Shown here one piece after another: positions 1 through 64,000 of a DNA stretch of 64,000 nucleotides. The notes under the pieces are model-generated. The model worked only from the letters and a program-made list of their open reading frames with translations, was not told the DNA's origin and made no database searches. Source of the DNA: Candidatus Woesearchaeota archaeon (GTDB lineage Archaea; Nanobdellota; Nanobdellia; Woesearchaeales; WJKR01); the NCBI GenBank assembly GCA_016927245.1, contig JAFGNA010000006.1, positions 17,230 to 81,229 of the forward strand, read 5' to 3'. Made by a program: the position numbers and the translations under genes. Numbering within the stretch: position 1 is the first letter of the stretch; each line of letters opens with the position of its first letter.

Positions 1-145
1 ACCTCTTCAGGCAAGCGCTAACGAGCAAGCACCACGACGTCACGGACGAAGCATGGGAAGCGTTCCTCAAAGGCTACCGCCCCCTGAAGCGCGAACGCAT
101 CCTCCAACGGCTCCGAATCGTGGAACAACGGGGGCGGAACAAGGC

Positions 146-1882
146 ATGAATAAGCGCACCCTCCACCTCGCAGTCCTCATACTGCTGCTAGGAGCGACAA
201 TCTCATTCCTCCCCTGGCTGCTCCCCGCACGGCAAGGGCACCTCACCCTCCTCACCGTCACCACCGTCAACGGCACCGAAATAGGCGGCACGGCGGACGT
301 CACCCTCAAACTCACGCCCGGCAAAGGAGACGTGTACATCACCACTTACCCCTTCACCAAGCTAGACACCCAGATCAGCACCCGATTCGCAAAGGAAGTG
401 GCCTGCGCCTACACAGAGATGCCCTGCGACAACCACGACTTCTTCTACACCATCCACGCGGACAGCAGCATCATCGGCGGCCCGAGCGCAGGAGCAGCCC
501 TCACCGCCCTCACCATCGCGCTGCTCGAACAGGAACCCATCGACCAAGGAGTCGCCATCACAGGCACGATCAACAGCGGCGGCATCGTCGGCCCAGTCGG
601 CGGCATCGACGCCAAGGCTGCCGCAGCGGCCGCGAAAGGCCTGCACACGGTCATTGTGCCGCGCTGGCAGCAGGAAAGGAACAACACCCATAACGAGTCG
701 TTGCTCGAGCTCGCCCTCATCCCAGGACCAAGCATAGCGATCGTCGAGGTCGCAACGATAGAAGAGGCGCTCACCGTGCTCACCGGCGAGCCGCACGGAC
801 AGGGACCAGCAGGGTTCACCGTGCCCAAAGCCTACACAGAGCTCATGGAAGCCATAGCGGAACGCATGTGTGATCACAGCGACCAGCTCCGCTCCACACT
901 AGACCTCGATGCCCTCGCAGATGACCCCTTGCTCAACCAGAGCGAAAGCTACCTCGCCGACGCCGAGCTGGCCGACGAGCGCGGCAACCACTACAGCAAA
1001 GCGAGCTACTGCTTCTCCGCTAACCTACGCCTGCGCGAGCTCCAGCTCATGAACGCCACCGACGAGGCCCTCGTCGCCGACGCAGAAGCGTTGCGCGAGA
1101 CCATCAACGAACGGCTCGCAGACCTCCAGGAGCGGCCGCTCATCACCTTCTCGGACCTGCAGACAAAGGCCATCGTCGACGAACGGCTTCGCGAGGCGGC
1201 GGGCTACCTCGAACAAGAGCCCTCGCCGAACTCCTTGGCATACGCCATGGAGCGGTACCGCAGCGCGATTATCTGGAGCAACTTCTTCCAACTCCCCGGA
1301 GAGCCGATTGCTCTCGAGGAATCTCACCTCCGCTCAGCGTGCGAGGCGAAGCTCGCAGAGGTCGAGGAGCGCAAGAGCTACATCGACGCCCTCTTCGGCC
1401 CCTTGCTCGCCATGGACGAAGCGAGCGTGAAGGACGCCTACGCGATGTATCGAGACGGCGACTACGCGCTGTGCCTGTCAGAGGCGTCCATGGCCAAGGC
1501 GCAGATAGACACAGTAATATCCAGCATCTCCATGGACGAGGACGACCTCGACATGTTAGTAGGTGAGAAGCTCCGCGCCGCGGAGCGCGTATTGTCACGC
1601 GAGTCGTCGCAAGGACGATTCCCGGTCATGGGCTACAGCTATTATGAGTATGCGAGCTCGCTGCGCGAGGAAGACCCGTACACAGCGACGCTGTTCTCCT
1701 CCTACGCCTTAGAACTGGCGGATCTGAGCATGTACTTCCCGTCGCGCCCGTCATGGTCCTCCCGGCTGCGCATGGCGTTGTCCAGCCCATTCATGATAGG
1801 GTTCATCGCGGGCATGCTCGTAGCGTTCATCCTAGTCGTGCTAGTCTTCCCTCAGAAGAAGCGTGCCCGCCGCAGGCCTTGA
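146..1882 (+). CDS. Membrane-anchored Lon-like S16 peptidase-domain protein without an AAA+ module. It has an N-terminal TM helix, a Lon proteolytic domain, a long helical region and a C-terminal TM helix.
   Basis: The translation shows the Lon S16 motif IIGGPSAGAALTALTIALL with a downstream conserved Lys (AAKGLHTVIVPR). Hydrophobic segments lie at both ends and there are no Walker A/B motifs. The start is more likely the ATG at 146 (MNKRTLHLAVLILLL) than at 53. Confidence 0.6.
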   Translation: MNKRTLHLAVLILLLGATISFLPWLLPARQGHLTLLTVTTVNGTEIGGTADVTLKLTPGKGDVYITTYPFTKLDTQISTRFAKEVACAYTEMPCDNHDFFYTIHADSSIIGGPSAGAALTALTIALLEQEPIDQGVAITGTINSGGIVGPVGGIDAKAAAAAAKGLHTVIVPRWQQERNNTHNESLLELALIPGPSIAIVEVATIEEALTVLTGEPHGQGPAGFTVPKAYTELMEAIAERMCDHSDQLRSTLDLDALADDPLLNQSESYLADAELADERGNHYSKASYCFSANLRLRELQLMNATDEALVADAEALRETINERLADLQERPLITFSDLQTKAIVDERLREAAGYLEQEPSPNSLAYAMERYRSAIIWSNFFQLPGEPIALEESHLRSACEAKLAEVEERKSYIDALFGPLLAMDEASVKDAYAMYRDGDYALCLSEASMAKAQIDTVISSISMDEDDLDMLVGEKLRAAERVLSRESSQGRFPVMGYSYYEYASSLREEDPYTATLFSSYALELADLSMYFPSRPSWSSRLRMALSSPFMIGFIAGMLVAFILVVLVFPQKKRARRRP

Positions 1883-2547
1883 TCCACTAGTTTCTCGTCC
1901 CACCCGGCGCTGATTAGCCGCTCGCGGATGTCATTGTCCCCGTGCCCGGCGAGCAGTGACTGGTTGATGTAGGCTTGCAGGCGTTGTAGGTCAGGGGTTC
2001 CCTGCTTTGGTTGGCGGCGTTCCCCGCTCCGGTGGTAGGCGATGAACAGGAGCACGATGATGACGAGGATGAGGATGCCGAGTTGCGCCTGCACGCTGGG
2101 CAGGTCGCTCCGCAGGTCGTCGGCGGTGCCCTGCTCGCCAGTGATGGCGTACGTCCCGGTCATCGCTTCCCCCGCGTCGTACACCGTCTCGGTGGTGTAG
2201 CTGACCTTGATGGTGGTGTTCACGGCGGCCCATCCTTCGCCGTCCCATCGGTGCAGCGTTATTGCTTGCTCGTGCACGCGTTCCTGGCGGAGCCATTCCT
2301 TGCTGATGTCGAACGTCATGGTCGCGCCTTCATAGTCTGTGGCGAGGGTGAATGACCGGTACAGCTTGCCAGGGGGTGCTTCTCCTGGCAGGGGGTGCGC
2401 CTCGGTGATGTCCGCGTCCACCAGGTTGTCGCCGCGCTTGATATCGACGCTGAGCGGGGTGCTCGCGGGGAGGCTGAACGTGTTGAGGAGCACGAAGGCG
2501 ATGATGAGGAAGAAGATGATGACCCAGACGTTCCCTTTATGCTCCAT
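1852..2547 (-). CDS. Hypothetical membrane protein with an N-terminal TM helix.
   Basis: A 231-aa ORF with a hydrophobic N-terminus (VWVIIFFLIIAFVLL) and a second TM segment. A TATA-like element lies about 28 nt upstream at 2572-2582. No family recognised. Confidence 0.4.
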   Translation of the reverse strand: MEHKGNVWVIIFFLIIAFVLLNTFSLPASTPLSVDIKRGDNLVDADITEAHPLPGEAPPGKLYRSFTLATDYEGATMTFDISKEWLRQERVHEQAITLHRWDGEGWAAVNTTIKVSYTTETVYDAGEAMTGTYAITGEQGTADDLRSDLPSVQAQLGILILVIIVLLFIAYHRSGERRQPKQGTPDLQRLQAYINQSLLAGHGDNDIRERLISAGWDEKLVDQGLRRARFF

Positions 2548-2571
2548 GGGTGCCTGTTGTGCTTCCAGCCC

Positions 2572-2583
2572 TATTTATATCTT
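2572..2583 (-). promoter_or_regulatory. Candidate TATA box/BRE for the divergent gene 1852-2547.
   Basis: The element ctatttatatct sits about 25-30 nt upstream of the minus-strand start. A near-identical element occurs at 2703-2716 for the plus-strand gene. Confidence 0.35.
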
Positions 2584-2702
2584 TCTTCGGTTCGGGATAA
2601 ACCCAGAAAGACCCCAAGAACGAGTTGTTGATGGGATCTTTCTGGGAAAAAGAGGTGAGTGGGTAGCAACAACTCGTTGTATCTACTCTAGAATGGTGTT
2701 CT

Positions 2703-2716
2703 TTTATTTATATCTT
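2703..2716 (+). promoter_or_regulatory. Candidate TATA box for gene 2739-3299.
   Basis: The element ttttatttatatct lies about 25-30 nt upstream of the ATG at 2739. Confidence 0.35.
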
Positions 2717-2738
2717 TCTATTCTATAACCATTATGAA

Positions 2739-3299
2739 ATGGTTACTCTTTTGTTGCGCAATCTTTTTATGCGTTCCTGCCTTCCTGCTTCTATGCTTCT
2801 CTGCGCTGTCTGCGGCAGGCCTGCGACTATCTCTCTGAGCTACACGAGCCGTTCCTACTGCGACGAGCACTTCTGGCGCCTGATTGAGCGGCGCGTCCGC
2901 AAGGACCTCCGAATCCATGCGGCTATTGATATCATGAAGGAGTATCGTTTCAGGGATGACGGCTCGCCCTTGGCTGACCTGGCCAGGACGTTCTTGGAGC
3001 GCATCTTCGGCGGCCGACTCGCCCTGGTCGTTGATCCGGAAGCGGCTCCCGGCCCGGACGTGATACTCCCTGTCTGCCTCGAGGAGGAGGCTTCTGCCAG
3101 GTTCCTGCGATTCCTTGACCCCTCGTTGCCCGAGCTGTCAGGGATAAGGCCGCTGCGCACCGTCAGCATGGAGGACGTGCGGCACTTGCTTCCACGTGTC
3201 GCTTTGCGTGTCTCCGCGCATCCCTTGCTGGAAGGCCTTCGCGCCGTTGAGCCTACAGTCTTCTTCGGCGTGATGAGCGTGCTAGAGAAAGAAACATAA
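2739..3299 (+). CDS. Hypothetical protein with an N-terminal Cys-X2-Cys...Cys-X2-His zinc-finger-like motif.
   Basis: The translation contains CAVCGRP...SYCDEHF near the N-terminus. No recognisable enzymatic motif. Confidence 0.4.
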   Translation: MVTLLLRNLFMRSCLPASMLLCAVCGRPATISLSYTSRSYCDEHFWRLIERRVRKDLRIHAAIDIMKEYRFRDDGSPLADLARTFLERIFGGRLALVVDPEAAPGPDVILPVCLEEEASARFLRFLDPSLPELSGIRPLRTVSMEDVRHLLPRVALRVSAHPLLEGLRAVEPTVFFGVMSVLEKET

Positions 3300-3329
3300 A
3301 AAAATAGGAAAAAAATGTGGAGGAAAAAT

Positions 3330-3671
3330 TTACTTCTTCTTCCTCTTGGTGAGCTTCCTTTTTGCGGGCTTCTTCTTTGCCGCTTTCTTCGCTGCTTTTT
3401 TCTTTGCGGGCTTCTTCTTTGCCGCTTTCTTCGCTGCTTTTTTCTTTGCCGGCTTCTTCACAGCCTTCTTGACTGTTTTCTTTGCTGCTTTTTTCTTTGC
3501 GGGCTTCTTCTTTGCCGCTTTCTTCGCTGCTTTTTTCTTTGCCGGCTTCTTCTTGGCGACCTTCTTCACAGCCTTCTTGACCGTTTTTTTCGCCTTCTTC
3601 GCGACCTTCTTCACAGCCTTCTTCGCTTTCTTCTTCACGGGCTTCTTCTTTGCCGCTTTCTTCGCTGCCAT
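3330..3671 (-). CDS. Lysine/alanine-rich tandem-repeat basic protein (histone H1/HC1-like low-complexity DNA- or RNA-binding protein).
   Basis: The 113-aa translation is almost entirely AKKAAKKKPAKKK repeats. The DNA shows about 70-nt tandem repeats across 3360-3660. The plus-strand F-rich ORF 3346-3720 is its mirror-image artefact. Confidence 0.5.
   Translation of the reverse strand: MAAKKAAKKKPVKKKAKKAVKKVAKKAKKTVKKAVKKVAKKKPAKKKAAKKAAKKKPAKKKAAKKTVKKAVKKPAKKKAAKKAAKKKPAKKKAAKKAAKKKPAKRKLTKRKKK
3360..3660. repeat. In-frame tandem nucleotide repeats encoding KKAAKKKPAKK units.
   Basis: A recurring cttctttgccgctttcttcgctgcttttttctttgc(g/c)ggcttctt unit is visible at least four times. Confidence 0.6.
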
Positions 3672-3924
3672 GGAAACACCTCACATGCTTGCTATCATAA
3701 GCAGTTTTTTCTCTTCCTAGGATTAATTATTTATAAAGTTTATGTTTTTAAGCGATATTCATCCGTCATTTCCACGACAAATCCTTTGTCGCAAAGGATG
3801 CGGCGCGATCGCCACCCCTGAACTCGCCTTTCCAAAAAGCAAGTTGACCGCTCAATTTTTTTCACCGGAAATTCTCCTATCATGGCAAAGCAACGCATAT
3901 CAACGATCGCGAGACCGACATGCC

Positions 3925-4857
3925 ATGAAACACCCAATAGTAAGAGCGGCGTCCCTTATCCTCCTACTCATCATCACCGGCTGCGATGCCGACATGCCCA
4001 TGTCCACTGGCGGCATGAACGTGCATTTCTGCCATATCACCGACTGCGACGAAGTGTTCATCAACGGCATCAACGGAGCGGATGACGTCGCCTGCGCGTT
4101 CTACGAAGTCAACGGCCCGGTCGCGCAAGCCCTCGCCGGGAAGGAAGCGATCATCATCATCGACGACCACGCGGACGCGACTGTGGCCACGGACACGCGC
4201 ACAGGAGAAGGCATCATGCACCTCAAGACCTGCATCCTCGACCACGATACCGTCATTACCGGAAGTTATAATCCGACGCTGAGTATGGGTGGCGACTACA
4301 ACAACGTGCTCGTCATCCATTCCCGCCCGATCGCCAGGCATTACGAGGACCAACTCCGAGGGCTTACGCGCGATGGCAGGAAGCACTCGCGGCACAACGA
4401 GTTCCTCCATGACGGCCGACACGTGGAGGTGTACGCGTGCCCGCAGGACGATTGCCAAGCGTCATTGCTCGAAGAACTCCGCAGCGCGGAGGAGTCCATA
4501 AGATTCCTCCTCTTCACCTTCACTGACGGGGACGTCGCCGACGCCCTTATCGAGAAGCACGAGGAAGGATTGGACGTCATGGGCGTCACCGAATCGTTCC
4601 AATCAGCAAAGTACAACCAACACTTCCGGCTCGTGGCCGCGGGCGTTCCTGCAGTGCTCGAGGAATCGCCGGTCCTGCAGCACAACAAGGTGTTCATCAT
4701 CGACCACGACACCGTTATCACCGGGAGCTACAACCCGACCTTGGCGGCCGCAACGATCAACGACGAGACCCTTATCATCCTCCACGGGGAATCGTTAGCG
4801 GCCAGCTATGAGGCGCTCTTCGACACCATTTATGCAGAGACCCAAAGTTTTAAATAA
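3925..4857 (+). CDS. Phospholipase D family (two HKD motifs) protein with a lipoprotein-like signal peptide. Likely a Nuc-like nuclease or phospholipase.
   Basis: Two HxK(x)4D(x)6GSxN motifs are present: HLKTCILDHDTVITGSYNPT and LQHNKVFIIDHDTVITGSYNPT. The N-terminus MKHPIVRAASLILLLIITGCDA has a lipobox-like Cys. The ORF opens at 3742, but the signal-peptide ATG at 3925 is the more plausible start. Confidence 0.65.
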   Translation: MKHPIVRAASLILLLIITGCDADMPMSTGGMNVHFCHITDCDEVFINGINGADDVACAFYEVNGPVAQALAGKEAIIIIDDHADATVATDTRTGEGIMHLKTCILDHDTVITGSYNPTLSMGGDYNNVLVIHSRPIARHYEDQLRGLTRDGRKHSRHNEFLHDGRHVEVYACPQDDCQASLLEELRSAEESIRFLLFTFTDGDVADALIEKHEEGLDVMGVTESFQSAKYNQHFRLVAAGVPAVLEESPVLQHNKVFIIDHDTVITGSYNPTLAAATINDETLIILHGESLAASYEALFDTIYAETQSFK

Positions 4858-4902
4858 CCTTGGCTGCTCTCGTCAGGAACCAGTAACAGAAGGTGATCGT
4901 GC

Positions 4903-5346
4903 ATGACCATCATAGGATTCAACTTTTCCAAGCTCTACGCGGTGCACAAGAAAGCATCCAAGGGCGACGTCAAGGTAGCCACCAACATCAAAATTGACGC
5001 CATCGAGAAGACGAGCATCAACATCGACGAGAGCAAGCTCGCGCTCAAGGCATCCTTCACCTACACGATTAAGTATGACCCTGATATCGGCTCGCTGGAA
5101 CTTCAGGGAGACCTCTTGTTCGTCCAAGAGACGAAAGTCGCTGAGGCATTCCTCGCCGAATGGGAAAAGAAGCGCTCGATGCCGCGAAAGGCGTCCTCTG
5201 CCATCGTCAACGCCATCTTGCCGAAGTGCGTCGTCCAGGCATTGATCATGACCAAGGACATCGGCTTGCCTTCACCCATCCCGCTGCCAAGGATGAAGTC
5301 GTCTAACGTCAAGGTCGAGAAGGACGCCGCTGATAAGAAGAAGTGA
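4903..5346 (+). CDS. Hypothetical protein (147 aa, K-rich C-terminus).
   Basis: ORF with appropriate spacing after the PLD gene. No motif recognised. Confidence 0.35.
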   Translation: MTIIGFNFSKLYAVHKKASKGDVKVATNIKIDAIEKTSINIDESKLALKASFTYTIKYDPDIGSLELQGDLLFVQETKVAEAFLAEWEKKRSMPRKASSAIVNAILPKCVVQALIMTKDIGLPSPIPLPRMKSSNVKVEKDAADKKK

Positions 5347-5357
5347 TGTTCCTCTGT

Positions 5358-8075
<2,718 letters not shown>

Positions 8076-8196
8076 GCTTTTCTCCGCCGTTATCTTGTGC
8101 CTTTGGTTTGTCCGTTGCTGATTTGCTGGGGAATCACTTGTTTTTTTTGTGGGTGTTGGCCATGCAGGTTCTTTTTGACAAACTTTAAATACTTGT

Positions 8197-8514
8197 GTGT
8201 CTAGAGTTCGCTCACTTAATCGTGAGGTGATTGTGCACATGGCGGTATTGAAGAAGAAAAAGAAGAAGATGTCCAGGAAGAAGAAGGTGGCGATTGGCGT
8301 CGCTGTCGGCGCTGCTGCTGTTGCCGCTGGTGTGGCCGCCGCGAGGGCGGTGAAGAAGCGCGGCGGTGCGAAGAAGGTCGCCAAGAAGGCGAAAAAAACG
8401 GTCAAGAAGGCTGAGAAGAAGGCGGTTAAGGCGGTCAAGAAGGCTGTGAAGAAGGTCGTTAAGAAGAAGCCGGCAAAGAAAAAAGCAGCGAAGAAAGCGG
8501 CAAAGAAGAAATAA
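8197..8514 (+). CDS. Lys/Ala-rich repeat protein with a central hydrophobic (Ala/Val/Gly) segment. Paralogue of 3330-3671.
   Basis: The C-terminal KKAVKKVVKKKPAKKKAAKKAAKKK repeats match the other K/A-rich protein. The segment VAIGVAVGAAAVAAGVAAA could be a TM helix. The start may be the internal ATG at 8270 (MSRKKK). Confidence 0.45.
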   Translation: MSRVRSLNREVIVHMAVLKKKKKKMSRKKKVAIGVAVGAAAVAAGVAAARAVKKRGGAKKVAKKAKKTVKKAEKKAVKAVKKAVKKVVKKKPAKKKAAKKAAKKK

Positions 8515-8585
8515 GCGTTTTTTTCTTTTTCTTCAACCATTTTTGCGTTACTTTTATAAGAGTAAGTGTTATTCTGAGGGTTGCA

Positions 8586-9883
8586 TGAAGGACCTCGGCT
8601 CTATCGAGCGGTACAGCACCGTACGTCTCATCACAGGCAAGGCGTCCTATGAAGGAATCCTTCTCCCACAGGAAGGCAAAGAGGTGGTGCTCAAGCTCTC
8701 GTCAGGCTACAACATCGGGTTGTTCCCCAAGCATGTCAAGGACGTCGAGGTCCTTTCCCCACCGGAGGAGCAGCAGTCCCCAGCCCCGCCCGTCGTTGAC
8801 CAGGACCCAACCCTGCCCCGGCTGATGATACTGCACACCGGCGGCACCATCGCGTCAAGGGTGGACTACGGCACCGGCGGCGTCGTGGCCAAGTTCGACC
8901 CGAAAGAGCTCGTCGCCATGTTCCCAGAGCTCAAGTCCTGCGCCTACGTGGAGTCGGAACTTGTTGGCAACATGCAGTCTGACGATTTCCGATTCGCCCA
9001 CTTCAACCTCGTTGCGTCGCGCGTGCTCGAGCATGCCCGTGGCGGCGTGAAGAAGTTCATCGTGACTAGCGGTACGGACTTCCTCCACTACCTCTCCACT
9101 GCCTTGTCGTTCATTCTCAAGGACGTCCCTGTAGGTGTCCTCGTCGTGGGGGCGCAGCGGTCCTCTGATCGCGGCAGCTCAGACGCAGGGATGAACCTCG
9201 CCTGCGCCGCGCAGTTCCTCACCACGAACGACTTCAAGGGAGTCGGTGTGTGCATGCACGAGTCCATAGAGGACGACGACTGCCTCATCCTCGCCGGCGT
9301 GAACGTGCGCAAGATGCACTCTTCTCGTAGAGACGCGTTCAGGCCTATCAACAAGGGACCGTTGGCGAAGGTGTCCTACGCAGACAAAAAGGTCACGTTG
9401 CTAGAGGACCTCTCTCCAGCAAAAGGTGATATCCCTGAATCACTCCCTCTCCTCAAGGAAGATCTCAAGATAGGCCTGCTCTACGCGCACCCTCAAATGT
9501 TCCCTGAGGAGTTCGACCCCTACAAAGACTTCGACGGGCTCGTCCTCGTCGCATCAGGGCTCGGGCACTTCCCCATCACCGAGTTCGACGACAAGTGCAC
9601 CGGTCATCTCAATATCAGGGCGCGCATCAAGGCGCTCGCCGGCACCATTCCCGTCGCAGCGGCTGCGCAGACCATCTACGGCCGAGTGGACATGGATGTG
9701 TACAGCCCTGGCAGGGCGTTGCAGGAGGCGGGCGTCCTAGGCAACGGGTCGGTCATGTCGCCTGAGACGACGTACGTCAAGCTCGCGTGGCTCCTGAGCA
9801 ACCATCCCGACCGGGTAGCTGACCTGCTCCTTCACGACTTCGTCGGGGAGATGAACGCCCACGGGGCGAATCTGTACTGGTGA
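8586..9883 (+). CDS. gatD: Glutamyl-tRNA(Gln) amidotransferase subunit D (asparaginase-like).
   Basis: It has an asparaginase-type N-terminal TGGTIAS threonine motif (LMILHTGGTIASRVDY) and is directly followed by gatE, the archaeal GatDE arrangement. Confidence 0.85.
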
Positions 9884-9889
9884 GCTACT

Positions 9890-11731
9890 TTGGACACTCC
9901 TCAACTCAAGAAAGACCTTTCTGCGGATGACATCCGGCTGCTTGGCCTGGTATCCGGTATCGAGATACACCAGCAGCTGGAGGGCGAGAAGCTGTTCTGC
10001 CGCTGCCCCGCCAGTATCAGGGATGACAGGCCTGATTTTGAGGTCAAGCGCTACCTCCGCGCCGCCGCTGGCGAGTCAGGGACCATCGACGCGGCGGCGC
10101 TGGCGGAGATGAAGAAGCGGAAGCGCCATCGCTACCAGGGCTATCGTGACACGACATGCCTCGTCGAGCTGGATGAGGAGCCGCCGGGACCGGTCAACCC
10201 TGATGCTTTGCGTGCATCGTTGCAGGCCGCGATCCTTCTCGGGATGAGCGTCGTTGACCAGGTGCGCTTCATGCGCAAGACCGTGGTTGACGGGAGCAAC
10301 ACGTCAGGCTTCCAGCGAACCGCGCTCATTGCCACGTCAGGATCGTTCACTACTGCTTCTGGCCTGAGGGTCGGCGTTGAGTCATTGTGCCTCGAGGAGG
10401 ACGCTTGCAAGAAGGTCGAGTCGCGACCAGAGGAAGAGGTATGGAACCTTTCGCGGCTTGGCATACCATTGTTGGAAGTGGCCACAGCGCCTGACATGCG
10501 CACGCCTGAACAGGTCGCCGAGGCTGCCGAGCACGTCGGCATGGTCTTGCGCTCCCTCCCCGTCGTGAAGCGAGGGCTCGGCACGATAAGGCAGGACATC
10601 AACGTCTCTATCAAGGAGGGCGCTCGGGTGGAGATCAAAGGGGCGCAGGACTTGAAGATGCTCGCTACGCTCGCGAGGTATGAGGCTTTGCGCCAGCACA
10701 ACTTGTCGGTGATTTACAAGTCGTTGCGAGTGAGAGGCGCAAAGGTCGGCGAAGTGACTGATGTGACGAAGGTTTTCGAGGGGACTGCTTCCAAGGTCAT
10801 CGAGGAGTCCTTGGGGAAGGGAGGTGTCGTCCTCGCGCTCCCTTTATATAATTTCGGCGGCTTGACAGGGCTCGAGACGCAGCCGGGGAGGAGGTATGGC
10901 TCCGAGCTCTCCGACCACGCGAAGGCGATGGGCGTCCGCGGATTGTTCCACGCCGACGAGCTCCCGAGATACGGTATCACTCAAGGCCAGAAGGACGCGG
11001 TGTTCTCTTCCCTCAAGCTCGACTCCGCCGAGGACAATTTCTTGTTGGTCGCGGATGAGCGAGGCGTCGCTGAGCGGGCGTTGCTCGCCGCTGGGAACCG
11101 GGCGGCTGATTTCTCGCTACACGGAGAGGTGCGGCAAGCGTTACCGGATGGCACCACCGCTTACTTGCGTCCTATGCCTGGCGCGGCCCGCATGTACCCC
11201 GAGACTGATGTCAGACCGGTCTTTGTGGACGCGTCATCGGTGGAGGTGCCGCGACTGCTCTCCGAGCGGGTCGCCGAACTGGCAAGTAATCACGGCATCG
11301 CCAAGGATGTCGCGAAGCGGTTGCTCCGCGATGGGTTGGACTTGGACGAGCTGGCGAAGAAGCATCCCAACGTCAAGTCGTCGTTCATCATTGACTTCTA
11401 CTACGCTACTCCTGGTCTTGTGAAGAAGAGATATGGGGTTTCAGTCTCCATGGAGGACTTCGCTGGCGAGCTCTTGTCCAAGATTGACGCCGGCGAAATA
11501 TCCAAGGATGCCGTTCCTGAGATAGTCTCCCGGCTCGCCAAGGGGGAACGCGTCGATTACCGAGAGTATCGGCCCGTCTCGGAGCAGGAGATTGACGCTG
11601 CGGTCAAGAATGTCCTTGCTAAGGATCCGAACGCCCCTGTCGGCGCGCTCATGGGAATGGTCATGAAGGAGCTCGGCGGCAAGGCTGACGGCAAGGCCGT
11701 GATGGCGCGGCTCAAGGCGTCGCGGAAGTGA
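9890..11731 (+). CDS. gatE: Glutamyl-tRNA(Gln) amidotransferase subunit E.
   Basis: The N-terminus has the GatB/E-like GIEIHQQL motif and a Cys cluster (FCRCPASIRD). The length of about 613 aa is typical of archaeal GatE with a C-terminal extension. Confidence 0.85.
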   Translation: MDTPQLKKDLSADDIRLLGLVSGIEIHQQLEGEKLFCRCPASIRDDRPDFEVKRYLRAAAGESGTIDAAALAEMKKRKRHRYQGYRDTTCLVELDEEPPGPVNPDALRASLQAAILLGMSVVDQVRFMRKTVVDGSNTSGFQRTALIATSGSFTTASGLRVGVESLCLEEDACKKVESRPEEEVWNLSRLGIPLLEVATAPDMRTPEQVAEAAEHVGMVLRSLPVVKRGLGTIRQDINVSIKEGARVEIKGAQDLKMLATLARYEALRQHNLSVIYKSLRVRGAKVGEVTDVTKVFEGTASKVIEESLGKGGVVLALPLYNFGGLTGLETQPGRRYGSELSDHAKAMGVRGLFHADELPRYGITQGQKDAVFSSLKLDSAEDNFLLVADERGVAERALLAAGNRAADFSLHGEVRQALPDGTTAYLRPMPGAARMYPETDVRPVFVDASSVEVPRLLSERVAELASNHGIAKDVAKRLLRDGLDLDELAKKHPNVKSSFIIDFYYATPGLVKKRYGVSVSMEDFAGELLSKIDAGEISKDAVPEIVSRLAKGERVDYREYRPVSEQEIDAAVKNVLAKDPNAPVGALMGMVMKELGGKADGKAVMARLKASRK

Positions 11732-11811
11732 GAACCTATGGTTCTCTTGGCTGGTGCGAAGCGGAGTCTCACATGATTGCGTTTTTCTAAGAAAACAAAT
11801 CCTTCAACCAA

Positions 11812-12057
11812 TCAGTTATTCTCTGCAAAATGTTTTTTTTGGGCGCAAACGTATCCTTCTTTGTGTTCAGGTTCCAGCTTAACGACTAGATTCTCGCAGC
11901 GAACCTCGCCATACGTTGTCCAAACCGCTTTATTTTCTCGAACGCAAGGCAGCTTAACAACGAATTCTTGTCCGCATGTCCCTTCTAGAAATTCATGTGC
12001 TAAGCATTTATGGTCTTCGTCAAAGGCGCAATAATGCTGAGCGCCAATTTTTTTCAA
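11812..12057 (-). CDS. Cys-rich small protein body, apparently preceded by a signal-peptide ORF in another frame (ATG at 12164). Possible frameshifted or pseudogenised secreted protein inside an AT-rich island.
   Basis: On the minus strand the ATG at 12164 encodes MTLKRAAFSILLLMILLSGLTSVAILPYKEHCERRGYSFEK, then runs into a stop two codons after an A7 homopolymer. The Cys-rich 81-aa frame continues from that homopolymer. The region 11740-12260 is markedly AT-rich. Confidence 0.3.
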   Translation of the reverse strand: MKKIGAQHYCAFDEDHKCLAHEFLEGTCGQEFVVKLPCVRENKAVWTTYGEVRCENLVVKLEPEHKEGYVCAQKKHFAENN

Positions 12058-12263
12058 AAGAGTATCCTCTGCGCTCGCAATGTTCCTTATAGGGAAGTAT
12101 TGCTACGCTCGTGAGACCGCTTAGAAGAATCATCAAGAGTAAAATACTGAATGCTGCTCTTTTGAGTGTCATCTTCCGGTGGAAATAAGTTCTCCTTAAG
12201 TATTTGTTCAGGGCTTCAACGTTATCTACAATTAATAAAGTTATCTATTGAGAATCCTTTCTA

Positions 12264-13363
12264 TTACCCCCATTTCTCCCGCTGCATGAGCCATTGCGCG
12301 CACCAGATCATGCCTTCTCCTGTCGAGAAGAACCTGCTCGTGTACGGCTTGCCTTCCCGGTCGTATACCTCGAGGAACGTGCCGTGTTTCCTTATCAGCC
12401 GCTCGTACTGCCGCACGTGCTTCCTCGCCCGCTCCTCGTCCACTTTCGCGACGAGATCGATGTACGGCAGGCCTGACATCGGCCAGACGCTGTCCGCTTC
12501 CCAGTCCTTGACGAACAGGTTCTGCCAGATGCTCTTGCCTTGCTCTTCTCGATGCTTCACATACTTTATCGGGAATGGCTTGTCCAGCCCTGCGAGCTGC
12601 ATGCTCCTGACTGCTTGTCTGAGTTTCTCCTGGTCGTTGATGATGCCGAGCCAGAACGGGTAGATGTTCGCGTCAGCGGTGAGCGTGTCGTTCGTGACGT
12701 CATCCTTGAAGTGCGTGCCGGTCCAGTAGTCGTTGATGAGAACCTTCTTGTAGTCTGTTTTTGCGTGCTTGTAGCGCAGGCCGAGCAGGGCGCATTCCTG
12801 TTGCATGATTGCTGCCATGACCGTGTCGTAGCAGGAGGCGTTCCTGATGGCGTGGTCGCGCATCCCGCCGAGGTGCTTCTTCCGCTTGACCCGTCCGTCC
12901 TTGCCGAGCGCTTCCTCAGCGAACCGCCTCGTTTCCCGTTGGAGGAATCCTTTGTGCTTCTTAAGGAGCTTCTCGTCGCCGAGGATGCGCACGCTGCGGA
13001 GGAGGTAAGCGGCCGAGTCCGGCGAGTACGCCTGCGGGAAGCTGATGGGTTTCCCTGCTGGTGTGAGGTGCGTGGTTATCCTGCCCGCTTCTTCGTAGCG
13101 ATTGAGCGCGTATGCTAGGGTCGCCCGCGATTCTTCTCGCATGCCGAGCTTCAGCAATGCGGGTAGGGTCATGCCGAAGTCTCTTGCCCAGAATTGCGGG
13201 TAGTTGCCCAGGTCTGTCCGCAAGTAGCGCCCGTTCCAGAGCTGTGCGAGGATGGCGTGGCAGATGCTCGTCGCGTCCCCTGTGAACCGTTTGAAATATT
13301 TGTTCTTGACGTGGAGGTGTCGCCGGTACATCCTGACGCCTTCCCTGATGATAGCGATGCTCA
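12264..13363 (-). CDS. Glycoside hydrolase of the (alpha/alpha)6-barrel type (GDE_C/GH63/GH15-related).
   Basis: A W-x-R-D motif (FWARDFGMT) and a following acidic/aromatic pattern are present. The long His/Pro/Arg-rich N-terminal extension up to 13781 looks like antisense high-GC artefact. The real start is likely MSIAIIREGV at about 13363. Confidence 0.55.
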
Positions 13364-14371
13364 TTTTCTTGTCTTCCTGAACGGCAATCCTTCCTTGCCG
13401 TGGTGGAGCCAGTGGAAGCTCATCGCGGTGAACCCTGCGAGGCTGAGGATGATGTCCTTGAGCCTGGTGATGAGGGCGACGCCGATGCCCGTGCTGGCGC
13501 CCAGGCCTATCATCTTGAAGATGCCTGCTTGTCCCGCTTCGAGGGTGCCGAGGGCCATGGGGATGGGGATGAGGTATGCCGCGCCGATGAAGGTGATGAT
13601 GAGGAAGAGTTCCAGGATGCTCGTCGCGGGGTGGCCGAGGATGGCGAGGACGATGCCGTACTCGACGAACATGAGCGCCCAGGAGAGGAGGCTGATGAGC
13701 ACCGCCGCGAAGAACTTCTTCCGGTCCTGCTTGTAGAATCGCGTGATGTGCTCGTCGTACTCCTGGATGTGCTTCACCCATTGCTTTCCCTGCTTGGTGC
13801 GGTGCAGCCGTAGTAGCTTGAAGAGCTTGGTGTTGAGATCCTTCCCGCTGAACATCTGGGCGTAGAACAGTCCTATGAGGACGAGCAGGATGATGGAGGT
13901 GATGATCATCATTCCCGTTGCTCCTTCAGGGGTGATGTGCGCTAATAAGAGCACGGCTGCGCCGATGATGAAGAACGTGCCCGAGGCGGTGAGCTCGATG
14001 GTCTTGTCGATGAACACCGTGCTGCTCGCTTTTTGCAAGGAGCAGTGCCTGCTGAGGAGCCCTGCCCGGAACACCTCGCCGCCCATCTTCGCGCCCGGTG
14101 TGACGTAGCTCACCGCGTAGCCGATGAAGTAGTACCTGCACAGCTCCCAGAAGGAAGGGGTGGCGCCGTGCTGTGCCTTGATGATGACCCGCCACCGCCA
14201 TACCAATGCGAGCATGATGAGCAGGGTGATCGCCGCGTACGCCCCTACGAGCCTGAGCGTCGCGCCCGCCATGGTGTTGAACGCTTCTTGGAGCCCTACC
14301 TTCTCGAAGGTGATGATGGCCGCGGCGAGGCCGATGATGAGCGAGAGGGTGAGCGCTAGCCGTTTGTTCAT
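13361..14371 (-). CDS. Multi-pass membrane protein resembling the lysylphosphatidylglycerol-synthase TM (flippase-like, UPF0104) domain.
   Basis: The 336-aa translation has about 8 predicted TM helices and a pattern similar to the MprF N-terminal flippase region. No soluble domain. Confidence 0.5.
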   Translation of the reverse strand: MNKRLALTLSLIIGLAAAIITFEKVGLQEAFNTMAGATLRLVGAYAAITLLIMLALVWRWRVIIKAQHGATPSFWELCRYYFIGYAVSYVTPGAKMGGEVFRAGLLSRHCSLQKASSTVFIDKTIELTASGTFFIIGAAVLLLAHITPEGATGMMIITSIILLVLIGLFYAQMFSGKDLNTKLFKLLRLHRTKQGKQWVKHIQEYDEHITRFYKQDRKKFFAAVLISLLSWALMFVEYGIVLAILGHPATSILELFLIITFIGAAYLIPIPMALGTLEAGQAGIFKMIGLGASTGIGVALITRLKDIILSLAGFTAMSFHWLHHGKEGLPFRKTRK

Positions 14372-14397
14372 GGGGGTGCTGCCTTTTGCGATGGGTA

Positions 14398-14515
14398 CGA
14401 GCCTGGAGGGATTCGAACCCTCGACCTAGTGCTGGCTCCTCCGCTGTTGCGGGAGTAGGAGGCACTCGCGCTTTCTGGAGATTGAAAAAGCCTATCCAGG
14501 CTGCGCTACAGGCTC
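14398..14515 (-). tRNA. tRNA, probably tRNA-Arg(CCU), carrying two introns. One of about 21 nt lies in the D-arm region and one of 22 nt at the canonical 37/38 site.
   Basis: The minus-strand read shows acceptor GAGCCTG/CAGGCTC, T-arm GAGGG-TTCGAAT-CCCTC, anticodon stem AGTGC/GCACT and loop CUCCUA|intron|A. The gene is 118 nt versus about 75 nt for a mature tRNA. The extra sequence between GCGC (10-13) and its partner GCGC implies a second insertion. Confidence 0.55.
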
Positions 14516-14594
14516 AGGTAATGGCGAAAACCAGAAAGGGTTTAAAAAAGTTGTTCATGGGGGTTTATAAAACAGTGTTTCTTTCTCTTATCGC

Positions 14595-15542
14595 ATGCAC
14601 GTCCTGAAAGCGCGGCCAGAGGATTTCGTCGTCGAGGAGATCCCGAGTAGGGAGTGGAAGGACAAGGGCGCCTACCTCATCCTCGAGGTGACCAAGAAAG
14701 AGCGCAACACGGAGGACGTCGCTCAGCTCATCGCCACCAAGCTCGGGGTGAAGCGTTCAAGCGTCGCGTACGCCGGCCTGAAGGACAAGCATGCCGTGAC
14801 GACGCAGTACTTCTCCGTGCGGGGCAAGGGTAAGCACGCTGTGGACTGGCTGCGCATGGATGGTGTCTCCTTCAAGGCCATAGGGTTCACCGATGAGCCG
14901 CTCTCGCTCGGATCCTTGCGGGGCAATCGCTTCGCCATCACCGTGCGCAACATCGATTCTTTACCGGGTTACCGGTCATTGTTCCCTAACTGCTTCGACG
15001 AGCAGCGGTTCGGCGAGCACAACGACGACGTCGGCAAGGCTTTGGTTCGTGGGGACTTTTCGGAGGCGTGCGCGCTCATCGATGACGACCGAGTCCTAGG
15101 ATTCCTCGCTGAGCACCCTGGCGACCACGCCGGTGCCCTGCGCCAGCTGCCCAAGAAGCTCTTGACGCTGTACGTGCACGCCTACCAGTCGCGCCTGTTC
15201 AACAGAGTCCTGGAACTGCTGGTTGAGGAGCGGGGCGTGGAGGCTTTGCGCTCCGCGCGCATCCCCCTGCTCGGCTTCGGCACGGAGGACGTCGAGCTGT
15301 ATAAGCGCGTTATGGAGGAAGAGCGCATCTCACCGCGTGACTTCATCATCCGCTCCTTACCGGACATCTCCTCAGAAGGAGGTGAGCGGCAGGCGGTCAT
15401 CAACGTGAGTGATTTCTGGTTCGGCGAACTTGATGATGACGAGCTGCACCCGGGCAAGAAGAAGGTCGTCGTCACGTTCTCGCTTCCTAAGGGCGCGTAC
15501 GCGACGAACGTGATTAAGCGGTTGTGGTCACAGCCCGAATGA
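14595..15542 (+). CDS. truD: tRNA pseudouridine(13) synthase TruD/Pus7-like.
   Basis: The N-terminus MHVLKARPEDFVVEEIP is the TruD hallmark, and a conserved Asp-containing GLKDKHAVTTQ motif is present. Confidence 0.8.
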   Translation: MHVLKARPEDFVVEEIPSREWKDKGAYLILEVTKKERNTEDVAQLIATKLGVKRSSVAYAGLKDKHAVTTQYFSVRGKGKHAVDWLRMDGVSFKAIGFTDEPLSLGSLRGNRFAITVRNIDSLPGYRSLFPNCFDEQRFGEHNDDVGKALVRGDFSEACALIDDDRVLGFLAEHPGDHAGALRQLPKKLLTLYVHAYQSRLFNRVLELLVEERGVEALRSARIPLLGFGTEDVELYKRVMEEERISPRDFIIRSLPDISSEGGERQAVINVSDFWFGELDDDELHPGKKKVVVTFSLPKGAYATNVIKRLWSQPE

Positions 15543-15809
15543 TTCTTGGAACTGCTTCATCTGGTGGTACTTGTCGAGGAAGTCGTAGCCCTTGTCAGTG
15601 AGCAGGATTTCCTTCTTGTCCTGCTTTTTCCCGACGACCTCCTCGTCCACGAGCTCCTTGTCCCGGAGCTCTGCCAAGTACTCTGAGAGCAGTTGGTAGC
15701 TCAGGTTGGCCTTGTACAAGAGGTGTGTGGGCTTTATGCGCCCGCCTTTCTGCTGGATTGCCATCAGGATGTCGCTGATGATGTCGATCCTAGTCCTTCG
15801 TTTTGCCAT
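15528..15809 (-). CDS. Small winged-helix DNA-binding protein (putative transcription regulator).
   Basis: The 93-aa translation has an HTH-like YQLLSEYLAELRDKELV and a wing. Confidence 0.45.
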   Translation of the reverse strand: MAKRRTRIDIISDILMAIQQKGGRIKPTHLLYKANLSYQLLSEYLAELRDKELVDEEVVGKKQDKKEILLTDKGYDFLDKYHQMKQFQESFGL

Positions 15810-16497
15810 GTCTGAACACCAACAACCACATGTTGACGAGGAAGATGATGAACCCTGCGAGCTGCAGGATTTCCGCGATGACGTAGATAGCGTTGTTGAG
15901 GAAGATGAAGATGAATACTGCCTGGCTCATGAGGAGGAGGGAGAACGCGAGGAAGTTGAGGTGCGTCCCTACCGGCGCGGCTCGTTCCTTGCCGAAGCAC
16001 CTGCGGTGGTAGTGCCGCGCGATGAAGAAGAGGATGAACGCGGCGGTGATGTGGAACACGTAGTACGTGCTGAAGCTGAACAGCGCCACGACGAGGATTA
16101 AGTAGCCGAAGAGCCATTGGTGCTCGTAATCCTTTGACTTGCTCACGAGCCAATAGATGCCGAATAGGCCGAGGAGCATGAGGAACCGGTGGGCGTCGTA
16201 CCCTGCTTGGAGGAAGAGGTTGCTCTTATCGAGGAGGTTGTGCTTCACGATGAGCTCTTGGAACGCGGTCTTCACGGTCTGCTGGTAGTAGAGCGCGAAG
16301 TTCGTCGCTATCTTTGCCAGGAACGAGGCGCTGATGGCGAAGAAGCTAAGAGAGAGGAACTTGTAGGTGTAGTCCTTGCTGAACCGGTAGAGGCGGTGGC
16401 TGTGCACGCTGATGAGCAGGGTGACGATGACGCCCAGCAATTCGAAGATGATGTCGTAGCCGAAGAACCAGCGAGGACTGAAGATAAGCGTTATCAT
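15790..16497 (-). CDS. Hypothetical integral membrane protein (6-7 TM helices).
   Basis: Hydrophobic translation. No motif recognised. Confidence 0.4.
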   Translation of the reverse strand: MITLIFSPRWFFGYDIIFELLGVIVTLLISVHSHRLYRFSKDYTYKFLSLSFFAISASFLAKIATNFALYYQQTVKTAFQELIVKHNLLDKSNLFLQAGYDAHRFLMLLGLFGIYWLVSKSKDYEHQWLFGYLILVVALFSFSTYYVFHITAAFILFFIARHYHRRCFGKERAAPVGTHLNFLAFSLLLMSQAVFIFIFLNNAIYVIAEILQLAGFIIFLVNMWLLVFRHGKTKD

Positions 16498-16818
16498 ACC
16501 TCGGTGATAACGGGAAATAGTTTAAAAAGCTTATGGAAGTCGCTTATGGAGCGTCCTTGCACAACCCTTTTTTAAAAGCTCATCTGTATCTATATAGGTA
16601 GTATCATGTTGCGCGTCCACATCGACACTTCAGAAGAGAACCCTCTCGTGCAGGCGGCTGAGGAGCTATTGCTCGCAGGCCTCATCACCCCTTACGAGGC
16701 TGACGACCTCCTCGCGCAGCCCTGGCTATCAGAGGAGCACGCTTAACACACACCACAACCAAGGACGAAGCCGCCGAACCGCGCCCCCTCGCAGAGAGGG
16801 GGCTCGGGGAGGGGCCTT

Positions 16819-17448
16819 CTACACGCGCAACGCGGCGGTAACGTCCTCGAAAACTTCCTCGATGGGTTGCTCCCCGTCGATGCGGATGATGCGCGCACCT
16901 TTCCCTTCGAAGAAGCTGATGAGCGGCGCGGTCTTTGCGTGATAGTCCGCCAGCCGTTTCCGCACCGCCTCCGGCTTGTCGTCGTCACGCTGCACCAGCG
17001 AGGCGCCGTCCTCATCGCACTTGCCCGCTTGCTTCGGCGGGAGCGTGACTGTGTTGTAGCCTTTGCCGCACTTGCTGCACACGTAGCGGCTGCTGATACG
17101 CTGCACCGCTACCTCGTCGGAGACCTCGATGGCCACGACGGCGTCCACGCGAGTGATGCGATCGAGGAATTCTGCTTGTTCCTTCGTGCGAGGGTAGCCG
17201 TCGAATATCAATCCACGCTCCCGGTTCTGCTCGACCGCCTTCCTGGTCACTTCGTTCACGACGTTGTCAGGGACGAGCTCGCCCGAGTCCATGCATCGCT
17301 TGAGCCGCTTCCCCAGTTCCGAGCCAGACATCACTTCCGCCCTGAACGCTTCGCCGGTGCTGAAGTGCTTCATCCCGGTCCTCGCCGCGAGCCGTTCCGC
17401 TTGCGTGCCTTTACCTGATGCCTGCGGTCCGATGAGGATGATGTTCAT
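16819..17448 (-). CDS. adk: Adenylate kinase (long form with Zn-binding lid).
   Basis: P-loop GPQASGKGTQ is present, with the lid CSKCGKGYN...C...D and the pattern RxDDxxE. Confidence 0.85.
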   Translation of the reverse strand: MNIILIGPQASGKGTQAERLAARTGMKHFSTGEAFRAEVMSGSELGKRLKRCMDSGELVPDNVVNEVTRKAVEQNRERGLIFDGYPRTKEQAEFLDRITRVDAVVAIEVSDEVAVQRISSRYVCSKCGKGYNTVTLPPKQAGKCDEDGASLVQRDDDKPEAVRKRLADYHAKTAPLISFFEGKGARIIRIDGEQPIEEVFEDVTAALRV

Positions 17449-17574
17449 GGCGCTTGTTCGTGTTGTCGCCGCTCTTTTATAGTTTTCTGTCGTTTTTCAC
17501 CCCTCCCTCAGATGAAAACAATGTTGTCTTGCAGGAGCTGAAAACTTATTAATAACCTCGCCGTCACCCGCCAG

Positions 17575-18534
17575 ATGGCATTCCTCGACATCGTCGTGGC
17601 GGGGCCTGACGGCAGCGGGACGAGCACGCAAGTGCGTGACGTCATCGACTACTGCCAGGCGCGAGGCCTCAAGGTTGCCGACCTCCGCGGCGACGAGGTC
17701 GACGCGTTGTTCCATGCCGAGCGGTTCCGACGGTTCAACCACCGCGTCTCAGGCAGCCGTTTCGAGTCGTACGCCGGCTTCGCGGCGAGCGGCTTGGTAG
17801 AGGAGTTCAAGCATGACTTCCTCGCGCAGGCGAAGGCTACTCTCGATGAGGGAAGATTCGCGGCGTGCGTCGATGACCCTTCATTCTCGTTCGTGGACCC
17901 CTCCAGCATCGACGTCGCCGTCATGGAAGAGCCTTCTCGCCGTGCAGGCCTGTCCGTGCGGGGCGTCCAGCTGCACAGGAGCAGGTTCGGTATGCCGGAC
18001 GACCAGTACGCCAAGGCGGTCGGTTACGCGTTCGACCGCGAGTGCGAGTTCATCCGGTTCCGCAAGCAGTTGCGCGAGTCAGGCAAGGTGGTGCTGCGGA
18101 GCAGGGGGTTCGAATCCACCTCGACGTACCAGGAATATGATGGGTTGTTGTTGCCTAACGCTCCTCGCCGCGAGCACATCATCGGGTTGCCTGGCAACAA
18201 GCTGGCGCTCCAACACCCCCCGACGGACATCATCGTCGTGCACGCCCCGCGGGATTGGTCTGCCGATGAGTATTTGTCCTTGAAAGGCGTCCGGATGCGC
18301 GGCCGCATGCTGGACGACCACGAGAAGGACGTGGAGTACCAGCTCCTGGTCAACGCTCGTTATGCCTCTGACTGGCTGGAAGGATTGTACGAACTCGGCC
18401 GGTCCTTGTACGGGGCAGCCCCTCCTCGTATCCACCGCATTGAGATGTACGACGAGGATCGCTCGCCGCTGGGCAAACAGGCCATCAGGCGACGAGTGCA
18501 CGAGGTCATGGATAACATCTGCGGCGGCGACTGA
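17575..18534 (+). CDS. P-loop kinase-like protein (thymidylate-kinase-like N-terminus) with a C-terminal extension.
   Basis: Walker A GPDGSGTSTQ resembles dTMP kinase GxDGxGKST. The remainder is unrecognised. Confidence 0.4.
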   Translation: MAFLDIVVAGPDGSGTSTQVRDVIDYCQARGLKVADLRGDEVDALFHAERFRRFNHRVSGSRFESYAGFAASGLVEEFKHDFLAQAKATLDEGRFAACVDDPSFSFVDPSSIDVAVMEEPSRRAGLSVRGVQLHRSRFGMPDDQYAKAVGYAFDRECEFIRFRKQLRESGKVVLRSRGFESTSTYQEYDGLLLPNAPRREHIIGLPGNKLALQHPPTDIIVVHAPRDWSADEYLSLKGVRMRGRMLDDHEKDVEYQLLVNARYASDWLEGLYELGRSLYGAAPPRIHRIEMYDEDRSPLGKQAIRRRVHEVMDNICGGD

Positions 18535-18641
18535 GCGATTCCTGTCGGTAATCGCTCATAGTGGTATCTGCTGACAAGCAAGGATTCTCAGCGGAACGGC
18601 GTCCGCTCCGCCCATGGCATTACGTGAGGAACTCATTAGTG

Positions 18642-20504
18642 TTAGTGCGAGAAGAACTCGCGTATCAGCTTCTCGTACAGCAATGAGATGGTGACCTGCC
18701 AGTCTTGCGGGAAGCAGCGCTTGTAGTTCGGCCACGCGTATCTTTCGTCGAGGAAGATGATGACGCCGCGGTCCGTCTCGCTCCGGATGCACCTCCCCGC
18801 TGATTGCAATGCCTTGTTGAACGAGGGGAAGAGGTAGCCGTAGTCCCATCCTTTCCCGAACTTCTCGTCGTAGTACTTGATGAGCGCCTCTGACTCGAGG
18901 TCTGGCCGCTGCAGGGGCAGGCCGACGATGACGACGCCTCGTAACTCATCCCCTGGGAGGTCTATGCCTTCCCCGAAGTTACCGGTGATGACGCCCATGA
19001 GCACTGCTCCTGAGTCCTTGTACTGCCTGAAGCGGTCGAGGAATTCCTGCTTCTCCTGCGTGTTCATCTCCTGTTGTTCCGTGAACACCGTCTTGGTCGT
19101 GCTCGTCCGGAAGTGCTGGTTCACTTCTTCCAGTAAGTGGTAGCTGGGGAAATACACGGCGACGTTGCCCGGAATGCTGGAGACCGCTTTCGACAGCACG
19201 ACGGCGATGTTCTTGTATTGTTCCTCGCTCCTCGACGCGTATCTCGTGCTGGTCTGCGGGATGATGATGTTCAGCCGGTTCTTGTCAGGGAACGGACTGG
19301 GGTGCGTCGCTTCCTCAGCGTCCTCGAGCCCGAGCAATGCTTTGTACATGCTCGTCGGGGTGAGCGTGCCACTCATGAGGATGGTGGTGTGCGCCTCCTT
19401 GACCACCGGACCCGCCGCGATTGACGGGTCGAGGCACCTGTACGAGAGCGTGACGACCTCCTCTCGCATCCCTTTCCTCACGCTGAGGATGCGCGTGAAG
19501 CCCTTGTCGTCACCCGTCCATGATTCCATGAATGATCCTACCGCGCCGATGTAGGATACCTGCGCCTCTTCCCTGATGGCATCCCCGGTGCTGATAAGGT
19601 GCTCGACGAGGACGTCGTAGTCGCCGAGGGTCTTGAGTTCGCGCAGCAGTTCTTCCTTGGTGATGTGGATTTCCTTGCCGTCGGTCGCTCGTGCCTTGTC
19701 CGCGTAGCGCTCCATGATGGATTGGAGTTCGTGCAGCTGTTCTTCGATGTCTTCCAGTCCTCGTTTGCCCGCCTCGGTCACGGCACGTTTCAGGATGGTG
19801 GTGCTGAGCCGCGCGGATGCGAGGTCCTTGATGCGTGCTGGCAGGTTATGCGCCTCGTCCACGATGATGACCGCTTTGCTGAGATCCTTCCCGCTTCTCG
19901 CGAAGAACTGGCCGCGTATCTTCGGGTGGAACGCGTAGAAGTAGTCCGCGATGATCACTTTGGCCTGCTTGGCTAGTTCCATGGAGGTGTAGTACGGGCA
20001 GATATTATGCTCCTTCGCCGCCGCGATGACTTGCTGGTTGCGGGCCGGGCTCTTATCCCTTAGTGCTCCTAGCGCTAGTTGCCCGTGCGCGGTGAGTTTC
20101 TCGCCTTTTTTGAGGTTGGTGTAGTAGTCGCACTTGCCGTCCTCTCGCAGGCTCCTACAGTACTCGGCGAACTCACCACTCGGCAAGCGCTCAACGCCTG
20201 GTTGCGAGCACATCCATTTCTTGCCGATGATGTCGACGGCCTGGAACCGTTTGCCGTGGCGGTCCCTGATGTCCTCGAGCGTCCTCAACGCTATCTCGTG
20301 CTGCGTATGCCGCGAGGTCAGGAAGAAGATGGTCTTGTCATCACCCAAAGTCTCGGTCAGTGCTGGCGCCAGCGCCGCCGCGGTCTTGCCCAGCCCGGTG
20401 GGGGCGTGCGCGATGAGGTCCTTGCCGTCTCTCACCGCTTTCTTGACCTCGTCGATGAGCTCTTGCTGCGATGGCCTGATGTTCTCGTGCGGGAAGAGGA
20501 GCAT
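18642..20504 (-). CDS. XPD/Rad3-like (DinG family) superfamily 2 helicase with a predicted Fe-S cluster domain.
   Basis: Motif I HAPTGLGKT and motif II VIIVDEAHNL are present. There is a four-Cys cluster in the N-terminal insertion (CSQ...C...C..C) and C-terminal helicase motifs. Confidence 0.75.
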   Translation of the reverse strand: MLLFPHENIRPSQQELIDEVKKAVRDGKDLIAHAPTGLGKTAAALAPALTETLGDDKTIFFLTSRHTQHEIALRTLEDIRDRHGKRFQAVDIIGKKWMCSQPGVERLPSGEFAEYCRSLREDGKCDYYTNLKKGEKLTAHGQLALGALRDKSPARNQQVIAAAKEHNICPYYTSMELAKQAKVIIADYFYAFHPKIRGQFFARSGKDLSKAVIIVDEAHNLPARIKDLASARLSTTILKRAVTEAGKRGLEDIEEQLHELQSIMERYADKARATDGKEIHITKEELLRELKTLGDYDVLVEHLISTGDAIREEAQVSYIGAVGSFMESWTGDDKGFTRILSVRKGMREEVVTLSYRCLDPSIAAGPVVKEAHTTILMSGTLTPTSMYKALLGLEDAEEATHPSPFPDKNRLNIIIPQTSTRYASRSEEQYKNIAVVLSKAVSSIPGNVAVYFPSYHLLEEVNQHFRTSTTKTVFTEQQEMNTQEKQEFLDRFRQYKDSGAVLMGVITGNFGEGIDLPGDELRGVVIVGLPLQRPDLESEALIKYYDEKFGKGWDYGYLFPSFNKALQSAGRCIRSETDRGVIIFLDERYAWPNYKRCFPQDWQVTISLLYEKLIREFFSH

Positions 20505-20553
20505 GCACGGGGCAGGTGCAGAATCGTTTATATGTGTTGCGCGCGGACGCGAT

Positions 20554-21285
20554 TCACCCTTTCCACTCGGCCTCTTCCTCTCGTCGCGGCTGCGGCAGCT
20601 CTTCCTCTTCTTTTGTCGGGGGCCGTACTTTCTCCTTGAGCTGTTGCACGCTCTTCTTGATGGACGCGATGCCTTTCTCTAGTGCTGGCTTCGCCTTTTG
20701 CGCTTGCTGCTCCCACTCCACGCTGTAGTCCTTGAGGATGAGGTGCGGCTTCTCGTACGGGATGCCATAGGTGCCGAAGTACACCGCGCTGTCGAGGGAG
20801 GTGAGCTCTTTCTCTCCTGGCTGCTCGTCCGTGTAACCGAGGGTGACGATGGCCTGCGCCCTAGCGGTGTCGGGGATGTTCAGCGTCCGGTCAAGGTAGT
20901 CCTCGTCGAACGCGCCGACCCAGCAAGCGCCGAGCCCGAGCGCGTGCGCTGCGAGGAGCATGTTCTCCGTGGCGGCGGCGCATGACTGCACCGAGTACAG
21001 CCGCTTGCCGCGCAGCCCGTAGCGCATCTCCGTCCGTTCCTCGTTGCTGCACACCACGATGTACACGGGCGCGTGGGCCATCCAGTGCTGCTCGAGGCAG
21101 TGCTCGGCGATGGCATGCCGGGCGGCCTTGTCCGTGATGATGATGAACTTCCAGTCTTGCAGGTTGCCGGCGCTGGGGGCGTAGTGCGCAGCTTCGATGA
21201 CCGCGGTGACCTTGTCGAACTCTACCGGCTTCTGGAGGTAGCTCCTGATGCTCCTCCTCGTCTTGATGGCCCACAACGCGTCCAT
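20554..21285 (-). CDS. Nitroreductase family protein.
   Basis: The N-terminal RRSIRSY and the PSAGNLQ motif are typical of the NADH oxidase/nitroreductase fold. Confidence 0.7.
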   Translation of the reverse strand: MDALWAIKTRRSIRSYLQKPVEFDKVTAVIEAAHYAPSAGNLQDWKFIIITDKAARHAIAEHCLEQHWMAHAPVYIVVCSNEERTEMRYGLRGKRLYSVQSCAAATENMLLAAHALGLGACWVGAFDEDYLDRTLNIPDTARAQAIVTLGYTDEQPGEKELTSLDSAVYFGTYGIPYEKPHLILKDYSVEWEQQAQKAKPALEKGIASIKKSVQQLKEKVRPPTKEEEELPQPRREEEAEWKG

Positions 21286-21334
21286 GTTAGTCGTTATGGG
21301 CTTGGTCGTATAAAAAGCTTGTTGTTCCTTAACC

Positions 21335-22831
21335 TTATTCCTCGTATAGGGGGAGGAAGATGTCTTTGGTCAGTTGCTTGACGCGTGAGGTGGTGGAGTG
21401 CTCGAGCAGCGACGCCTGCGCTATTCTGATGTAGTGCTGGTATCTCATCTTTTCGGGGAGCGCAGAGAACTTCTTCATTTGCCTGATGCCGTATTCTAGC
21501 CCTTGCCGGTCGTTGGTCTCGAAGGGGAACCCGTTGCCGGTGCTGTTCGCCACGTGCAGCTCCTTTACCGTGTCCTTGACGCCGTCGATGGCATGCCCGA
21601 TGATGAGCGTTCCTTCTACGGGGTAGTTCAGGTTGGGGCCGCCGCACGGCTCGTAATTAGGGGTCATCACGCCGTACGCGTTGTCCGATTGCTTGACGAG
21701 CTCTTCGAGGTCCTTGGAGAAAGGGTGGTAGGCGATGAGCCCGTTGCTGCTCAAGGAGGTGTTCCGCGCGTGGTCCTCTAGTCCTCTGTCGCCGCCGGTG
21801 AGGAAGAGGAATCGGAGATCGTACTTGTTCGCGAGTTCCGCCGCGTTGTCTATGACCAGCTCGGGATTCTTCTGCTGGCTGTATAGCCTGTTCGGGAAGA
21901 TGAGAAGGGTTCCTCCTTGCTTGAGCCCGGTCCGCCGCCGCGCTTCCACGCTGTTCCTCCTCCTCAGCCGGATGGTCGTCTCGAGGCCGTGCGTGTTGAT
22001 GAGGGTGAGCAGGTCGCTGCAGTCCTTGTCGAGCGGGTTGAGGTGGCCGTGCACCCTTGGTCGTCCGTCCAGGTGCGTGTTCAATGTTTTGTTCCTGATG
22101 GCGTGCGTGACTGTTGGTGAGAGGTAGTCGAGGCTTCCTTGTAGCAGCCGCTTGAGGAATCCTTCGCTGACGGTGGTGAAGTCGTCCGCTGCGTTCACCG
22201 CTGTGGCCATGAAATCGAAGTCTCCCCTGTGCCAGTATATCCATTCTTCTGGCCGGTAGTCACCGGAGTTCCTGATGTCGATGCCTGCCCCGATGACGCG
22301 GTCTGCTTGGGCGCGCTTGGTGAAGATGTTGTGCCCTGTGGTGACGACCTTCATGCCGTACGCCTTGGCCACCGGCGCCACTGGTCCGAGCATCCAGTCG
22401 CTAATCCAGACGATGTCCGGCCTGACCTTCGGGAGGATTGTGTTGGCCACGCCGTTGGAGAATGCCAGCGCCCTGTCGATCGAGGAGAATCGGTGCGTGT
22501 CGTCGTACATCCTGATGTTCGATCCTTCCACCTGCACTCTGTTGAAGCTCGCGTGGTTGATGAGATAGAAGTTGTCAGGCATCGCTGCCTCTATCATCTT
22601 CGTCTCGGTCGCGGTGAGGTCGTTGAGTTCACGCAGCCCGCTCTCCCATTTCGGGATGGAGGCGTAGACGTCGAACGTCCCTTCTTGGAGGAAGCCGAGG
22701 ATGTACTTCGCGTTGACAGGCGCCATGCCGCCGTTGGAGAAGTTGATGCCTCTCCTGAGGAGGTTGCCCATGCCTGTTTCCAATCCGAGGATGATTTCCG
22801 GGCTCGCGATGAGGAGTTTCCCTTTCGTCAT
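21335..22831 (-). CDS. GT-B glycosyltransferase resembling glycogen/starch synthase (GT5/GT4).
   Basis: The C-terminal E-x7-E region includes EPCG (PNYEPCGGPNLNYPVEGT). Length is about 498 aa. Confidence 0.55.
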   Translation of the reverse strand: MTKGKLLIASPEIILGLETGMGNLLRRGINFSNGGMAPVNAKYILGFLQEGTFDVYASIPKWESGLRELNDLTATETKMIEAAMPDNFYLINHASFNRVQVEGSNIRMYDDTHRFSSIDRALAFSNGVANTILPKVRPDIVWISDWMLGPVAPVAKAYGMKVVTTGHNIFTKRAQADRVIGAGIDIRNSGDYRPEEWIYWHRGDFDFMATAVNAADDFTTVSEGFLKRLLQGSLDYLSPTVTHAIRNKTLNTHLDGRPRVHGHLNPLDKDCSDLLTLINTHGLETTIRLRRRNSVEARRRTGLKQGGTLLIFPNRLYSQQKNPELVIDNAAELANKYDLRFLFLTGGDRGLEDHARNTSLSSNGLIAYHPFSKDLEELVKQSDNAYGVMTPNYEPCGGPNLNYPVEGTLIIGHAIDGVKDTVKELHVANSTGNGFPFETNDRQGLEYGIRQMKKFSALPEKMRYQHYIRIAQASLLEHSTTSRVKQLTKDIFLPLYEE

Positions 22832-22878
22832 GGGGAGCGGGTGAACCAGGAGATGTTTTTAAACTTGGCCCTCTGCGC

Positions 22879-23271
22879 TTATTTGAGCCGAGCCCCGCAC
22901 TTGTGGCAGAAGTTGCTTGTGCTGTAGTGCTTCGTGCCGCATCTCGGGCAAGCCACGACGTTGTGCTGCGCTGGGTTCCCTTGTTGCCGTCGTTGCTCCT
23001 GTTGCCACCGCAGCCGCTGCTCGTTGAGCTGCTTGGTGTATGATTGCTGTTCCTCGTGCTCCGTCCGCGACGCCTCTTTTCCTTGCTTGCCGAGGAGGTA
23101 CTTGCCCGCCCCGATGACGGCCATGACGATGCCGAGCCAGAAGAACAATGCCATGACCGTGGCGTCAGGGTTCTTCGATTGGATGATCTTGGCATAGATG
23201 CTCATGCCAGCGCCTATCGCGACGTATGCCGACCAGGGGATGGCGACGTGGCCTTCACGGACCTTCTTCAT
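22879..23271 (-). CDS. Membrane protein with a C-terminal zinc ribbon.
   Basis: The translation shows TM helices followed by CPRCGTK...CHKCGARLK. Confidence 0.4.
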   Translation of the reverse strand: MKKVREGHVAIPWSAYVAIGAGMSIYAKIIQSKNPDATVMALFFWLGIVMAVIGAGKYLLGKQGKEASRTEHEEQQSYTKQLNEQRLRWQQEQRRQQGNPAQHNVVACPRCGTKHYSTSNFCHKCGARLK

Positions 23272-23337
23272 GGCTTGGCCTGCTGCTCGTCGACTATTAA
23301 AACTTTGTGCGTGCTTGCAGAGTAGAGAAAAATCCTA

Positions 23338-23410
23338 TGGGGCTGGGAGGATTTGAACCCCCGTTGGGCGGCCCCGAACCACCAGTGATACCAAGCTACA
23401 CTACAGCCCC
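23338..23410 (-). tRNA. tRNA-Pro (anticodon CGG), intron-less.
   Basis: The minus-strand read folds into a canonical cloverleaf. It has acceptor GGGGCTG/CAGCCCC, anticodon stem GGTGG/CCGCC with loop UUCGGGG, and T-arm GGGGG-TTCAAAT-CCTCC. Confidence 0.8.
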
Positions 23411-23575
23411 GCAGCTTGCCGTGCGGGATGACGCCTCTTTTTAAAAAGGTTATGGGCGTGCGCGTTCGCCTGGCTCTCCGGTGGTCGTGAAGCTCTCGTT
23501 CAGCGCGCTTAACGTCGCCCTTCAGCTCGCTGCCCTTTTGATACGCCGAAAGGTCTAAATACTCATCCTCGCTGT

Positions 23576-23911
23576 ATGGCTTTCATGGAACGGCTCTTGC
23601 GATGCAAGCGGTGCGGCAGGGACTTCCCCGCTTCCGATCTGCGTATTAGTCCTGACGGCGGCTGGATTTGCCGCGGTTGCTTGGCCGGCAACCCGGTCAT
23701 CGGCCAGGCGCCTTTGCGGGCGTTCGACGAGCATATGAAGCGGCAGGAGGGTGACCTCTCCGGCTTGACGACGTATAAGTGCCGGTGCGGCTACGTTATC
23801 CGGCAACGGCGGGGCGAGCAGGTGAAGCGGTGCCCGTACTGCGGCCGGGACGCGTCAGCGTTCAAGAAGGAGGTGTCCGCGCAGGACCTCTTGGACGACG
23901 CAGAAGAATGA
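23576..23911 (+). CDS. Small protein with two zinc ribbons (4 CxxC pairs).
   Basis: The translation contains CKRCG...CRGC and CRCG...CPYCG. Confidence 0.4.
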   Translation: MAFMERLLRCKRCGRDFPASDLRISPDGGWICRGCLAGNPVIGQAPLRAFDEHMKRQEGDLSGLTTYKCRCGYVIRQRRGEQVKRCPYCGRDASAFKKEVSAQDLLDDAEE

Positions 23912-25195
23912 CTAGCGCTTCACTGTTATCCTTTCCTGCCCGTCCATGTACGGCCGCAACGATTCTGGGATGGTGACCGACCCGTCCTTCTCTTGGTAGT
24001 TCTCCAAGATAGCGACCATGATGCGCGACGTCGCGAGGGCGGTGTTGTTCAGGGTGTGCACCGTGCCGCGCTCCCCGTCCCTGCGCACGTACCTGATGCC
24101 GAGCTCCTCTGCCTGGTACGTGGTGCAGTTGCTGAGCGACATGACCTCGCCGTACCCTTTCGTGGTGGGGCGCCATGCCTCGAGGTCATGGCTCCTAGCC
24201 TTCCACATTGCCAGGTCGCCGGTGCAGATCTCTACGACGCGGTAGGGTAGCTTGAGCGCTTGCAGGATTTCTTCGGAGTTCCTCTTGAGCTCCTCGTACG
24301 CGTCCCATGTCTGCTCGGGGAGGCAGAAGATGAACTGCTCGACCTTGTTGAACTGGTGCGTGCGCCACAGCCCTTTCTCGTTGATGCCGTGACTCCCTAT
24401 TTCTTGGCGGAAGCACATGCTGTAACCGTACACTTTCATCGGCAGGTCTTGCTCCTCAATGGACTTGCCTTCGAGCATGCCGAGGATGGCGTGCTCCGCC
24501 GTGCCGATGAGGCAGAGCGGGTCTTCCTCGTCCGTGACCTTGTAGATTGATTGCTCGAACCCCTCGGTGTCCATGGCCGCGTCGAGGACGTGCTTTCGCA
24601 CCAGTAACGGCGGTTCGATGTATGTGTATCCCTTCTTGCGCAGGTGGTCAATCGCGAATTGGACCAATGCTTGGTTGAGGTGCCCGAGGTCGTCCTTGAG
24701 GTAGTAGAACCCGTTGCCTGAGACGTTGGCGGAGGCGTCGAAGTCCGCTATCCCTAGTGATTCCGCGAGTTCGACGTGGTTCTTGACGGGGAACCTGAAC
24801 GTCCGGGGCTCGCCCCACCGCTTGACCTCCTTGTTCTCCGACTCGTCCTTTCCTTGCGGGACGTCTTGGTGCGCGACGTTCGGGATGCCCGCCAACAATT
24901 TCTGCAGTTGCTCCTCCTTTTTCTGGACTGATGATTCCTTCTCTTTGACCCTTCCTGGGATGGCCTTGGCCTTGCGCAGGAGCGATTGGACGTCCAGTCC
25001 TTCCTTCTTGGCCTTGTTGATGGCTTCTGAGACCTCGTTGCGCTCGTGCCGGAGCTCGTCGAGCTCCTTCTTCTCCTTGCGCCACTCCTCGTCCGCCTTG
25101 AGTAGTTCGTCGACGGCCGAGGCGTCTTTCCCAAGGAATGCCATGTTCTCCTTGACTTTCTTCTCGTTCTCCCGGATGAACTTGGCCGTTAGCAT
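23912..25195 (-). CDS. serS: Seryl-tRNA synthetase.
   Basis: It has an N-terminal coiled-coil tRNA-binding arm and class II motifs (FRQEIGSHG, GxGxGxxRxxxA-like region). The start is likely MLTAKFIREN at about 25195. Confidence 0.85.
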   Translation of the reverse strand: MLTAKFIRENEKKVKENMAFLGKDASAVDELLKADEEWRKEKKELDELRHERNEVSEAINKAKKEGLDVQSLLRKAKAIPGRVKEKESSVQKKEEQLQKLLAGIPNVAHQDVPQGKDESENKEVKRWGEPRTFRFPVKNHVELAESLGIADFDASANVSGNGFYYLKDDLGHLNQALVQFAIDHLRKKGYTYIEPPLLVRKHVLDAAMDTEGFEQSIYKVTDEEDPLCLIGTAEHAILGMLEGKSIEEQDLPMKVYGYSMCFRQEIGSHGINEKGLWRTHQFNKVEQFIFCLPEQTWDAYEELKRNSEEILQALKLPYRVVEICTGDLAMWKARSHDLEAWRPTTKGYGEVMSLSNCTTYQAEELGIRYVRRDGERGTVHTLNNTALATSRIMVAILENYQEKDGSVTIPESLRPYMDGQERITVKR

Positions 25196-25266
25196 GGCCG
25201 TGCAAGAGCCCTTATTCCTATATATAGCTTTCTGCGGACCGCAGACCAATAACTATTTAAATAATC

Positions 25267-25698
25267 GTGCCGCTAAGGGATGCGGGGATGGCGACGAGGA
25301 AAAAAGCGGCTGGGAGGAATGAGTCCGTTGAGGTCTGCCCTGCTTGCCGCTCGCCTGCGCTCGAGACCGCGTTGCGCAACGGTAGAGAGGTTCGCGTGTG
25401 CGAGCGCTGCGGGTACGTCACTGACCAGCCTGCTAGGAGGCCCGTCGCCCATGCTCGAGCCCATGCCAAGCGCCGGCAGGTGTCGGTGAAGCACGCCCAC
25501 GTCCGGAAGCGGTATCACGATGCTCGTTCGTTCAACGCGTTCTTGGAGCGGTATTCTTTGCGGGCGTGGTTCAAGGTGGTCGGCGTGATGCTCTTCTGCG
25601 CAGGGGTCGTGCTCCTGCCGACCGAGCAGCTCGTGACCGGCGTCCTGTTCGTGGTGTGCGGCGCTTCGTTGCTGTTCGCAGGGTTGAAATGGTTGTGA
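25267..25698 (+). CDS. Zinc-ribbon protein with a C-terminal TM helix.
   Basis: The translation shows CPACRSP...CERCGY plus a hydrophobic C-terminus. Confidence 0.4.
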   Translation: MPLRDAGMATRKKAAGRNESVEVCPACRSPALETALRNGREVRVCERCGYVTDQPARRPVAHARAHAKRRQVSVKHAHVRKRYHDARSFNAFLERYSLRAWFKVVGVMLFCAGVVLLPTEQLVTGVLFVVCGASLLFAGLKWL

Positions 25699-25699
25699 G

Positions 25700-26365
25700 G
25701 TGGAGAATATGCATAGGGAAGTGTTCATCATCATCGGCGCGATGGTCATGGCAGCCGCGGTCATCTTCGCGGCGAAGCCGATGGCGTCTGATTGCAAGAC
25801 GATACGCTCAGGGGAGATTATCGGTACCAACGGCGATCCTGTCACCATGGGCTCGAATGATTGGGGTTATAACTTCCAGGCTCATCGTTTCAGCGGCGAG
25901 TACTGCTTGGCGAACGAGCTGGAGAAGGAGTGCCCTCCTGGTGAGCCGTACCTGAAGATGCGGTGGAACGACGCTTTCCTGAGCAACAAGGATTGCGACG
26001 GCGATTCGCGGCTGGACACGCATTACGGTTATCCTTCCTATAAGGGCAGCGGTGCGTGGCTGCTCATGGAGTTATCCGGCGAGGAGGACTCGGGTGACGG
26101 TTCGACGTGCTCTTGGGAGTTGGAGATGGAACTGTTTGCCATCCCCTTTGGTGCCGTGCTCCATGATGGCCTCTGGATGACGCCTGACGGCGAGGAGATC
26201 GGTATCGTTTATGACGAGAGCTTCCTGATAACCGAGGTGCATGAGGCTAATTCGTGCACGGGTGAAGTGTTCGATTACAAGAGCAAGTATAAAACGAACG
26301 TGAAGCCCGAGCCTATGCCGAAGAATATGCCTAAGGAGCACCCGGTGCGAGCGGCGAAGCGGTAG
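25700..26365 (+). CDS. Secreted or anchored acidic protein of unknown function.
   Basis: It has an N-terminal signal/anchor (IIIGAMVMAAAVIFAA), several Cys and acidic composition. Confidence 0.4.
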   Translation: MENMHREVFIIIGAMVMAAAVIFAAKPMASDCKTIRSGEIIGTNGDPVTMGSNDWGYNFQAHRFSGEYCLANELEKECPPGEPYLKMRWNDAFLSNKDCDGDSRLDTHYGYPSYKGSGAWLLMELSGEEDSGDGSTCSWELEMELFAIPFGAVLHDGLWMTPDGEEIGIVYDESFLITEVHEANSCTGEVFDYKSKYKTNVKPEPMPKNMPKEHPVRAAKR

Positions 26366-26386
26366 AATTTTTTTTTCTCTTTCGGT

Positions 26387-27280
26387 TCACATCTGTTCCA
26401 GTCTTCTGATACGCTCCTCGATGGGTGGGTGCGTGGCGAACAGTCCTGCCTTGCGGTTCCTGAACGGCACGCTGATGTATAAGTGAGCGGCGGCCTTGTT
26501 CGCGTGGTCCACGAGCGGGTCGGGGTCGTCCTTGATCTTCCGCAGCGCGCTCGCCAGTCCTGGCGGGTACCTGGTGAGGAGCGCGCCGTTCGCGTCCGCC
26601 ATGTACTCGCGTTTCCGGCTGATAGCTAGTTTTATCATCTCGGCGATGATGGGTGAGAGGATGGCGAGCACGAGGCCGGCTATGATGAAGATGATGGTCG
26701 CGTTGCCGCTGTCCCGCTTGCCGCCCTTCCCGCCGCCGTACAGGAACATCCTGAGGAGGAACTGGCTGAGGAGCGTTATCGCGCCGACGAGCACCGCGGC
26801 GAGCATCATCACCTTGATGTCATGGTTCTTGATGTGGCTCATCTCGTGCGCGATGACGCCTTCTAGTTCTTGCCGGTTCATCTTCTCGAGCAACCCGGTG
26901 GTGACGGCTATCGATGCGTGCTCGGGATCCTTGCCCGTGGCGAACGCGTTCAGCGCAGAATCTTTGATGACGTAGCACTTCGGTGTTGTCGGCAGTCCTG
27001 CGGCTATTGCCAGTCCTTCGACGGTGTGGTACAGGTGCGGGTATTCTTGCTTGGTCACTGGCTTGGCGCCGTTGATGCCCATGATCATCTTGTCCCCGCT
27101 CTTGAACACGATGAGGGTGTAGATGATGCCGATGATGGTCGTGATGACGAGGCCCACGATGAGGCTGTTCACGAAGTAGCCGACGACGAGCCCTATGAGT
27201 GACATGAGGAAGAAGAATAAAAAGATGAGGAGCCAGGTCTTGCGCTGGTTCCTCCTGATATCGTCGAAGCCGATGCGCAT
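26387..27280 (-). CDS. htpX: Zinc metalloprotease HtpX (M48).
   Basis: The HEMSH zinc motif (VIAHEMSHIKNHD) and four TM segments are present. Confidence 0.8.
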   Translation of the reverse strand: MRIGFDDIRRNQRKTWLLIFLFFFLMSLIGLVVGYFVNSLIVGLVITTIIGIIYTLIVFKSGDKMIMGINGAKPVTKQEYPHLYHTVEGLAIAAGLPTTPKCYVIKDSALNAFATGKDPEHASIAVTTGLLEKMNRQELEGVIAHEMSHIKNHDIKVMMLAAVLVGAITLLSQFLLRMFLYGGGKGGKRDSGNATIIFIIAGLVLAILSPIIAEMIKLAISRKREYMADANGALLTRYPPGLASALRKIKDDPDPLVDHANKAAAHLYISVPFRNRKAGLFATHPPIEERIRRLEQM

Positions 27281-27281
27281 C

Positions 27282-27836
27282 TTAGAACTTGACCTTCACG
27301 TTCTTGCGCTCTTCTGCCGTGGCCTCGAATGATTGCTCTTCTTTGAAGCCGAGCATGCCCGCAAAAGCGTTGTTCGGGAACGTCTGCACCTTGGTGTTGA
27401 ACACCATGACCATGTCGTTGTAGTGCTGCCTGGCGTACGCGATCTTGTTCTCCGTGCCGGTTATCTCTTCCTGCAATTGGAGGAAGTTCTGGTTCGCCTT
27501 GAGGTCAGGGTATCCTTCCGAGACGGCGAAGAGTGATTTGAGCGTGTCCGTCAATTGGTTGCTCGCCTCTGCCTTCTTGCCCACCGACTTGGCGCTCATG
27601 ACGGCCGCGCGCGCCTTGGTCACGTTCTCCAAGACTTCTCGCTCGTGCTTCATGTAGCCCTTCACGGTCTCGACGAGGTTCGGTATGAGGTCGTTCCTTC
27701 GCTTCAGCTGCACGTCTATCTGGGCGAAGCTGTTCTTGACCTGGTTCCTGAGCCTGATGAGCCTGTTGAACAAGCCGATGACGAGCAGGATGACCAGGGC
27801 GACGATGCCGAGTATAATCCATGTTCCTAATGCCAT
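27282..27836 (-). CDS. lemA: LemA family protein.
   Basis: It has an N-terminal TM, the LemA-like [25 protein letters not shown] motif, and is adjacent to htpX as often observed. Confidence 0.75.
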
Positions 27837-27866
27837 GATGTATCAACCCCCTGTTGTTCTGAGTGC

Positions 27867-28409
27867 TTGAGGAGAATGTGCTATTTAAAGATTATGTATT
27901 TTCCTGTGCAGGTAATCTTAAATAGGTGTGCTGGCTGCTGTGTTGTCATGGTCTCTGAGTATTGGCTTCCTCATCACTATGCTTCGTTGGTTATGGCCTC
28001 TTCTTTCCCTGATGTCGGTGCTGTCGCCATGACCGTCGCGAGAAGCATGCCGCAGCCGTTGTGCCAGGTGTGCGGCCCTATCAGCACGGGCGGTTATGGC
28101 TCGTTGGAGCGCAACCTCGAATTGTTCGGGGAAACGATAGCCGCTCTGAGGATGCAAGGGAAGCACGTCTTCGACCAGATGCCCCTAGAGGATTCCTTGC
28201 TCAGGATACGTGCCTCGTTGGGCGAGTCGTATGATTGGCGAGGATTACTCACTGATGTCTACCTGCCGTTGTTCGCGTTAGGCGTGGTCAAGACCCTGTA
28301 CTTCATCCACGGCTGGGAATCTTCTCGTGGTGCGCGGTGGGAGCATGACGTGGCGGGGCGATTGGGTATTGCTAGGGTATACCTACCAGAACGGTTCTTG
28401 CTGGAATGA
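27867..28409 (+). CDS. Hypothetical protein.
   Basis: 180-aa ORF. The start is possibly internal. No confident family. Confidence 0.3.
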   Translation: MRRMCYLKIMYFPVQVILNRCAGCCVVMVSEYWLPHHYASLVMASSFPDVGAVAMTVARSMPQPLCQVCGPISTGGYGSLERNLELFGETIAALRMQGKHVFDQMPLEDSLLRIRASLGESYDWRGLLTDVYLPLFALGVVKTLYFIHGWESSRGARWEHDVAGRLGIARVYLPERFLLE

Positions 28410-28412
28410 ATA

Positions 28413-28568
28413 TGGCGCCGCGGGTGGGATTTGAACCCACGATCCCAAAGGGACAGGATGTTTGGCATTGCTGGTATTCTGATACACCAATAGGTATATA
28501 GCAATCTTACACGCCAGGAAGCTCATTGCTTGCCTGTCTCTGCGCAATACCAGGCTATGCGACCGCGG
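28413..28568 (-). tRNA. Intron-containing tRNA with a long (about 80 nt) intervening sequence. It has class-II-like features and resembles archaeal tRNA-Ser in the acceptor and D-arm. The anticodon is unresolved.
   Basis: The minus-strand read shows 5' GCCGCGG-UC-GCAUAGCCUGGUAUUGCGC (canonical D-loop with GG). The 3' part is GUGGG-UUCAAAU-CCCAC-CCGCGGC-G with a perfect 7-bp acceptor. A possible CCC-UUU-GGG variable-arm hairpin is present. The span is 156 nt. A paralogous gene lies at 38525-38663. Confidence 0.5.
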
Positions 28569-28607
28569 CATGGCTTGCACGCAGGTGTGAGAATCACCAG
28601 TTCCTTT

Positions 28608-29150
28608 TTAAATGTTGCTTTTCATTTTTTGCAGTTGCTTTATATTGATAAGGCCTATTTCTTCCATGAATTGTTTGCAACGCACTTTGCCGGATATGCG
28701 AAGGTGTTTTGAAGGCCCACCCCTTTTCTTTGGGATGTAGGTCCAGGTCGATGTTTTTATGCCGAATTCAGTGAGTGGTTGTTCGACTTGATTGGTGAGT
28801 GTGAATGAAGCGTTTGCGAACGGTATGGTCAGATAAGAATTTTTTCTGGACGCACACGCTACCATCTGCTGCGAACAGCCCGCGCAAAAACCTTGCTTTG
28901 ATACTTTTTTTTCTCCTGACATGATTGCCCTTGGTATCTCGACAGTTCTCGTTTTCTTGCCTGGTGGGAATCCTCCTTTATAGAGGAGGGCATGGAACGC
29001 TTTATCGGTGCACCGGATGCCATAACAACCGTTCTTTCCTCCGCTGCGATGTTTCCCTTCGAACGGGAAGTCATAGACGCGCTTCAATAAGGGGATGATG
29101 TGCTTGTCGTAGAACTCTTTTTCGTCGTTGTTTCCCCGTAGTTCCCACAT
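28608..29150 (-). pseudogene. Decayed LAGLIDADG-type homing endonuclease-like ORF in an AT-rich island immediately upstream of tRNA 28413-28568.
   Basis: The translation resembles the C-terminal half of LAGLIDADG enzymes (YLTIPFANASFTLTNQ...KHLRISGKVRCKQFMEEIGL). A second overlapping frame (28859-29074) suggests frameshifts. GC content drops sharply versus the flanks. Confidence 0.35.
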
Positions 29151-29331
29151 GTCTCCCTGGGTGGTTCTGTACAGCGTCCCATCACCTGCGTGAAGGCCCT
29201 AATTCAGCCAAATCCTCGGTTATCATCTCTGTTCTTGGGTGTTGTTTTTCTCCACTTAAACGCTACGTCAACACTTGTCCAGTGCTTCCCTGAGCGCAAA
29301 CCTTTTAAATCGCTTCGGACAGGACTGCTTC

Positions 29332-31302
29332 ATGAGGTGGCTCCTGTTCTGCGCCCTGGCCTTGCTCTCCCTGCCCGCAGCCCTAGCCCAGGTCACGCCG
29401 CACACCGCTTCCTCGCTCCTCATCGACGGCTCTATCACTAATCCTGTCGAGGTCATCGCCGCTTCTCCCCGGGCGTCCATCTCTTCCTTGGAGGCGAACA
29501 TCTCTTGGTTTCCCCAAGACCGTCCCGGCCAGGAGGTCACGTTCTTTGAGACTTTCCCCGCAGCGGAGATTGACGGCCATTCAGCCTTGTTCTCCATCCC
29601 TAGGCCTGTCCCTGGCCATTACTCCTTCGACGTCGAGTACCAGGTGCGCGTCACCGCTGACCACTCGCCCGTCTCGGATAAGGTCAGGTTCCCCCTCCCG
29701 CCTGTTTCTGGCGAGCTCCTTCCTTTCCTGCTCCCGACCGAGACCATTGACGTCACACCTGAGATTAGCAGCCTCGCCGCCTCTCTCGCAGGGGATGAGG
29801 ATGATCTTTTCCTCGTCGTGGCCTCCTTGGCGTCGTGGACGAGGGAGCACATCTCGTACGATCTCTCCACGGTGAACGTCGAGGCGTCGCAGCCTTCTTC
29901 TTGGGTCTTGGCGAACCGCCAGGGCGTGTGCGACGAGATGACCAACTTGTTCATCAGTATGCTCCGCTCCCTCGGCGTCCCGGCCCGGTTCGTCTCAGGA
30001 TTGGCGTATACTGATTCTGAGTTGTTCAGCGATCGTTGGGGGGCTCATGGCTGGGCGGAGGTCTATTTTCCGAGGGAGGGGTGGGTTCCGTTCGACGTCA
30101 CGTATGGCCAGCTCGGCTGGGTGGACGCGTCGCACGTCGTGTTCGCTACCGGCGTGGATAGCGGCAAGTACGCTTCAAGCTATTCCTGGTTGGGCCGGGA
30201 CGTCGGGGTCGAGGCTGAAGGGATGCGTCTCGATGCCAGCATTGTTTCTGATGCGGGCTCCTTGGACCCGGTGCTTTCACTATCGGTCGAGCCGTTGGAG
30301 GACGAGCTCGGCATCGGTTCCTATCAGCTCGTCATGGCCCGCGTTGCTAATCCTTCTGGTCGGTACGTTGCTGATGAGCTCCAGCTCGCGTTCGTGGATG
30401 GCTTCACCATGCTTGATGACGCGTTCCGTTCGGTCGTGCTTCCTCCTGGTGGTGAGGTCTCGCTGTACTGGCGGCTCCTCGTCGACCGAGACCTCGACCG
30501 AGGGTATCATTACCGTTTCCCCCTCCTCCTCCGTTCGCAGCGCGGCTCTGAGGCTGAGGGCGGTTTCCGCGTCGTCCCTGGTGAGCAGAAGCTCTCGTTA
30601 TCTTGGGTTGACCGTTTCGTCGAGGACTTGTCGAGCGGCGTCGAGGCGCCGTATTCTGATGAGGTCTCGTTCTCGTGCGGCTTGCCGTCCGGCGTGGTGC
30701 CTCGTCCAGGGGTCGAGTTTGAGGTTGAGTGCTCGCTCGTGAACGGTGGCGGGTTGTCGTTGCGTGGTGTCGAGGTGTGTTATGAGGAGACGTGCAGGGT
30801 GGTGGACGTCCCTGTTGGTGATGCGCGCACGGTTTCCTTCCCGGTCTCGTTCTCAGAGCAGTCATTGTACGCGTTGGCCTTCTCTGCGACGGGCAGCGTG
30901 GTGGAGCGGCGCGCTTATGTGTCTTTGGAGGTGTCTGCCAGGCCTTCCTTGCGATTAGAGAACTTGTCGCACCCTGCCGTGCTCGGTTATCATGATGAAG
31001 GAGTGGTGCATTTTGAGGTCGTGCACGTCAGTGGCTCGCCACCGGTCGCGGTGACCGTGTCCTTGGCGGGTCCTCGTGTCGAGAAGTCGTGGTCGTTCGA
31101 TGAGTTCTCGGGGCGCAAGGTATTCGATATCACTGTTTCGGGCGATAGCTTGTCCTTGGATGATGATCGCTTCGTCGTCTCGGTTGAGTACCATGACGAG
31201 GTCGGCGCGTTGTCGCGCGTGGAGGAATCGTTCTCGTTGCCGTTGGGTGAGGTCTCGTGGTGGCAGCGATTCCTGCTCTGGCTGGGCGCGTTGTTTGAGT
31301 GA
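29332..31302 (+). CDS. Secreted transglutaminase-like cysteine protease superfamily protein with C-terminal beta-rich (Ig-like?) repeats.
   Basis: Signal peptide MRWLLFCALALLSLPAALA is present. The transglutaminase core Cys (GVCDEMTNLF), His (HGWAEVYF) and Asp (FDVT) are present. Confidence 0.65.
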   Translation: MRWLLFCALALLSLPAALAQVTPHTASSLLIDGSITNPVEVIAASPRASISSLEANISWFPQDRPGQEVTFFETFPAAEIDGHSALFSIPRPVPGHYSFDVEYQVRVTADHSPVSDKVRFPLPPVSGELLPFLLPTETIDVTPEISSLAASLAGDEDDLFLVVASLASWTREHISYDLSTVNVEASQPSSWVLANRQGVCDEMTNLFISMLRSLGVPARFVSGLAYTDSELFSDRWGAHGWAEVYFPREGWVPFDVTYGQLGWVDASHVVFATGVDSGKYASSYSWLGRDVGVEAEGMRLDASIVSDAGSLDPVLSLSVEPLEDELGIGSYQLVMARVANPSGRYVADELQLAFVDGFTMLDDAFRSVVLPPGGEVSLYWRLLVDRDLDRGYHYRFPLLLRSQRGSEAEGGFRVVPGEQKLSLSWVDRFVEDLSSGVEAPYSDEVSFSCGLPSGVVPRPGVEFEVECSLVNGGGLSLRGVEVCYEETCRVVDVPVGDARTVSFPVSFSEQSLYALAFSATGSVVERRAYVSLEVSARPSLRLENLSHPAVLGYHDEGVVHFEVVHVSGSPPVAVTVSLAGPRVEKSWSFDEFSGRKVFDITVSGDSLSLDDDRFVVSVEYHDEVGALSRVEESFSLPLGEVSWWQRFLLWLGALFE

Positions 31303-31650
31303 AAAAGAGAGAAAAAAATGTTTCTTGTTCTCTGCTGTTCATGCGGCGATGAAGTGGGAGTTGCCTGCTGGGACTGCCGTGAATTGCGTCCTGAGACGGT
31401 AGTTGTTGAATCGATTGCTCAGGGTTCGGGAGAACACGCCATGCTTCTGTAGGATGAGTTGTTGCACACACACCACCAGTATACACAAACGTAAACCGAG
31501 GGGAAGTCATACTTATTTATAAATCTTTCGGTCTTTCAAGAGGGGGCTTTATTTCTTTTCCCTATACACACTTTTTTCTGAACCATTTAAAAAGTTTTCG
31601 GTCATGAACCATAGGTATTATATACTCATCCAGCCCTGAACAGAACCGCC

Positions 31651-32193
31651 ATGGACATCGTCGTCACGGCCATGATCGGCGGGTTCATCCTCCTCATCCT
31701 CGCCACGCTCTGGAACCTCCTCGTGGCGCCGAAGGAGCAGAAGGACCCCGACCGGTTGTTCAAGCACTTCGTGGAGCGGTACGGCTTCACCCCGAGCCAA
31801 GACGCCAAGCTATTCAACGGCTTCTTCGCGAACAAGAGCATGCAATTGCGCGCCGACCCGCCCGGGGCGTTCATCCAAGTGCCCAACCCGCAGGGCATCC
31901 ACCTCCTCTTGGAGAAAGGGTTCAGCACAGTCACCGAAGGATTGGTAGACACCCCTGTGGAAGGCGCGAAAGGGCTCACCATCAAGAGCAACAACCCCTT
32001 GCTCGTAGGCCAGATGCTCGACGAATCATTGCTGGGCAAGCTCAAGGGCGAGGACAAGTACTCGTTTGAGCTCGGAGACGGGCTGCGCCTCCGGTGCGAC
32101 ACGCGCAAGCCGCAAGACCTCGAGGACTTGTTGCGATTAGGGGCCGACCTCGCCGCCGCTCTCGAAAGGGTGAACTACGCGTACTCGCGTTGA
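31651..32193 (+). CDS. Hypothetical membrane-anchored protein.
   Basis: It has an N-terminal TM (VVTAMIGGFILLILATLW). No motif recognised. Confidence 0.4.
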   Translation: MDIVVTAMIGGFILLILATLWNLLVAPKEQKDPDRLFKHFVERYGFTPSQDAKLFNGFFANKSMQLRADPPGAFIQVPNPQGIHLLLEKGFSTVTEGLVDTPVEGAKGLTIKSNNPLLVGQMLDESLLGKLKGEDKYSFELGDGLRLRCDTRKPQDLEDLLRLGADLAAALERVNYAYSR

Positions 32194-32259
32194 GGCCACA
32201 ACCAAAGCTTTAAAAAAGAGCTGGGTTTTCTTGCTATTCTCCTGGAAAGTACCCAGCAT

Positions 32260-32389
32260 AGCGGAGTGGAGCAGTCAGGAGTGCTCGCAGAAATCATTTC
32301 ATTGCGAAATGGTTGCGGAAGGCTCATAAAAGGGTTATCTAACCCTTAGAGGCACCCTGAGGTCAAAGGTTCAAATCCTTTCTCCGCTA
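32260..32389 (+). tRNA. Initiator tRNA-Met (CAU) with two introns. Intron 1 (about 30 nt, 32291-32320) lies inside the anticodon stem and intron 2 (about 25 nt, 32330-32354) lies at or next to 37/38.
   Basis: A1:U72 acceptor AGCGGAG/CTCCGCT with discriminator A is present, as is D-arm GAGC/GCTC. After removing the inserts, the anticodon stem is CAGGG/CCCTG (three G-C pairs, initiator hallmark) and the loop is CUCAUAA. T-arm is AAAGG-TTCAAAT-CCTTT. Intron 1 contains a CATTTC/GAAATG hairpin. Confidence 0.65.
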
Positions 32390-32454
32390 TTTTTTCTTTC
32401 CACTGGTCATCTGCACGCACAGCAACTATATGCTTTCTTGTTCCTCGAGTTGTT

Positions 32455-33072
32455 ATGCAGGTTATTGATGAGAAGCTCGCTGAACTCGTAGGCGTTCTCC
32501 TTGGCGATGGTTCAATCAACACTTCAGTGTCGGGCAATCTATTGTGGACTCGTGTTCAAGTCACTTTTCATTCTGAGCAGAAGGAATACATTGAGTATGT
32601 TCGTTCATTGATGGAAGAGGTGCTGGGTGTGAATCCGATATACAAGAAACGACGCGCTCAGAATTGTGCAGACCTACAGATTTTTCGTTTTGCTGTGTTG
32701 AGGGATCTGCTTTTGATAGGGATGCAATTGTCTCCTAAATGGGATAGGGCGCGAATACCTCTCATGTTCATGAACAAATACTTCGGTAGATTTGTGCTCC
32801 GCGGATACTTCGATACTGACGGAAGTGTCGTGATTGCGAACAATAATGGTACTCGTTATCCTCGACTAGAGATGAAGATAAGCCCTTCTCCTATGCAAGA
32901 ACAGCTATTGATGCTCTTAGACTTGCATGGGTTCCATTATGGAGTCTATGATATTGGGAAAGGGAAAGTGCGTGTGCAGATGAACGGATTCTCTGCCTTG
33001 AAGAGATGGAATGAGGAGATAGGTTTCTCGAACAGCTATTATCAGGAGAGATGTGACTCTTTCTATACATAA
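32455..33072 (+). CDS. Free-standing LAGLIDADG homing endonuclease (double-motif).
   Basis: Two LAGLIDADG motifs are present: LAELVGVLLGDGSI and LRGYFDTDGSV. The gene is about 45% GC versus about 60% for the flanks and starts 65 nt after the two-intron initiator tRNA. Confidence 0.8.
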   Translation: MQVIDEKLAELVGVLLGDGSINTSVSGNLLWTRVQVTFHSEQKEYIEYVRSLMEEVLGVNPIYKKRRAQNCADLQIFRFAVLRDLLLIGMQLSPKWDRARIPLMFMNKYFGRFVLRGYFDTDGSVVIANNNGTRYPRLEMKISPSPMQEQLLMLLDLHGFHYGVYDIGKGKVRVQMNGFSALKRWNEEIGFSNSYYQERCDSFYT

Positions 33073-33073
33073 C

Positions 33074-33427
33074 TCATCTCCCGAACAGCCTGCCCAGGAA
33101 CCCTTTGGGATGGATGGGTTCGGGCTTCGCCCCACTCGGCGTCGCGGCGACGGGCGCTTCTTGGTCGGAGAACCGGACAGTCATGCCCTTGACCAGGTCC
33201 TTCTTCCCGACGCCGACGAGCGAGAACCCGATGTGGTCGCCGACGTGCGCCTCCTGGAGCTGCTCGTGATGCATCTCGATGGTCTTCACCGTGGCGGTCT
33301 TGCCGTTGATGCCGGCCTGCATGCCCGCCGTGAGCGTGCCGTCCTTGACCTCGCCGACGGGGATGACGCCGATGCCGGTGATGTGGTACACATCCATGAT
33401 GAAGATAGTCGCTTCCATACAGCGTGA
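33074..33427 (-). CDS. Stand-alone EF-Tu/EF-1alpha domain-2-like beta-barrel protein.
   Basis: The translation ITGIGVIPVGEVKDGTLTAGMQAGINGKTATVKTIEMHHEQLQEAHVGDHIGFSLVGVGKKDLVKGM closely mirrors EF-1alpha domain II (GIGTVPVGRVETG...KSVEMHHE...PGDNVGFNV...IRRG). The upstream part of the long ORF overlaps dus on the other strand and is rejected. Confidence 0.5.
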   Translation of the reverse strand, partial: SRCMEATIFIMDVYHITGIGVIPVGEVKDGTLTAGMQAGINGKTATVKTIEMHHEQLQEAHVGDHIGFSLVGVGKKDLVKGMTVRFSDQEAPVAATPSGAKPEPIHPKGFLGRLFGR

Positions 33428-33470
33428 CTGAAAGAAAGAGCATATAAAGATTGTCATTTCACTAGGGCAC

Positions 33471-34391
33471 ATGCGAAAGTTTTCCCTCCCCGGAAAGTTC
33501 CTGCTGGCACCCATGGCCGGCATCACCGACGCCGCGTTCAGGGAGCAGTGCCGGTTATACGGTGCTGCCTTGACCGTGACAGAACTGACTTCGGTAGAGG
33601 GCATCGTGCGCAAGGAGCAGGAATTGAAAGACGTCCTGGACGTCCTGCCTGACGAGAAGCCCGCCGTGCAATTGTTCGGGAACGACGTCGAACACATCGT
33701 GAAGGCCGCGAAGGTCGTGGAGCCCTTGGCTTCCGTGATCGATTTCAACATCGGCTGCCCAGCCCCGCACATCACAGCGCAGGAAGCAGGAGCCGCCTTA
33801 TTAATGCGGCCGGAGCGCCTGAAAAAAATCATTTCTTCACTCGTGGAAGCGGTCGACATCCCCGTGACGGCGAAGCTGCGCGCGGGGCCGGACGAGAATC
33901 AGTTGGTGTACGAGGAGGTGGCGTTGTTGTTGCAGGAATGCGGCGTGTCCATGATCACCTTGCATCCCAGGACGGTCAAGCAGGGCTACGCGGGCAGGGC
34001 TGACTGGTCGCGGATAAAAGAGTTAGTGGAGCTGTTGGACATCCCGGTGTGCGGGAACGGCGACGTGGCCACGCCTGAAGATGCCAAGAGGATGCTGGAC
34101 GAGACCGGCTGCCGGTATGTCATGATAGGGCGTGCCGCCGCCGGCAACCCGTACCTGTTCAAGCAGTGCAACGACTACTTGAAGACGGGCGCGTATGAGT
34201 CTTTGACAGATGAGAAGAGGAAGTCGTTGTTTGTCGAGTACGCCCGACGGGCAGACGAACTCAAGATCAAGTTCTCGCGCATCAAGGCAGTGGCGATGCA
34301 GGTCGCGCGTGGCTTCGAAGGGGCGAAGGACCTGCGGTTACGCGTCGGGATCGCGAAGGATGTCGATGAGCTGGTGGTGGTGTTCGACTAG
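33471..34391 (+). CDS. dus: tRNA-dihydrouridine synthase.
   Basis: A TIM-barrel Dus pattern is present: LAPMAGITDAAFR, the catalytic Cys region (NIGCPAP) and a K-R-rich C-terminal tRNA-binding part. Confidence 0.8.
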   Translation: MRKFSLPGKFLLAPMAGITDAAFREQCRLYGAALTVTELTSVEGIVRKEQELKDVLDVLPDEKPAVQLFGNDVEHIVKAAKVVEPLASVIDFNIGCPAPHITAQEAGAALLMRPERLKKIISSLVEAVDIPVTAKLRAGPDENQLVYEEVALLLQECGVSMITLHPRTVKQGYAGRADWSRIKELVELLDIPVCGNGDVATPEDAKRMLDETGCRYVMIGRAAAGNPYLFKQCNDYLKTGAYESLTDEKRKSLFVEYARRADELKIKFSRIKAVAMQVARGFEGAKDLRLRVGIAKDVDELVVVFD

Positions 34392-34453
34392 TTTTCCGGG
34401 TGTCGAGTTCGTAGCTCTTGCTCATGTCGATGATGATGAGCGCTTGCATGGTA

Positions 34454-35431
34454 TCAGTGCTCCAGTATCTCGATGGAATAATCCTTGTTCGCGGTTATCC
34501 TCGCCTTGCCGCCTATCGGGAATGCTGCCATCGGGGTGGTGTGCCCGAAGTCGACGTTGGCGATGATGGGGATGTTGTCCAGTTCTTTCTTCGTCTTCAC
34601 GATGCTGGTGAGGATTTCCTTGGTCATGTTGGATTCGTTTTGGAACCGCCCGGTGACTATGCCCTTGACGCCGCTGAAGTCGTTTTGGTGCAGTACTGAT
34701 TGGAGGTTCCGGTCGAAGTGGTGCGGTTGGGATTCATGGTCATCCTCGAGGAAGAGGATGGTGTCCTTGAGCGAGGGCTTGTACTCCGTCCCTTGGAGGA
34801 GGTTGAACGTGCACAGGTTCGCGCCGACAATCGTCCCTTCAGCGCTCCCTTCATTCAATACCCAGTAGCCCTCGTTCTTGGTGAAGCTCCTGTTCTCCTG
34901 GTCGTTCGCCCAGCGGTCGTCGCTCCACTCTCTTGAAGGGGTGATGCGGTACGATCCTTCTTGCATGAGGCATTCCCTGAACTTCTGCTCCGTGTACACG
35001 ATGCTTTTCTTGTCGCCGAACGTGAACCAGTGCGGTCCGGAATACGTGACCATGCCCGTCTTCGTGTAGATGGCGTTCTGCAGCGCGGTGATGTCCGAGT
35101 ACCCGCAGAGTATCTTCGGGTTCGCCCTGATGAGGTCGTAGTCGAGGTGGCGCAATAGCTGGTTGCTGTTGAAGCCGCCGATGACGGTCAGCACCGCCTT
35201 GACGTTCTTGTCGCTGAACGCGTCGTGCAGGTCTTCCATTCGGTGCTCGATGGTGGTGGAGCCGAACTCATCCATCTCGTCGACGTGCTTGCCGTACGTC
35301 ACGGTGAAGCCCATGCTCTCAAGCTTCTCATGGGCGTCGTCCTTGATGTTCTGTATCCAGGGGAGCATCCTGCTCCTCGCAGGGGTGATGACGCGTATCT
35401 CGTCCCCGACCTTGAGTTTTGGTGGTAGCAT
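34454..35431 (-). CDS. LD-carboxypeptidase (peptidase S66, MccF/LdcA-like).
   Basis: N-terminal LKVGDEIRVITPARS, the serine region (GYSDITAL) and C-terminal His/Glu are present. The start is probably MLPPKLKVGD rather than the extended ORF start. Confidence 0.6.
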   Translation of the reverse strand: MLPPKLKVGDEIRVITPARSRMLPWIQNIKDDAHEKLESMGFTVTYGKHVDEMDEFGSTTIEHRMEDLHDAFSDKNVKAVLTVIGGFNSNQLLRHLDYDLIRANPKILCGYSDITALQNAIYTKTGMVTYSGPHWFTFGDKKSIVYTEQKFRECLMQEGSYRITPSREWSDDRWANDQENRSFTKNEGYWVLNEGSAEGTIVGANLCTFNLLQGTEYKPSLKDTILFLEDDHESQPHHFDRNLQSVLHQNDFSGVKGIVTGRFQNESNMTKEILTSIVKTKKELDNIPIIANVDFGHTTPMAAFPIGGKARITANKDYSIEILEH

Positions 35432-35520
35432 GCTCCTCCTGGAGGGCGCACTCTTATAAATACTCTTCTGATGAAAACCATTATATAATCCGGGTTTCTC
35501 TCTTTTCCCACTGGCCATGT

Positions 35521-36570
35521 GTGCCCGTGGGCTATTTGAACATCTTCTTATTCTTTATTTCAGTGAATGACGAAATAGCTGAATGCGTCGGTTTATGGCT
35601 TGCCGAAGGTGATTCCACGTCTCGCTATGAGCTCACTTTCACGAATAATTCCCCTGCTTTGATTCGTCATTTCTATTCTGGCGTTTCAGGACTGTTCCCT
35701 GGAGAGCGATATCACTTGTACATTTATGGTCTTGGCAATCCTGTCAAACCCCCTATTCCTGGGATCGCCGTTAGGACCTATACGGACAAACGTGCTCGGA
35801 AGCCATATTTTATCATTCGCTTGGCATCAAAGGCGACCATGACTGCTTGGTATGATATTGTCAGTGACTATCTTTCTTCTGATGATATCTCTGTTGTCGC
35901 GTCTATCATCAGAGGGTTCTTTGCCGGTGAAGGTTCGGTAAAGGTTTCTTCCCACAATTCCAGAATATTGCGGATAGCGCAGAAAGAAAGGACCGATTAC
36001 CTTGATAACACGTTTTCTCTGCTCGGTTTGCACTTCCGTTTCTTTGCTGGCAATAGGACCTACGAGTTCTCAGGAAGAGATAACTGGCTAGTATTCGCTG
36101 AACATCGCCTGGCTGACCTTCACCCTTTGAAGAAGGCGTCGTTCTGGAGTGCTTATCATGATTTTAAGCAATGTCATTACCCTAAACTGTATCTTAAGCA
36201 AAGCATCTTTCCACTGCTGTCCGAGCCGAAGAGTGCTCGGCAGCTGGCAAAAGCCTTTTCTCGTTCTTCTGCAAGAATATATGATGTTCTCAGTGAGTTG
36301 AAAGAAGAAGGGTCAGTGAGCAATTATCGAGTCGGAAGCGTGGACTACTGGGTCGCAAGTGATTGTTTGGTCATTTCTGGGAAGAAGAAAGCGTATCTTG
36401 ACTGCTTATCCATACCCCGTGTGGCTTCTTATTGTGCTCGCTTGTTCGATGTCACCCATAAATCTGCTACGAGAAGACTCAGAGAGCTGGAAAAACTGGG
36501 CTTGGCCCAACGTCTGCCTAATAAGCAATGGAAAGCTATAAATACCGAGAAAAAGTTATGTGTCATATGA
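35521..36570 (+). CDS. LAGLIDADG-family endonuclease-like protein fused to two C-terminal winged-helix domains. AT-rich, likely non-ATG start.
   Basis: LAGLIDADG-like motifs VGLWLAEGDST and IIRGFFAGEGSV are present, with wHTH-like segments (SARQLAKAFSRSSARIYDVLSELKEEG; KSATRRLRELEKLGLAQRL). GC content is low relative to the neighbours. The 5' 100 nt of the listed ORF overlap the LD-carboxypeptidase gene, so a GTG/TTG start near 35521 is more plausible. Confidence 0.55.
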   Translation: MPVGYLNIFLFFISVNDEIAECVGLWLAEGDSTSRYELTFTNNSPALIRHFYSGVSGLFPGERYHLYIYGLGNPVKPPIPGIAVRTYTDKRARKPYFIIRLASKATMTAWYDIVSDYLSSDDISVVASIIRGFFAGEGSVKVSSHNSRILRIAQKERTDYLDNTFSLLGLHFRFFAGNRTYEFSGRDNWLVFAEHRLADLHPLKKASFWSAYHDFKQCHYPKLYLKQSIFPLLSEPKSARQLAKAFSRSSARIYDVLSELKEEGSVSNYRVGSVDYWVASDCLVISGKKKAYLDCLSIPRVASYCARLFDVTHKSATRRLRELEKLGLAQRLPNKQWKAINTEKKLCVI

Positions 36571-36572
36571 GC

Positions 36573-37477
36573 ATGTTCATCGCCGGCATCGACGAGGCAG
36601 GCAGAGAATAACACTCGCGTGGTGTCATTCGCCTATAGGCCCCGTTATCGGCCCCATGGTCATGGCCATCGCGGCTATCGAGGAGAAGGATCTCTTTGAA
36701 TTAGAGACGTTCGGCGTCACGGATTCCAAGGCGTTCTCTCCCGTCCAGCGTCGCGAGCTGGCCGAGATGGTGCGTCGCGTGTGCGAGGTCGAAGTGGAAA
36801 TAGCCACGCCCGAGCAAATTGATGAGGCCTTGACGCATCCTTCGCGCAATCTGAACATATTGGAGGCCGAGATGGCCGGCCGCCTCATCGACCGCCTCGT
36901 GGAGCGCCTCGGCGCCCTCAAGATCAAGAAGGTCATCCTTGATTGCCCATCATCGAACGCCAAGGCGTACGTCAAGGACATGCAGCACCGCGTCAAGCGT
37001 GACGTCCTTTTGGAGGCGGAGCACAAGGCGGACCAGAAGTATCGCATCGTCGGCGCCGCGTCCATCCTGGCAAAGGTCATCCGGGACGAGGAGATAGAGG
37101 CCTTGAAGAGGGAGCACGGCGTGGATTTCGGCAGCGGCTATCCCTCCGACGCGAAGACCGCTCGTTTCGTGAGGGAACACCATGCCGATTACGATTTCTT
37201 CCGGAAGACGTGGGAGCCGTACAGAAGGGCGGCTTCTGGCAAGGAGCAGCAATCACTGGGCAGGTTCGGCGTAGATATCTCTTTGCCGCCCGCCGTCAAG
37301 AAGAAGCAGGACAAGTTGTTGGAATTATTGGAGGAAGGATTCGTCCGCGCCGAGGCCAAGGGTGTTGCTGAGGTGTTGCGCTTGCGGCGGGAAGGCGTCA
37401 CCATCACGCTGTACGCGAACGGCAAGGTCTTGGTGCAGGGCAAGGAGAAGGAGGAGTGGGAGCGACGGCTCTCATGA
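36573..37477 (+). CDS. rnhB: Ribonuclease HII, interrupted after the GIDEAGR motif by a 32-nt element (about 36606-36637) that shifts frame. It would be intact if that element were removed at the RNA level.
   Basis: The ATG at 36573 encodes MFIAGIDEAGRE followed by a stop. The downstream body (GPVIGPMVMAIAA...DSKAFSP...ADQKYRIVGAASILAKVIRD...GSGYPSD) is canonical RNase HII in another frame. Deleting the 32 nt restores GIDEAGRGPVIGP exactly. Confidence 0.75.
36606..36637 (+). other. 32-nt intervening element within rnhB. Candidate archaeal mRNA intron (relaxed bulge-helix-bulge) or inactivating insertion.
   Basis: Element gaataacactcgcgtggtgtcattcgcctata. Its removal restores the frame and the conserved GIDEAGRGPVIGP motif. 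It contains an internal hairpin GAATAACAC/GTGTCATTC. Confidence 0.5.
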
Positions 37478-38434
37478 CCGCTCGTTCGTGACCATGGTGA
37501 TGGCCCATGGGAGCAGCTCGACCGTGAGCTTCTCCACGCCGGTCATGATCTCGCCGTCGTACTGGAGCACTTGCGGCTCCTCGAACACCGCTTCCAGTCC
37601 TCGGACGCCTCTCCGGTAGTCGAGGTGCTCGTTCTCGAGGTGTCTCTCCGTGCCTGCGAGCACATAGACCATGTTCGGCCAGAATGATACTCTCGTGGCG
37701 TTGTCGAGCATGAACAGCTCCGCCTCCCCGTCGTCTATCCTGCCTTGGGGGTTGAGGCGCTTCCCGTTGCCGAACTGGTTGCCGATGAGGAAGTCGAGGT
37801 TCGTCGCCTCTACGTTTTCCTTCCTGGTCGCCCGGTAATCGGTCGTGGTGAGCTCAAAACGGCTAGGCCCTCGCTTCGCGTGTCGACGCCGCTGCTGCAG
37901 CGCTATGCGGAGGTAGGGTTTTTGCTTGCCGTTGTACGCCCAAGCGGCGTGATTGACCTCTGCGAAGTAACCAGTACCGATGCTGTTCGCGAAGTAGTGC
38001 TCCTCGCCGTCATTGACCCGGAAGCGCCCGACGTCGACCCGCTTGAGATAGGCGTCGTTGCCGTGCGTGGTCATGATGAACGGCCAGAGGTACTCCTTGG
38101 TGTCCCGCTCGTTCCCACGCTTGATGATGTGCTTGAAGCGGTTGTCGAACCCCAACGCTGCGGCGTGGTCGTTGCCCGTGCCGTGCGGGATGATGCCCAA
38201 CCGGTAGCCATACTGGATTGCCGGCCGCAAGGCCTCGTTCTCGGAGCCGTCGCCGCCGACGATGAGCACGTTCCTCGGCCGCAGGTTCTCGATGTACCGG
38301 TGTATCTCTCCTTGCGCTTCCGTGGGGAAGAGGGATGCCTCGCGCATGTCCTTCTGGCAGATGAGTTTCATCTCCTTGAGCGCGTGGTTAGGGACGCGGG
38401 TACTGTTCACGAAGATGAGCGTTCCGCCTCTCAT
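37472..38434 (-). CDS. Lipid kinase of the diacylglycerol-kinase catalytic-domain (DAGK_cat/YegS-like) family.
   Basis: Motifs LIVGGDGS and IPHGTGNDHAAALG are present. Confidence 0.6.
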   Translation of the reverse strand: MRGGTLIFVNSTRVPNHALKEMKLICQKDMREASLFPTEAQGEIHRYIENLRPRNVLIVGGDGSENEALRPAIQYGYRLGIIPHGTGNDHAAALGFDNRFKHIIKRGNERDTKEYLWPFIMTTHGNDAYLKRVDVGRFRVNDGEEHYFANSIGTGYFAEVNHAAWAYNGKQKPYLRIALQQRRRHAKRGPSRFELTTTDYRATRKENVEATNLDFLIGNQFGNGKRLNPQGRIDDGEAELFMLDNATRVSFWPNMVYVLAGTERHLENEHLDYRRGVRGLEAVFEEPQVLQYDGEIMTGVEKLTVELLPWAITMVTNERS

Positions 38435-38524
38435 CCAAGAGTGTTCTCCCTCGTAGTATTTATGTGTTATGAGAATGCGCCACCGCCCGCTTCTTCACTG
38501 TTCTTCAGGGCGGACGGTGGACTA

Positions 38525-38663
38525 CGCCACCGCCCGGATTCGAACCGGGAATCCCGTGAGGGACCGGCTAACCAGGTATTCTTCCATGGTGAAGAATATC
38601 ACTCAAGGCTTACGCTCACCTTTAAGGGGTGATCGGCGCAATACCAGGTTATGCGACGGTGGC
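38525..38663 (-). tRNA. Intron-containing tRNA (about 65-nt insert) paralogous to 28413-28568. Class-II-like, anticodon unresolved.
   Basis: 5' GCCACCG-UC-GCAUAACCUGGUAUUGCGC matches the other gene at 24 of 26 positions. The 3' part is CCCGG-UUCGAAU-CCGGG-CGGUGGC-G with a perfect acceptor pairing. A CCC-UCAC-GGG variable-arm-like hairpin is present. Confidence 0.5.
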
Positions 38664-38699
38664 AAAGCTTCCATTATAAACGAACACTGCTGCTTATTT

Positions 38700-39206
38700 A
38701 AACTTAACTGGTAGGAAAGATGTTTTCCTCGCTGCTCATATGTCTTGGTTTCCCGCTCAAAAGCCCATACCGTACGAATCAGCTGTTGAAGACCTATGAG
38801 GAGTCGTTCGCTCGCAACATGAAATAAATACATCCTCTCAGGTCGCAATGAACTATCAGTGACGAGAAGGCCGAGGAAGAAGTGCTTCTGCAATTCATGC
38901 GAGCCATCCAATATGAACGAAGGAATGCCTACAGGCAACGCTTTCTTGCCGTTTGCCATCTCCAACTTACTGTTCAGAAGGATAATAGCTGTCGACTGAA
39001 TGCTTGTAGAACTCCCAAGGAGGTTGTTTATGATTCCTCTCACCGCACCTGGTCTTGCCTTTGAAGCCGAAGACCCGGAAGAACAGTTCAGAAAACAGCT
39101 CGACGTACTCCTTTCTCGTATTATAGAACTTGATAGGATGCATCCTGTTCCCATCACCGTTATGATTCACTGATAAACAGTCGTCACCGGCGAACATCCC
39201 CGGCAA
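38700..39206 (-). pseudogene. Decayed LAGLIDADG homing endonuclease-like ORFs (frameshifted) in an AT-rich island upstream of tRNA 38525-38663.
   Basis: One frame has ...FFLGLLVTDSSL... and a typical C-terminal half. An overlapping frame (38967-39206) has ...FAGDDCL...ELFFRVFGFKGK.... GC content is low. Confidence 0.35.
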
Positions 39207-39334
39207 TAATGCAGGTTCCTCGGTCAGGTCTGGCGTGGGCAGATCTTTCCTTTCATAGGGTGTGATTCAGGAATGATAATGCGGTATTAATGCCCTTCGC
39301 GCGCTTGGCCAGAGGTTCTTTCCTCAGAATTCCA

Positions 39335-39838
39335 TCACTTGAACCGTTCCATGTTGAGGTAGTTGCGTATCTCGTTGATGAGTTCGTTCGTGTCGCTCAC
39401 CGCTTCAGCTTCGAACCGCTTCGTGTACCCTTTGTAGATGAATTTCTCCACCATGGTGCGGATGAAGTAGTACGTCGCCTTGGTCTCCCAGTGGCCTTCG
39501 TAGTCCGTGATGAGGAAGCAGTCGAAGCTGAAGTGCAGGTCTCCTTTATTGTATTTCTGCTTGAGATCTCCTCTCGTGACGACCTCTTCGGTAAGGTTGG
39601 TCATCTCGACGTAGACGCGGATCTCGACCTTCGCGTAGTCGCTGATCTTCTTGTACGGTTGCAGCTCGAGGACTATCTGCTTGCTTCCTTCTGAGACTTC
39701 CTCGAAGTTGCGCTTCTCGATCTTGTCGTAGTTGTGCTCGGTGAACCACTTGTCCATGGTCTTGTACAGCCCTCTGAGGTCGAAGAGACCGCTGTAGTGT
39801 AGTGGTTTCAGCCAGACCAGCGTTTTTGTTTCTACCAT
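39335..39838 (-). CDS. Hypothetical protein, member of a tandem paralogue pair.
   Basis: 167 aa. It shares a W...GLY...W..E..Y...EKR and later hW.D...E..E pattern with 39841-40374. Confidence 0.4.
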   Translation of the reverse strand: MVETKTLVWLKPLHYSGLFDLRGLYKTMDKWFTEHNYDKIEKRNFEEVSEGSKQIVLELQPYKKISDYAKVEIRVYVEMTNLTEEVVTRGDLKQKYNKGDLHFSFDCFLITDYEGHWETKATYYFIRTMVEKFIYKGYTKRFEAEAVSDTNELINEIRNYLNMERFK

Positions 39839-39840
39839 GG

Positions 39841-40374
39841 TTACGTGTAGTAGTTAGCGTCGGTGCGCATGTTTAAAAATGTTTTTATGTCGTTGTGCAG
39901 GGAGAATATCTCTCTGGTGATTTTGTCGTGGTGGAGGGCATTGATTTCTTGCCGCCGCACCTGTATCCACCATTCCTTGAGCTTCTTGGTGATGGGCTTG
40001 CTCTCGTCGAAGCGCTTGCTGTAGTCAATCTCGACGGAGATCTCCATTTTTATGTGCAGCCTGCCGGTGTTGCGCTGCAGCGTCTTGGTGCCTTCGACGA
40101 CCTCGATGTCCCTGAGGTCCCAGATGTGGAAGTAGATGAAGATGTGGTACTTGTGCATCTCGTCGATCTTACGCTCCGCCACCATCTCCACTTCCACTTC
40201 ATCGCCTTTGTGCTTGTAGCGCTTCTCGTGGTAGCGGTACTTGTTCTCCTCAAGCCACATCCTGACGAGGCGGTAGAGCCCTTGCCAGTCGAACATGCCT
40301 TTGTACCTGATAATGGGCGGATGCTGGTTTTCGAAGGATTCCTCGCCGGGCAGGGCCATGGTACTATCCTTCAA
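39841..40374 (-). CDS. Hypothetical protein, paralogue of 39335-39838.
   Basis: 177 aa. It has the same conserved aromatic/charged pattern. No known domain recognised. Confidence 0.4.
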   Translation of the reverse strand: MKDSTMALPGEESFENQHPPIIRYKGMFDWQGLYRLVRMWLEENKYRYHEKRYKHKGDEVEVEMVAERKIDEMHKYHIFIYFHIWDLRDIEVVEGTKTLQRNTGRLHIKMEISVEIDYSKRFDESKPITKKLKEWWIQVRRQEINALHHDKITREIFSLHNDIKTFLNMRTDANYYT

Positions 40375-40406
40375 GAACGGGCGTATTTAAAGGTTTCTGC
40401 CTTGTT

Positions 40407-42305
40407 TTAACGAATCCTGACCGCGTCGAGGTTCCTGGGCGCGAGCGTCTCTATCCTGAACTGCTTGTGGATGCTGCTCGCCAGGTCCGTGCACCTGCCA
40501 GGCTCGCCGTGGTTGATGAGCACCTTCTTGGGCCGCGGGTTGCAGCGCTGGATGAAGCTCATGAGCTCCTTGCGGTCTGCGTGCCCTGAGATCTCGATGC
40601 GTTGCACTTCCATGTTGATAGTCATGATTTCCTGCCGGTTCGCGCCCGCGTGCATCGCTATCTCGCGCTCGCCACGCTGGATCCTTCGTCCCAGGCTTCC
40701 CTCGCCTTGGTAGCAGCTGAACACCAATGAGTGACGCTTGTCGTCCGCGAGGTGCTTGAGGTACTCGACCGATGGGCCGCCGACGAGCATGCCGCTCGTG
40801 GCGAGCACGACGCATGACCCTTCATCCTCGATGATCTGCTTTCGCTCCTTCTGGCTGCCGACCCGCTTGATGTTCTCTGCCAGGAATGGGTTGTTGTCCC
40901 GGTGGAATATTTGTTGGCGTATGGTGCTGTTGAGGAACTCTGGGTAGGCGGTGTAGATTGCGGTGATGTCCCAGACCATGCCGTCGATGTACACGGGGAT
41001 GTTGGGGATGCGCCCCTCCCGTATGAGCTTCTCGACGATGATGATGACCTCTTGTCCGCGACCGCTGCCCAGCGTTGGCATGAGGATTTTGCCTCCTCGC
41101 TTCACCGTGTTGGTGATGATGTCTGCTAGTAATTTGTCTTGCTCCTTCGGCGATGCCAGGATGGCGTCCCGAGCGCCGTACGTGCTCTCGATCATGAGCG
41201 TCTCGAGCCGTGGGAACGAGGTCGCCGCCGGCGATAGGAGCTGCGTCTTGGCGAACTTGATGTCACCGCTGTAGAGCAGGTTGTGGAGTCCGTTGCCGAT
41301 GTGGAGGTGGACCATGGCGCTGCCGAGGATGTGCCCGGCGTTGTACATGGTGATGCGGATGTCAGGGGTGATGTCGGTGACTTCCTCGTAGTCGAGGGTG
41401 ATGGTGTGCTTGACCATCTCCTTCACTTCCTCAGCGGTGTACAGCGGGTCTCGTCCTTCTCCGTGCGCGATCTTGACCGTGTCAAGCTGCAAGAGCGCCA
41501 TGATGTCCCTTGTGGGAGCGGTGCAGTACACGGGTCCGCGATAGCCGAACTTGAACAGGTACGGGACAAGTCCTGAGTGGTCGACGTGGGCGTGGCTGAC
41601 GATGATGGCGTCGAGCTGTTGGATGTCGAACTCCGGCGCCTCGAGGTGTGGGTAGGCCTCGGAGCCGTCCTTGGTGACGTCGATGCCGCAGTCCATGAGC
41701 ACCCTTGATTCCGGTGTTTGGAGGAGTATGGCTGATCGTCCGACCTGGCGCGCGCCTCCGAGGTAGGTGAGGCGGACCCATTCCTCTTTGCGCTCCCGCT
41801 GCCACCCGTTGTAGATGCGCTCGCCAGTCTTGTGCAGGAACTTCCTCCTATAGTCTGAGTTCTGGTACAGCACGGCGCGGATGTTCTCTATGATTTGGCT
41901 CCTGATAGCGGGTTTGCGCTTGACGATAGGGACCCAGTACGTCTGCTTCTTGATCTCCTGCAACGTCTCTCCTTGCTTGCCGATCGCTACTCCTGGCTTC
42001 TCTGCCTCGATGATGACTTGGCTTCGCTGCGGGTCGAAGATGATCTGGTCTATCCCTGCTTCCTCGTCGACGATGCCTTTGATGATCTCTTCGGCGCGTT
42101 CCTGGTCGATGCACAGGCTCGGGTCCGATCGGAGCTCGACGCGCTTCTTGATGCTGTTCACCGCCTTGCGGACGAGCCCTCTGTCGTTGAGGAAGAGCTC
42201 TCGGTCCTTGGTGTAGAGCACGATGTTCGCTCCTTCGAACACGGCGTCGCTGACGTCTCTTTCAGGGATGACCTTGAATATTTCCTTGATGATGTCTGCT
42301 GGCAT
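40407..42305 (-). CDS. Archaeal CPSF1-like beta-CASP ribonuclease (two KH domains, metallo-beta-lactamase and beta-CASP).
   Basis: The MBL motif HAHVDHSG is present, followed by beta-CASP motifs, with N-terminal KH-like repeats. At 632 aa it is typical of aCPSF1. Confidence 0.85.
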   Translation of the reverse strand: MPADIIKEIFKVIPERDVSDAVFEGANIVLYTKDRELFLNDRGLVRKAVNSIKKRVELRSDPSLCIDQERAEEIIKGIVDEEAGIDQIIFDPQRSQVIIEAEKPGVAIGKQGETLQEIKKQTYWVPIVKRKPAIRSQIIENIRAVLYQNSDYRRKFLHKTGERIYNGWQRERKEEWVRLTYLGGARQVGRSAILLQTPESRVLMDCGIDVTKDGSEAYPHLEAPEFDIQQLDAIIVSHAHVDHSGLVPYLFKFGYRGPVYCTAPTRDIMALLQLDTVKIAHGEGRDPLYTAEEVKEMVKHTITLDYEEVTDITPDIRITMYNAGHILGSAMVHLHIGNGLHNLLYSGDIKFAKTQLLSPAATSFPRLETLMIESTYGARDAILASPKEQDKLLADIITNTVKRGGKILMPTLGSGRGQEVIIIVEKLIREGRIPNIPVYIDGMVWDITAIYTAYPEFLNSTIRQQIFHRDNNPFLAENIKRVGSQKERKQIIEDEGSCVVLATSGMLVGGPSVEYLKHLADDKRHSLVFSCYQGEGSLGRRIQRGEREIAMHAGANRQEIMTINMEVQRIEISGHADRKELMSFIQRCNPRPKKVLINHGEPGRCTDLASSIHKQFRIETLAPRNLDAVRIR

Positions 42306-42360
42306 TTGTGCAATGGCCTCTCTGGTGACTGGTCAGAATGTTATCGGAAAAGATTTTGGC

Positions 42361-42990
42361 TTACTTGGCGATCTTGGTGTCGAGGAGCTTGTGGTATGCC
42401 TCCCTGACACCTTTCTTGTCGATGACGAACACGTCAATGCCTTGCCCGCTGAACACGTCTCGCTGGAGCGAGGCGTTCACCGCCTGGGTGATGAGCTTGA
42501 CGCCTTCCTCTTCTGATAATCCTTCTTGGTAGTTGTTCTCCAGGACGCCGTACGCGAACACGCTCCCGCTGCCCGTAGCGACGAAGTCCTCGACGTAGGT
42601 GACGCTGCCGTCGGGGAACAGGTCGTACAGGTGGATGTCCTCGTTGTCCGCTCCTCCGATGAGGAAGTGGCTGATGCCGCCGACGGCGCGGATGTTGCCG
42701 TATACGAAGCCGCCGAGGAGGTTGGCAGCTTCCTTGACCGTGGTGGACCTGTTCGTCCTGAACTCCTTGAGCTTGAGTTCTGCCTTGAGGTACTTGACGA
42801 GGAGCTGTATCTCGCTGACGCTGCCCGCCGTCGTGACTGCCATCCTGTCGTTGATGGGCACGACCTTCTTCGTCTTCTTGTCAACGACCAGGTTGCCCGC
42901 TGTTGCTCGCTTGTCTGCTGCGAGGATGACGCAGTCCTTGCACACGATACCGACGGTAGTGGTGCCGGTCTTCAACATGTTTCCTTCCAT
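42361..42990 (-). CDS. psmB: Proteasome beta subunit.
   Basis: The propeptide is followed by TTTVGIVCKDCVILAADKRATAGN (Ntn Thr). Confidence 0.85.
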   Translation of the reverse strand: MEGNMLKTGTTTVGIVCKDCVILAADKRATAGNLVVDKKTKKVVPINDRMAVTTAGSVSEIQLLVKYLKAELKLKEFRTNRSTTVKEAANLLGGFVYGNIRAVGGISHFLIGGADNEDIHLYDLFPDGSVTYVEDFVATGSGSVFAYGVLENNYQEGLSEEEGVKLITQAVNASLQRDVFSGQGIDVFVIDKKGVREAYHKLLDTKIAK

Positions 42991-43073
42991 GTGGCTTGTC
43001 CCCCTTCTACCGGTTTTGAGTCAGGAGAAGAACTCTTATGTTCAAGGGAAGAACAAGGCCTCATTTATAAATG

Positions 43074-43508
43074 TTATGGTTCTTCCCGGGTCACCTGCTC
43101 CGGGACGCGGTACTCTTTCCAAGAGACTTTTCTTCCTTGGATAGTGGTTTTCAGGCTCTTCTCCACGCCCGAGAGCCTTGACTTCCCGCTCTTCACCTCG
43201 ACGAAGACCACTTCGGAGATCTCTTTCTCATCCATCCCTTTGAACACGAGGAAGTCGACCGGTTTGCCCAGGAACCGGACCTCGGTCGGGTTGTAGGGGA
43301 AGCCAGGCAGGAACGGCGCTAATTGCTCGGAGAACTGTCCGCCCACGACCGCCCGGCTCCGCTTCGCCGCGTCCGCTCTGATACGGGGGAGCTCCTCCGC
43401 CCACAACCGGTCCGAGAGGAGCTTGCCGTAGTACTTGCCTAAGAGGTAGCCTATCCATAATGCCGCTATCGCGATGATAGCGATGACGAGGACCGTGACA
43501 GGGGTCAT
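43074..43508 (-). CDS. Membrane-anchored PD-(D/E)xK nuclease-fold protein (Hjc/NucS-like core).
   Basis: An N-terminal TM helix is present, then FLVFKG...EVVFVEVKSGKSRLSGVEKSL resembling the Hjc E-x-K catalytic strand. Confidence 0.4.
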   Translation of the reverse strand: MTPVTVLVIAIIAIAALWIGYLLGKYYGKLLSDRLWAEELPRIRADAAKRSRAVVGGQFSEQLAPFLPGFPYNPTEVRFLGKPVDFLVFKGMDEKEISEVVFVEVKSGKSRLSGVEKSLKTTIQGRKVSWKEYRVPEQVTREEP

Positions 43509-43573
43509 ACATCCTCACTGCGCCACCCACTTATTTATAGGTTTCTCTCCTCTTACACACCCACAACCTTTAT

Positions 43574-43590
43574 AAACACCTTGTTATTCT
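43574..43590 (+). promoter_or_regulatory. Candidate TATA box for the L1-L10-L12 operon.
   Basis: The element cctttataaacacc lies about 50 nt upstream of the L1 ATG (43640). Confidence 0.4.
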
Positions 43591-43639
43591 CGCCCCTTGC
43601 CCGTCAGCACTACGCTGCGCTCGTAGGAGGGAAGCCATT

Positions 43640-44290
43640 ATGAACATCGAGTCCGTCACCAAGGCCCTGCAGGCTGCCAAGGAGCAGTCCAAGGAGCGCA
43701 AGTTCTCCCAGACCGTTGATCTTATCATCGCCCTCAAAGGCCTGAATCTGAAAAAGCCCGAGGAGCAGGTCGAGTTCTTCGTCGACCTCCCCCACGCGCC
43801 GGGCAAGCAGCGCAAGATCTGCGCGCTGGTCGGCCCTGACTTGGAGGAAAAGGCTAAGGAGTCCTGCGACCTCGTCATCACCCAGGCAGGCTTCGACAAG
43901 TACAAGGACAAGAAGGAGGTCAAGAAGCTCGCCACGACGTATGACTATTTCATCGCCCAGGCCGACCTCATGCCCAAGGTGGCGGCGGCGTTCGGCAGGG
44001 CATTAGGCCCCCGCGGCAAGATGCCCAACCCGAAGGCAGGGTGCATCCTCCCCCCGAAAGCGCCGGTGCAGCCCGTCGTGGAGCGGCTGCAGAAGCTCGC
44101 CAGGATTGCGGCGAAGAAGCAGCTCGCCATCCAGCTCGCCGTGGGCAAAGACGACATGCCGGAACGGGACGTCGCGGAGAACGTCCTCGCCGTCTACAAC
44201 CACCTCGCCCATCACCTCCCCGCAGAGAAGAACAACATCAAGCACGCCTATCTCAAGTATACCATGGGCAAGCCAGTACTGCTCGACTAA
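43640..44290 (+). CDS. rpl1: 50S ribosomal protein L1.
   Basis: L1 signature regions are present (GPRGKMPNPKAG). Confidence 0.85.
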   Translation: MNIESVTKALQAAKEQSKERKFSQTVDLIIALKGLNLKKPEEQVEFFVDLPHAPGKQRKICALVGPDLEEKAKESCDLVITQAGFDKYKDKKEVKKLATTYDYFIAQADLMPKVAAAFGRALGPRGKMPNPKAGCILPPKAPVQPVVERLQKLARIAAKKQLAIQLAVGKDDMPERDVAENVLAVYNHLAHHLPAEKNNIKHAYLKYTMGKPVLLD

Positions 44291-44293
44291 AAG

Positions 44294-45160
44294 ATGATCG
44301 CTATGCCAGGAACCTACGAAACCAAGTCGTCGCCGGTGAAACGAGAGACCGTGGCCTCATACATCAAGCTCATCAAGGAGTACCCCATCGTAGGAGCGGT
44401 CGACGTGGAGCACATGCCCGCCCTGCAGCTGAACAGGCTGCGCGCCCAGCTGCGCGGCACAGTACTTATCAAGATGGCCAAGAGGCGCATCCTCTCCCTC
44501 GCGCTGGAAAGCTCTGGGAAGGAAGGCGTCAAGGAGCTCATCCCATACCTTAAGGGCATGCCCGCGCTCATCTTCACGGAGGAATCGCCGTTCAAGCTCT
44601 ACAAGACCTTGCAGAGGAACAAGTCCAATGCGCCTATCAAGCCTGGTCAAGCGGCGCCGAACAACATCGTCGTGCCCGCGGGCCCGACAGGGTTCGCGCC
44701 TGGACCGGTCATCGGCGAACTCGGCTCGCTCGGCATCAAGGCAGGCATCGAGGGTGGCAAGGTCGCTATCAAAGCGGACGCCGTGGTGGCCAAGGCGGGC
44801 GACGTGGTCAGCGCCAAGCTGGCGAGCATCCTCGGCCGGCTCGGCATTGAGCCTATGGAGATTGGCCTCAACCTCACCGCTGTGTGCGAGAAGGGGGAAA
44901 TCCTCGTCAAGGAAGTCCTGGACATCGATGAGGAGGAGTACCAGAAGGACTTCAACGCCGCCGCGTCGTGGGCGTTCAACCTGGCGTTCAACGCTGGATT
45001 CCCCACCGCTGACACCGTGCGCCCATTGCTGCAAGCCGCGCATCGCGACGCGTACCTGCTGGCAGCCGCGCAGGACGTCATGACCGATGAGACCAAGGAG
45101 CGAGTGCTCGCGAAGGCGGAGGCGCAAGCAGCCGCGCTGAAACAAATGACAGGATCATAA
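44294..45160 (+). CDS. rplP0: Ribosomal protein L10/P0 (stalk).
   Basis: Position after L1, the length and the P0 N-domain pattern fit. The C-terminus is Ala-rich. Confidence 0.8.
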   Translation: MIAMPGTYETKSSPVKRETVASYIKLIKEYPIVGAVDVEHMPALQLNRLRAQLRGTVLIKMAKRRILSLALESSGKEGVKELIPYLKGMPALIFTEESPFKLYKTLQRNKSNAPIKPGQAAPNNIVVPAGPTGFAPGPVIGELGSLGIKAGIEGGKVAIKADAVVAKAGDVVSAKLASILGRLGIEPMEIGLNLTAVCEKGEILVKEVLDIDEEEYQKDFNAAASWAFNLAFNAGFPTADTVRPLLQAAHRDAYLLAAAQDVMTDETKERVLAKAEAQAAALKQMTGS

Positions 45161-45186
45161 CGCAAGACCGTATGGAGGGATGAAGA

Positions 45187-45504
45187 ATGGAATATGTCTA
45201 TGCCGCAATGTTGTTGCACAAGGCTGGTAAAACGATCGATGAGGCTTCACTCAAGAAAGTGCTGGAAGCAGCAGGCGTCAAGGCTGACGACGGCCGCGCG
45301 AAGGCGCTGGTCGCCGCCCTGGACGGCGTCGATATAGAGGAAGCTGTCAAGAGCGCCGCGGTCGCCGCGGCCCCCGCCGCGGCCCCCGCCGCAGCGGCTC
45401 CCGCAGCTGCCGCCGAGGCGCCTGCTGAGGAGAAGAAAGGAGATAAGGAAGAGGAGAAGGATGAGGGACAGGCGGCTGCTGGTCTCGGCGCCCTCTTCGG
45501 ATAA
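45187..45504 (+). CDS. rpl12: Ribosomal stalk protein P1/L12.
   Basis: N-terminal [11 protein letters not shown] is present, with an Ala/Pro hinge and an acidic C-terminus ending GLGALFG. Confidence 0.85.
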
Positions 45505-45522
45505 GATTTTTTTTCCTGTTAT
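45505..45522 (+). terminator. T-rich putative archaeal terminator after the stalk operon.
   Basis: The element taagattttttttcctgtt (T8 run) lies immediately after the stop codon. Confidence 0.3.
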
Positions 45523-45558
45523 TATTTCATCGCGTACCATAACACCCGTGCATGCATC

Positions 45559-46461
45559 ATGGCAGAGGACAAGGAAGATGTGGAGCAGCTCCTGCGTCAG
45601 TTGAAGCTCGTCAAGGAAGAGGTCGCCCAGATTAAGAAGCGCCTCTCAGCGGTGAGCAAGGACAAGGAGGAGTGGTTCTCCAAGAAGCGTGATATCAGCA
45701 ACCAGATCCGCGAGAAGATTTCCTCTGTCAAGGAGTCCAAGACGGAGCGCAACTCGTTCACTGGGGAGGCGCGGAAGGCAAAGCAGGAGCGCGACAAGCT
45801 GAACAGGCAGATTACCGAGAGCATCCGCGAGATTAAGCGGATGAAGGATGCCTACCTGGCCGTGGCGGACAAGATGGGTATCAAAGGCAATCCTTCTGAG
45901 CTCAAGCGCATGATTGAGCGATTGGAGTACCGCTTGCAGACCGAGCCGATGAAGTTTGACCGCGAGCAGAAGGTGATGAAGGAGATCAAGGATCTCAAGA
46001 AGCAGTACAAGGAGTTCGAGGCCGTGCATCAGGAGTGGGAGGCGGTCGCCAAGAAGAGCAAGGAGATTGACGTGCTCAAGAAGAAGGCGAACGAGTTCCA
46101 TCGTATCGTCCAGGACTTCGCGAAGTCATCCCAGCAGCAGCACGAGGTCTTGGTAGGGGATTCCAAGGAAATAGATGAGCTCAAGAAGGCTGAGGAGGAG
46201 GCGTATAACAAGTTCTTCGAGCACAAGACCCGTTTCAAGGAGGTCAATGACGAGCTCAAGGCCAAGCTTAAGGAATTGCAGGCCATCAAGGAAAAGCTTC
46301 AGGAGAACGACGTCGCCCTCAAGGAGGAGGAGCGGAAGAAGGAGCAGAAGACCCTGAAGGAGAAGGCTGCCGAGGTGGAGGAGAAGGTCAAGCAGAAGAA
46401 GAAATTGACGACTGAGGACCTCCTCATCATGCAGCGGACCGAGTCTAAGAGGGCTGCGTAG
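45559..46461 (+). CDS. Lys/Glu-rich coiled-coil protein of unknown function.
   Basis: The 300-aa translation is heptad-like and KE-rich throughout. Confidence 0.4.
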   Translation: MAEDKEDVEQLLRQLKLVKEEVAQIKKRLSAVSKDKEEWFSKKRDISNQIREKISSVKESKTERNSFTGEARKAKQERDKLNRQITESIREIKRMKDAYLAVADKMGIKGNPSELKRMIERLEYRLQTEPMKFDREQKVMKEIKDLKKQYKEFEAVHQEWEAVAKKSKEIDVLKKKANEFHRIVQDFAKSSQQQHEVLVGDSKEIDELKKAEEEAYNKFFEHKTRFKEVNDELKAKLKELQAIKEKLQENDVALKEEERKKEQKTLKEKAAEVEEKVKQKKKLTTEDLLIMQRTESKRAA

Positions 46462-46543
46462 CCATCCTCAACCCTGAGATATACTTTTTCGTATACTGCT
46501 TCAAGCATGTTTATAAAGGGCTTTTTGCTTCTGCATCTGCAGC

Positions 46544-47401
46544 ATGACGCTGTACATGATAGGCTTGGGCCTCTACGACATGGCGGACATCACGCTGCGG
46601 GGATTGGAGGCCATCAGGAACTGCGACGTCATCTACCTCGAGCACTATACCGCCGTCCTGCACACGGGCAAAGAGGAGCTTGAACGGTTCTTCAAGAAGC
46701 CAATCATCCTCGCCAATCGCGAGATGGTGGAAGTAGGAGGAGGCAACATCGTCGACCAAGCAAGGGACAAGGATGTCGCCTTCCTCGTCGTGGGCGACCC
46801 GTTCGGCGCCACGACGCACGCAGACCTCTTCCTCCGCGCGCGGAAGAAGGGCGTGCACATCGAGGTCATCCACAACGCGAGCATCATGTCCGCCATCGGG
46901 GTCGTGGGATTAGAGTTGTACAAGTACGGCAAGACCACGAGCATCGTCTTCCCCGATGAGAATTGGCTTCCCGACGCCCCGTACCACGCGATCAAGCGCA
47001 ACCAAGAGGCGGGCATGCACACCCTCTGCCTTCTCGACATCAAGGTCGCTGAACCGAGCAAGGAAGACCTGCTTAAAGGCATCGACAAGCCGCAACCCCC
47101 TCGCTTCATGACCGTGCAGCAAGGCCTCGACGTCCTCAAACAGTTGGAGGAGAAGCACGGCCTTGGCGTCATCGGCGACGATACCATCATCGTCGGCGTC
47201 GCTCGTCTGGGCGGCGTGAACGACATCCCCCTCGTCCGCTCGGGGACCATCAAGCAGCTCATGGACGTCGACTTCGGCGAACCAATGCACTCCATCATCA
47301 TTCCTTCCCCTGAACTCCATCACGTCGAGGAAGAGATGGTCGAGCAGTGGTGCGCGGGCGAGGAATGCGTCGAGGAAAAAGAGGCGAAGAGAAAAAAATA
47401 A
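46544..47401 (+). CDS. dph5: Diphthine synthase.
   Basis: A tetrapyrrole-methylase fold is present (MTLYMIGLGLYD, GDPFGATTH). Confidence 0.85.
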   Translation: MTLYMIGLGLYDMADITLRGLEAIRNCDVIYLEHYTAVLHTGKEELERFFKKPIILANREMVEVGGGNIVDQARDKDVAFLVVGDPFGATTHADLFLRARKKGVHIEVIHNASIMSAIGVVGLELYKYGKTTSIVFPDENWLPDAPYHAIKRNQEAGMHTLCLLDIKVAEPSKEDLLKGIDKPQPPRFMTVQQGLDVLKQLEEKHGLGVIGDDTIIVGVARLGGVNDIPLVRSGTIKQLMDVDFGEPMHSIIIPSPELHHVEEEMVEQWCAGEECVEEKEAKRKK

Positions 47402-48199
47402 TCATTTCTTGGCAGCGGTCTTCATCGCATGCCTGAGATTCGCCGCGCTGATGTTATCCATGTTACCGATGGACTCGAACGCGCGCAGGACCTCGAGCGG
47501 CACGGCGAAGATGACCGTGTTGCTCTGGTCGCTGGAGAGGTCGTTGAGCGTCTGTAGCGTCCTGAGATGGAGCGCGCCAGGCGCCTTCGCCAGCGTCATC
47601 GCGGCCTTGCTCATGTTCGCCGCCGCCGCGGTCTCGCCCTCCGCCTTGATAATCACAGCGCGCTTCTCCCTTTCCGCTTCTGCCTGCTTGCCCATGACGC
47701 GCTTCATGTCCTGCGGCAATATCACGTCTTTCAGGTCCACTGATTCCACGAGGATGCCCCACGGGTCGGTGGCCTTATCCACAATCTGCTGTATCTTCCT
47801 GGAGATGTCATCCCTGTTGCTCAGCAGCTCATCCAATTCCACCTCACCGACGATGTTCCGCATCGTGGTCTGCGCGAGTTGCGAGACGGCGTACATGAAG
47901 TGCTCGACCTCGATGATGGCCTTCGCTGAGTCCTTCACCTTGTAGTACACGACCGCGTTGACGTTCACGCTGATGTTGTCTTTGGTCATGCAGTCCTGGT
48001 CAGGCACGTCCACCGCCTTGACCCGCATATCTACCCTCACCCAAGACTGGAAGATGGGGATGACGATGCGCCAACCAGGCTTCATGATGCCGCTGTACTT
48101 ACCGAACGTGAACTTCACGCCGCGCTCATATTCATTGACGACCTTCAGCCCTGCGAGGATGAACAGGACGAGGATACCGATGAAAACCCAACCAATCAT
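47402..48199 (-). CDS. SPFH/band-7 (stomatin/prohibitin) family membrane protein.
   Basis: An N-terminal TM and an SPFH core (RVDMRVKAVDVPDQD...TKDN) are present. Confidence 0.75.
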   Translation of the reverse strand: MIGWVFIGILVLFILAGLKVVNEYERGVKFTFGKYSGIMKPGWRIVIPIFQSWVRVDMRVKAVDVPDQDCMTKDNISVNVNAVVYYKVKDSAKAIIEVEHFMYAVSQLAQTTMRNIVGEVELDELLSNRDDISRKIQQIVDKATDPWGILVESVDLKDVILPQDMKRVMGKQAEAEREKRAVIIKAEGETAAAANMSKAAMTLAKAPGALHLRTLQTLNDLSSDQSNTVIFAVPLEVLRAFESIGNMDNISAANLRHAMKTAAKK

Positions 48200-48321
48200 T
48201 TTATTATCACCCCTGCTCTGAGTCTTCCCTGGACTTTTTAAATATTTCTTTTTTGTCCTCGAGCGCCGTCTCCACCGGTCAAATCGAAATATTTATAAAA
48301 ACGGTTTCGCTAGGGATGCCT

Positions 48322-48804
48322 ATGCGCTCAAGGAAAGGCATGTCCCCGCTCATCGCCACCGTTCTCCTCATAGCCTTCGCCGTCGCGCTCGGCGCGATGA
48401 TTATGAACTGGTCCGTGGACGGCACCACCACGACCCCTGATGACCGAGGAGGGGATGCCGGCGACCCCTGCCAGGACGTACAGTTGCAGCTCAAACAGGT
48501 GTTCGGCAAGCAGATCCTGTGCTACCAGGATGGTGCCATCAAGTTCAACGTCGTGAACACGGGCGGGCGCGAGATTACCGGCATCCAAGTGCGCACCATT
48601 GACGAGGACCTCAACGAGGTCAAGCACGACGTCCCAGGGAGCAGGTTACCGAGCGGCGGCACGTTCGAGTACTCGTTGCCCGCGGCGGCCTTGGGAAGGG
48701 TTCACGTCGAGCTCGTCCCATACGTGCTCGAGAACGGCAATCCAAAGTATTGCATCTCCCGCAAGATAGTCAATGACGCCCTGCCGAGCTGCTCGAACGA
48801 GTAA
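48322..48804 (+). CDS. Archaeal type IV pilin-like protein with a class III signal peptide.
   Basis: MRSRKGMSPLIATVLLIAFAVALGAMI shows a KG|MSP prepilin-peptidase-like site. A TATA-like tatttataaaa lies about 30 nt upstream. Confidence 0.5.
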   Translation: MRSRKGMSPLIATVLLIAFAVALGAMIMNWSVDGTTTTPDDRGGDAGDPCQDVQLQLKQVFGKQILCYQDGAIKFNVVNTGGREITGIQVRTIDEDLNEVKHDVPGSRLPSGGTFEYSLPAAALGRVHVELVPYVLENGNPKYCISRKIVNDALPSCSNE

Positions 48805-48838
48805 GCTTTTTATACCCTCTTCTTTTCTTCCTGCTCTC

Positions 48839-49636
48839 ATGAGGATAGTCCTGGACATCCGGAAGTCATTGGAGGAGAACGCTGAGGCGTACTTCCTGGC
48901 GGCGAAGAAGGCGAAGGGAAAGATTGCCGGCGCTGAGCGAGCGGTGGAGAAGGCACGGGCAGCCAGGGACAACACCTCTTCAGAGGCGGTCGTCGCGGAG
49001 CGACAGGCGCCGAAGCGCATCAGGAGACGGGCGTGGTACGAGCGGTTCAAGTGGTTCTGGGCGTCGAACGGCATGCTCGTCATCGCCGGCAGGGACGCCG
49101 CGACGAACGAGGCCGTGATCAAGAAGCACGCTGATAATCCTGACATCGTGTTCCATACCGATGCGCCGGGCAGCCCGTTCGTGGTCGTCAAGACCGATGG
49201 GAAAGAGGTGCCTGACCAGGTGTTGCAGGAAGCCGCTGATTTCTGCGCCTCGCACTCAAGGGCGTGGAAGCTCGGGCTCTCTTCAGCCGAGGTGTACTGG
49301 GTCTTGCCGGAGCAGGTGACCAAGGAGGCCAGGGCTGGCGAGTACCTGCAACGAGGAGGCTTCATGGTGTATGGCAAGCGCACCTACGTGCAGCCGCGGC
49401 TAGTGCTCGTCGCCGTGCCGTTCGAGGACAAGGTCATGGTCGCGCCTGAGACGGCGGCCAAGGCGCATCATGGAGGCGTGGCTGCTCGCGTGACACAGGG
49501 CGATGACAAGAAGAGCGACGCCGCGAGGAAGATTCTGGGATTACTCGGTGTCGGGGACGTGGATGATGTCGTGCCGGGGCTGCCGACCGGCGGGTGCAAG
49601 GTCACGAGGATGGTGCTAGAGAAACATGCTGAGTAG
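48839..49636 (+). CDS. NFACT-R (DUF814) domain protein, a short relative of RqcH/Tae2/FbpA.
   Basis: A coiled-coil N-terminus is followed by WFWASNGMLVIAGRDAATNEAV...DIVFHTDAPGSPFVVVK, typical of NFACT-R. Confidence 0.55.
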   Translation: MRIVLDIRKSLEENAEAYFLAAKKAKGKIAGAERAVEKARAARDNTSSEAVVAERQAPKRIRRRAWYERFKWFWASNGMLVIAGRDAATNEAVIKKHADNPDIVFHTDAPGSPFVVVKTDGKEVPDQVLQEAADFCASHSRAWKLGLSSAEVYWVLPEQVTKEARAGEYLQRGGFMVYGKRTYVQPRLVLVAVPFEDKVMVAPETAAKAHHGGVAARVTQGDDKKSDAARKILGLLGVGDVDDVVPGLPTGGCKVTRMVLEKHAE

Positions 49637-49913
49637 GCCGTCGGCCGCTTCCTCATCTTTCTTCTTCGAGGAGTGCTTGCCTTCCTCTGCCTCGTCAACG
49701 TGCGAGAACGTGATGCGCATCAAAGGAGTAGTAGGCTGCCGTGCTATTTATAAGTTATGAAACCTGTTTAAATAGTGGCTTCAGACGTTTCCTTTTTTGA
49801 GGAAGAGGCGCGCCTTTTCGAGCACCGCCTTGGCATTCCCGTACCTGAGCACTTGCAGTGCCTCCCCCATGCCTGGACTGGTGTGTTGCCCGTCACGTGT
49901 TCCCTCATCTGGT

Positions 49914-50701
49914 TCACCCTCCAGCGCTCGTGTACTTACGCATCGCCTGCCGCCAGAGCAGGAGCGCCGCGCAGAACACCGTACCGACGGGCAGCACGAC
50001 CTTGAAGAGCGCGTTGGCGAGCATGCCTTGGACGAGCGCGTCCGCCGGGTAGAAGGCGACGACGCCTATGGGGAAGACGAAAGTGAGGAAGAACCGCAAT
50101 CCCCCTTCGTAGATGGTGAGTGGGTAACGCCCGAAGTCGGAGAGCTTGAACATGATGTCGTACAATGCCCAGCTCTTCACCACGAGGAATGCCATCGATG
50201 CGATGATGACAAGCATGCTGTAGATGAACAGGCAGCCCAGCGCTATCAGCGCGGCGTACAGGAGCAGCGATGGCGGCGCGACGCCTACCTTGAGCATGCT
50301 CCACGTCACGAGCGCCAGCCCGGTCATCACCTCTGCAACTCCTTCGATGTCCCATGAGGAGAGCGTGAGCTGTACGAGCGGCCTGATGGGCTTGACCAGG
50401 TACTTGTCGAAGCTGCCGTCCCGCACCGCTTCTATCACCTTAGCAGGGAACCCTGTGAAGAAGAGGTGCGCGAGCCCAAAGATGAGGATGAAGCTCCCTT
50501 GGAAGAGGATGAACTGCTCGAACGTCCACCCAGGGATTCCAGGGGTGGTGGTGTAGATGAGCAGCGCGACGAGCGGCGAGATGATGTCCGCGATGATGAA
50601 GCTCACCATCTTGAAGAACAGGTTCGCCTTGTACATCATCTCGGTCTGGAGCTCCAACGACAGGTTCTTCATCCAGAATCGCCAGTAACGCTTGAGCGAG
50701 G
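49914..50701 (-). CDS. ABC-2 family transporter permease.
   Basis: About 6 TM helices. The long N-terminal extension of the listed ORF is a high-GC artefact. The start is probably MTSLKRYW. Confidence 0.5.
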
Positions 50702-51487
50702 TCATATTCCCGCCCCGCTGAACTTCTTGAACGCGCGCTCCCACACCCATCTGGTGACGAGGTAGAGCGCGAGCACCCATGCCAGCCCTATGCATAGTCC
50801 GAGGACCGCTTCCGCGGCGGCGACCTTGCCCATGTATATCTGCACGGGCGTGAACCGCATGAACGTGAACGGGAGGAACGAGAAGACCTTCTGCATGCCC
50901 GCCGGGAAGAACGTCAAGGGGAGCATGCTCCCGCTGAGGAAGGCGACGATGACCCGCCTGCTCCTTCGCAACCCTCGTATGCGGAGGAGCCAGAACGCTG
51001 CGAGCCCGGTAAGGTAGGTGAGGAGGTGGTACAGCGCCGCGGCTATGGTGATGGCTATGATGAGCAGTGGCAGGTTGCCTGGTGACGGCGCCTTGAGTCC
51101 GAGCGCGAGCCCGACGAGCATGACGGGGATGATTTGTATGATGATGCCGAGGCTGTTCATGCCGAGCGTGTTGTACAGGTGCCATTTGAAGTAGCTGAGC
51201 GGCTTCATCATCGCGTTGACCATGTGCCCGTGCACCACCTCGTATTCTATCCATTCGTCGACCTGGCTGTACGTGATGAACCCGACGAGCATGACGATGA
51301 CGTAGTACGTCACCATCTCTTGCAGGGTGTACCCGTTGATGACGTCCTGGCCGCTGTACGTGAAGATTGCTTTCCAGAGGAAGTAATAGATGAGCACGTT
51401 GACGGGCACGCCGAACAGGCTGACGAAGTAGTGGAACTTGTACGCTAGTGACTCCTTGAAGCCGAGCTTGGTCACGGCCAATCCTTT
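50702..51487 (-). CDS. ABC-2 family transporter permease (second subunit).
   Basis: Multi-pass hydrophobic ORF directly downstream of the ATPase gene. Confidence 0.5.
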   Translation of the reverse strand, partial: KGLAVTKLGFKESLAYKFHYFVSLFGVPVNVLIYYFLWKAIFTYSGQDVINGYTLQEMVTYYVIVMLVGFITYSQVDEWIEYEVVHGHMVNAMMKPLSYFKWHLYNTLGMNSLGIIIQIIPVMLVGLALGLKAPSPGNLPLLIIAITIAAALYHLLTYLTGLAAFWLLRIRGLRRSRRVIVAFLSGSMLPLTFFPAGMQKVFSFLPFTFMRFTPVQIYMGKVAAAEAVLGLCIGLAWVLALYLVTRWVWERAFKKFSGAGI

Positions 51488-51513
51488 TCTCCATCCGCTT
51501 GCTTGCTGCCTTC

Positions 51514-52497
51514 TCATTGCCTGAACACGAGTTCGATAATCTCCTCGATGGGTGGGTCGGAAACGTTGATGTCCGCCACGTCGTAACGCTTGATGAGGAG
51601 GTTGATGACTTCCTTGATAGTGGTCTTCTTCGTGTCTATCTGTATCCGCAGCTCGTACGGCCGCTTCTCCAGCACGGTGCATCCCTTCTTGCTGAACGTG
51701 TTCCGCTCAGTCTCCATCTTGACGTCCACCACCTTGAAGCTCTGGAACTGTTGCTTGATGCCGTGGAGGGGGCCGTCGTACACGATGCCGCCATGGTTGA
51801 TGATGATGACTCTTTTGCATAGCCGTTCTATCTCTTGCATGTCGTGCGTGGTGATGATGAACGTGGTCCTGTTGTGCTTGTTCGTCTCGATGATGAAGTC
51901 GCGCATGATGTTCTTGGCGATGACGTCCAAGCCGATGCTTGGCTCGTCGAGGAAGACGAGGTCTGGGTTGTGTAGCAGGCTGGCTACTAACTTGCATTTC
52001 ATCCGCTCGCCGAGCGAGAGGTCTCTGACCGGCTTCTTCACTACTTCTTCCAGCGAGAGGAGCCTTATCATGCGCTTGAGGCGCGTCGCGTACTCCCGCG
52101 GAGGGATGTTGTAGACCTCCTTGTGCATCTCGAAGCTGTCCATCGCGGGGAGGTCCCAGACGAGCTGCGGCTTCTGGCCGAACACGACGCCGATGTGCTG
52201 CACGTAATCCTCGCGCTCCTCCCATGGTGTGTAGCCAAGCACTTCCACCGTCCCTGAGGTGGGGAAGAGCACTCCTGAGAGTGCCTTGATGGTGGTGGAT
52301 TTGCCCGCCCCGTTCGGGCCGATGAGGCCGAGGATTTCTCCTTTCTTCACGCTGAACGTGATGCCCTTCAAGGCTTCTTTCTCCATGTACTGCCGCTTGA
52401 AGAGCGCTTTGATAGCGTTGATGAGCCCTGGGTCTCGTTTGCTGGTCTTGTAGGCCTTCTTGAGGCCGTTGACCTCGATGATGTTGCCGGGTTTCAT
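51514..52497 (-). CDS. ABC transporter ATP-binding protein.
   Basis: Walker A GPNGAGKST, signature LSLGERMK and Walker B VFLDEPSIGLD are present. Confidence 0.85.
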   Translation of the reverse strand: MKPGNIIEVNGLKKAYKTSKRDPGLINAIKALFKRQYMEKEALKGITFSVKKGEILGLIGPNGAGKSTTIKALSGVLFPTSGTVEVLGYTPWEEREDYVQHIGVVFGQKPQLVWDLPAMDSFEMHKEVYNIPPREYATRLKRMIRLLSLEEVVKKPVRDLSLGERMKCKLVASLLHNPDLVFLDEPSIGLDVIAKNIMRDFIIETNKHNRTTFIITTHDMQEIERLCKRVIIINHGGIVYDGPLHGIKQQFQSFKVVDVKMETERNTFSKKGCTVLEKRPYELRIQIDTKKTTIKEVINLLIKRYDVADINVSDPPIEEIIELVFRQ

Positions 52498-52980
52498 GGT
52501 GCTGCCTCTGCTCTCTGCGTGCCTTCTGCCATCATGGCGGAGAGCTCAAGAAAAGAAGCTGGTGCTGACTCACGCATCAGGGTCTTATGCATCAAGCATC
52601 GTTGGTTCCATGGCGAGTCACGCGGCTTGGAGGACACGCATCCTATTTAAATATTTCTTTCCGTGGCCGGAAGTCTTCCGTAGGCCTTCAGTTCTTCGTC
52701 ATAGCGATGATGAGCCCGCCAAGGTTTCTGAGAGTCACCTCGAACCAACCCCCATAATCCTTGAATTTGTCGTGTTGGTCGAAGTTGAAGTCGAAGCTGT
52801 GGTGTCCTGATTCCAGGACCGTTTTCGTCTTGATGTGCCGTTCAAGGACTGTTCTTATGAGGACGTCTCGTCCTTGAGGCGGAATCTTCCTTCCTGGCCA
52901 TTGGATTGCGCGAGCGCGCTGACCCTCTTCACGAACTCATCCATGGATACTTTCTCTGACATGGTGCTTTTCCTCCGTTC

Positions 52981-54066
52981 CTAGTTGCGCTGTTTCTTCT
53001 TGCCTTCGCGCTCGTTGAGCTCGTGCAGCGCGACGATGAACAAGGACTCCGACCATCCCAACGGGTTGTTCTCGTTGGGCATGTCCGTGTTGCTGTAGTA
53101 CAGCTCTGGCATCCCTTTCCTCGTCACGTTTGCCAGCATCCGTTGCAGGAACACTTCCGCCTTGGCGTGCTGGCCGAGCCGCTCGTAGATGATGGCGAGC
53201 CAGGCTAGGCCGAACGTCCACTCCGCCTCTTCAGAGTAGCCGTCGGGGTTCTTGTTGTAGTAGTAGTCATTCTTGTACCTGATCACGCCTCGCCGCCTGA
53301 GGAGGTGGTACTCCACGTTCTTCAGTATCTCCTTGCGCTGCTGCGCGTCCACCACGTCGTATGGGTAGATGAGGCTGAGCAATGCCAGGTCGACGAACTT
53401 CTTCGCCGACTCGCGCGGCAATAATCGGCGCAATGCCTCCTCGCCGCGGATAATGCTGTCGTCCGGGACGTCCACTCCTTTGAGGTGGTTCACCGCTTTC
53501 AGCCCCGCGACGCATGCCCCTATTGACGAGGCGTGCACCTCCTCGTCCTCCTCCCACATCCCGCTGTCCTGGTCGTGCCAGTACTGGATGCTGATGAGGT
53601 ATTGCACGAGCTTGTTCACGATGCGGAACTGGTCTGGCGTCTTGAGGATGCTCCTGTTGTGGTGGTGCTCGAGCTCCCCTATCCGGAAGAGGATTGCGCC
53701 GATGGCGTCATTCTGCTTGTTACCCCACTCCTCCCAGAACTCGTTGAATGTCAAGGGGTGGAAGCGGGCGTGGATGTACTCGTGGCGGTACAGCGGCTTG
53801 TGCGCGATGGCATGGTCTATCTTCCACTCGTGCTTCAGGAAGATCTCGAGCAGCGCGGTGTACGTCTTCTCCACGGTATCCCAGTCACCGATGACCTCGA
53901 AGGCTAGGCACTCATAGAAGTTGTCCCTGAGCCACGACTTGTCATACCCCGTACTCACCCCTTTCTCAGAGGCGGCGAACAGGCCTGAGTCGTACTGCAG
54001 CTCTTTGAGGATGCGGAGGTGTTGTTGGAGCACTCGTTGATAGGTGAGCGGCTTCCTCGCTGCCAT
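52981..54066 (-). CDS. GH15-related (glucoamylase-like) glycoside hydrolase.
   Basis: Pattern GYDKSWLRDNFY (W-x-R-D) is present with an (alpha/alpha)6-type composition. Confidence 0.55.
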   Translation of the reverse strand: MAARKPLTYQRVLQQHLRILKELQYDSGLFAASEKGVSTGYDKSWLRDNFYECLAFEVIGDWDTVEKTYTALLEIFLKHEWKIDHAIAHKPLYRHEYIHARFHPLTFNEFWEEWGNKQNDAIGAILFRIGELEHHHNRSILKTPDQFRIVNKLVQYLISIQYWHDQDSGMWEEDEEVHASSIGACVAGLKAVNHLKGVDVPDDSIIRGEEALRRLLPRESAKKFVDLALLSLIYPYDVVDAQQRKEILKNVEYHLLRRRGVIRYKNDYYYNKNPDGYSEEAEWTFGLAWLAIIYERLGQHAKAEVFLQRMLANVTRKGMPELYYSNTDMPNENNPLGWSESLFIVALHELNEREGKKKQRN

Positions 54067-54346
54067 GACCTCTCCTTTTCAGCGTCATCATTTAAAAATA
54101 TTATGCTCTGCCCGGGTTTGTAGAAAGCCTTTTTTCTAGTCGCGACCTTGGCAGCCCGGCTCTTTTTGCCTAATCGAAAAGACACACCTCATTTAAAAGC
54201 ATTTAAAAGTGAATTGTTTTGTGGCATCATCCCTCACCAACTCAATGCTCATGCTCAGACATTTTCTACAAGCCTGCTCCTCCCTCCAAGACAAAAACGT
54301 TTATATACTCCCGTTGCCGGGACGAGAAGAAAAGAGGGGCGCGTGC

Positions 54347-56047
54347 ATGGAAAGCTTGACGATAATCCTGGACATAGGCCTGATGATCATCGTCGCCACC
54401 GCGTTCGCCTACGTCCTGCGATTCTTCAAGCAACCCCTCATCCCCGCATACATCCTCACAGGCATCGTACTAGGACCGGTGCTCGGCCTCCTCCATGACC
54501 TGAGCGTGATGCGCATACTGGCAGAGATAGGCATCGCCTTCCTCTTGTTCATCGTCGGCCTCGAGCTCGACCTCAAGAAGCTCAAGGACATCGGCAACGT
54601 GGCCAGCGTGGGCGCCATCGTCCAGATAGCCGTGCTGTTCGGGCTCGGATTCCTCGTCAGCACGCTCCTCGGTTTTGGGAGACTAGCGAGCGCCTACCTA
54701 GGCCTCATCATGGCATTCAGCAGCACCATGGTGGTCATCAAGCTCCTCAGCGACAAGCACGAACTGGACACGCTGCACGGCCGCATCGTCATCGGCATCC
54801 TCCTCATGCAGGACCTCGTCGCCATCCTCGCCCTCACCGTGCTCCAGGACAAGAGCGGCTTCGCGTTCTACCCGTTCCTCGTCAGCCTCGCGAAAGGCGT
54901 CGCTCTCCTCGTCATCGCAGTCTTGTTCGGGAAGTTCATCTTCCCCGCCGTGTTCAAGTTCGCCGCGAAGCATCAAGAGCTCCTGTTCATCGCCAGCCTG
55001 GCCGTGTGCTTCTCGTTCTCCATCTTGTTCAGCCTCGCAGGATTCTCCATCGCCATCGGCGCATTCATAGCAGGCATCACCCTGGCAAACCTGCCGTACA
55101 ACGTCGAGATAGCCGGCAAGGTGAAGTCGTTGCGGGACTTCTTCAGCGTGCTGTTCTTCACCTCCATCGGCGCCGAGCTCGTCCTCACCAGCATCCTCCC
55201 CCTCCTCCTCCCCCTCCTCATCCTCACCGCGTTCACCATAATCCTCCTCCCCGTCATCACCATCTTCATCACCGCCCTCTTCGGCTACAAGACGAGGACG
55301 TCGTTCATGACCGGCATCGCCCTCGCCCAAGTCTCCGAGTTCGGTTTCATCATCGCCCTACTCGGCAAGGACCACGGCATACTCGACGAACAGGCGTTCT
55401 CCCTCATCGTCCTGCTCGCCCTCGTCACCATGGCAGTCACGGCCTACTTCATCAAGTATGACGACTGGCTGTACAAGCGCGTCGGCAGGTGGTTCAAGCC
55501 GCTGGAACGGCTCGGCAAGGCTTCACGAGAACTCTCCTACGTCCGCCAGGACCGAGGCCATGACTACGTCCTCATCGGCATGGACCGCATCGGGTACAGC
55601 ATCTTCCGGAAGATCCATAAGATGCACAAGGATGTCGTCGTCGTGGACTTCAACCCGGACATCATCAAGCGGCTCATCCAGCAGCACGTCCCGTGCATCT
55701 ACGGCGACATCGGCGACGCGGAGATACTCGAGAAGCTCAGGCTCAAGCATGTCAAGATGGTCATCAGCACTATCCCTGACCACGCGGACAACCTGCTCCT
55801 CATTGGGGAGGCGCGCAAGGAGAACAAGGATGCCACCGTCATCGTCACGAGCTACTCGGTCGAGGACGCGCTCTCATTATATGAGGAGGGCGCGGACTAC
55901 GTCATCATCCCGCACTACCTCGGCGGAGAGCACGTCTCCGTCCTCCTCGAGGACGTCTCACTGGACCTGGACAAGCTCATCACGGCCAGGCTGATGCACA
56001 TCAAGGAATTGCGCCACCGGCAGCACGTCCATCCCCACCACCACTAA
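54347..56047 (+). CDS. Kef-type monovalent cation:proton antiporter with a C-terminal RCK/TrkA-N domain.
   Basis: About 12 TM helices and an RCK NAD-binding fold (VLIGMDRIGYSIFRK...DVVVVDFNPD) are present. Confidence 0.8.
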   Translation: MESLTIILDIGLMIIVATAFAYVLRFFKQPLIPAYILTGIVLGPVLGLLHDLSVMRILAEIGIAFLLFIVGLELDLKKLKDIGNVASVGAIVQIAVLFGLGFLVSTLLGFGRLASAYLGLIMAFSSTMVVIKLLSDKHELDTLHGRIVIGILLMQDLVAILALTVLQDKSGFAFYPFLVSLAKGVALLVIAVLFGKFIFPAVFKFAAKHQELLFIASLAVCFSFSILFSLAGFSIAIGAFIAGITLANLPYNVEIAGKVKSLRDFFSVLFFTSIGAELVLTSILPLLLPLLILTAFTIILLPVITIFITALFGYKTRTSFMTGIALAQVSEFGFIIALLGKDHGILDEQAFSLIVLLALVTMAVTAYFIKYDDWLYKRVGRWFKPLERLGKASRELSYVRQDRGHDYVLIGMDRIGYSIFRKIHKMHKDVVVVDFNPDIIKRLIQQHVPCIYGDIGDAEILEKLRLKHVKMVISTIPDHADNLLLIGEARKENKDATVIVTSYSVEDALSLYEEGADYVIIPHYLGGEHVSVLLEDVSLDLDKLITARLMHIKELRHRQHVHPHHH

Positions 56048-56072
56048 GCATAAGAATCCCGCGGCTCCTCCT

Positions 56073-56351
56073 ATGTTCATGGACCCCTCGCAGAAGAAGG
56101 CCTTCGCAGGCCGCGCGAAAGCGCTGCCCGCCCTGCTCCAGATTGGCAAGAACGGCATCACCGATGCCTTCATCGCCGAGCTGGCGACCCTGGCAGAGAA
56201 ACGAGGCCTGGTCAAGGTACGCCTCCTCAAGAGCTTCGCGGAGAGCAACGACGCGCGAGCAGCGGCGGACGAGCTCGCCTCAAGGGCAGGCCTCCTTCTC
56301 GTCTCAGCCATCGGCAACACTATAGTGGTGTCGTCGCGCACCAAACAATAA
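56073..56351 (+). CDS. CRM-domain (YhbY-like) RNA-binding protein.
   Basis: GKNGITDAFIAELATLAEKRGLVKVRLL matches the CRS1/YhbY motif. Confidence 0.6.
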   Translation: MFMDPSQKKAFAGRAKALPALLQIGKNGITDAFIAELATLAEKRGLVKVRLLKSFAESNDARAAADELASRAGLLLVSAIGNTIVVSSRTKQ

Positions 56352-56366
56352 GCTTTATAAATCCCC

Positions 56367-57983
56367 TTGCTCTGTGGGAACGGTATGGCTAGGCATACCT
56401 CTCCTTCGCTGCGGCTCGTCGAGCACGGCTTCATCAAGAGCGGCGCCCGCTCACTGTACAAGCAGGACGAGGCGACCGGCAAGTTCGTCATCATAGACGC
56501 GGAGAAGCACGGCAAGCCCGCTGAGAGCCACGCAGACGAGGAAGAAGCAGAAGAGGCGAACATCTCCGCCATGGGAGCCGGCGATTTCACCGCGCTCATC
56601 AAGACTGGCTATCCAGCCCCTGTCAAGCGCTACCGCCTCGTGTACGAATCCTTCAACATGAGCTTGGAGGAATTGTACTTCTGGTTCCTCAACCACCTCC
56701 GCCAAGACCAAGGCTACCCAAGAGTCGAGAAGATAACGGATATCTTCTCCGCCTCCGAGAACAGCGCGTTCTTCGGCCAATCAGCGCAGCGACTCAGCAT
56801 ACAAGAGGACCGGGCGAGCAGCTTCCTCAAAGGCATCGCCGAGCTGGTCAAGCAACTCTTCCAGATCGTGCGAGAACTCCGCATCATCGACGAGCGACTC
56901 GTCCCCTACCATGACTGGGAGGTCAAAGGAGAGGACGGCAAGACCCATCACTCGAAAGCGGCTGACAGCACGCTCAAAGGCGTCTTCGCCGACTTCGCCG
57001 AGAACAAGGGCGGCCAGATGCAGCCAGGAAGCATCTATCACCTGGCGCAGACCGTCGGCTATGCCTCCCTCCCTGACCTGTTCTTCAACACGCACGTGTA
57101 CAAGAAGGATGACGTCGACAAAGTCGTCGACGGCATGAAGCAGTTCAACGCGAACGTGCGCAACGTGCTCAAGCGCAAGATCTACCAATTCCTCGTGTGG
57201 CGCGAAAAGACCTATGACGAGCTCCAATCGCGCAGGCGATTCCAGATAAAATACTTGAGGCAGCACTGGGCCACTATCAAGATGTACATGTCCTGGACCA
57301 AGCCGTACCTCAAGCACATCAAGCGGCTGCACATGAACGAGCGGCAGATGGACAGCCCCGACCTCATCTCGGCTTTCGAGACGAGCATGACCGAGATTGA
57401 GATCCTGTGTGTGCGGCCGTCCAAGACCTCTTACCATCCGTGCGTGCTTGCGACGTTCGAGTTCAGCACCCGCCCTCTCATGCAGTACCGCCAGGAATAC
57501 CAGCAAGGACCAGTGCACGTCGGCAAAGGCACAGCAACGCTGCGCGCGTACGCGTGGACCGAGGAGCAGATAGCGCGTTACAAGAAGCTCAAGGAGGACG
57601 AGGACCGAGAGCTACTCTACCTTGTCGATGACTCGGTCGCTGCGGCCATGGAGGAGCTCGGCGATGACCTAGAGAAGTACCTGAACGAGCACGGCAAGGA
57701 CGTGTTCGACCGAGACGTGCACGCCAAGTTCGGCTCGTCGGAAGAGCCGCAGAAGAAGGGCAAGCTCAAGGCAGCCCCGTCAGCCCCTGTCTGGGAGCCG
57801 TTCGTCGCGGTTTTCTCAGGGTTGTGGGACGCGTTCAACGCGGTCATCCCTGTGGGTGGGTTGGCGCGGAAGAAGCCTTCCGGTCCTTCGGGCAAGCCTA
57901 GCGGCGCTGCCAAGATCGCCGCTGGCACGATGTGGCAGGCGTTCAAGAACTACAAGAAGGCGCATGGGTTGTTGTCATGGTGA
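56367..57983 (+). CDS. Hypothetical 538-aa protein, first gene of an overlapping three-gene operon.
   Basis: No recognisable motif. Its stop overlaps the next start, and a TATA-like ctttataaat lies about 20 nt upstream. Confidence 0.45.
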   Translation: MLCGNGMARHTSPSLRLVEHGFIKSGARSLYKQDEATGKFVIIDAEKHGKPAESHADEEEAEEANISAMGAGDFTALIKTGYPAPVKRYRLVYESFNMSLEELYFWFLNHLRQDQGYPRVEKITDIFSASENSAFFGQSAQRLSIQEDRASSFLKGIAELVKQLFQIVRELRIIDERLVPYHDWEVKGEDGKTHHSKAADSTLKGVFADFAENKGGQMQPGSIYHLAQTVGYASLPDLFFNTHVYKKDDVDKVVDGMKQFNANVRNVLKRKIYQFLVWREKTYDELQSRRRFQIKYLRQHWATIKMYMSWTKPYLKHIKRLHMNERQMDSPDLISAFETSMTEIEILCVRPSKTSYHPCVLATFEFSTRPLMQYRQEYQQGPVHVGKGTATLRAYAWTEEQIARYKKLKEDEDRELLYLVDDSVAAAMEELGDDLEKYLNEHGKDVFDRDVHAKFGSSEEPQKKGKLKAAPSAPVWEPFVAVFSGLWDAFNAVIPVGGLARKKPSGPSGKPSGAAKIAAGTMWQAFKNYKKAHGLLSW

Positions 57984-58597
57984 TCACTGAGGCTGACCTG
58001 GAGAACATGGCGCCAGCCGAGCGCATCAAGGCGCTGCGCCGGTTGCAGATGGAGAAGCGGAAGGAGCTCGAGGAGCTCCAGGAACAGAAGTCGAAGGAGA
58101 TTGCCGAGGTGCAAAGCCGTCTCGAACGGAGCCTCGAGGACCTCGAGCTCGAGGAGGAGCGAGTCCGTGAAGAAGAGGGGTCTCGCCGTCAGCAGCGAGA
58201 GAATCGCCCTTTGGAGGAGTCAGTGGCTGAGGCTCCTGTCTCTGAGACGCCCGGGCAGGGCGCGGGGCCCGCGACGTACGGGAGCGCCTTGGAACGGCTC
58301 ATGCCTGGCAACTTGCAAGACTTGTCGGATTACAACTTGTACGGCGAGCTTCGGTCGTTGGAGGAGAAGGGTTACCTCACACCTGATGAGCAGCGGCGCG
58401 TCGCCGACCTGCAGCGCCAGGCTGAGGGTATCACTGCCGCGTACTCGCGGCGTGACCGCGACCGCGTGGATGAGCAACGAGGACACTACCTGTCCCGTAC
58501 AGAAAACGTGCTCAAGCGACTCCAGGACAAGATGCACGACCTTAGCGGGGGCTTGTACGACCTGAACAAGAGGGATCACGATGCAGTTTACCAATAA
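57932..58597 (+). CDS. Hypothetical acidic coiled-coil protein (221 aa).
   Basis: E/R-rich heptad-like sequence. It overlaps both neighbours, suggesting translational coupling. Confidence 0.4.
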   Translation: MAGVQELQEGAWVVVMVITEADLENMAPAERIKALRRLQMEKRKELEELQEQKSKEIAEVQSRLERSLEDLELEEERVREEEGSRRQQRENRPLEESVAEAPVSETPGQGAGPATYGSALERLMPGNLQDLSDYNLYGELRSLEEKGYLTPDEQRRVADLQRQAEGITAAYSRRDRDRVDEQRGHYLSRTENVLKRLQDKMHDLSGGLYDLNKRDHDAVYQ

Positions 58598-60596
58598 TAA
58601 CTATTATCATGCCATGGACCAGTTCGGCAGCGACCAGGTCATCGAGCCCTTGGTCAGCGAGGACGAGGGCGCGGTCAAGGACGCCTTGTCCTTCGGCACC
58701 GCTGAGCTCGGCACGACCACAAACCCGATGGGGAACACGCTCGACTCGGTCAAGTCGCGCATCATGGAGGGGGCTGGGAGGCTGGAGTTCGAGTTCATCG
58801 GCAAGGGGAAGGGGAACTCTCAGTCGCCGACGCCGGAGTCGTTCGGGGTGAGGGAGCGCCAGGACATGCGTGAATTGCTGACCATCAATGATATCAAGTC
58901 GTCCGTGCACGCCTCGGTGCACACCGAGTCGCTCGCAGGGTTCGGCCGCGACGGCTTCAGCGGTGCGCAGCGGGAGGAGGCGTTGCGCGAGATCAAGCGA
59001 GCCATCGACTTCGCCGGCGACGTCACGGACGGCGGGGCTATCGTCTTCCACCTGTCAGAGTGGCAGCGCCCCATGGTGCACGCCGGTCAGCGCAAGGAGA
59101 AGCAGTGGATGTTCAAGGGGTATGATACTGAGGAGAAGGACAGCCCCATGCTCGTCGTGGACGACCGTACCGGCAGGGTGATCAGCGGCGTGACGAGGGA
59201 TACGTATGTGTACGAGCCGAAGTTTGAGACTGTCAAGGAGCGAAACCCGTCCTTGATAGGGACGCGCGTGGACGGCCGGCTCGTCACCGGCGATGAATGG
59301 GTGGATATCAAGGGCCAGCCCGTGTTCCGGGATGACAACGTCGAGCGCATGTTCGACCGCGTACCGGTGTGGAACAAGGACAAGACGAACTTCGAGGTCG
59401 AGCATCTCACATGGGAGAAATTCGTCGAGCGCGCTGACGAGTACAACAAGCTGCACCCTGACAAGCAGGTCACGCCCGAGGAGATGTTCGCGCGCACCAC
59501 TATCCAGAACCGTGTCTTGCAGGCCAAAGGGTCGAGCTTGTATCACGCCCTACATTATGATGCCTTTCAGAAGCGGCAGGAGAAGCTGCGCCAAGCCTTG
59601 GAGTTGTACGAGGCGTATGAGGGTGACCTGCCGCCAGAGGCGCGTGAGCAACTCAAGGAGCTGGTAAGTGATGTTCCTGGGGTTGCAGGCCAGTTCACGA
59701 GAGGTGATTACCAGCTCCCGACCGAGATTATTAAGAGGGAGTTGGAGGACGCTGAGAATCAAATGCGCCACATCCATGAGTCCTCCGCCTCCGCGGATGC
59801 GCAGGCCATCGAGTACTTGGAGCAGATCAAGCATCTCAAGACTGCTGAGGAGTACGGCTTGGAGAAGACCGCTGACAGCATCGCCAAGGTGGGCTTGCTT
59901 GCCATGGAGGAGTCTCGCCGCAAGGGACTCAAGAACCCGTTGTACGCCGCTCCGGAGAACTATGACCAGCACTTGTACGGCTCGCACCCGTCTGAGATGC
60001 GCAAGGTAATCGAGGAGGGACGGAAGGCCATGGCGCAGCAGCTCGTCAAGGAGAAGAAGGCTGCTGACCTGAAGCAAGGGTTGGAAATCGCGAAGCAGCA
60101 CATCAAGGCCACGCTGGACATCGGGCACATGAACATGTGGCGGCAGTACTTTGACCCGACGGATGAGAAAGGCAAGAGCATTTACAAGACGGCGGAGGAG
60201 CGGGAAAAGGCGTTCGAGAAATGGTTGCTCAATGAGTCAGAGCGGCTCATCAAGGATGGCATCGTCGGCCACGTCCACCTCACTGACAACTACGGCTACG
60301 GGGACGAGCACCTTACCCCTGGCCAGGGCAACGTGCCGATGAAGGAGTTCTTGAAGCGCATGGAGAAGGCTGGTATGAAGGACTTGATAGTGGAGCCTGG
60401 CTCCTATAATATTAGCACGTCGCTCTTCGACACGTTGTCCTTGGTAGGCAGCCCGGTGTATGGCGTGGGCCGCTTGCCACGGTTCAACCAGGTCCAGCAC
60501 GCGCACTTCGGGTACAACGCGCCGCCGTTCTTCATCGCAGGGGCGTACGCGCCCAGCAATGATTGGCGTCCGTGGACCGAGGTTCCTTTGGAGTAG
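58581..60596 (+). CDS. Xylose-isomerase-like TIM-barrel (AP endonuclease 2/sugar-phosphate isomerase superfamily) protein with a roughly 330-aa helical insertion.
   Basis: The N-terminal HASVHTE...IDFAGDVTDGGAIVFHLSEW and C-terminal LDIGHMNMW...GIVGHVHLTDNYGYGDEHLTPGQGNVPMKEFLKRM...IVEPG match the His/Asp/Glu metal-site strands of this fold. The middle 330 aa are coiled-coil-like. Confidence 0.45.
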   Translation: MQFTNNNYYHAMDQFGSDQVIEPLVSEDEGAVKDALSFGTAELGTTTNPMGNTLDSVKSRIMEGAGRLEFEFIGKGKGNSQSPTPESFGVRERQDMRELLTINDIKSSVHASVHTESLAGFGRDGFSGAQREEALREIKRAIDFAGDVTDGGAIVFHLSEWQRPMVHAGQRKEKQWMFKGYDTEEKDSPMLVVDDRTGRVISGVTRDTYVYEPKFETVKERNPSLIGTRVDGRLVTGDEWVDIKGQPVFRDDNVERMFDRVPVWNKDKTNFEVEHLTWEKFVERADEYNKLHPDKQVTPEEMFARTTIQNRVLQAKGSSLYHALHYDAFQKRQEKLRQALELYEAYEGDLPPEAREQLKELVSDVPGVAGQFTRGDYQLPTEIIKRELEDAENQMRHIHESSASADAQAIEYLEQIKHLKTAEEYGLEKTADSIAKVGLLAMEESRRKGLKNPLYAAPENYDQHLYGSHPSEMRKVIEEGRKAMAQQLVKEKKAADLKQGLEIAKQHIKATLDIGHMNMWRQYFDPTDEKGKSIYKTAEEREKAFEKWLLNESERLIKDGIVGHVHLTDNYGYGDEHLTPGQGNVPMKEFLKRMEKAGMKDLIVEPGSYNISTSLFDTLSLVGSPVYGVGRLPRFNQVQHAHFGYNAPPFFIAGAYAPSNDWRPWTEVPLE

Positions 60597-60647
60597 AAAG
60601 CTATATATAGGAAGGGTGCGATGCAGGAGTAGAGGTGAGGGTGAGCA

Positions 60648-61448
60648 GTGGATTTCTCTATCGAGAAGCGCCGGCACAGGGCCGAGGAGCAGTACGCGCA
60701 CGGTGACCTTGACTTGGCGTACCGGTTCGCAAAGCGTTGCCATGACGAGTGCCGTGACCTTGTCAAGGCCGTCGTGCTGTTCGGCTCCGCCGCGAGGAAG
60801 AAGCAGGGCGCGAACGACGTGGACATCCTTGTCATCATCGATGATGTCTCCCTGGTGCTCGATTCGGAGCTCATCCAGACGTACCGGGTCATCACGGGCA
60901 AGATTATCAGGGATTTGTCCCGCCGATTGCACGTCACCACCTTGAAGCTCTCCTCGTTCTGGGAGTACGCTCGTGAGGGCGACCCGATAGCGGTGAACAT
61001 CCTCAGGGATGGCTTCCCTTTGCTTGATACGGGCTTCTTCGATCCCTTGCAGCTCTTGCTTCATCAGGGGCGCATCAGGCCTAGTCCTGAGAGCATCTGG
61101 ACGTACCAGGACCGAGCCTCGCAGACCTTATCCAACAGTTCTTGGCATGTCATGCAGGCCGCTGTCGACCTGTACTGGTCGGTTGTGGACGCCGCGCACG
61201 CTGCCTTGATGAGCATCGGCGAGGTTCCTCCTAGTCCTGAGCACGTGGCGGACTTGTTGCAGGACAAGATGGCCAGGCAGAAGATGATTCCTTCGTCGTT
61301 CCCGAACACGATGCGCAAGTTCTACTCGTTGTCAAAGGATATCCTGCATCGCAAGCGCCAGTCGTTGTCCGGCGCTGAGTACGACAAGCTCTACCAGGAG
61401 GCTGAGGGCTTCGTGAGGGCGATGAGGGCTTTCGTGGAGAAGCAGTGA
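60648..61448 (+). CDS. Pol-beta-type minimal nucleotidyltransferase with a C-terminal helical domain (KNTase-like).
   Basis: The GS-x10-DxD motif is present (LFGSAARKKQGANDVDILVI). Confidence 0.55.
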   Translation: MDFSIEKRRHRAEEQYAHGDLDLAYRFAKRCHDECRDLVKAVVLFGSAARKKQGANDVDILVIIDDVSLVLDSELIQTYRVITGKIIRDLSRRLHVTTLKLSSFWEYAREGDPIAVNILRDGFPLLDTGFFDPLQLLLHQGRIRPSPESIWTYQDRASQTLSNSSWHVMQAAVDLYWSVVDAAHAALMSIGEVPPSPEHVADLLQDKMARQKMIPSSFPNTMRKFYSLSKDILHRKRQSLSGAEYDKLYQEAEGFVRAMRAFVEKQ

Positions 61449-62465
61449 CTACTGCCGTATCTCTTTCAGTCTCTCCTCGACCTGTACCTTGTCCGCGACG
61501 TTCGCCTCATAGAACGTGGCGACTATTTTTCCCATCGCTTCGACGAGGAGGTCTTTCTCCATTCTGCCTTCCTTTCTCCATGAGGTGTAATTCCCCAATA
61601 GGCATCCTTGTATTGAGTGTTGGTGCTCACGCACGCTTTCATATCCTTTGCCTTCTTCGCTGCAGTGGTTCAGGTCGTAGAAGACGTTGTTTTGCCACGG
61701 GTTCAGCCTGAACTGCCGCATCTTCCTGTTGAATCTCCCGTAGGTGGTTTCGAATGCTCCCTTCTCTTCCAGGAGGAACAATGGTATGGAGTAGTCGTTG
61801 TCGACGTATTCGTTGAAGTACTTGATTTTGTAGTTCTTGAAGCTATGATAGAAATTGCTGTGCCTCCCTCCTTTTTGATCGTTGAGGAACGCTTGCGTGC
61901 TTTCCGGCAGCGCGGAGAACAGGGTCGTCTCGAGGTCTGTGTCCTCGAGGTTGAAGGCGGGCACGGTCTTGTTGAACAGGTAGAAGAGGGGGAGGCGGTG
62001 CGTGATTGCCATCGGCGCAGTCTCTATCGTGCCGTATTTGAGGTCGTGGTCCATGCGCATGATGACCTTGAAGGAGAAGTCATCCGCGTAGAGCCTCTCT
62101 TTCGCGTGCGCCTCTATCTCTTTCCTCGTCGCTTTCATCTCCTGGTCGAGGTCGTGCACCTTGCCCGCTACTTCTTTCGTGAGCGCTTGCTTGCTTTCCC
62201 GGACCTTCTCCATCGACGTTTTTTTCGCCGGTACCTGCTGCGAGGCCGTCAGCTCCTCGTGGTCCGTGAGCTTGTTCATGACGTTCTCCAGCACCGCGTA
62301 GGTCACTCCGTCATGCAGGTCGTGCGCCTTCTTCAGGTCTTCCTTGGCCACTTGTAGCCGGTATAGCTTGAGGTAGAGGTCGTCGATGGAGGAATCGATA
62401 TTTTCCGTCTTCTTGGCGAGCACATGCTTGGGTATGATGCCGTCGATGAGGTCGTCGAAAACCAT
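61449..62465 (-). CDS. Hypothetical 338-aa protein convergent with the NTase gene.
   Basis: No motif recognised. Confidence 0.35.
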   Translation of the reverse strand: MVFDDLIDGIIPKHVLAKKTENIDSSIDDLYLKLYRLQVAKEDLKKAHDLHDGVTYAVLENVMNKLTDHEELTASQQVPAKKTSMEKVRESKQALTKEVAGKVHDLDQEMKATRKEIEAHAKERLYADDFSFKVIMRMDHDLKYGTIETAPMAITHRLPLFYLFNKTVPAFNLEDTDLETTLFSALPESTQAFLNDQKGGRHSNFYHSFKNYKIKYFNEYVDNDYSIPLFLLEEKGAFETTYGRFNRKMRQFRLNPWQNNVFYDLNHCSEEGKGYESVREHQHSIQGCLLGNYTSWRKEGRMEKDLLVEAMGKIVATFYEANVADKVQVEERLKEIRQ

Positions 62466-62549
62466 GGTGGGAGGGAATGTGATTTTCCTTTTATCTTTTT
62501 GTGTTGTCCCATGAGAACTTTTTTAAGGGGTGGCTTGTCCTCTCTTCCT

Positions 62550-63167
62550 ATGGGCGCGTTCGACAAGGGCAAGTCCTCAACCTTGGAGGGTTTGGGCGGG
62601 CCTGACCGGAGCAAGCAGGGCTGTGTCGACGAGGCGGCTTGGCCGTTCATCCTGACGATCAACGGTCTTCCTGATTATTACACGACGTCGAGCTGCGCCG
62701 GCCGTATCAACGTGTTCAAGGAGTCTGTTTCTGGGAAGAAGCACGAGGCTGAGTGGTTGTTCGTCACGCATGATCCTGCTGATTACAAGGACGTCCTCGA
62801 GGCTTTGCGAGACCCGCCTCTGGAGACGCTCTGGTTCAGGATGGAGTGCCCTATCTTCCACGTCGCGTGCAGGGATTGCGCGGCTGCTGAGCGGTTGTTG
62901 CGAGTGTGCCAGTCGCATGGTTGGAAGCGCTCGGGCATCATCAGCACGGGCGGCAGGGCTTCTCGGCAGCGGCGTGTCATGCTCGAGATCGTCGGGAACG
63001 AGCGGATTGACACACCCATTGCTATGGGTGGGCGGTTGTTGTTCGACGAGAAGTATGTCCGGTTCTTGGTGCAGAAGGCGAACGAGAAGTTGGCCGTGAC
63101 GCGGAGGCGGCTGGAGGGGTTGCGAGAGGCTGTGAATGGTTCGCTCTCTGCTCGTGCAGATCGGTGA
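62550..63167 (+). CDS. taw3: tRNA wybutosine-synthesizing protein 3 homologue (Taw3/TYW3 methyltransferase).
   Basis: The characteristic SSCAGRI motif (YYTTSSCAGRINVF) and a DPA/H region are present. The start is probably MGAFDKGK at about 62550. Confidence 0.6.
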   Translation: MGAFDKGKSSTLEGLGGPDRSKQGCVDEAAWPFILTINGLPDYYTTSSCAGRINVFKESVSGKKHEAEWLFVTHDPADYKDVLEALRDPPLETLWFRMECPIFHVACRDCAAAERLLRVCQSHGWKRSGIISTGGRASRQRRVMLEIVGNERIDTPIAMGGRLLFDEKYVRFLVQKANEKLAVTRRRLEGLREAVNGSLSARADR

Positions 63168-63467
63168 TGTCTTCAGGGGTAAAGTTCCCCTTGCTCACAG
63201 GGCTTTCTTGCAGAGGTTGTACTTTGTTGGCCGTGGTTTTGTTTGTGGCGGATGATGGCTTGTTCTATGTTGTCTTGTTGGGTGAGCTTCCTGCCGTGTT
63301 CGCGCATGATTCCCTCGTCGTGAGGGTGGGGGAGCTCCTTGTCGTAGTTTCCTTCAGGGGTTTTGAGGATGGCGACGTATTGCCTGTCTTCTTCGCCGAG
63401 CGTTTTTTATTTACCTTCGGGACTGCTTCCTCTTAGGAAAGAAGAAAAGAAAAAGATTTGTTGGTTC

Positions 63468-64000
63468 TCATTTCTTGCCGCCGAGCGCGCTCGCCGCCAC
63501 GACGACGATGAGGATGACGAGTAGCACGACGATGAGGATGAGCAATGCCAGGTAGGTGGTGCTTCCTCGGTCGAGGAGCTTGCTCGGCGTTCCCGTGGTC
63601 GTGGCCACCACGCTGCCGGTGGTGCCGGTGCTCGGCGTCGGGGTGACGATATCGATCTCGTCTTCCTCTTCCTCCTCTTCCTCTTCTTCGTCTTCCTCAT
63701 CAGTGGTGCAGGCGAGGATGACGAGGTCTGCTGAGGTGATGTCTGTCTGGTCGTCCTCGGTTGGCTCCGTGAACACTTGTATGGTGATGAAGTACTGCCC
63801 GGGGTCGAGGTTTTCGCGCAGGGGCAGGGCGACTTCCTTGGTGAGGTCATCTCCTTCCTCTATGTCCATGTCCCTGACTATGACTTCATCTTTGAGTGCC
63901 TCGCCGGTGATGAGCAGGGTGCCTCTGTCTATGTCCCTGGTGCCTGCGTTCTCGATGTTGACGCGGAGTTGAGGATTGATCGTGGTGCAGGCTTCGACGT
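63468..64000 (-). CDS. Partial (N-terminus beyond the window) acidic surface protein with a poly-Glu tract, a Thr/Pro/Gly-rich linker and a C-terminal TM anchor ending GGKK.
   Basis: The reading frame is open from the window edge through ...DEEDEEEEEEEEED...TPTPSTGTTGS...ALLILIVVLLVILIVVVAASALGGKK. Confidence 0.45.
   Translation of the reverse strand, partial: VEACTTINPQLRVNIENAGTRDIDRGTLLITGEALKDEVIVRDMDIEEGDDLTKEVALPLRENLDPGQYFITIQVFTEPTEDDQTDITSADLVILACTTDEEDEEEEEEEEEDEIDIVTPTPSTGTTGSVVATTTGTPSKLLDRGSTTYLALLILIVVLLVILIVVVAASALGGKK

Follow-up and report, generated by a model that had tools for sequence, protein, structure and literature searches.

Here, we present a computational analysis of a cluster of three genes (ORF1, ORF2, and ORF3) in a 64,000-nucleotide stretch of DNA (the window) from a Candidatus Woesearchaeota MAG, an uncultured DPANN archaeon. 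The cluster is real, uncharacterised, and tightly coupled, and it is conserved across the Woesearchaeota lineage without being universally linked. ORF3 is a (β/α)8-barrel protein, interrupted by a long insertion, in which the residues at the nine metal-ligand positions of endonuclease IV (Endo IV; Nfo/Apn1) are invariant. Our preferred reading, to which we give somewhat less than even confidence, is that this Woesearchaeota/Nanoarchaeia chromosomal operon encodes a lineage-specific complex around ORF3 as an Endo-IV-type metallo-phosphoesterase, for which the ends of nucleic acids would be the likeliest substrate.

Organization of the gene cluster

As proposed in the first-pass annotation of this DNA, three ORFs are present on the + strand (Table 1), and the finding of homologues for each of them argues that they are genes and more than chance reading frames. 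The start of ORF1 is most likely the ATG at 56385 rather than the TTG at 56367 chosen previously, because the NCBI model has 532 aa and a TATA-like element lies ~25-30 nt upstream of this ATG, a distance consistent with an archaeal transcript that has a short leader or none. Likewise, ORF2 most likely starts at the ATG at 57977 rather than the GTG at 57932, because the NCBI model has 206 aa and the N-terminal "MV" is kept in homologues. Because both starts were corrected, the ORF1 stop and ORF2 start overlap by 7 nt (ATGGTGA) and not by 52 nt as originally called, whereas the 17-nt overlap between ORF2 and ORF3 stands. A Shine-Dalgarno-like GAGGGATCAC lies upstream of the ORF3 ATG. The YhbY/CRM gene (Pfam, E=1e-17) and the TATA-like element previously placed upstream of the trio were both confirmed; based on tblastn, the former lies upstream of ORF1 in ~25 of 81 loci and is syntenic in some relatives only. 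The second TATA-like element suggests a separate transcript for the downstream nucleotidyltransferase (NTase) gene.

Table 1. Features of the cluster and its flanks (window positions)
Feature	Position	Strand	Basis
YhbY/CRM RNA-binding protein, 92 aa, upstream context gene	56073..56351	+	Pfam PF01985, E=1.3e-17
TATA-box-like promoter element ctttataaat	56353..56362	+	Read directly from sequence
ORF1, 532-aa basic protein, pI 8.6, orphan family	56385..57983	+	NCBI model, homologues, AF2
ORF2, 206-aa acidic charged protein (46 D/E, 34 K/R)	57977..58597	+	NCBI model; start overlaps ORF1 stop
ORF3, predicted 671-aa Endo-IV/MJ1311-like TIM-barrel metalloenzyme with insertion domain	58581..60596	+	Pfam, AF2, Foldseek
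ORF3 barrel N-half, residues 36-164, β1-β4	58686..59072	+	Alignment, AF2
Insertion in ORF3 (residues ~165-450), after β4 and before β5, catalytic face of the barrel	59073..59930	+	AF2, alignment
ORF3 barrel C-half, residues 451-627, β5-β8	59931..60461	+	Alignment, AF2
ORF3 C-terminal tail, residues 628-671 plus stop codon	60462..60596	+	AF2, alignment
TATA-like element ctatatata, between ORF3 stop and NTase gene	60601..60609	+	Read from sequence
MNT/kanamycin-nucleotidyltransferase-type protein, 266 aa	60648..61448	+	Pfam Polbeta/NTP_transf_2; PADLOC MNT-like models

Conservation and linkage

The trio is adjacent, and often overlapping, in most of 80 related genomes, which bears out the earlier view of a tightly coupled cluster; ORF1 adjoins ORF3 in ~66 of 81 loci. 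The spacer between ORF1 and ORF2 has a median of 28 nt, with the same 7-nt overlap in 12 of 49 loci, and that between ORF2 and ORF3 a median of 16 nt, with overlapping or abutting genes in 21 of 56. Each of the three families seems to be restricted to this one lineage. No relatives were found in IMG/VR; on this basis, the cluster is neither mobile nor viral.

The wider neighbourhood (KefB, YhbY, NTase, and TYW3) is also syntenic and, therefore, the adjacency of the trio partly reflects relatedness. Inherited synteny together with compact-genome packing might even account for the entire arrangement, in which case there would be no complex, ORF3 would act alone, and ORF1 and ORF2 would have an unrelated function. 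Synteny is generally high in the order, ORF1 and ORF3 are unlinked in a marine sublineage, where the trio is dispersed, and in locus L011, other genes separate ORF1 from ORF3 in L040, L047, and L072, and five loci have ORF1 and ORF3 without ORF2. Nevertheless, we consider this explanation unlikely: start/stop overlaps recur among the trio but never with the NTase gene (median spacer to ORF3, 74 nt; overlap in 0 of 44 loci); adjacency survives independent inversions, i.e., of the ORF1-ORF2 unit in L001, L005, L008, L012, L014, and L028, and ORF2 travels with either partner, remaining with ORF3 in L039 and L040 where ORF1 is inverted or displaced; and the three families share their apparent restriction to one lineage.

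ORF3 is a split TIM barrel with a conserved insertion

Profile and fold searches with ORF3 returned the fold suggested for it and not an unrelated one. ORF3 matches Pfam PF01261 in two stretches (E=1e-13; 52 bits versus a cutoff of 31.1), and its AF2 model (pLDDT 84, pTM 0.80) contains a complete barrel with eight β-strands in order, β1-β4 at residues 43-157 and β5-β8 at residues 454-604. The strands of the metal site are thus split between the N- and C-terminal parts of the protein, as first described. In Foldseek searches of the PDB, matches at probability 1.0 included MJ1311 of Methanocaldococcus jannaschii (3wqo, "D-tagatose 3-epimerase-like protein"; E=1e-4), D-tagatose 3-epimerases, and Endo IV (4hno; E=8e-4), in alignments of ~600 columns that cover both halves, with TM scores of 0.59-0.65 on barrels of ~290 aa. 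Homologues of ORF3, together with those of ORF1, are 38-71% identical. The N-half also has a conserved glycine-rich β2-α2 loop (GKGNSQxPTPESFG).

The insertion had been described as a K/E-rich coiled coil of ~330 aa. Long helices are indeed predicted (residues 299-349, 380-417, and 422-448); however, the insertion measures ~286 aa, its K+E content is ~20%, and the three helices, modelled as a bundle, follow a β-rich subdomain (residues ~185-277). Its pLDDT is mostly 83-93, its mean column identity is 0.50 compared with 0.63-0.68 in the barrel, and 28 of its positions are nearly invariant and 6 fully so; it also has the conserved motifs ENxVLQAKGxSLYHA, MRHIHESSASADAQA, and TVExYGLxKTA. Based on the model and the alignment, the insertion is a conserved folded module and not just a coiled-coil spacer. 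It is an enlarged β4-α4 loop, situated on the catalytic face, and would probably either contribute to the surface that binds the substrate or act as a lid. The C-terminal tail has a pLDDT of 30-46 and yet is conserved like the barrel (mean column identity 0.65; 5 invariant positions; HFGYxxPxFFIAGAYAPSNEWxLWSEVPLE), making it a candidate docking peptide.

The predicted metal site and probable enzyme class of ORF3

Nine residues, H110 at the end of β3, H157 at the end of β4, and E459, D513, H516, H566, D575, H577, and E605 in the C-half, are 100% conserved in 44 homologues (38-72% identity); E160, also at the end of β4, and H564 are invariant as well. These nine correspond to the trinuclear-zinc ligands of Endo IV, with the same residue at each position. 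In a global alignment with E. coli Nfo, six of the nine ligands matched exactly and three were misplaced (H69 on H114, E261 on G607, and E145 on E478), while a multi-family alignment pairs H110 with Nfo H69; the equivalences of H110, E459, and E605 come from strand order and motif matching and not from any single automatic alignment. Of the five E. coli superfamily members compared in the multi-family alignment (Nfo, FrlC, Hyi, UlaE, and YcjR), Nfo alone carries all nine. ORF3, thus, appears from its sequence to have all nine Endo-IV-type positions, beyond the four residues of sugar isomerases. Where the first-pass annotation left the choice between a metal-dependent nucleic-acid-processing and a sugar-processing complex, the presence of all nine ligands favours phosphoester chemistry over sugar isomerisation.

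ORF3 also differs from Endo IV, an AP endonuclease and 3'-repair diesterase. Identity is ~12-14%; at E<=1, the curated Endo IV model of NCBIfam matches none of the 44 family members; the insertion occupies the substrate face; and ORF3 shares its operon with two orphan proteins. In addition, Nfo Tyr72, a residue of the DNA-flipping wedge, has no match in ORF3 (VH-A-S-V versus PH-D-S-Y in Nfo).

The closest solved relative of ORF3 is MJ1311, with E=1e-9 for the family profile and E=2e-4 for the single sequence, although significant similarity spans only ~50 residues. The two proteins share the motifs VHAP/VHAS, DIGH-N, and H-x-H-x-x-DN-GYDDEHL-x-G-x-GN; MJ1311, unlike ORF3, is a plain 293-aa barrel without the insertion or the conserved tails. 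Against our preferred reading, MJ1311 reportedly lacks the DNA-binding groove of Endo IV. It is listed as the homologue of Endo IV in M. jannaschii (PMC2770678). AP-endonuclease activity was not seen for PF1383, another archaeal Endo-IV-like protein (PMC2770678), which also counts against this reading.

The same superfamily, fold, and E-D-H-E metal tetrad (E459/D513/H566/E605 in ORF3) are found in the PF01261 ketose 3-epimerases and sugar-phosphate isomerases (DTEase, DPEase, FrlC, UlaE, YcjR, and Hyi), and ORF3 might instead be a sugar or sugar-phosphate isomerase/epimerase that uses one or two metals via this tetrad, with the insertion serving oligomerisation or regulation. Some homologues are named "sugar phosphate isomerase/epimerase" or "TIM barrel protein" by NCBI/JGI; the top Foldseek matches include D-tagatose/D-psicose 3-epimerases and YcjR; the D-x-H motif is found in FrlC, too; and the only consistent curated matches of the family, though weak, are to sugar enzymes, i.e., fructoselysine 3-epimerase FrlC (44 of 44; best E=7e-7) and hydroxypyruvate isomerase Hyi (14 of 44). 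However, these matches fall far below the cutoff (20 bits versus 305) and comprise the β7 motif only. Moreover, the sugar enzymes lack the histidine ligands at the ends of β3 and β4 and mostly D-x-H, whereas ORF3 adds these invariant histidines, H516, and D575/H577 to the tetrad. They are also single-domain proteins of ~260-290 aa encoded in sugar-utilisation operons, while no sugar-metabolism genes are linked to the trio, and Woesearchaeales keep only partial central metabolism (bioRxiv 10.64898/2026.05.13.725050). On balance, we doubt that ORF3 is a sugar enzyme.

As an Endo IV/MJ1311-type enzyme with a three-metal active site, ORF3 would, by analogy with Endo IV, use the metal ions to activate water and stabilise the leaving group in phosphodiester or phosphomonoester hydrolysis. 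Its likeliest substrate may be the backbone of a nucleic acid or a 3' end that is blocked, so that the enzyme would process AP sites or 3' ends. The nine-ligand site is also compatible with a three-metal phosphodiesterase acting on phospholipid head groups or another host-scavenged phosphodiester polymer or metabolite, tethered to the membrane or surface by the aromatic/basic C-terminal helices of ORF1. DPANN archaea rely on their hosts for lipids and nucleotides; ORF3 is acidic, which is atypical of a DNA enzyme; and in the C-terminal region of ORF1, a Phe-rich, hydrophobic stretch at residues 473-491 (KD 1.46) leads into a helix that is basic and aromatic (MWxxYKNYKKAHGMLSW). By contrast, transmembrane segments and signal peptides are absent from all three proteins, lipid-metabolism genes are not linked to them, and we know of no member of this barrel family that acts on lipids. 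We regard such a substrate as quite improbable, more so than either of the other two alternatives.

ORF1 and ORF2 as putative partners of ORF3

The description of ORF1 and ORF2 as lacking recognisable motifs was borne out, as no Pfam, NCBIfam, PHROG, or PADLOC family was assigned to either. ORF1 had no match among PDB sequences, its homologues carry no precomputed Pfam domain, and Foldseek gave nothing significant against BFVD or against the PDB, where the best E was 0.015. The ORF1 family is strongly conserved and comprises 678 clusters at 50% identity (E<=1e-3), all of ~450-560 aa and with source names from Woesearchaeota/Nanoarchaeota only; homologues are 48-69% identical. The AF2 model (pLDDT 76, pTM 0.53) has mixed β-sheets and helices of 50-60 residues; the helix at residues 256-330 is very basic (pI 10.3; family median for the protein, 8.8). 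The aromatic/basic C-terminal tail, which ends in HG(L/M)LSW, is of low pLDDT and conserved, as in ORF3.

One of the two had been called an acidic coiled coil; ORF2 is acidic (pI 4.95; family median 5.1) and probably helical. It evolves fast, with conservation limited to about the first 50 residues and to a few Tyr/Gly. Word-based searches recovered 11 homologues (42-57% identity), and an iterated HMM found the family in 64 of 81 related loci.

Of the three proteins, ORF1 is basic and the other two are acidic, and ORF3 has no basic domain of its own. Returning to the Endo-IV-type reading, we infer that the three proteins may form a complex, in which ORF1 and ORF2 would be partners without catalytic activity, their synthesis coordinated with that of ORF3 through a shared transcript. 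The very basic helix and the tail of ORF1 could bind a polyanionic substrate or target the complex, and the conserved disordered tails of ORF1 and ORF3 could act as docking peptides.

A fourth conserved neighbour

The conserved neighbourhood extends to the NTase gene, which adjoins ORF3 in most of the related loci, in some of them on the other strand. In the protein, an NTase fold with GS...DxD at the N-terminus is followed by a helical domain at the C-terminus, and the family has a mean column identity of 63%. Against the PDB, the profile matched an NTase domain at E=5e-4 and kanamycin nucleotidyltransferase (KNTase) at E=0.014. The protein thus resembles KNTase and MNT-type minimal NTases in architecture and length; however, the similarity to KNTase is weak, and the gene is a lineage core gene rather than a resistance or toxin-antitoxin gene.

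The trio is a conserved, translationally coupled three-gene unit

We found that ORF1, ORF2, and ORF3, which encode a basic orphan protein, an acidic helical protein, and a TIM-barrel protein, respectively, form a conserved three-gene unit that is translationally coupled, as the first-pass annotation had proposed. All three open reading frames are present on the + strand as claimed, and they correspond to deposited NCBI models on a 93-kb contig of a Candidatus Woesearchaeota MAG. Also as described previously, ORF1 follows a CRM/YhbY gene and a TATA-like element; the latter (ctttataaa) lies directly after the YhbY/CRM stop codon and ~25-30 nt 5' of the ORF1 ATG. The 17-nt overlap between ORF2 and ORF3 is real. 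By contrast, the overlap between ORF1 and ORF2, which had been put at 52 nt, is only 7 nt (ATGGTGA) because of corrected start sites: ORF1 most likely starts at the ATG at 56385, and ORF2, for which an N-terminal MV is conserved, most likely at the ATG at 57977. A Shine-Dalgarno-like sequence, GAGGGATCAC, is located 5' of the ORF3 ATG, and an Rfam scan of the trio region returned no RNA family. The ATGGTGA overlap, which is shared by the window and 11 related loci, encodes the last Trp codon and the stop of ORF1 as well as the Met-Val start of ORF2; this dual coding may be the reason for the conservation of the ORF1 end and the ORF2 start.

Coordinates of the trio, its motifs, and other features in the window
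Feature	Position (nt)	Strand	Size	Remark
ORF1	56385-57983	+	532 aa	JXA12_01145
ORF1 motif FAENKGGQxQPGSIYHLAQ	~56994-57050	+		residues ~204-222
ATGGTGA overlap	57977-57983	+	7 nt	ORF1 end and ORF2 start
ORF2	57977-58597	+	206 aa	JXA12_01150
ORF3	58581-60596	+	671 aa	JXA12_01155
ORF3 loop FxGxGKGNSQxPTPESFG	~58794-58850	+		residues 72-90
ORF3 motif QxENxVLQAKGxSLYHA	~59502-59552	+		residues ~308-324
NTase gene	60648-61448	+	266 aa	KNTase/MNT-like
Unassigned ORF	61449-62465	-	338 aa	between NTase and TYW3 genes
Unassigned ORF	63468-63869	-	133 aa	acidic run
Rfam tRNA call	14398-14515	-	118 nt	48 bits

A check for a conserved gene neighborhood, which had been recommended, was positive: the trio is adjacent, with operon-like spacers, in most of 81 loci (80 genome loci with an ORF3 relative and one on a 630-kb contig). 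In ~66 loci, no more than ~1-2 kb separates ORF1 from ORF3, usually with an ORF2 homolog between them. The median ORF1-ORF2 spacer is 28 nt, and the identical 7-nt overlap occurs in 12 of 49 loci; between ORF2 and ORF3, the median is 16 nt and the genes overlap or abut in 21 of 56. The arrangement varies in that ORF1 and ORF2 are inverted together with respect to ORF3 yet adjacent to it in L001, L005, L008, L012, L014, and L028; ORF2 is kept beside ORF3 with ORF1 inverted or displaced in L039 and L040; ORF1 and ORF3 occur without ORF2 in five loci; ORF3 has no ORF1 inside 10 kb in L011, L069, L076, and L079; and in a marine sublineage ORF1 is found elsewhere, behind membrane-protein genes. The gene coupling, together with conserved disordered tails, suggests that the three proteins would assemble with each other. 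A rival explanation is simple synteny without a complex: KefB, YhbY, and TYW3 are often syntenic too, and part of the adjacency signal therefore reflects plain relatedness.

ORF3 is predicted to be a complete TIM barrel with an Endo IV-type metal site

Earlier, ORF3 had been called a xylose-isomerase/endonuclease IV (Endo IV)-like barrel, and Pfam, AF2, and Foldseek analyses support this call. ORF3 matches PF01261 (AP_endonuc_2, xylose isomerase-like TIM barrel) in two stretches with 52 bits (gathering cutoff, 31.1; E=1e-13), and the same family is precomputed in 119 of the 120 ORF3 homologs listed. The AF2 model, based on an alignment of 44 homologs (pLDDT 84; pTM 0.80), has eight strands in order, i.e., β1-β4 at residues 43-46, 67-71, 106-110, and 152-157, and β5-β8 at residues 454-459, 510-513, 562-567, and 602-604. 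With Foldseek, many PDB structures of the superfamily were matched at probability 1.0, including MJ1311 of Methanocaldococcus jannaschii (3wqo; E=1e-4), Endo IV of T. maritima (4hno; E=8e-4), D-tagatose/D-psicose 3-epimerases, and YcjR; some alignments span ~600 columns, bridging the insertion in ORF3 and covering whole ~290-aa barrels (TM 0.59-0.65 on the target). Together, the matches and the model show ORF3 as a predicted complete PF01261 (β/α)8 barrel. Members of this superfamily carry metal ligands E, D, H, and E at the C-terminal ends of β5-β8, and E459, D513, H566, and E605 of ORF3 are located at the ends of these predicted strands and are invariant in the 44 sequences. A conserved glycine-rich loop follows β2 and is ~12 residues longer than in E. 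coli superfamily members; it could be a candidate phosphate-binding loop on the catalytic face. A second full-length ORF3 paralog (L068, 13535-15388; barrel HMM match E=3e-113) is located ~1.8 kb 3' of the first in the Nanoarchaeota single-cell genome SAG AM-311-M09.

E. coli Endo IV (Nfo) has a three-zinc site whose ligands are H69, H109, E145, D179, H182, H216, D229, H231, and E261. This ligand set was reportedly described by Hosfield et al. in 1999. The nine catalytic residues of Endo IV are also mentioned in PMC2770678, and we confirmed the presence of these nine residues in the E. coli K-12 Nfo sequence. The proposed equivalents in ORF3 are H110, H157, E459, D513, H516, H566, D575, H577, and E605, all of which are 100% conserved in the 44 homologs (38-72% identical to the query). 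In a global alignment of insertion-spliced ORF3 with Nfo (MAFFT G-INS-i), six of the nine ligands matched exactly; two further ones missed the invariant residues by a few columns (H69 was paired with H114, and E261 with G607), and E145 was wrongly paired with E478. A multi-family alignment (Nfo, FrlC, Hyi, UlaE, and YcjR) placed H110 with Nfo H69, while E459 (APEN versus VIEN) and E605 (IVE versus ILE) were assigned from motifs and the ends of the predicted β5 and β8; three of the nine equivalences are, accordingly, not fixed by one automatic alignment. The usable alignments were G-INS-i on spliced sequences and the multi-family alignment; MAFFT --add and simple pairwise global alignment were unreliable, and an hhalign comparison of the ORF3 profile with Nfo as a single sequence gave no alignment or one out of register. 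Judged from sequence, ORF3 and Endo IV appear alike in an invariant nine-residue ligand set, three of these equivalences being made by motif or strand.

The homologs of ORF3 are publicly named "hypothetical protein," "TIM barrel protein," or "sugar phosphate isomerase/epimerase," and the last name represents a rival view in which ORF3 is a sugar or sugar-phosphate epimerase. Consistent with this view, the curated models for FrlC and Hyi match 44 of 44 and 14 of 44 family members, respectively; all of these matches are weak, sub-threshold, and on the β7 motif. The best E-value for FrlC in the family, 7e-7, covers this one motif only, and ORF3 itself is above the cutoff of none of the curated models for ketose 3-epimerases and sugar-phosphate isomerases (FrlC, Hyi, UlaE, etc.), with FrlC as the best match at 20.4 bits versus a cutoff of 305. 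Moreover, among the five E. coli superfamily members compared, only Nfo has the full nine-ligand set; FrlC, Hyi, UlaE, and YcjR all lack a His at the end of β4 (0/4), and of these four, FrlC alone has a D-x-H. Given the Endo IV three-metal ligand set in ORF3, phosphoester chemistry replaces carbohydrate metabolism as the working hypothesis, and the isomerase/epimerase annotation now in use looks doubtful.

The closest solved relative of ORF3 by sequence is MJ1311 (profile E=1.1e-9; single sequence E=1.9e-4; ~50 residues around β7). In MJ1311, the same nine residues are reportedly conserved, and a DNA groove is said to be lacking. MJ1311 has a single domain of ~290 aa, whereas ORF3 and all 120 homologs listed have ~500-714 aa and the insertion. 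In Nfo, Arg37, Tyr72, and Leu73 act in the DNA groove and nucleotide flipping; the position of Tyr72 is a Val in ORF3, in an alignment that is unreliable at this identity and with the insertion on the same face. The curated NCBIfam nfo equivalog matched none of the 44 ORF3 family members at E≤1. MJ1311 is listed as the M. jannaschii Endo IV homolog (PMC2770678), and the archaeal Endo IV-like protein PF1383 is inactive on AP-DNA (PMC2770678). Because there is no curated Nfo match, the FrlC and Hyi matches are weak, ORF3 is acidic, and PF1383 is inactive, we do not file ORF3 as an Nfo ortholog; rather, we file it as a relative of MJ1311 in the PF01261 superfamily with a putative Endo IV-type metal site. 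A canonical Endo IV encoded nearby was also considered; tblastn with E. coli Nfo, which would miss archaeal forms at ~13% identity, gave no match in either the window or any of the 81 loci.

A conserved domain is predicted to interrupt the ORF3 barrel

The insertion comprises residues ~165-450 (~286 aa) and replaces the β4-α4 loop; it is therefore located on the catalytic face. The first-pass annotation had described it as a K/E-rich coiled coil. Long helices are indeed predicted (299-349, 380-417, and 422-448); however, K+E make up only ~20%, and a β-rich subdomain (~185-277) precedes the helices, so that a plain coiled coil undersells this region. The pLDDT is mostly 83-93. Mean column identity is 0.50 compared with 0.63-0.68 in the barrel, six positions are invariant and 28 nearly invariant, and the conserved motifs include ENxVLQAKGxSLYHA and MRHIHESSASADAQA. 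Altogether, these data show that the insertion is predicted to be a conserved folded ~286-aa domain. None of the solved superfamily structures matched in the fold search has such a 286-aa catalytic-face insertion. Two other readings were rejected: a Rad50-like zinc hook, as the helix-tip loop (residues 350-379) shows little conservation and lacks a Cys pair; and an RRM-like β-rich subdomain, as the match to IST3 (E~0.1) is not significant. In ORF3, pLDDT is low for the first 28 and the last 44 residues; despite this, conservation of the C-terminal tail (0.65) equals that of the barrel.

ORF1 and ORF2 are orphan partners

The homologs of ORF1 are 48-69% identical, with a mean column identity of 57% across the sampled relatives. 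The family comprises 678 clusters at 50% identity, all of ~450-560 aa, and the source names are Woesearchaeota/Nanoarchaeota only. ORF1 had been reported to have no recognizable motifs, and neither a family nor a fold could be assigned here: the single sequence gave nothing significant against Pfam, NCBIfam, PHROGs, and PADLOC; with Pfam at E≤5 on 42 aligned members, no family occurred in more than three; the ORF1 profile did not match PDB sequences; and the best 150 matches listed from a HMMER scan of 1.84 billion representatives were to the ORF1 family itself. In the AF2 model (pLDDT 76; pTM 0.53), β-sheets are flanked by 50-60-residue helices, and Foldseek returned only generic long-helix matches (EmrA at E=0.015 as the best in PDB; E=0.03 as the best in BFVD). 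ORF1 is basic (median pI 8.8; pI 10.3 for the helix 256-330), and its basic and aromatic tail ends in KNYKKAHGMLSW. The best-conserved motifs of ORF1 and of the ORF3 insertion look alike, with EN..Q..GS[LI]YH as the common pattern; this likeness may be due to chance or to a common binding motif. An hhalign profile comparison was not significant (probability 0.1%), and a relationship between ORF1 and the ORF3 insertion was rejected.

ORF2 is acidic (median pI 5.1), highly charged, and fast-evolving; a word search detected 11 homologs, and an iterated HMM extended these to 64 of 81 loci. No transmembrane segment was predicted in any of the three proteins, arguing against membrane proteins. Similarly, a viral or mobile origin was rejected, as no relatives of ORF1 and ORF3 were found in IMG/VR viral contigs; searches of the trio against the defense and phage families of PADLOC and PHROG gave only coiled-coil noise for ORF2 (E>0.007).

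Possible function of the trio

From the metal site, we infer that ORF3 would catalyze three-metal hydrolysis of a phosphoester. The analogy to Endo IV and the basic partner ORF1 suggest that the substrate may be a nucleic acid. A phosphodiesterase acting on a different substrate is a rival with which the acidic character of ORF3 is compatible. As a speculation that we regard as rather unlikely in its entirety, the trio could be a heteromeric machine with metallo-phosphoesterase activity that is undescribed so far and restricted to Woesearchaeales; in it, a three-metal Endo IV-type barrel with an acquired substrate-face domain would work with a 520-aa new-fold subunit and an acidic helical subunit. 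Such a machine would do a job needed by reduced DPANN genomes, e.g., nucleic-acid end repair/salvage or host-derived phosphodiester processing, and the nucleotidyltransferase encoded downstream (NTase) may act on its product.

Woesearchaeota are abundant, uncultured, genome-reduced archaea; genes kept this conserved in them are likely to matter, while their labels are only "hypothetical" or a generic "TIM barrel." The catalytic fold of ORF3 is well known; the novelty lies in the architecture of the insertion, in the orphan partners, and in an operon that extends across the lineage. A literature search found no paper on the family of the trio. The ORF3 insertion and ORF1, which has no structural relative in PDB or BFVD, would make good targets for structural work and simple biochemical assays.

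Neighboring genes and other features

In most loci, the NTase gene comes next after ORF3, occasionally in the opposite orientation, and its mean column identity is 63%. It never overlaps ORF3 (median spacer, 74 nt); in the window, a separate TATA-like element precedes it after the ORF3 stop codon. The NTase gene is a conserved neighbor and probably not in the ORF1-ORF3 transcript. The 338-aa ORF next to it is probably helical and has weak coiled-coil-type Pfam matches only; Pfam assigns it to no family and tblastn shows no counterpart in the 81 related loci, and it therefore looks like a strain-specific insertion in an otherwise syntenic region. The 133-aa ORF has a run of ~16 Glu/Asp and a hydrophobic C-terminal segment. 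The tRNA called by Rfam is absent from the ARAGORN output and may be an intron-containing archaeal tRNA.

On two ORF1-bearing contigs assigned to marine Woesearchaeota, a bacterial-type sigma-70 gene (Pfam Sigma70 r1_2 to r4) is present (L083, 16803-17647; L084, 12677-13251), which suggests horizontal transfer or a chimeric/misbinned contig. Finally, many cluster-bearing contigs (L003, L005, L006, and others) are titled "uncultured Methanosarcinales archaeon," and others "Alphaproteobacteria bacterium" (L071), "Euryarchaeota" (L043), or "Methanobacteriota" (L026); the taxonomic labels of these source records are probably wrong.
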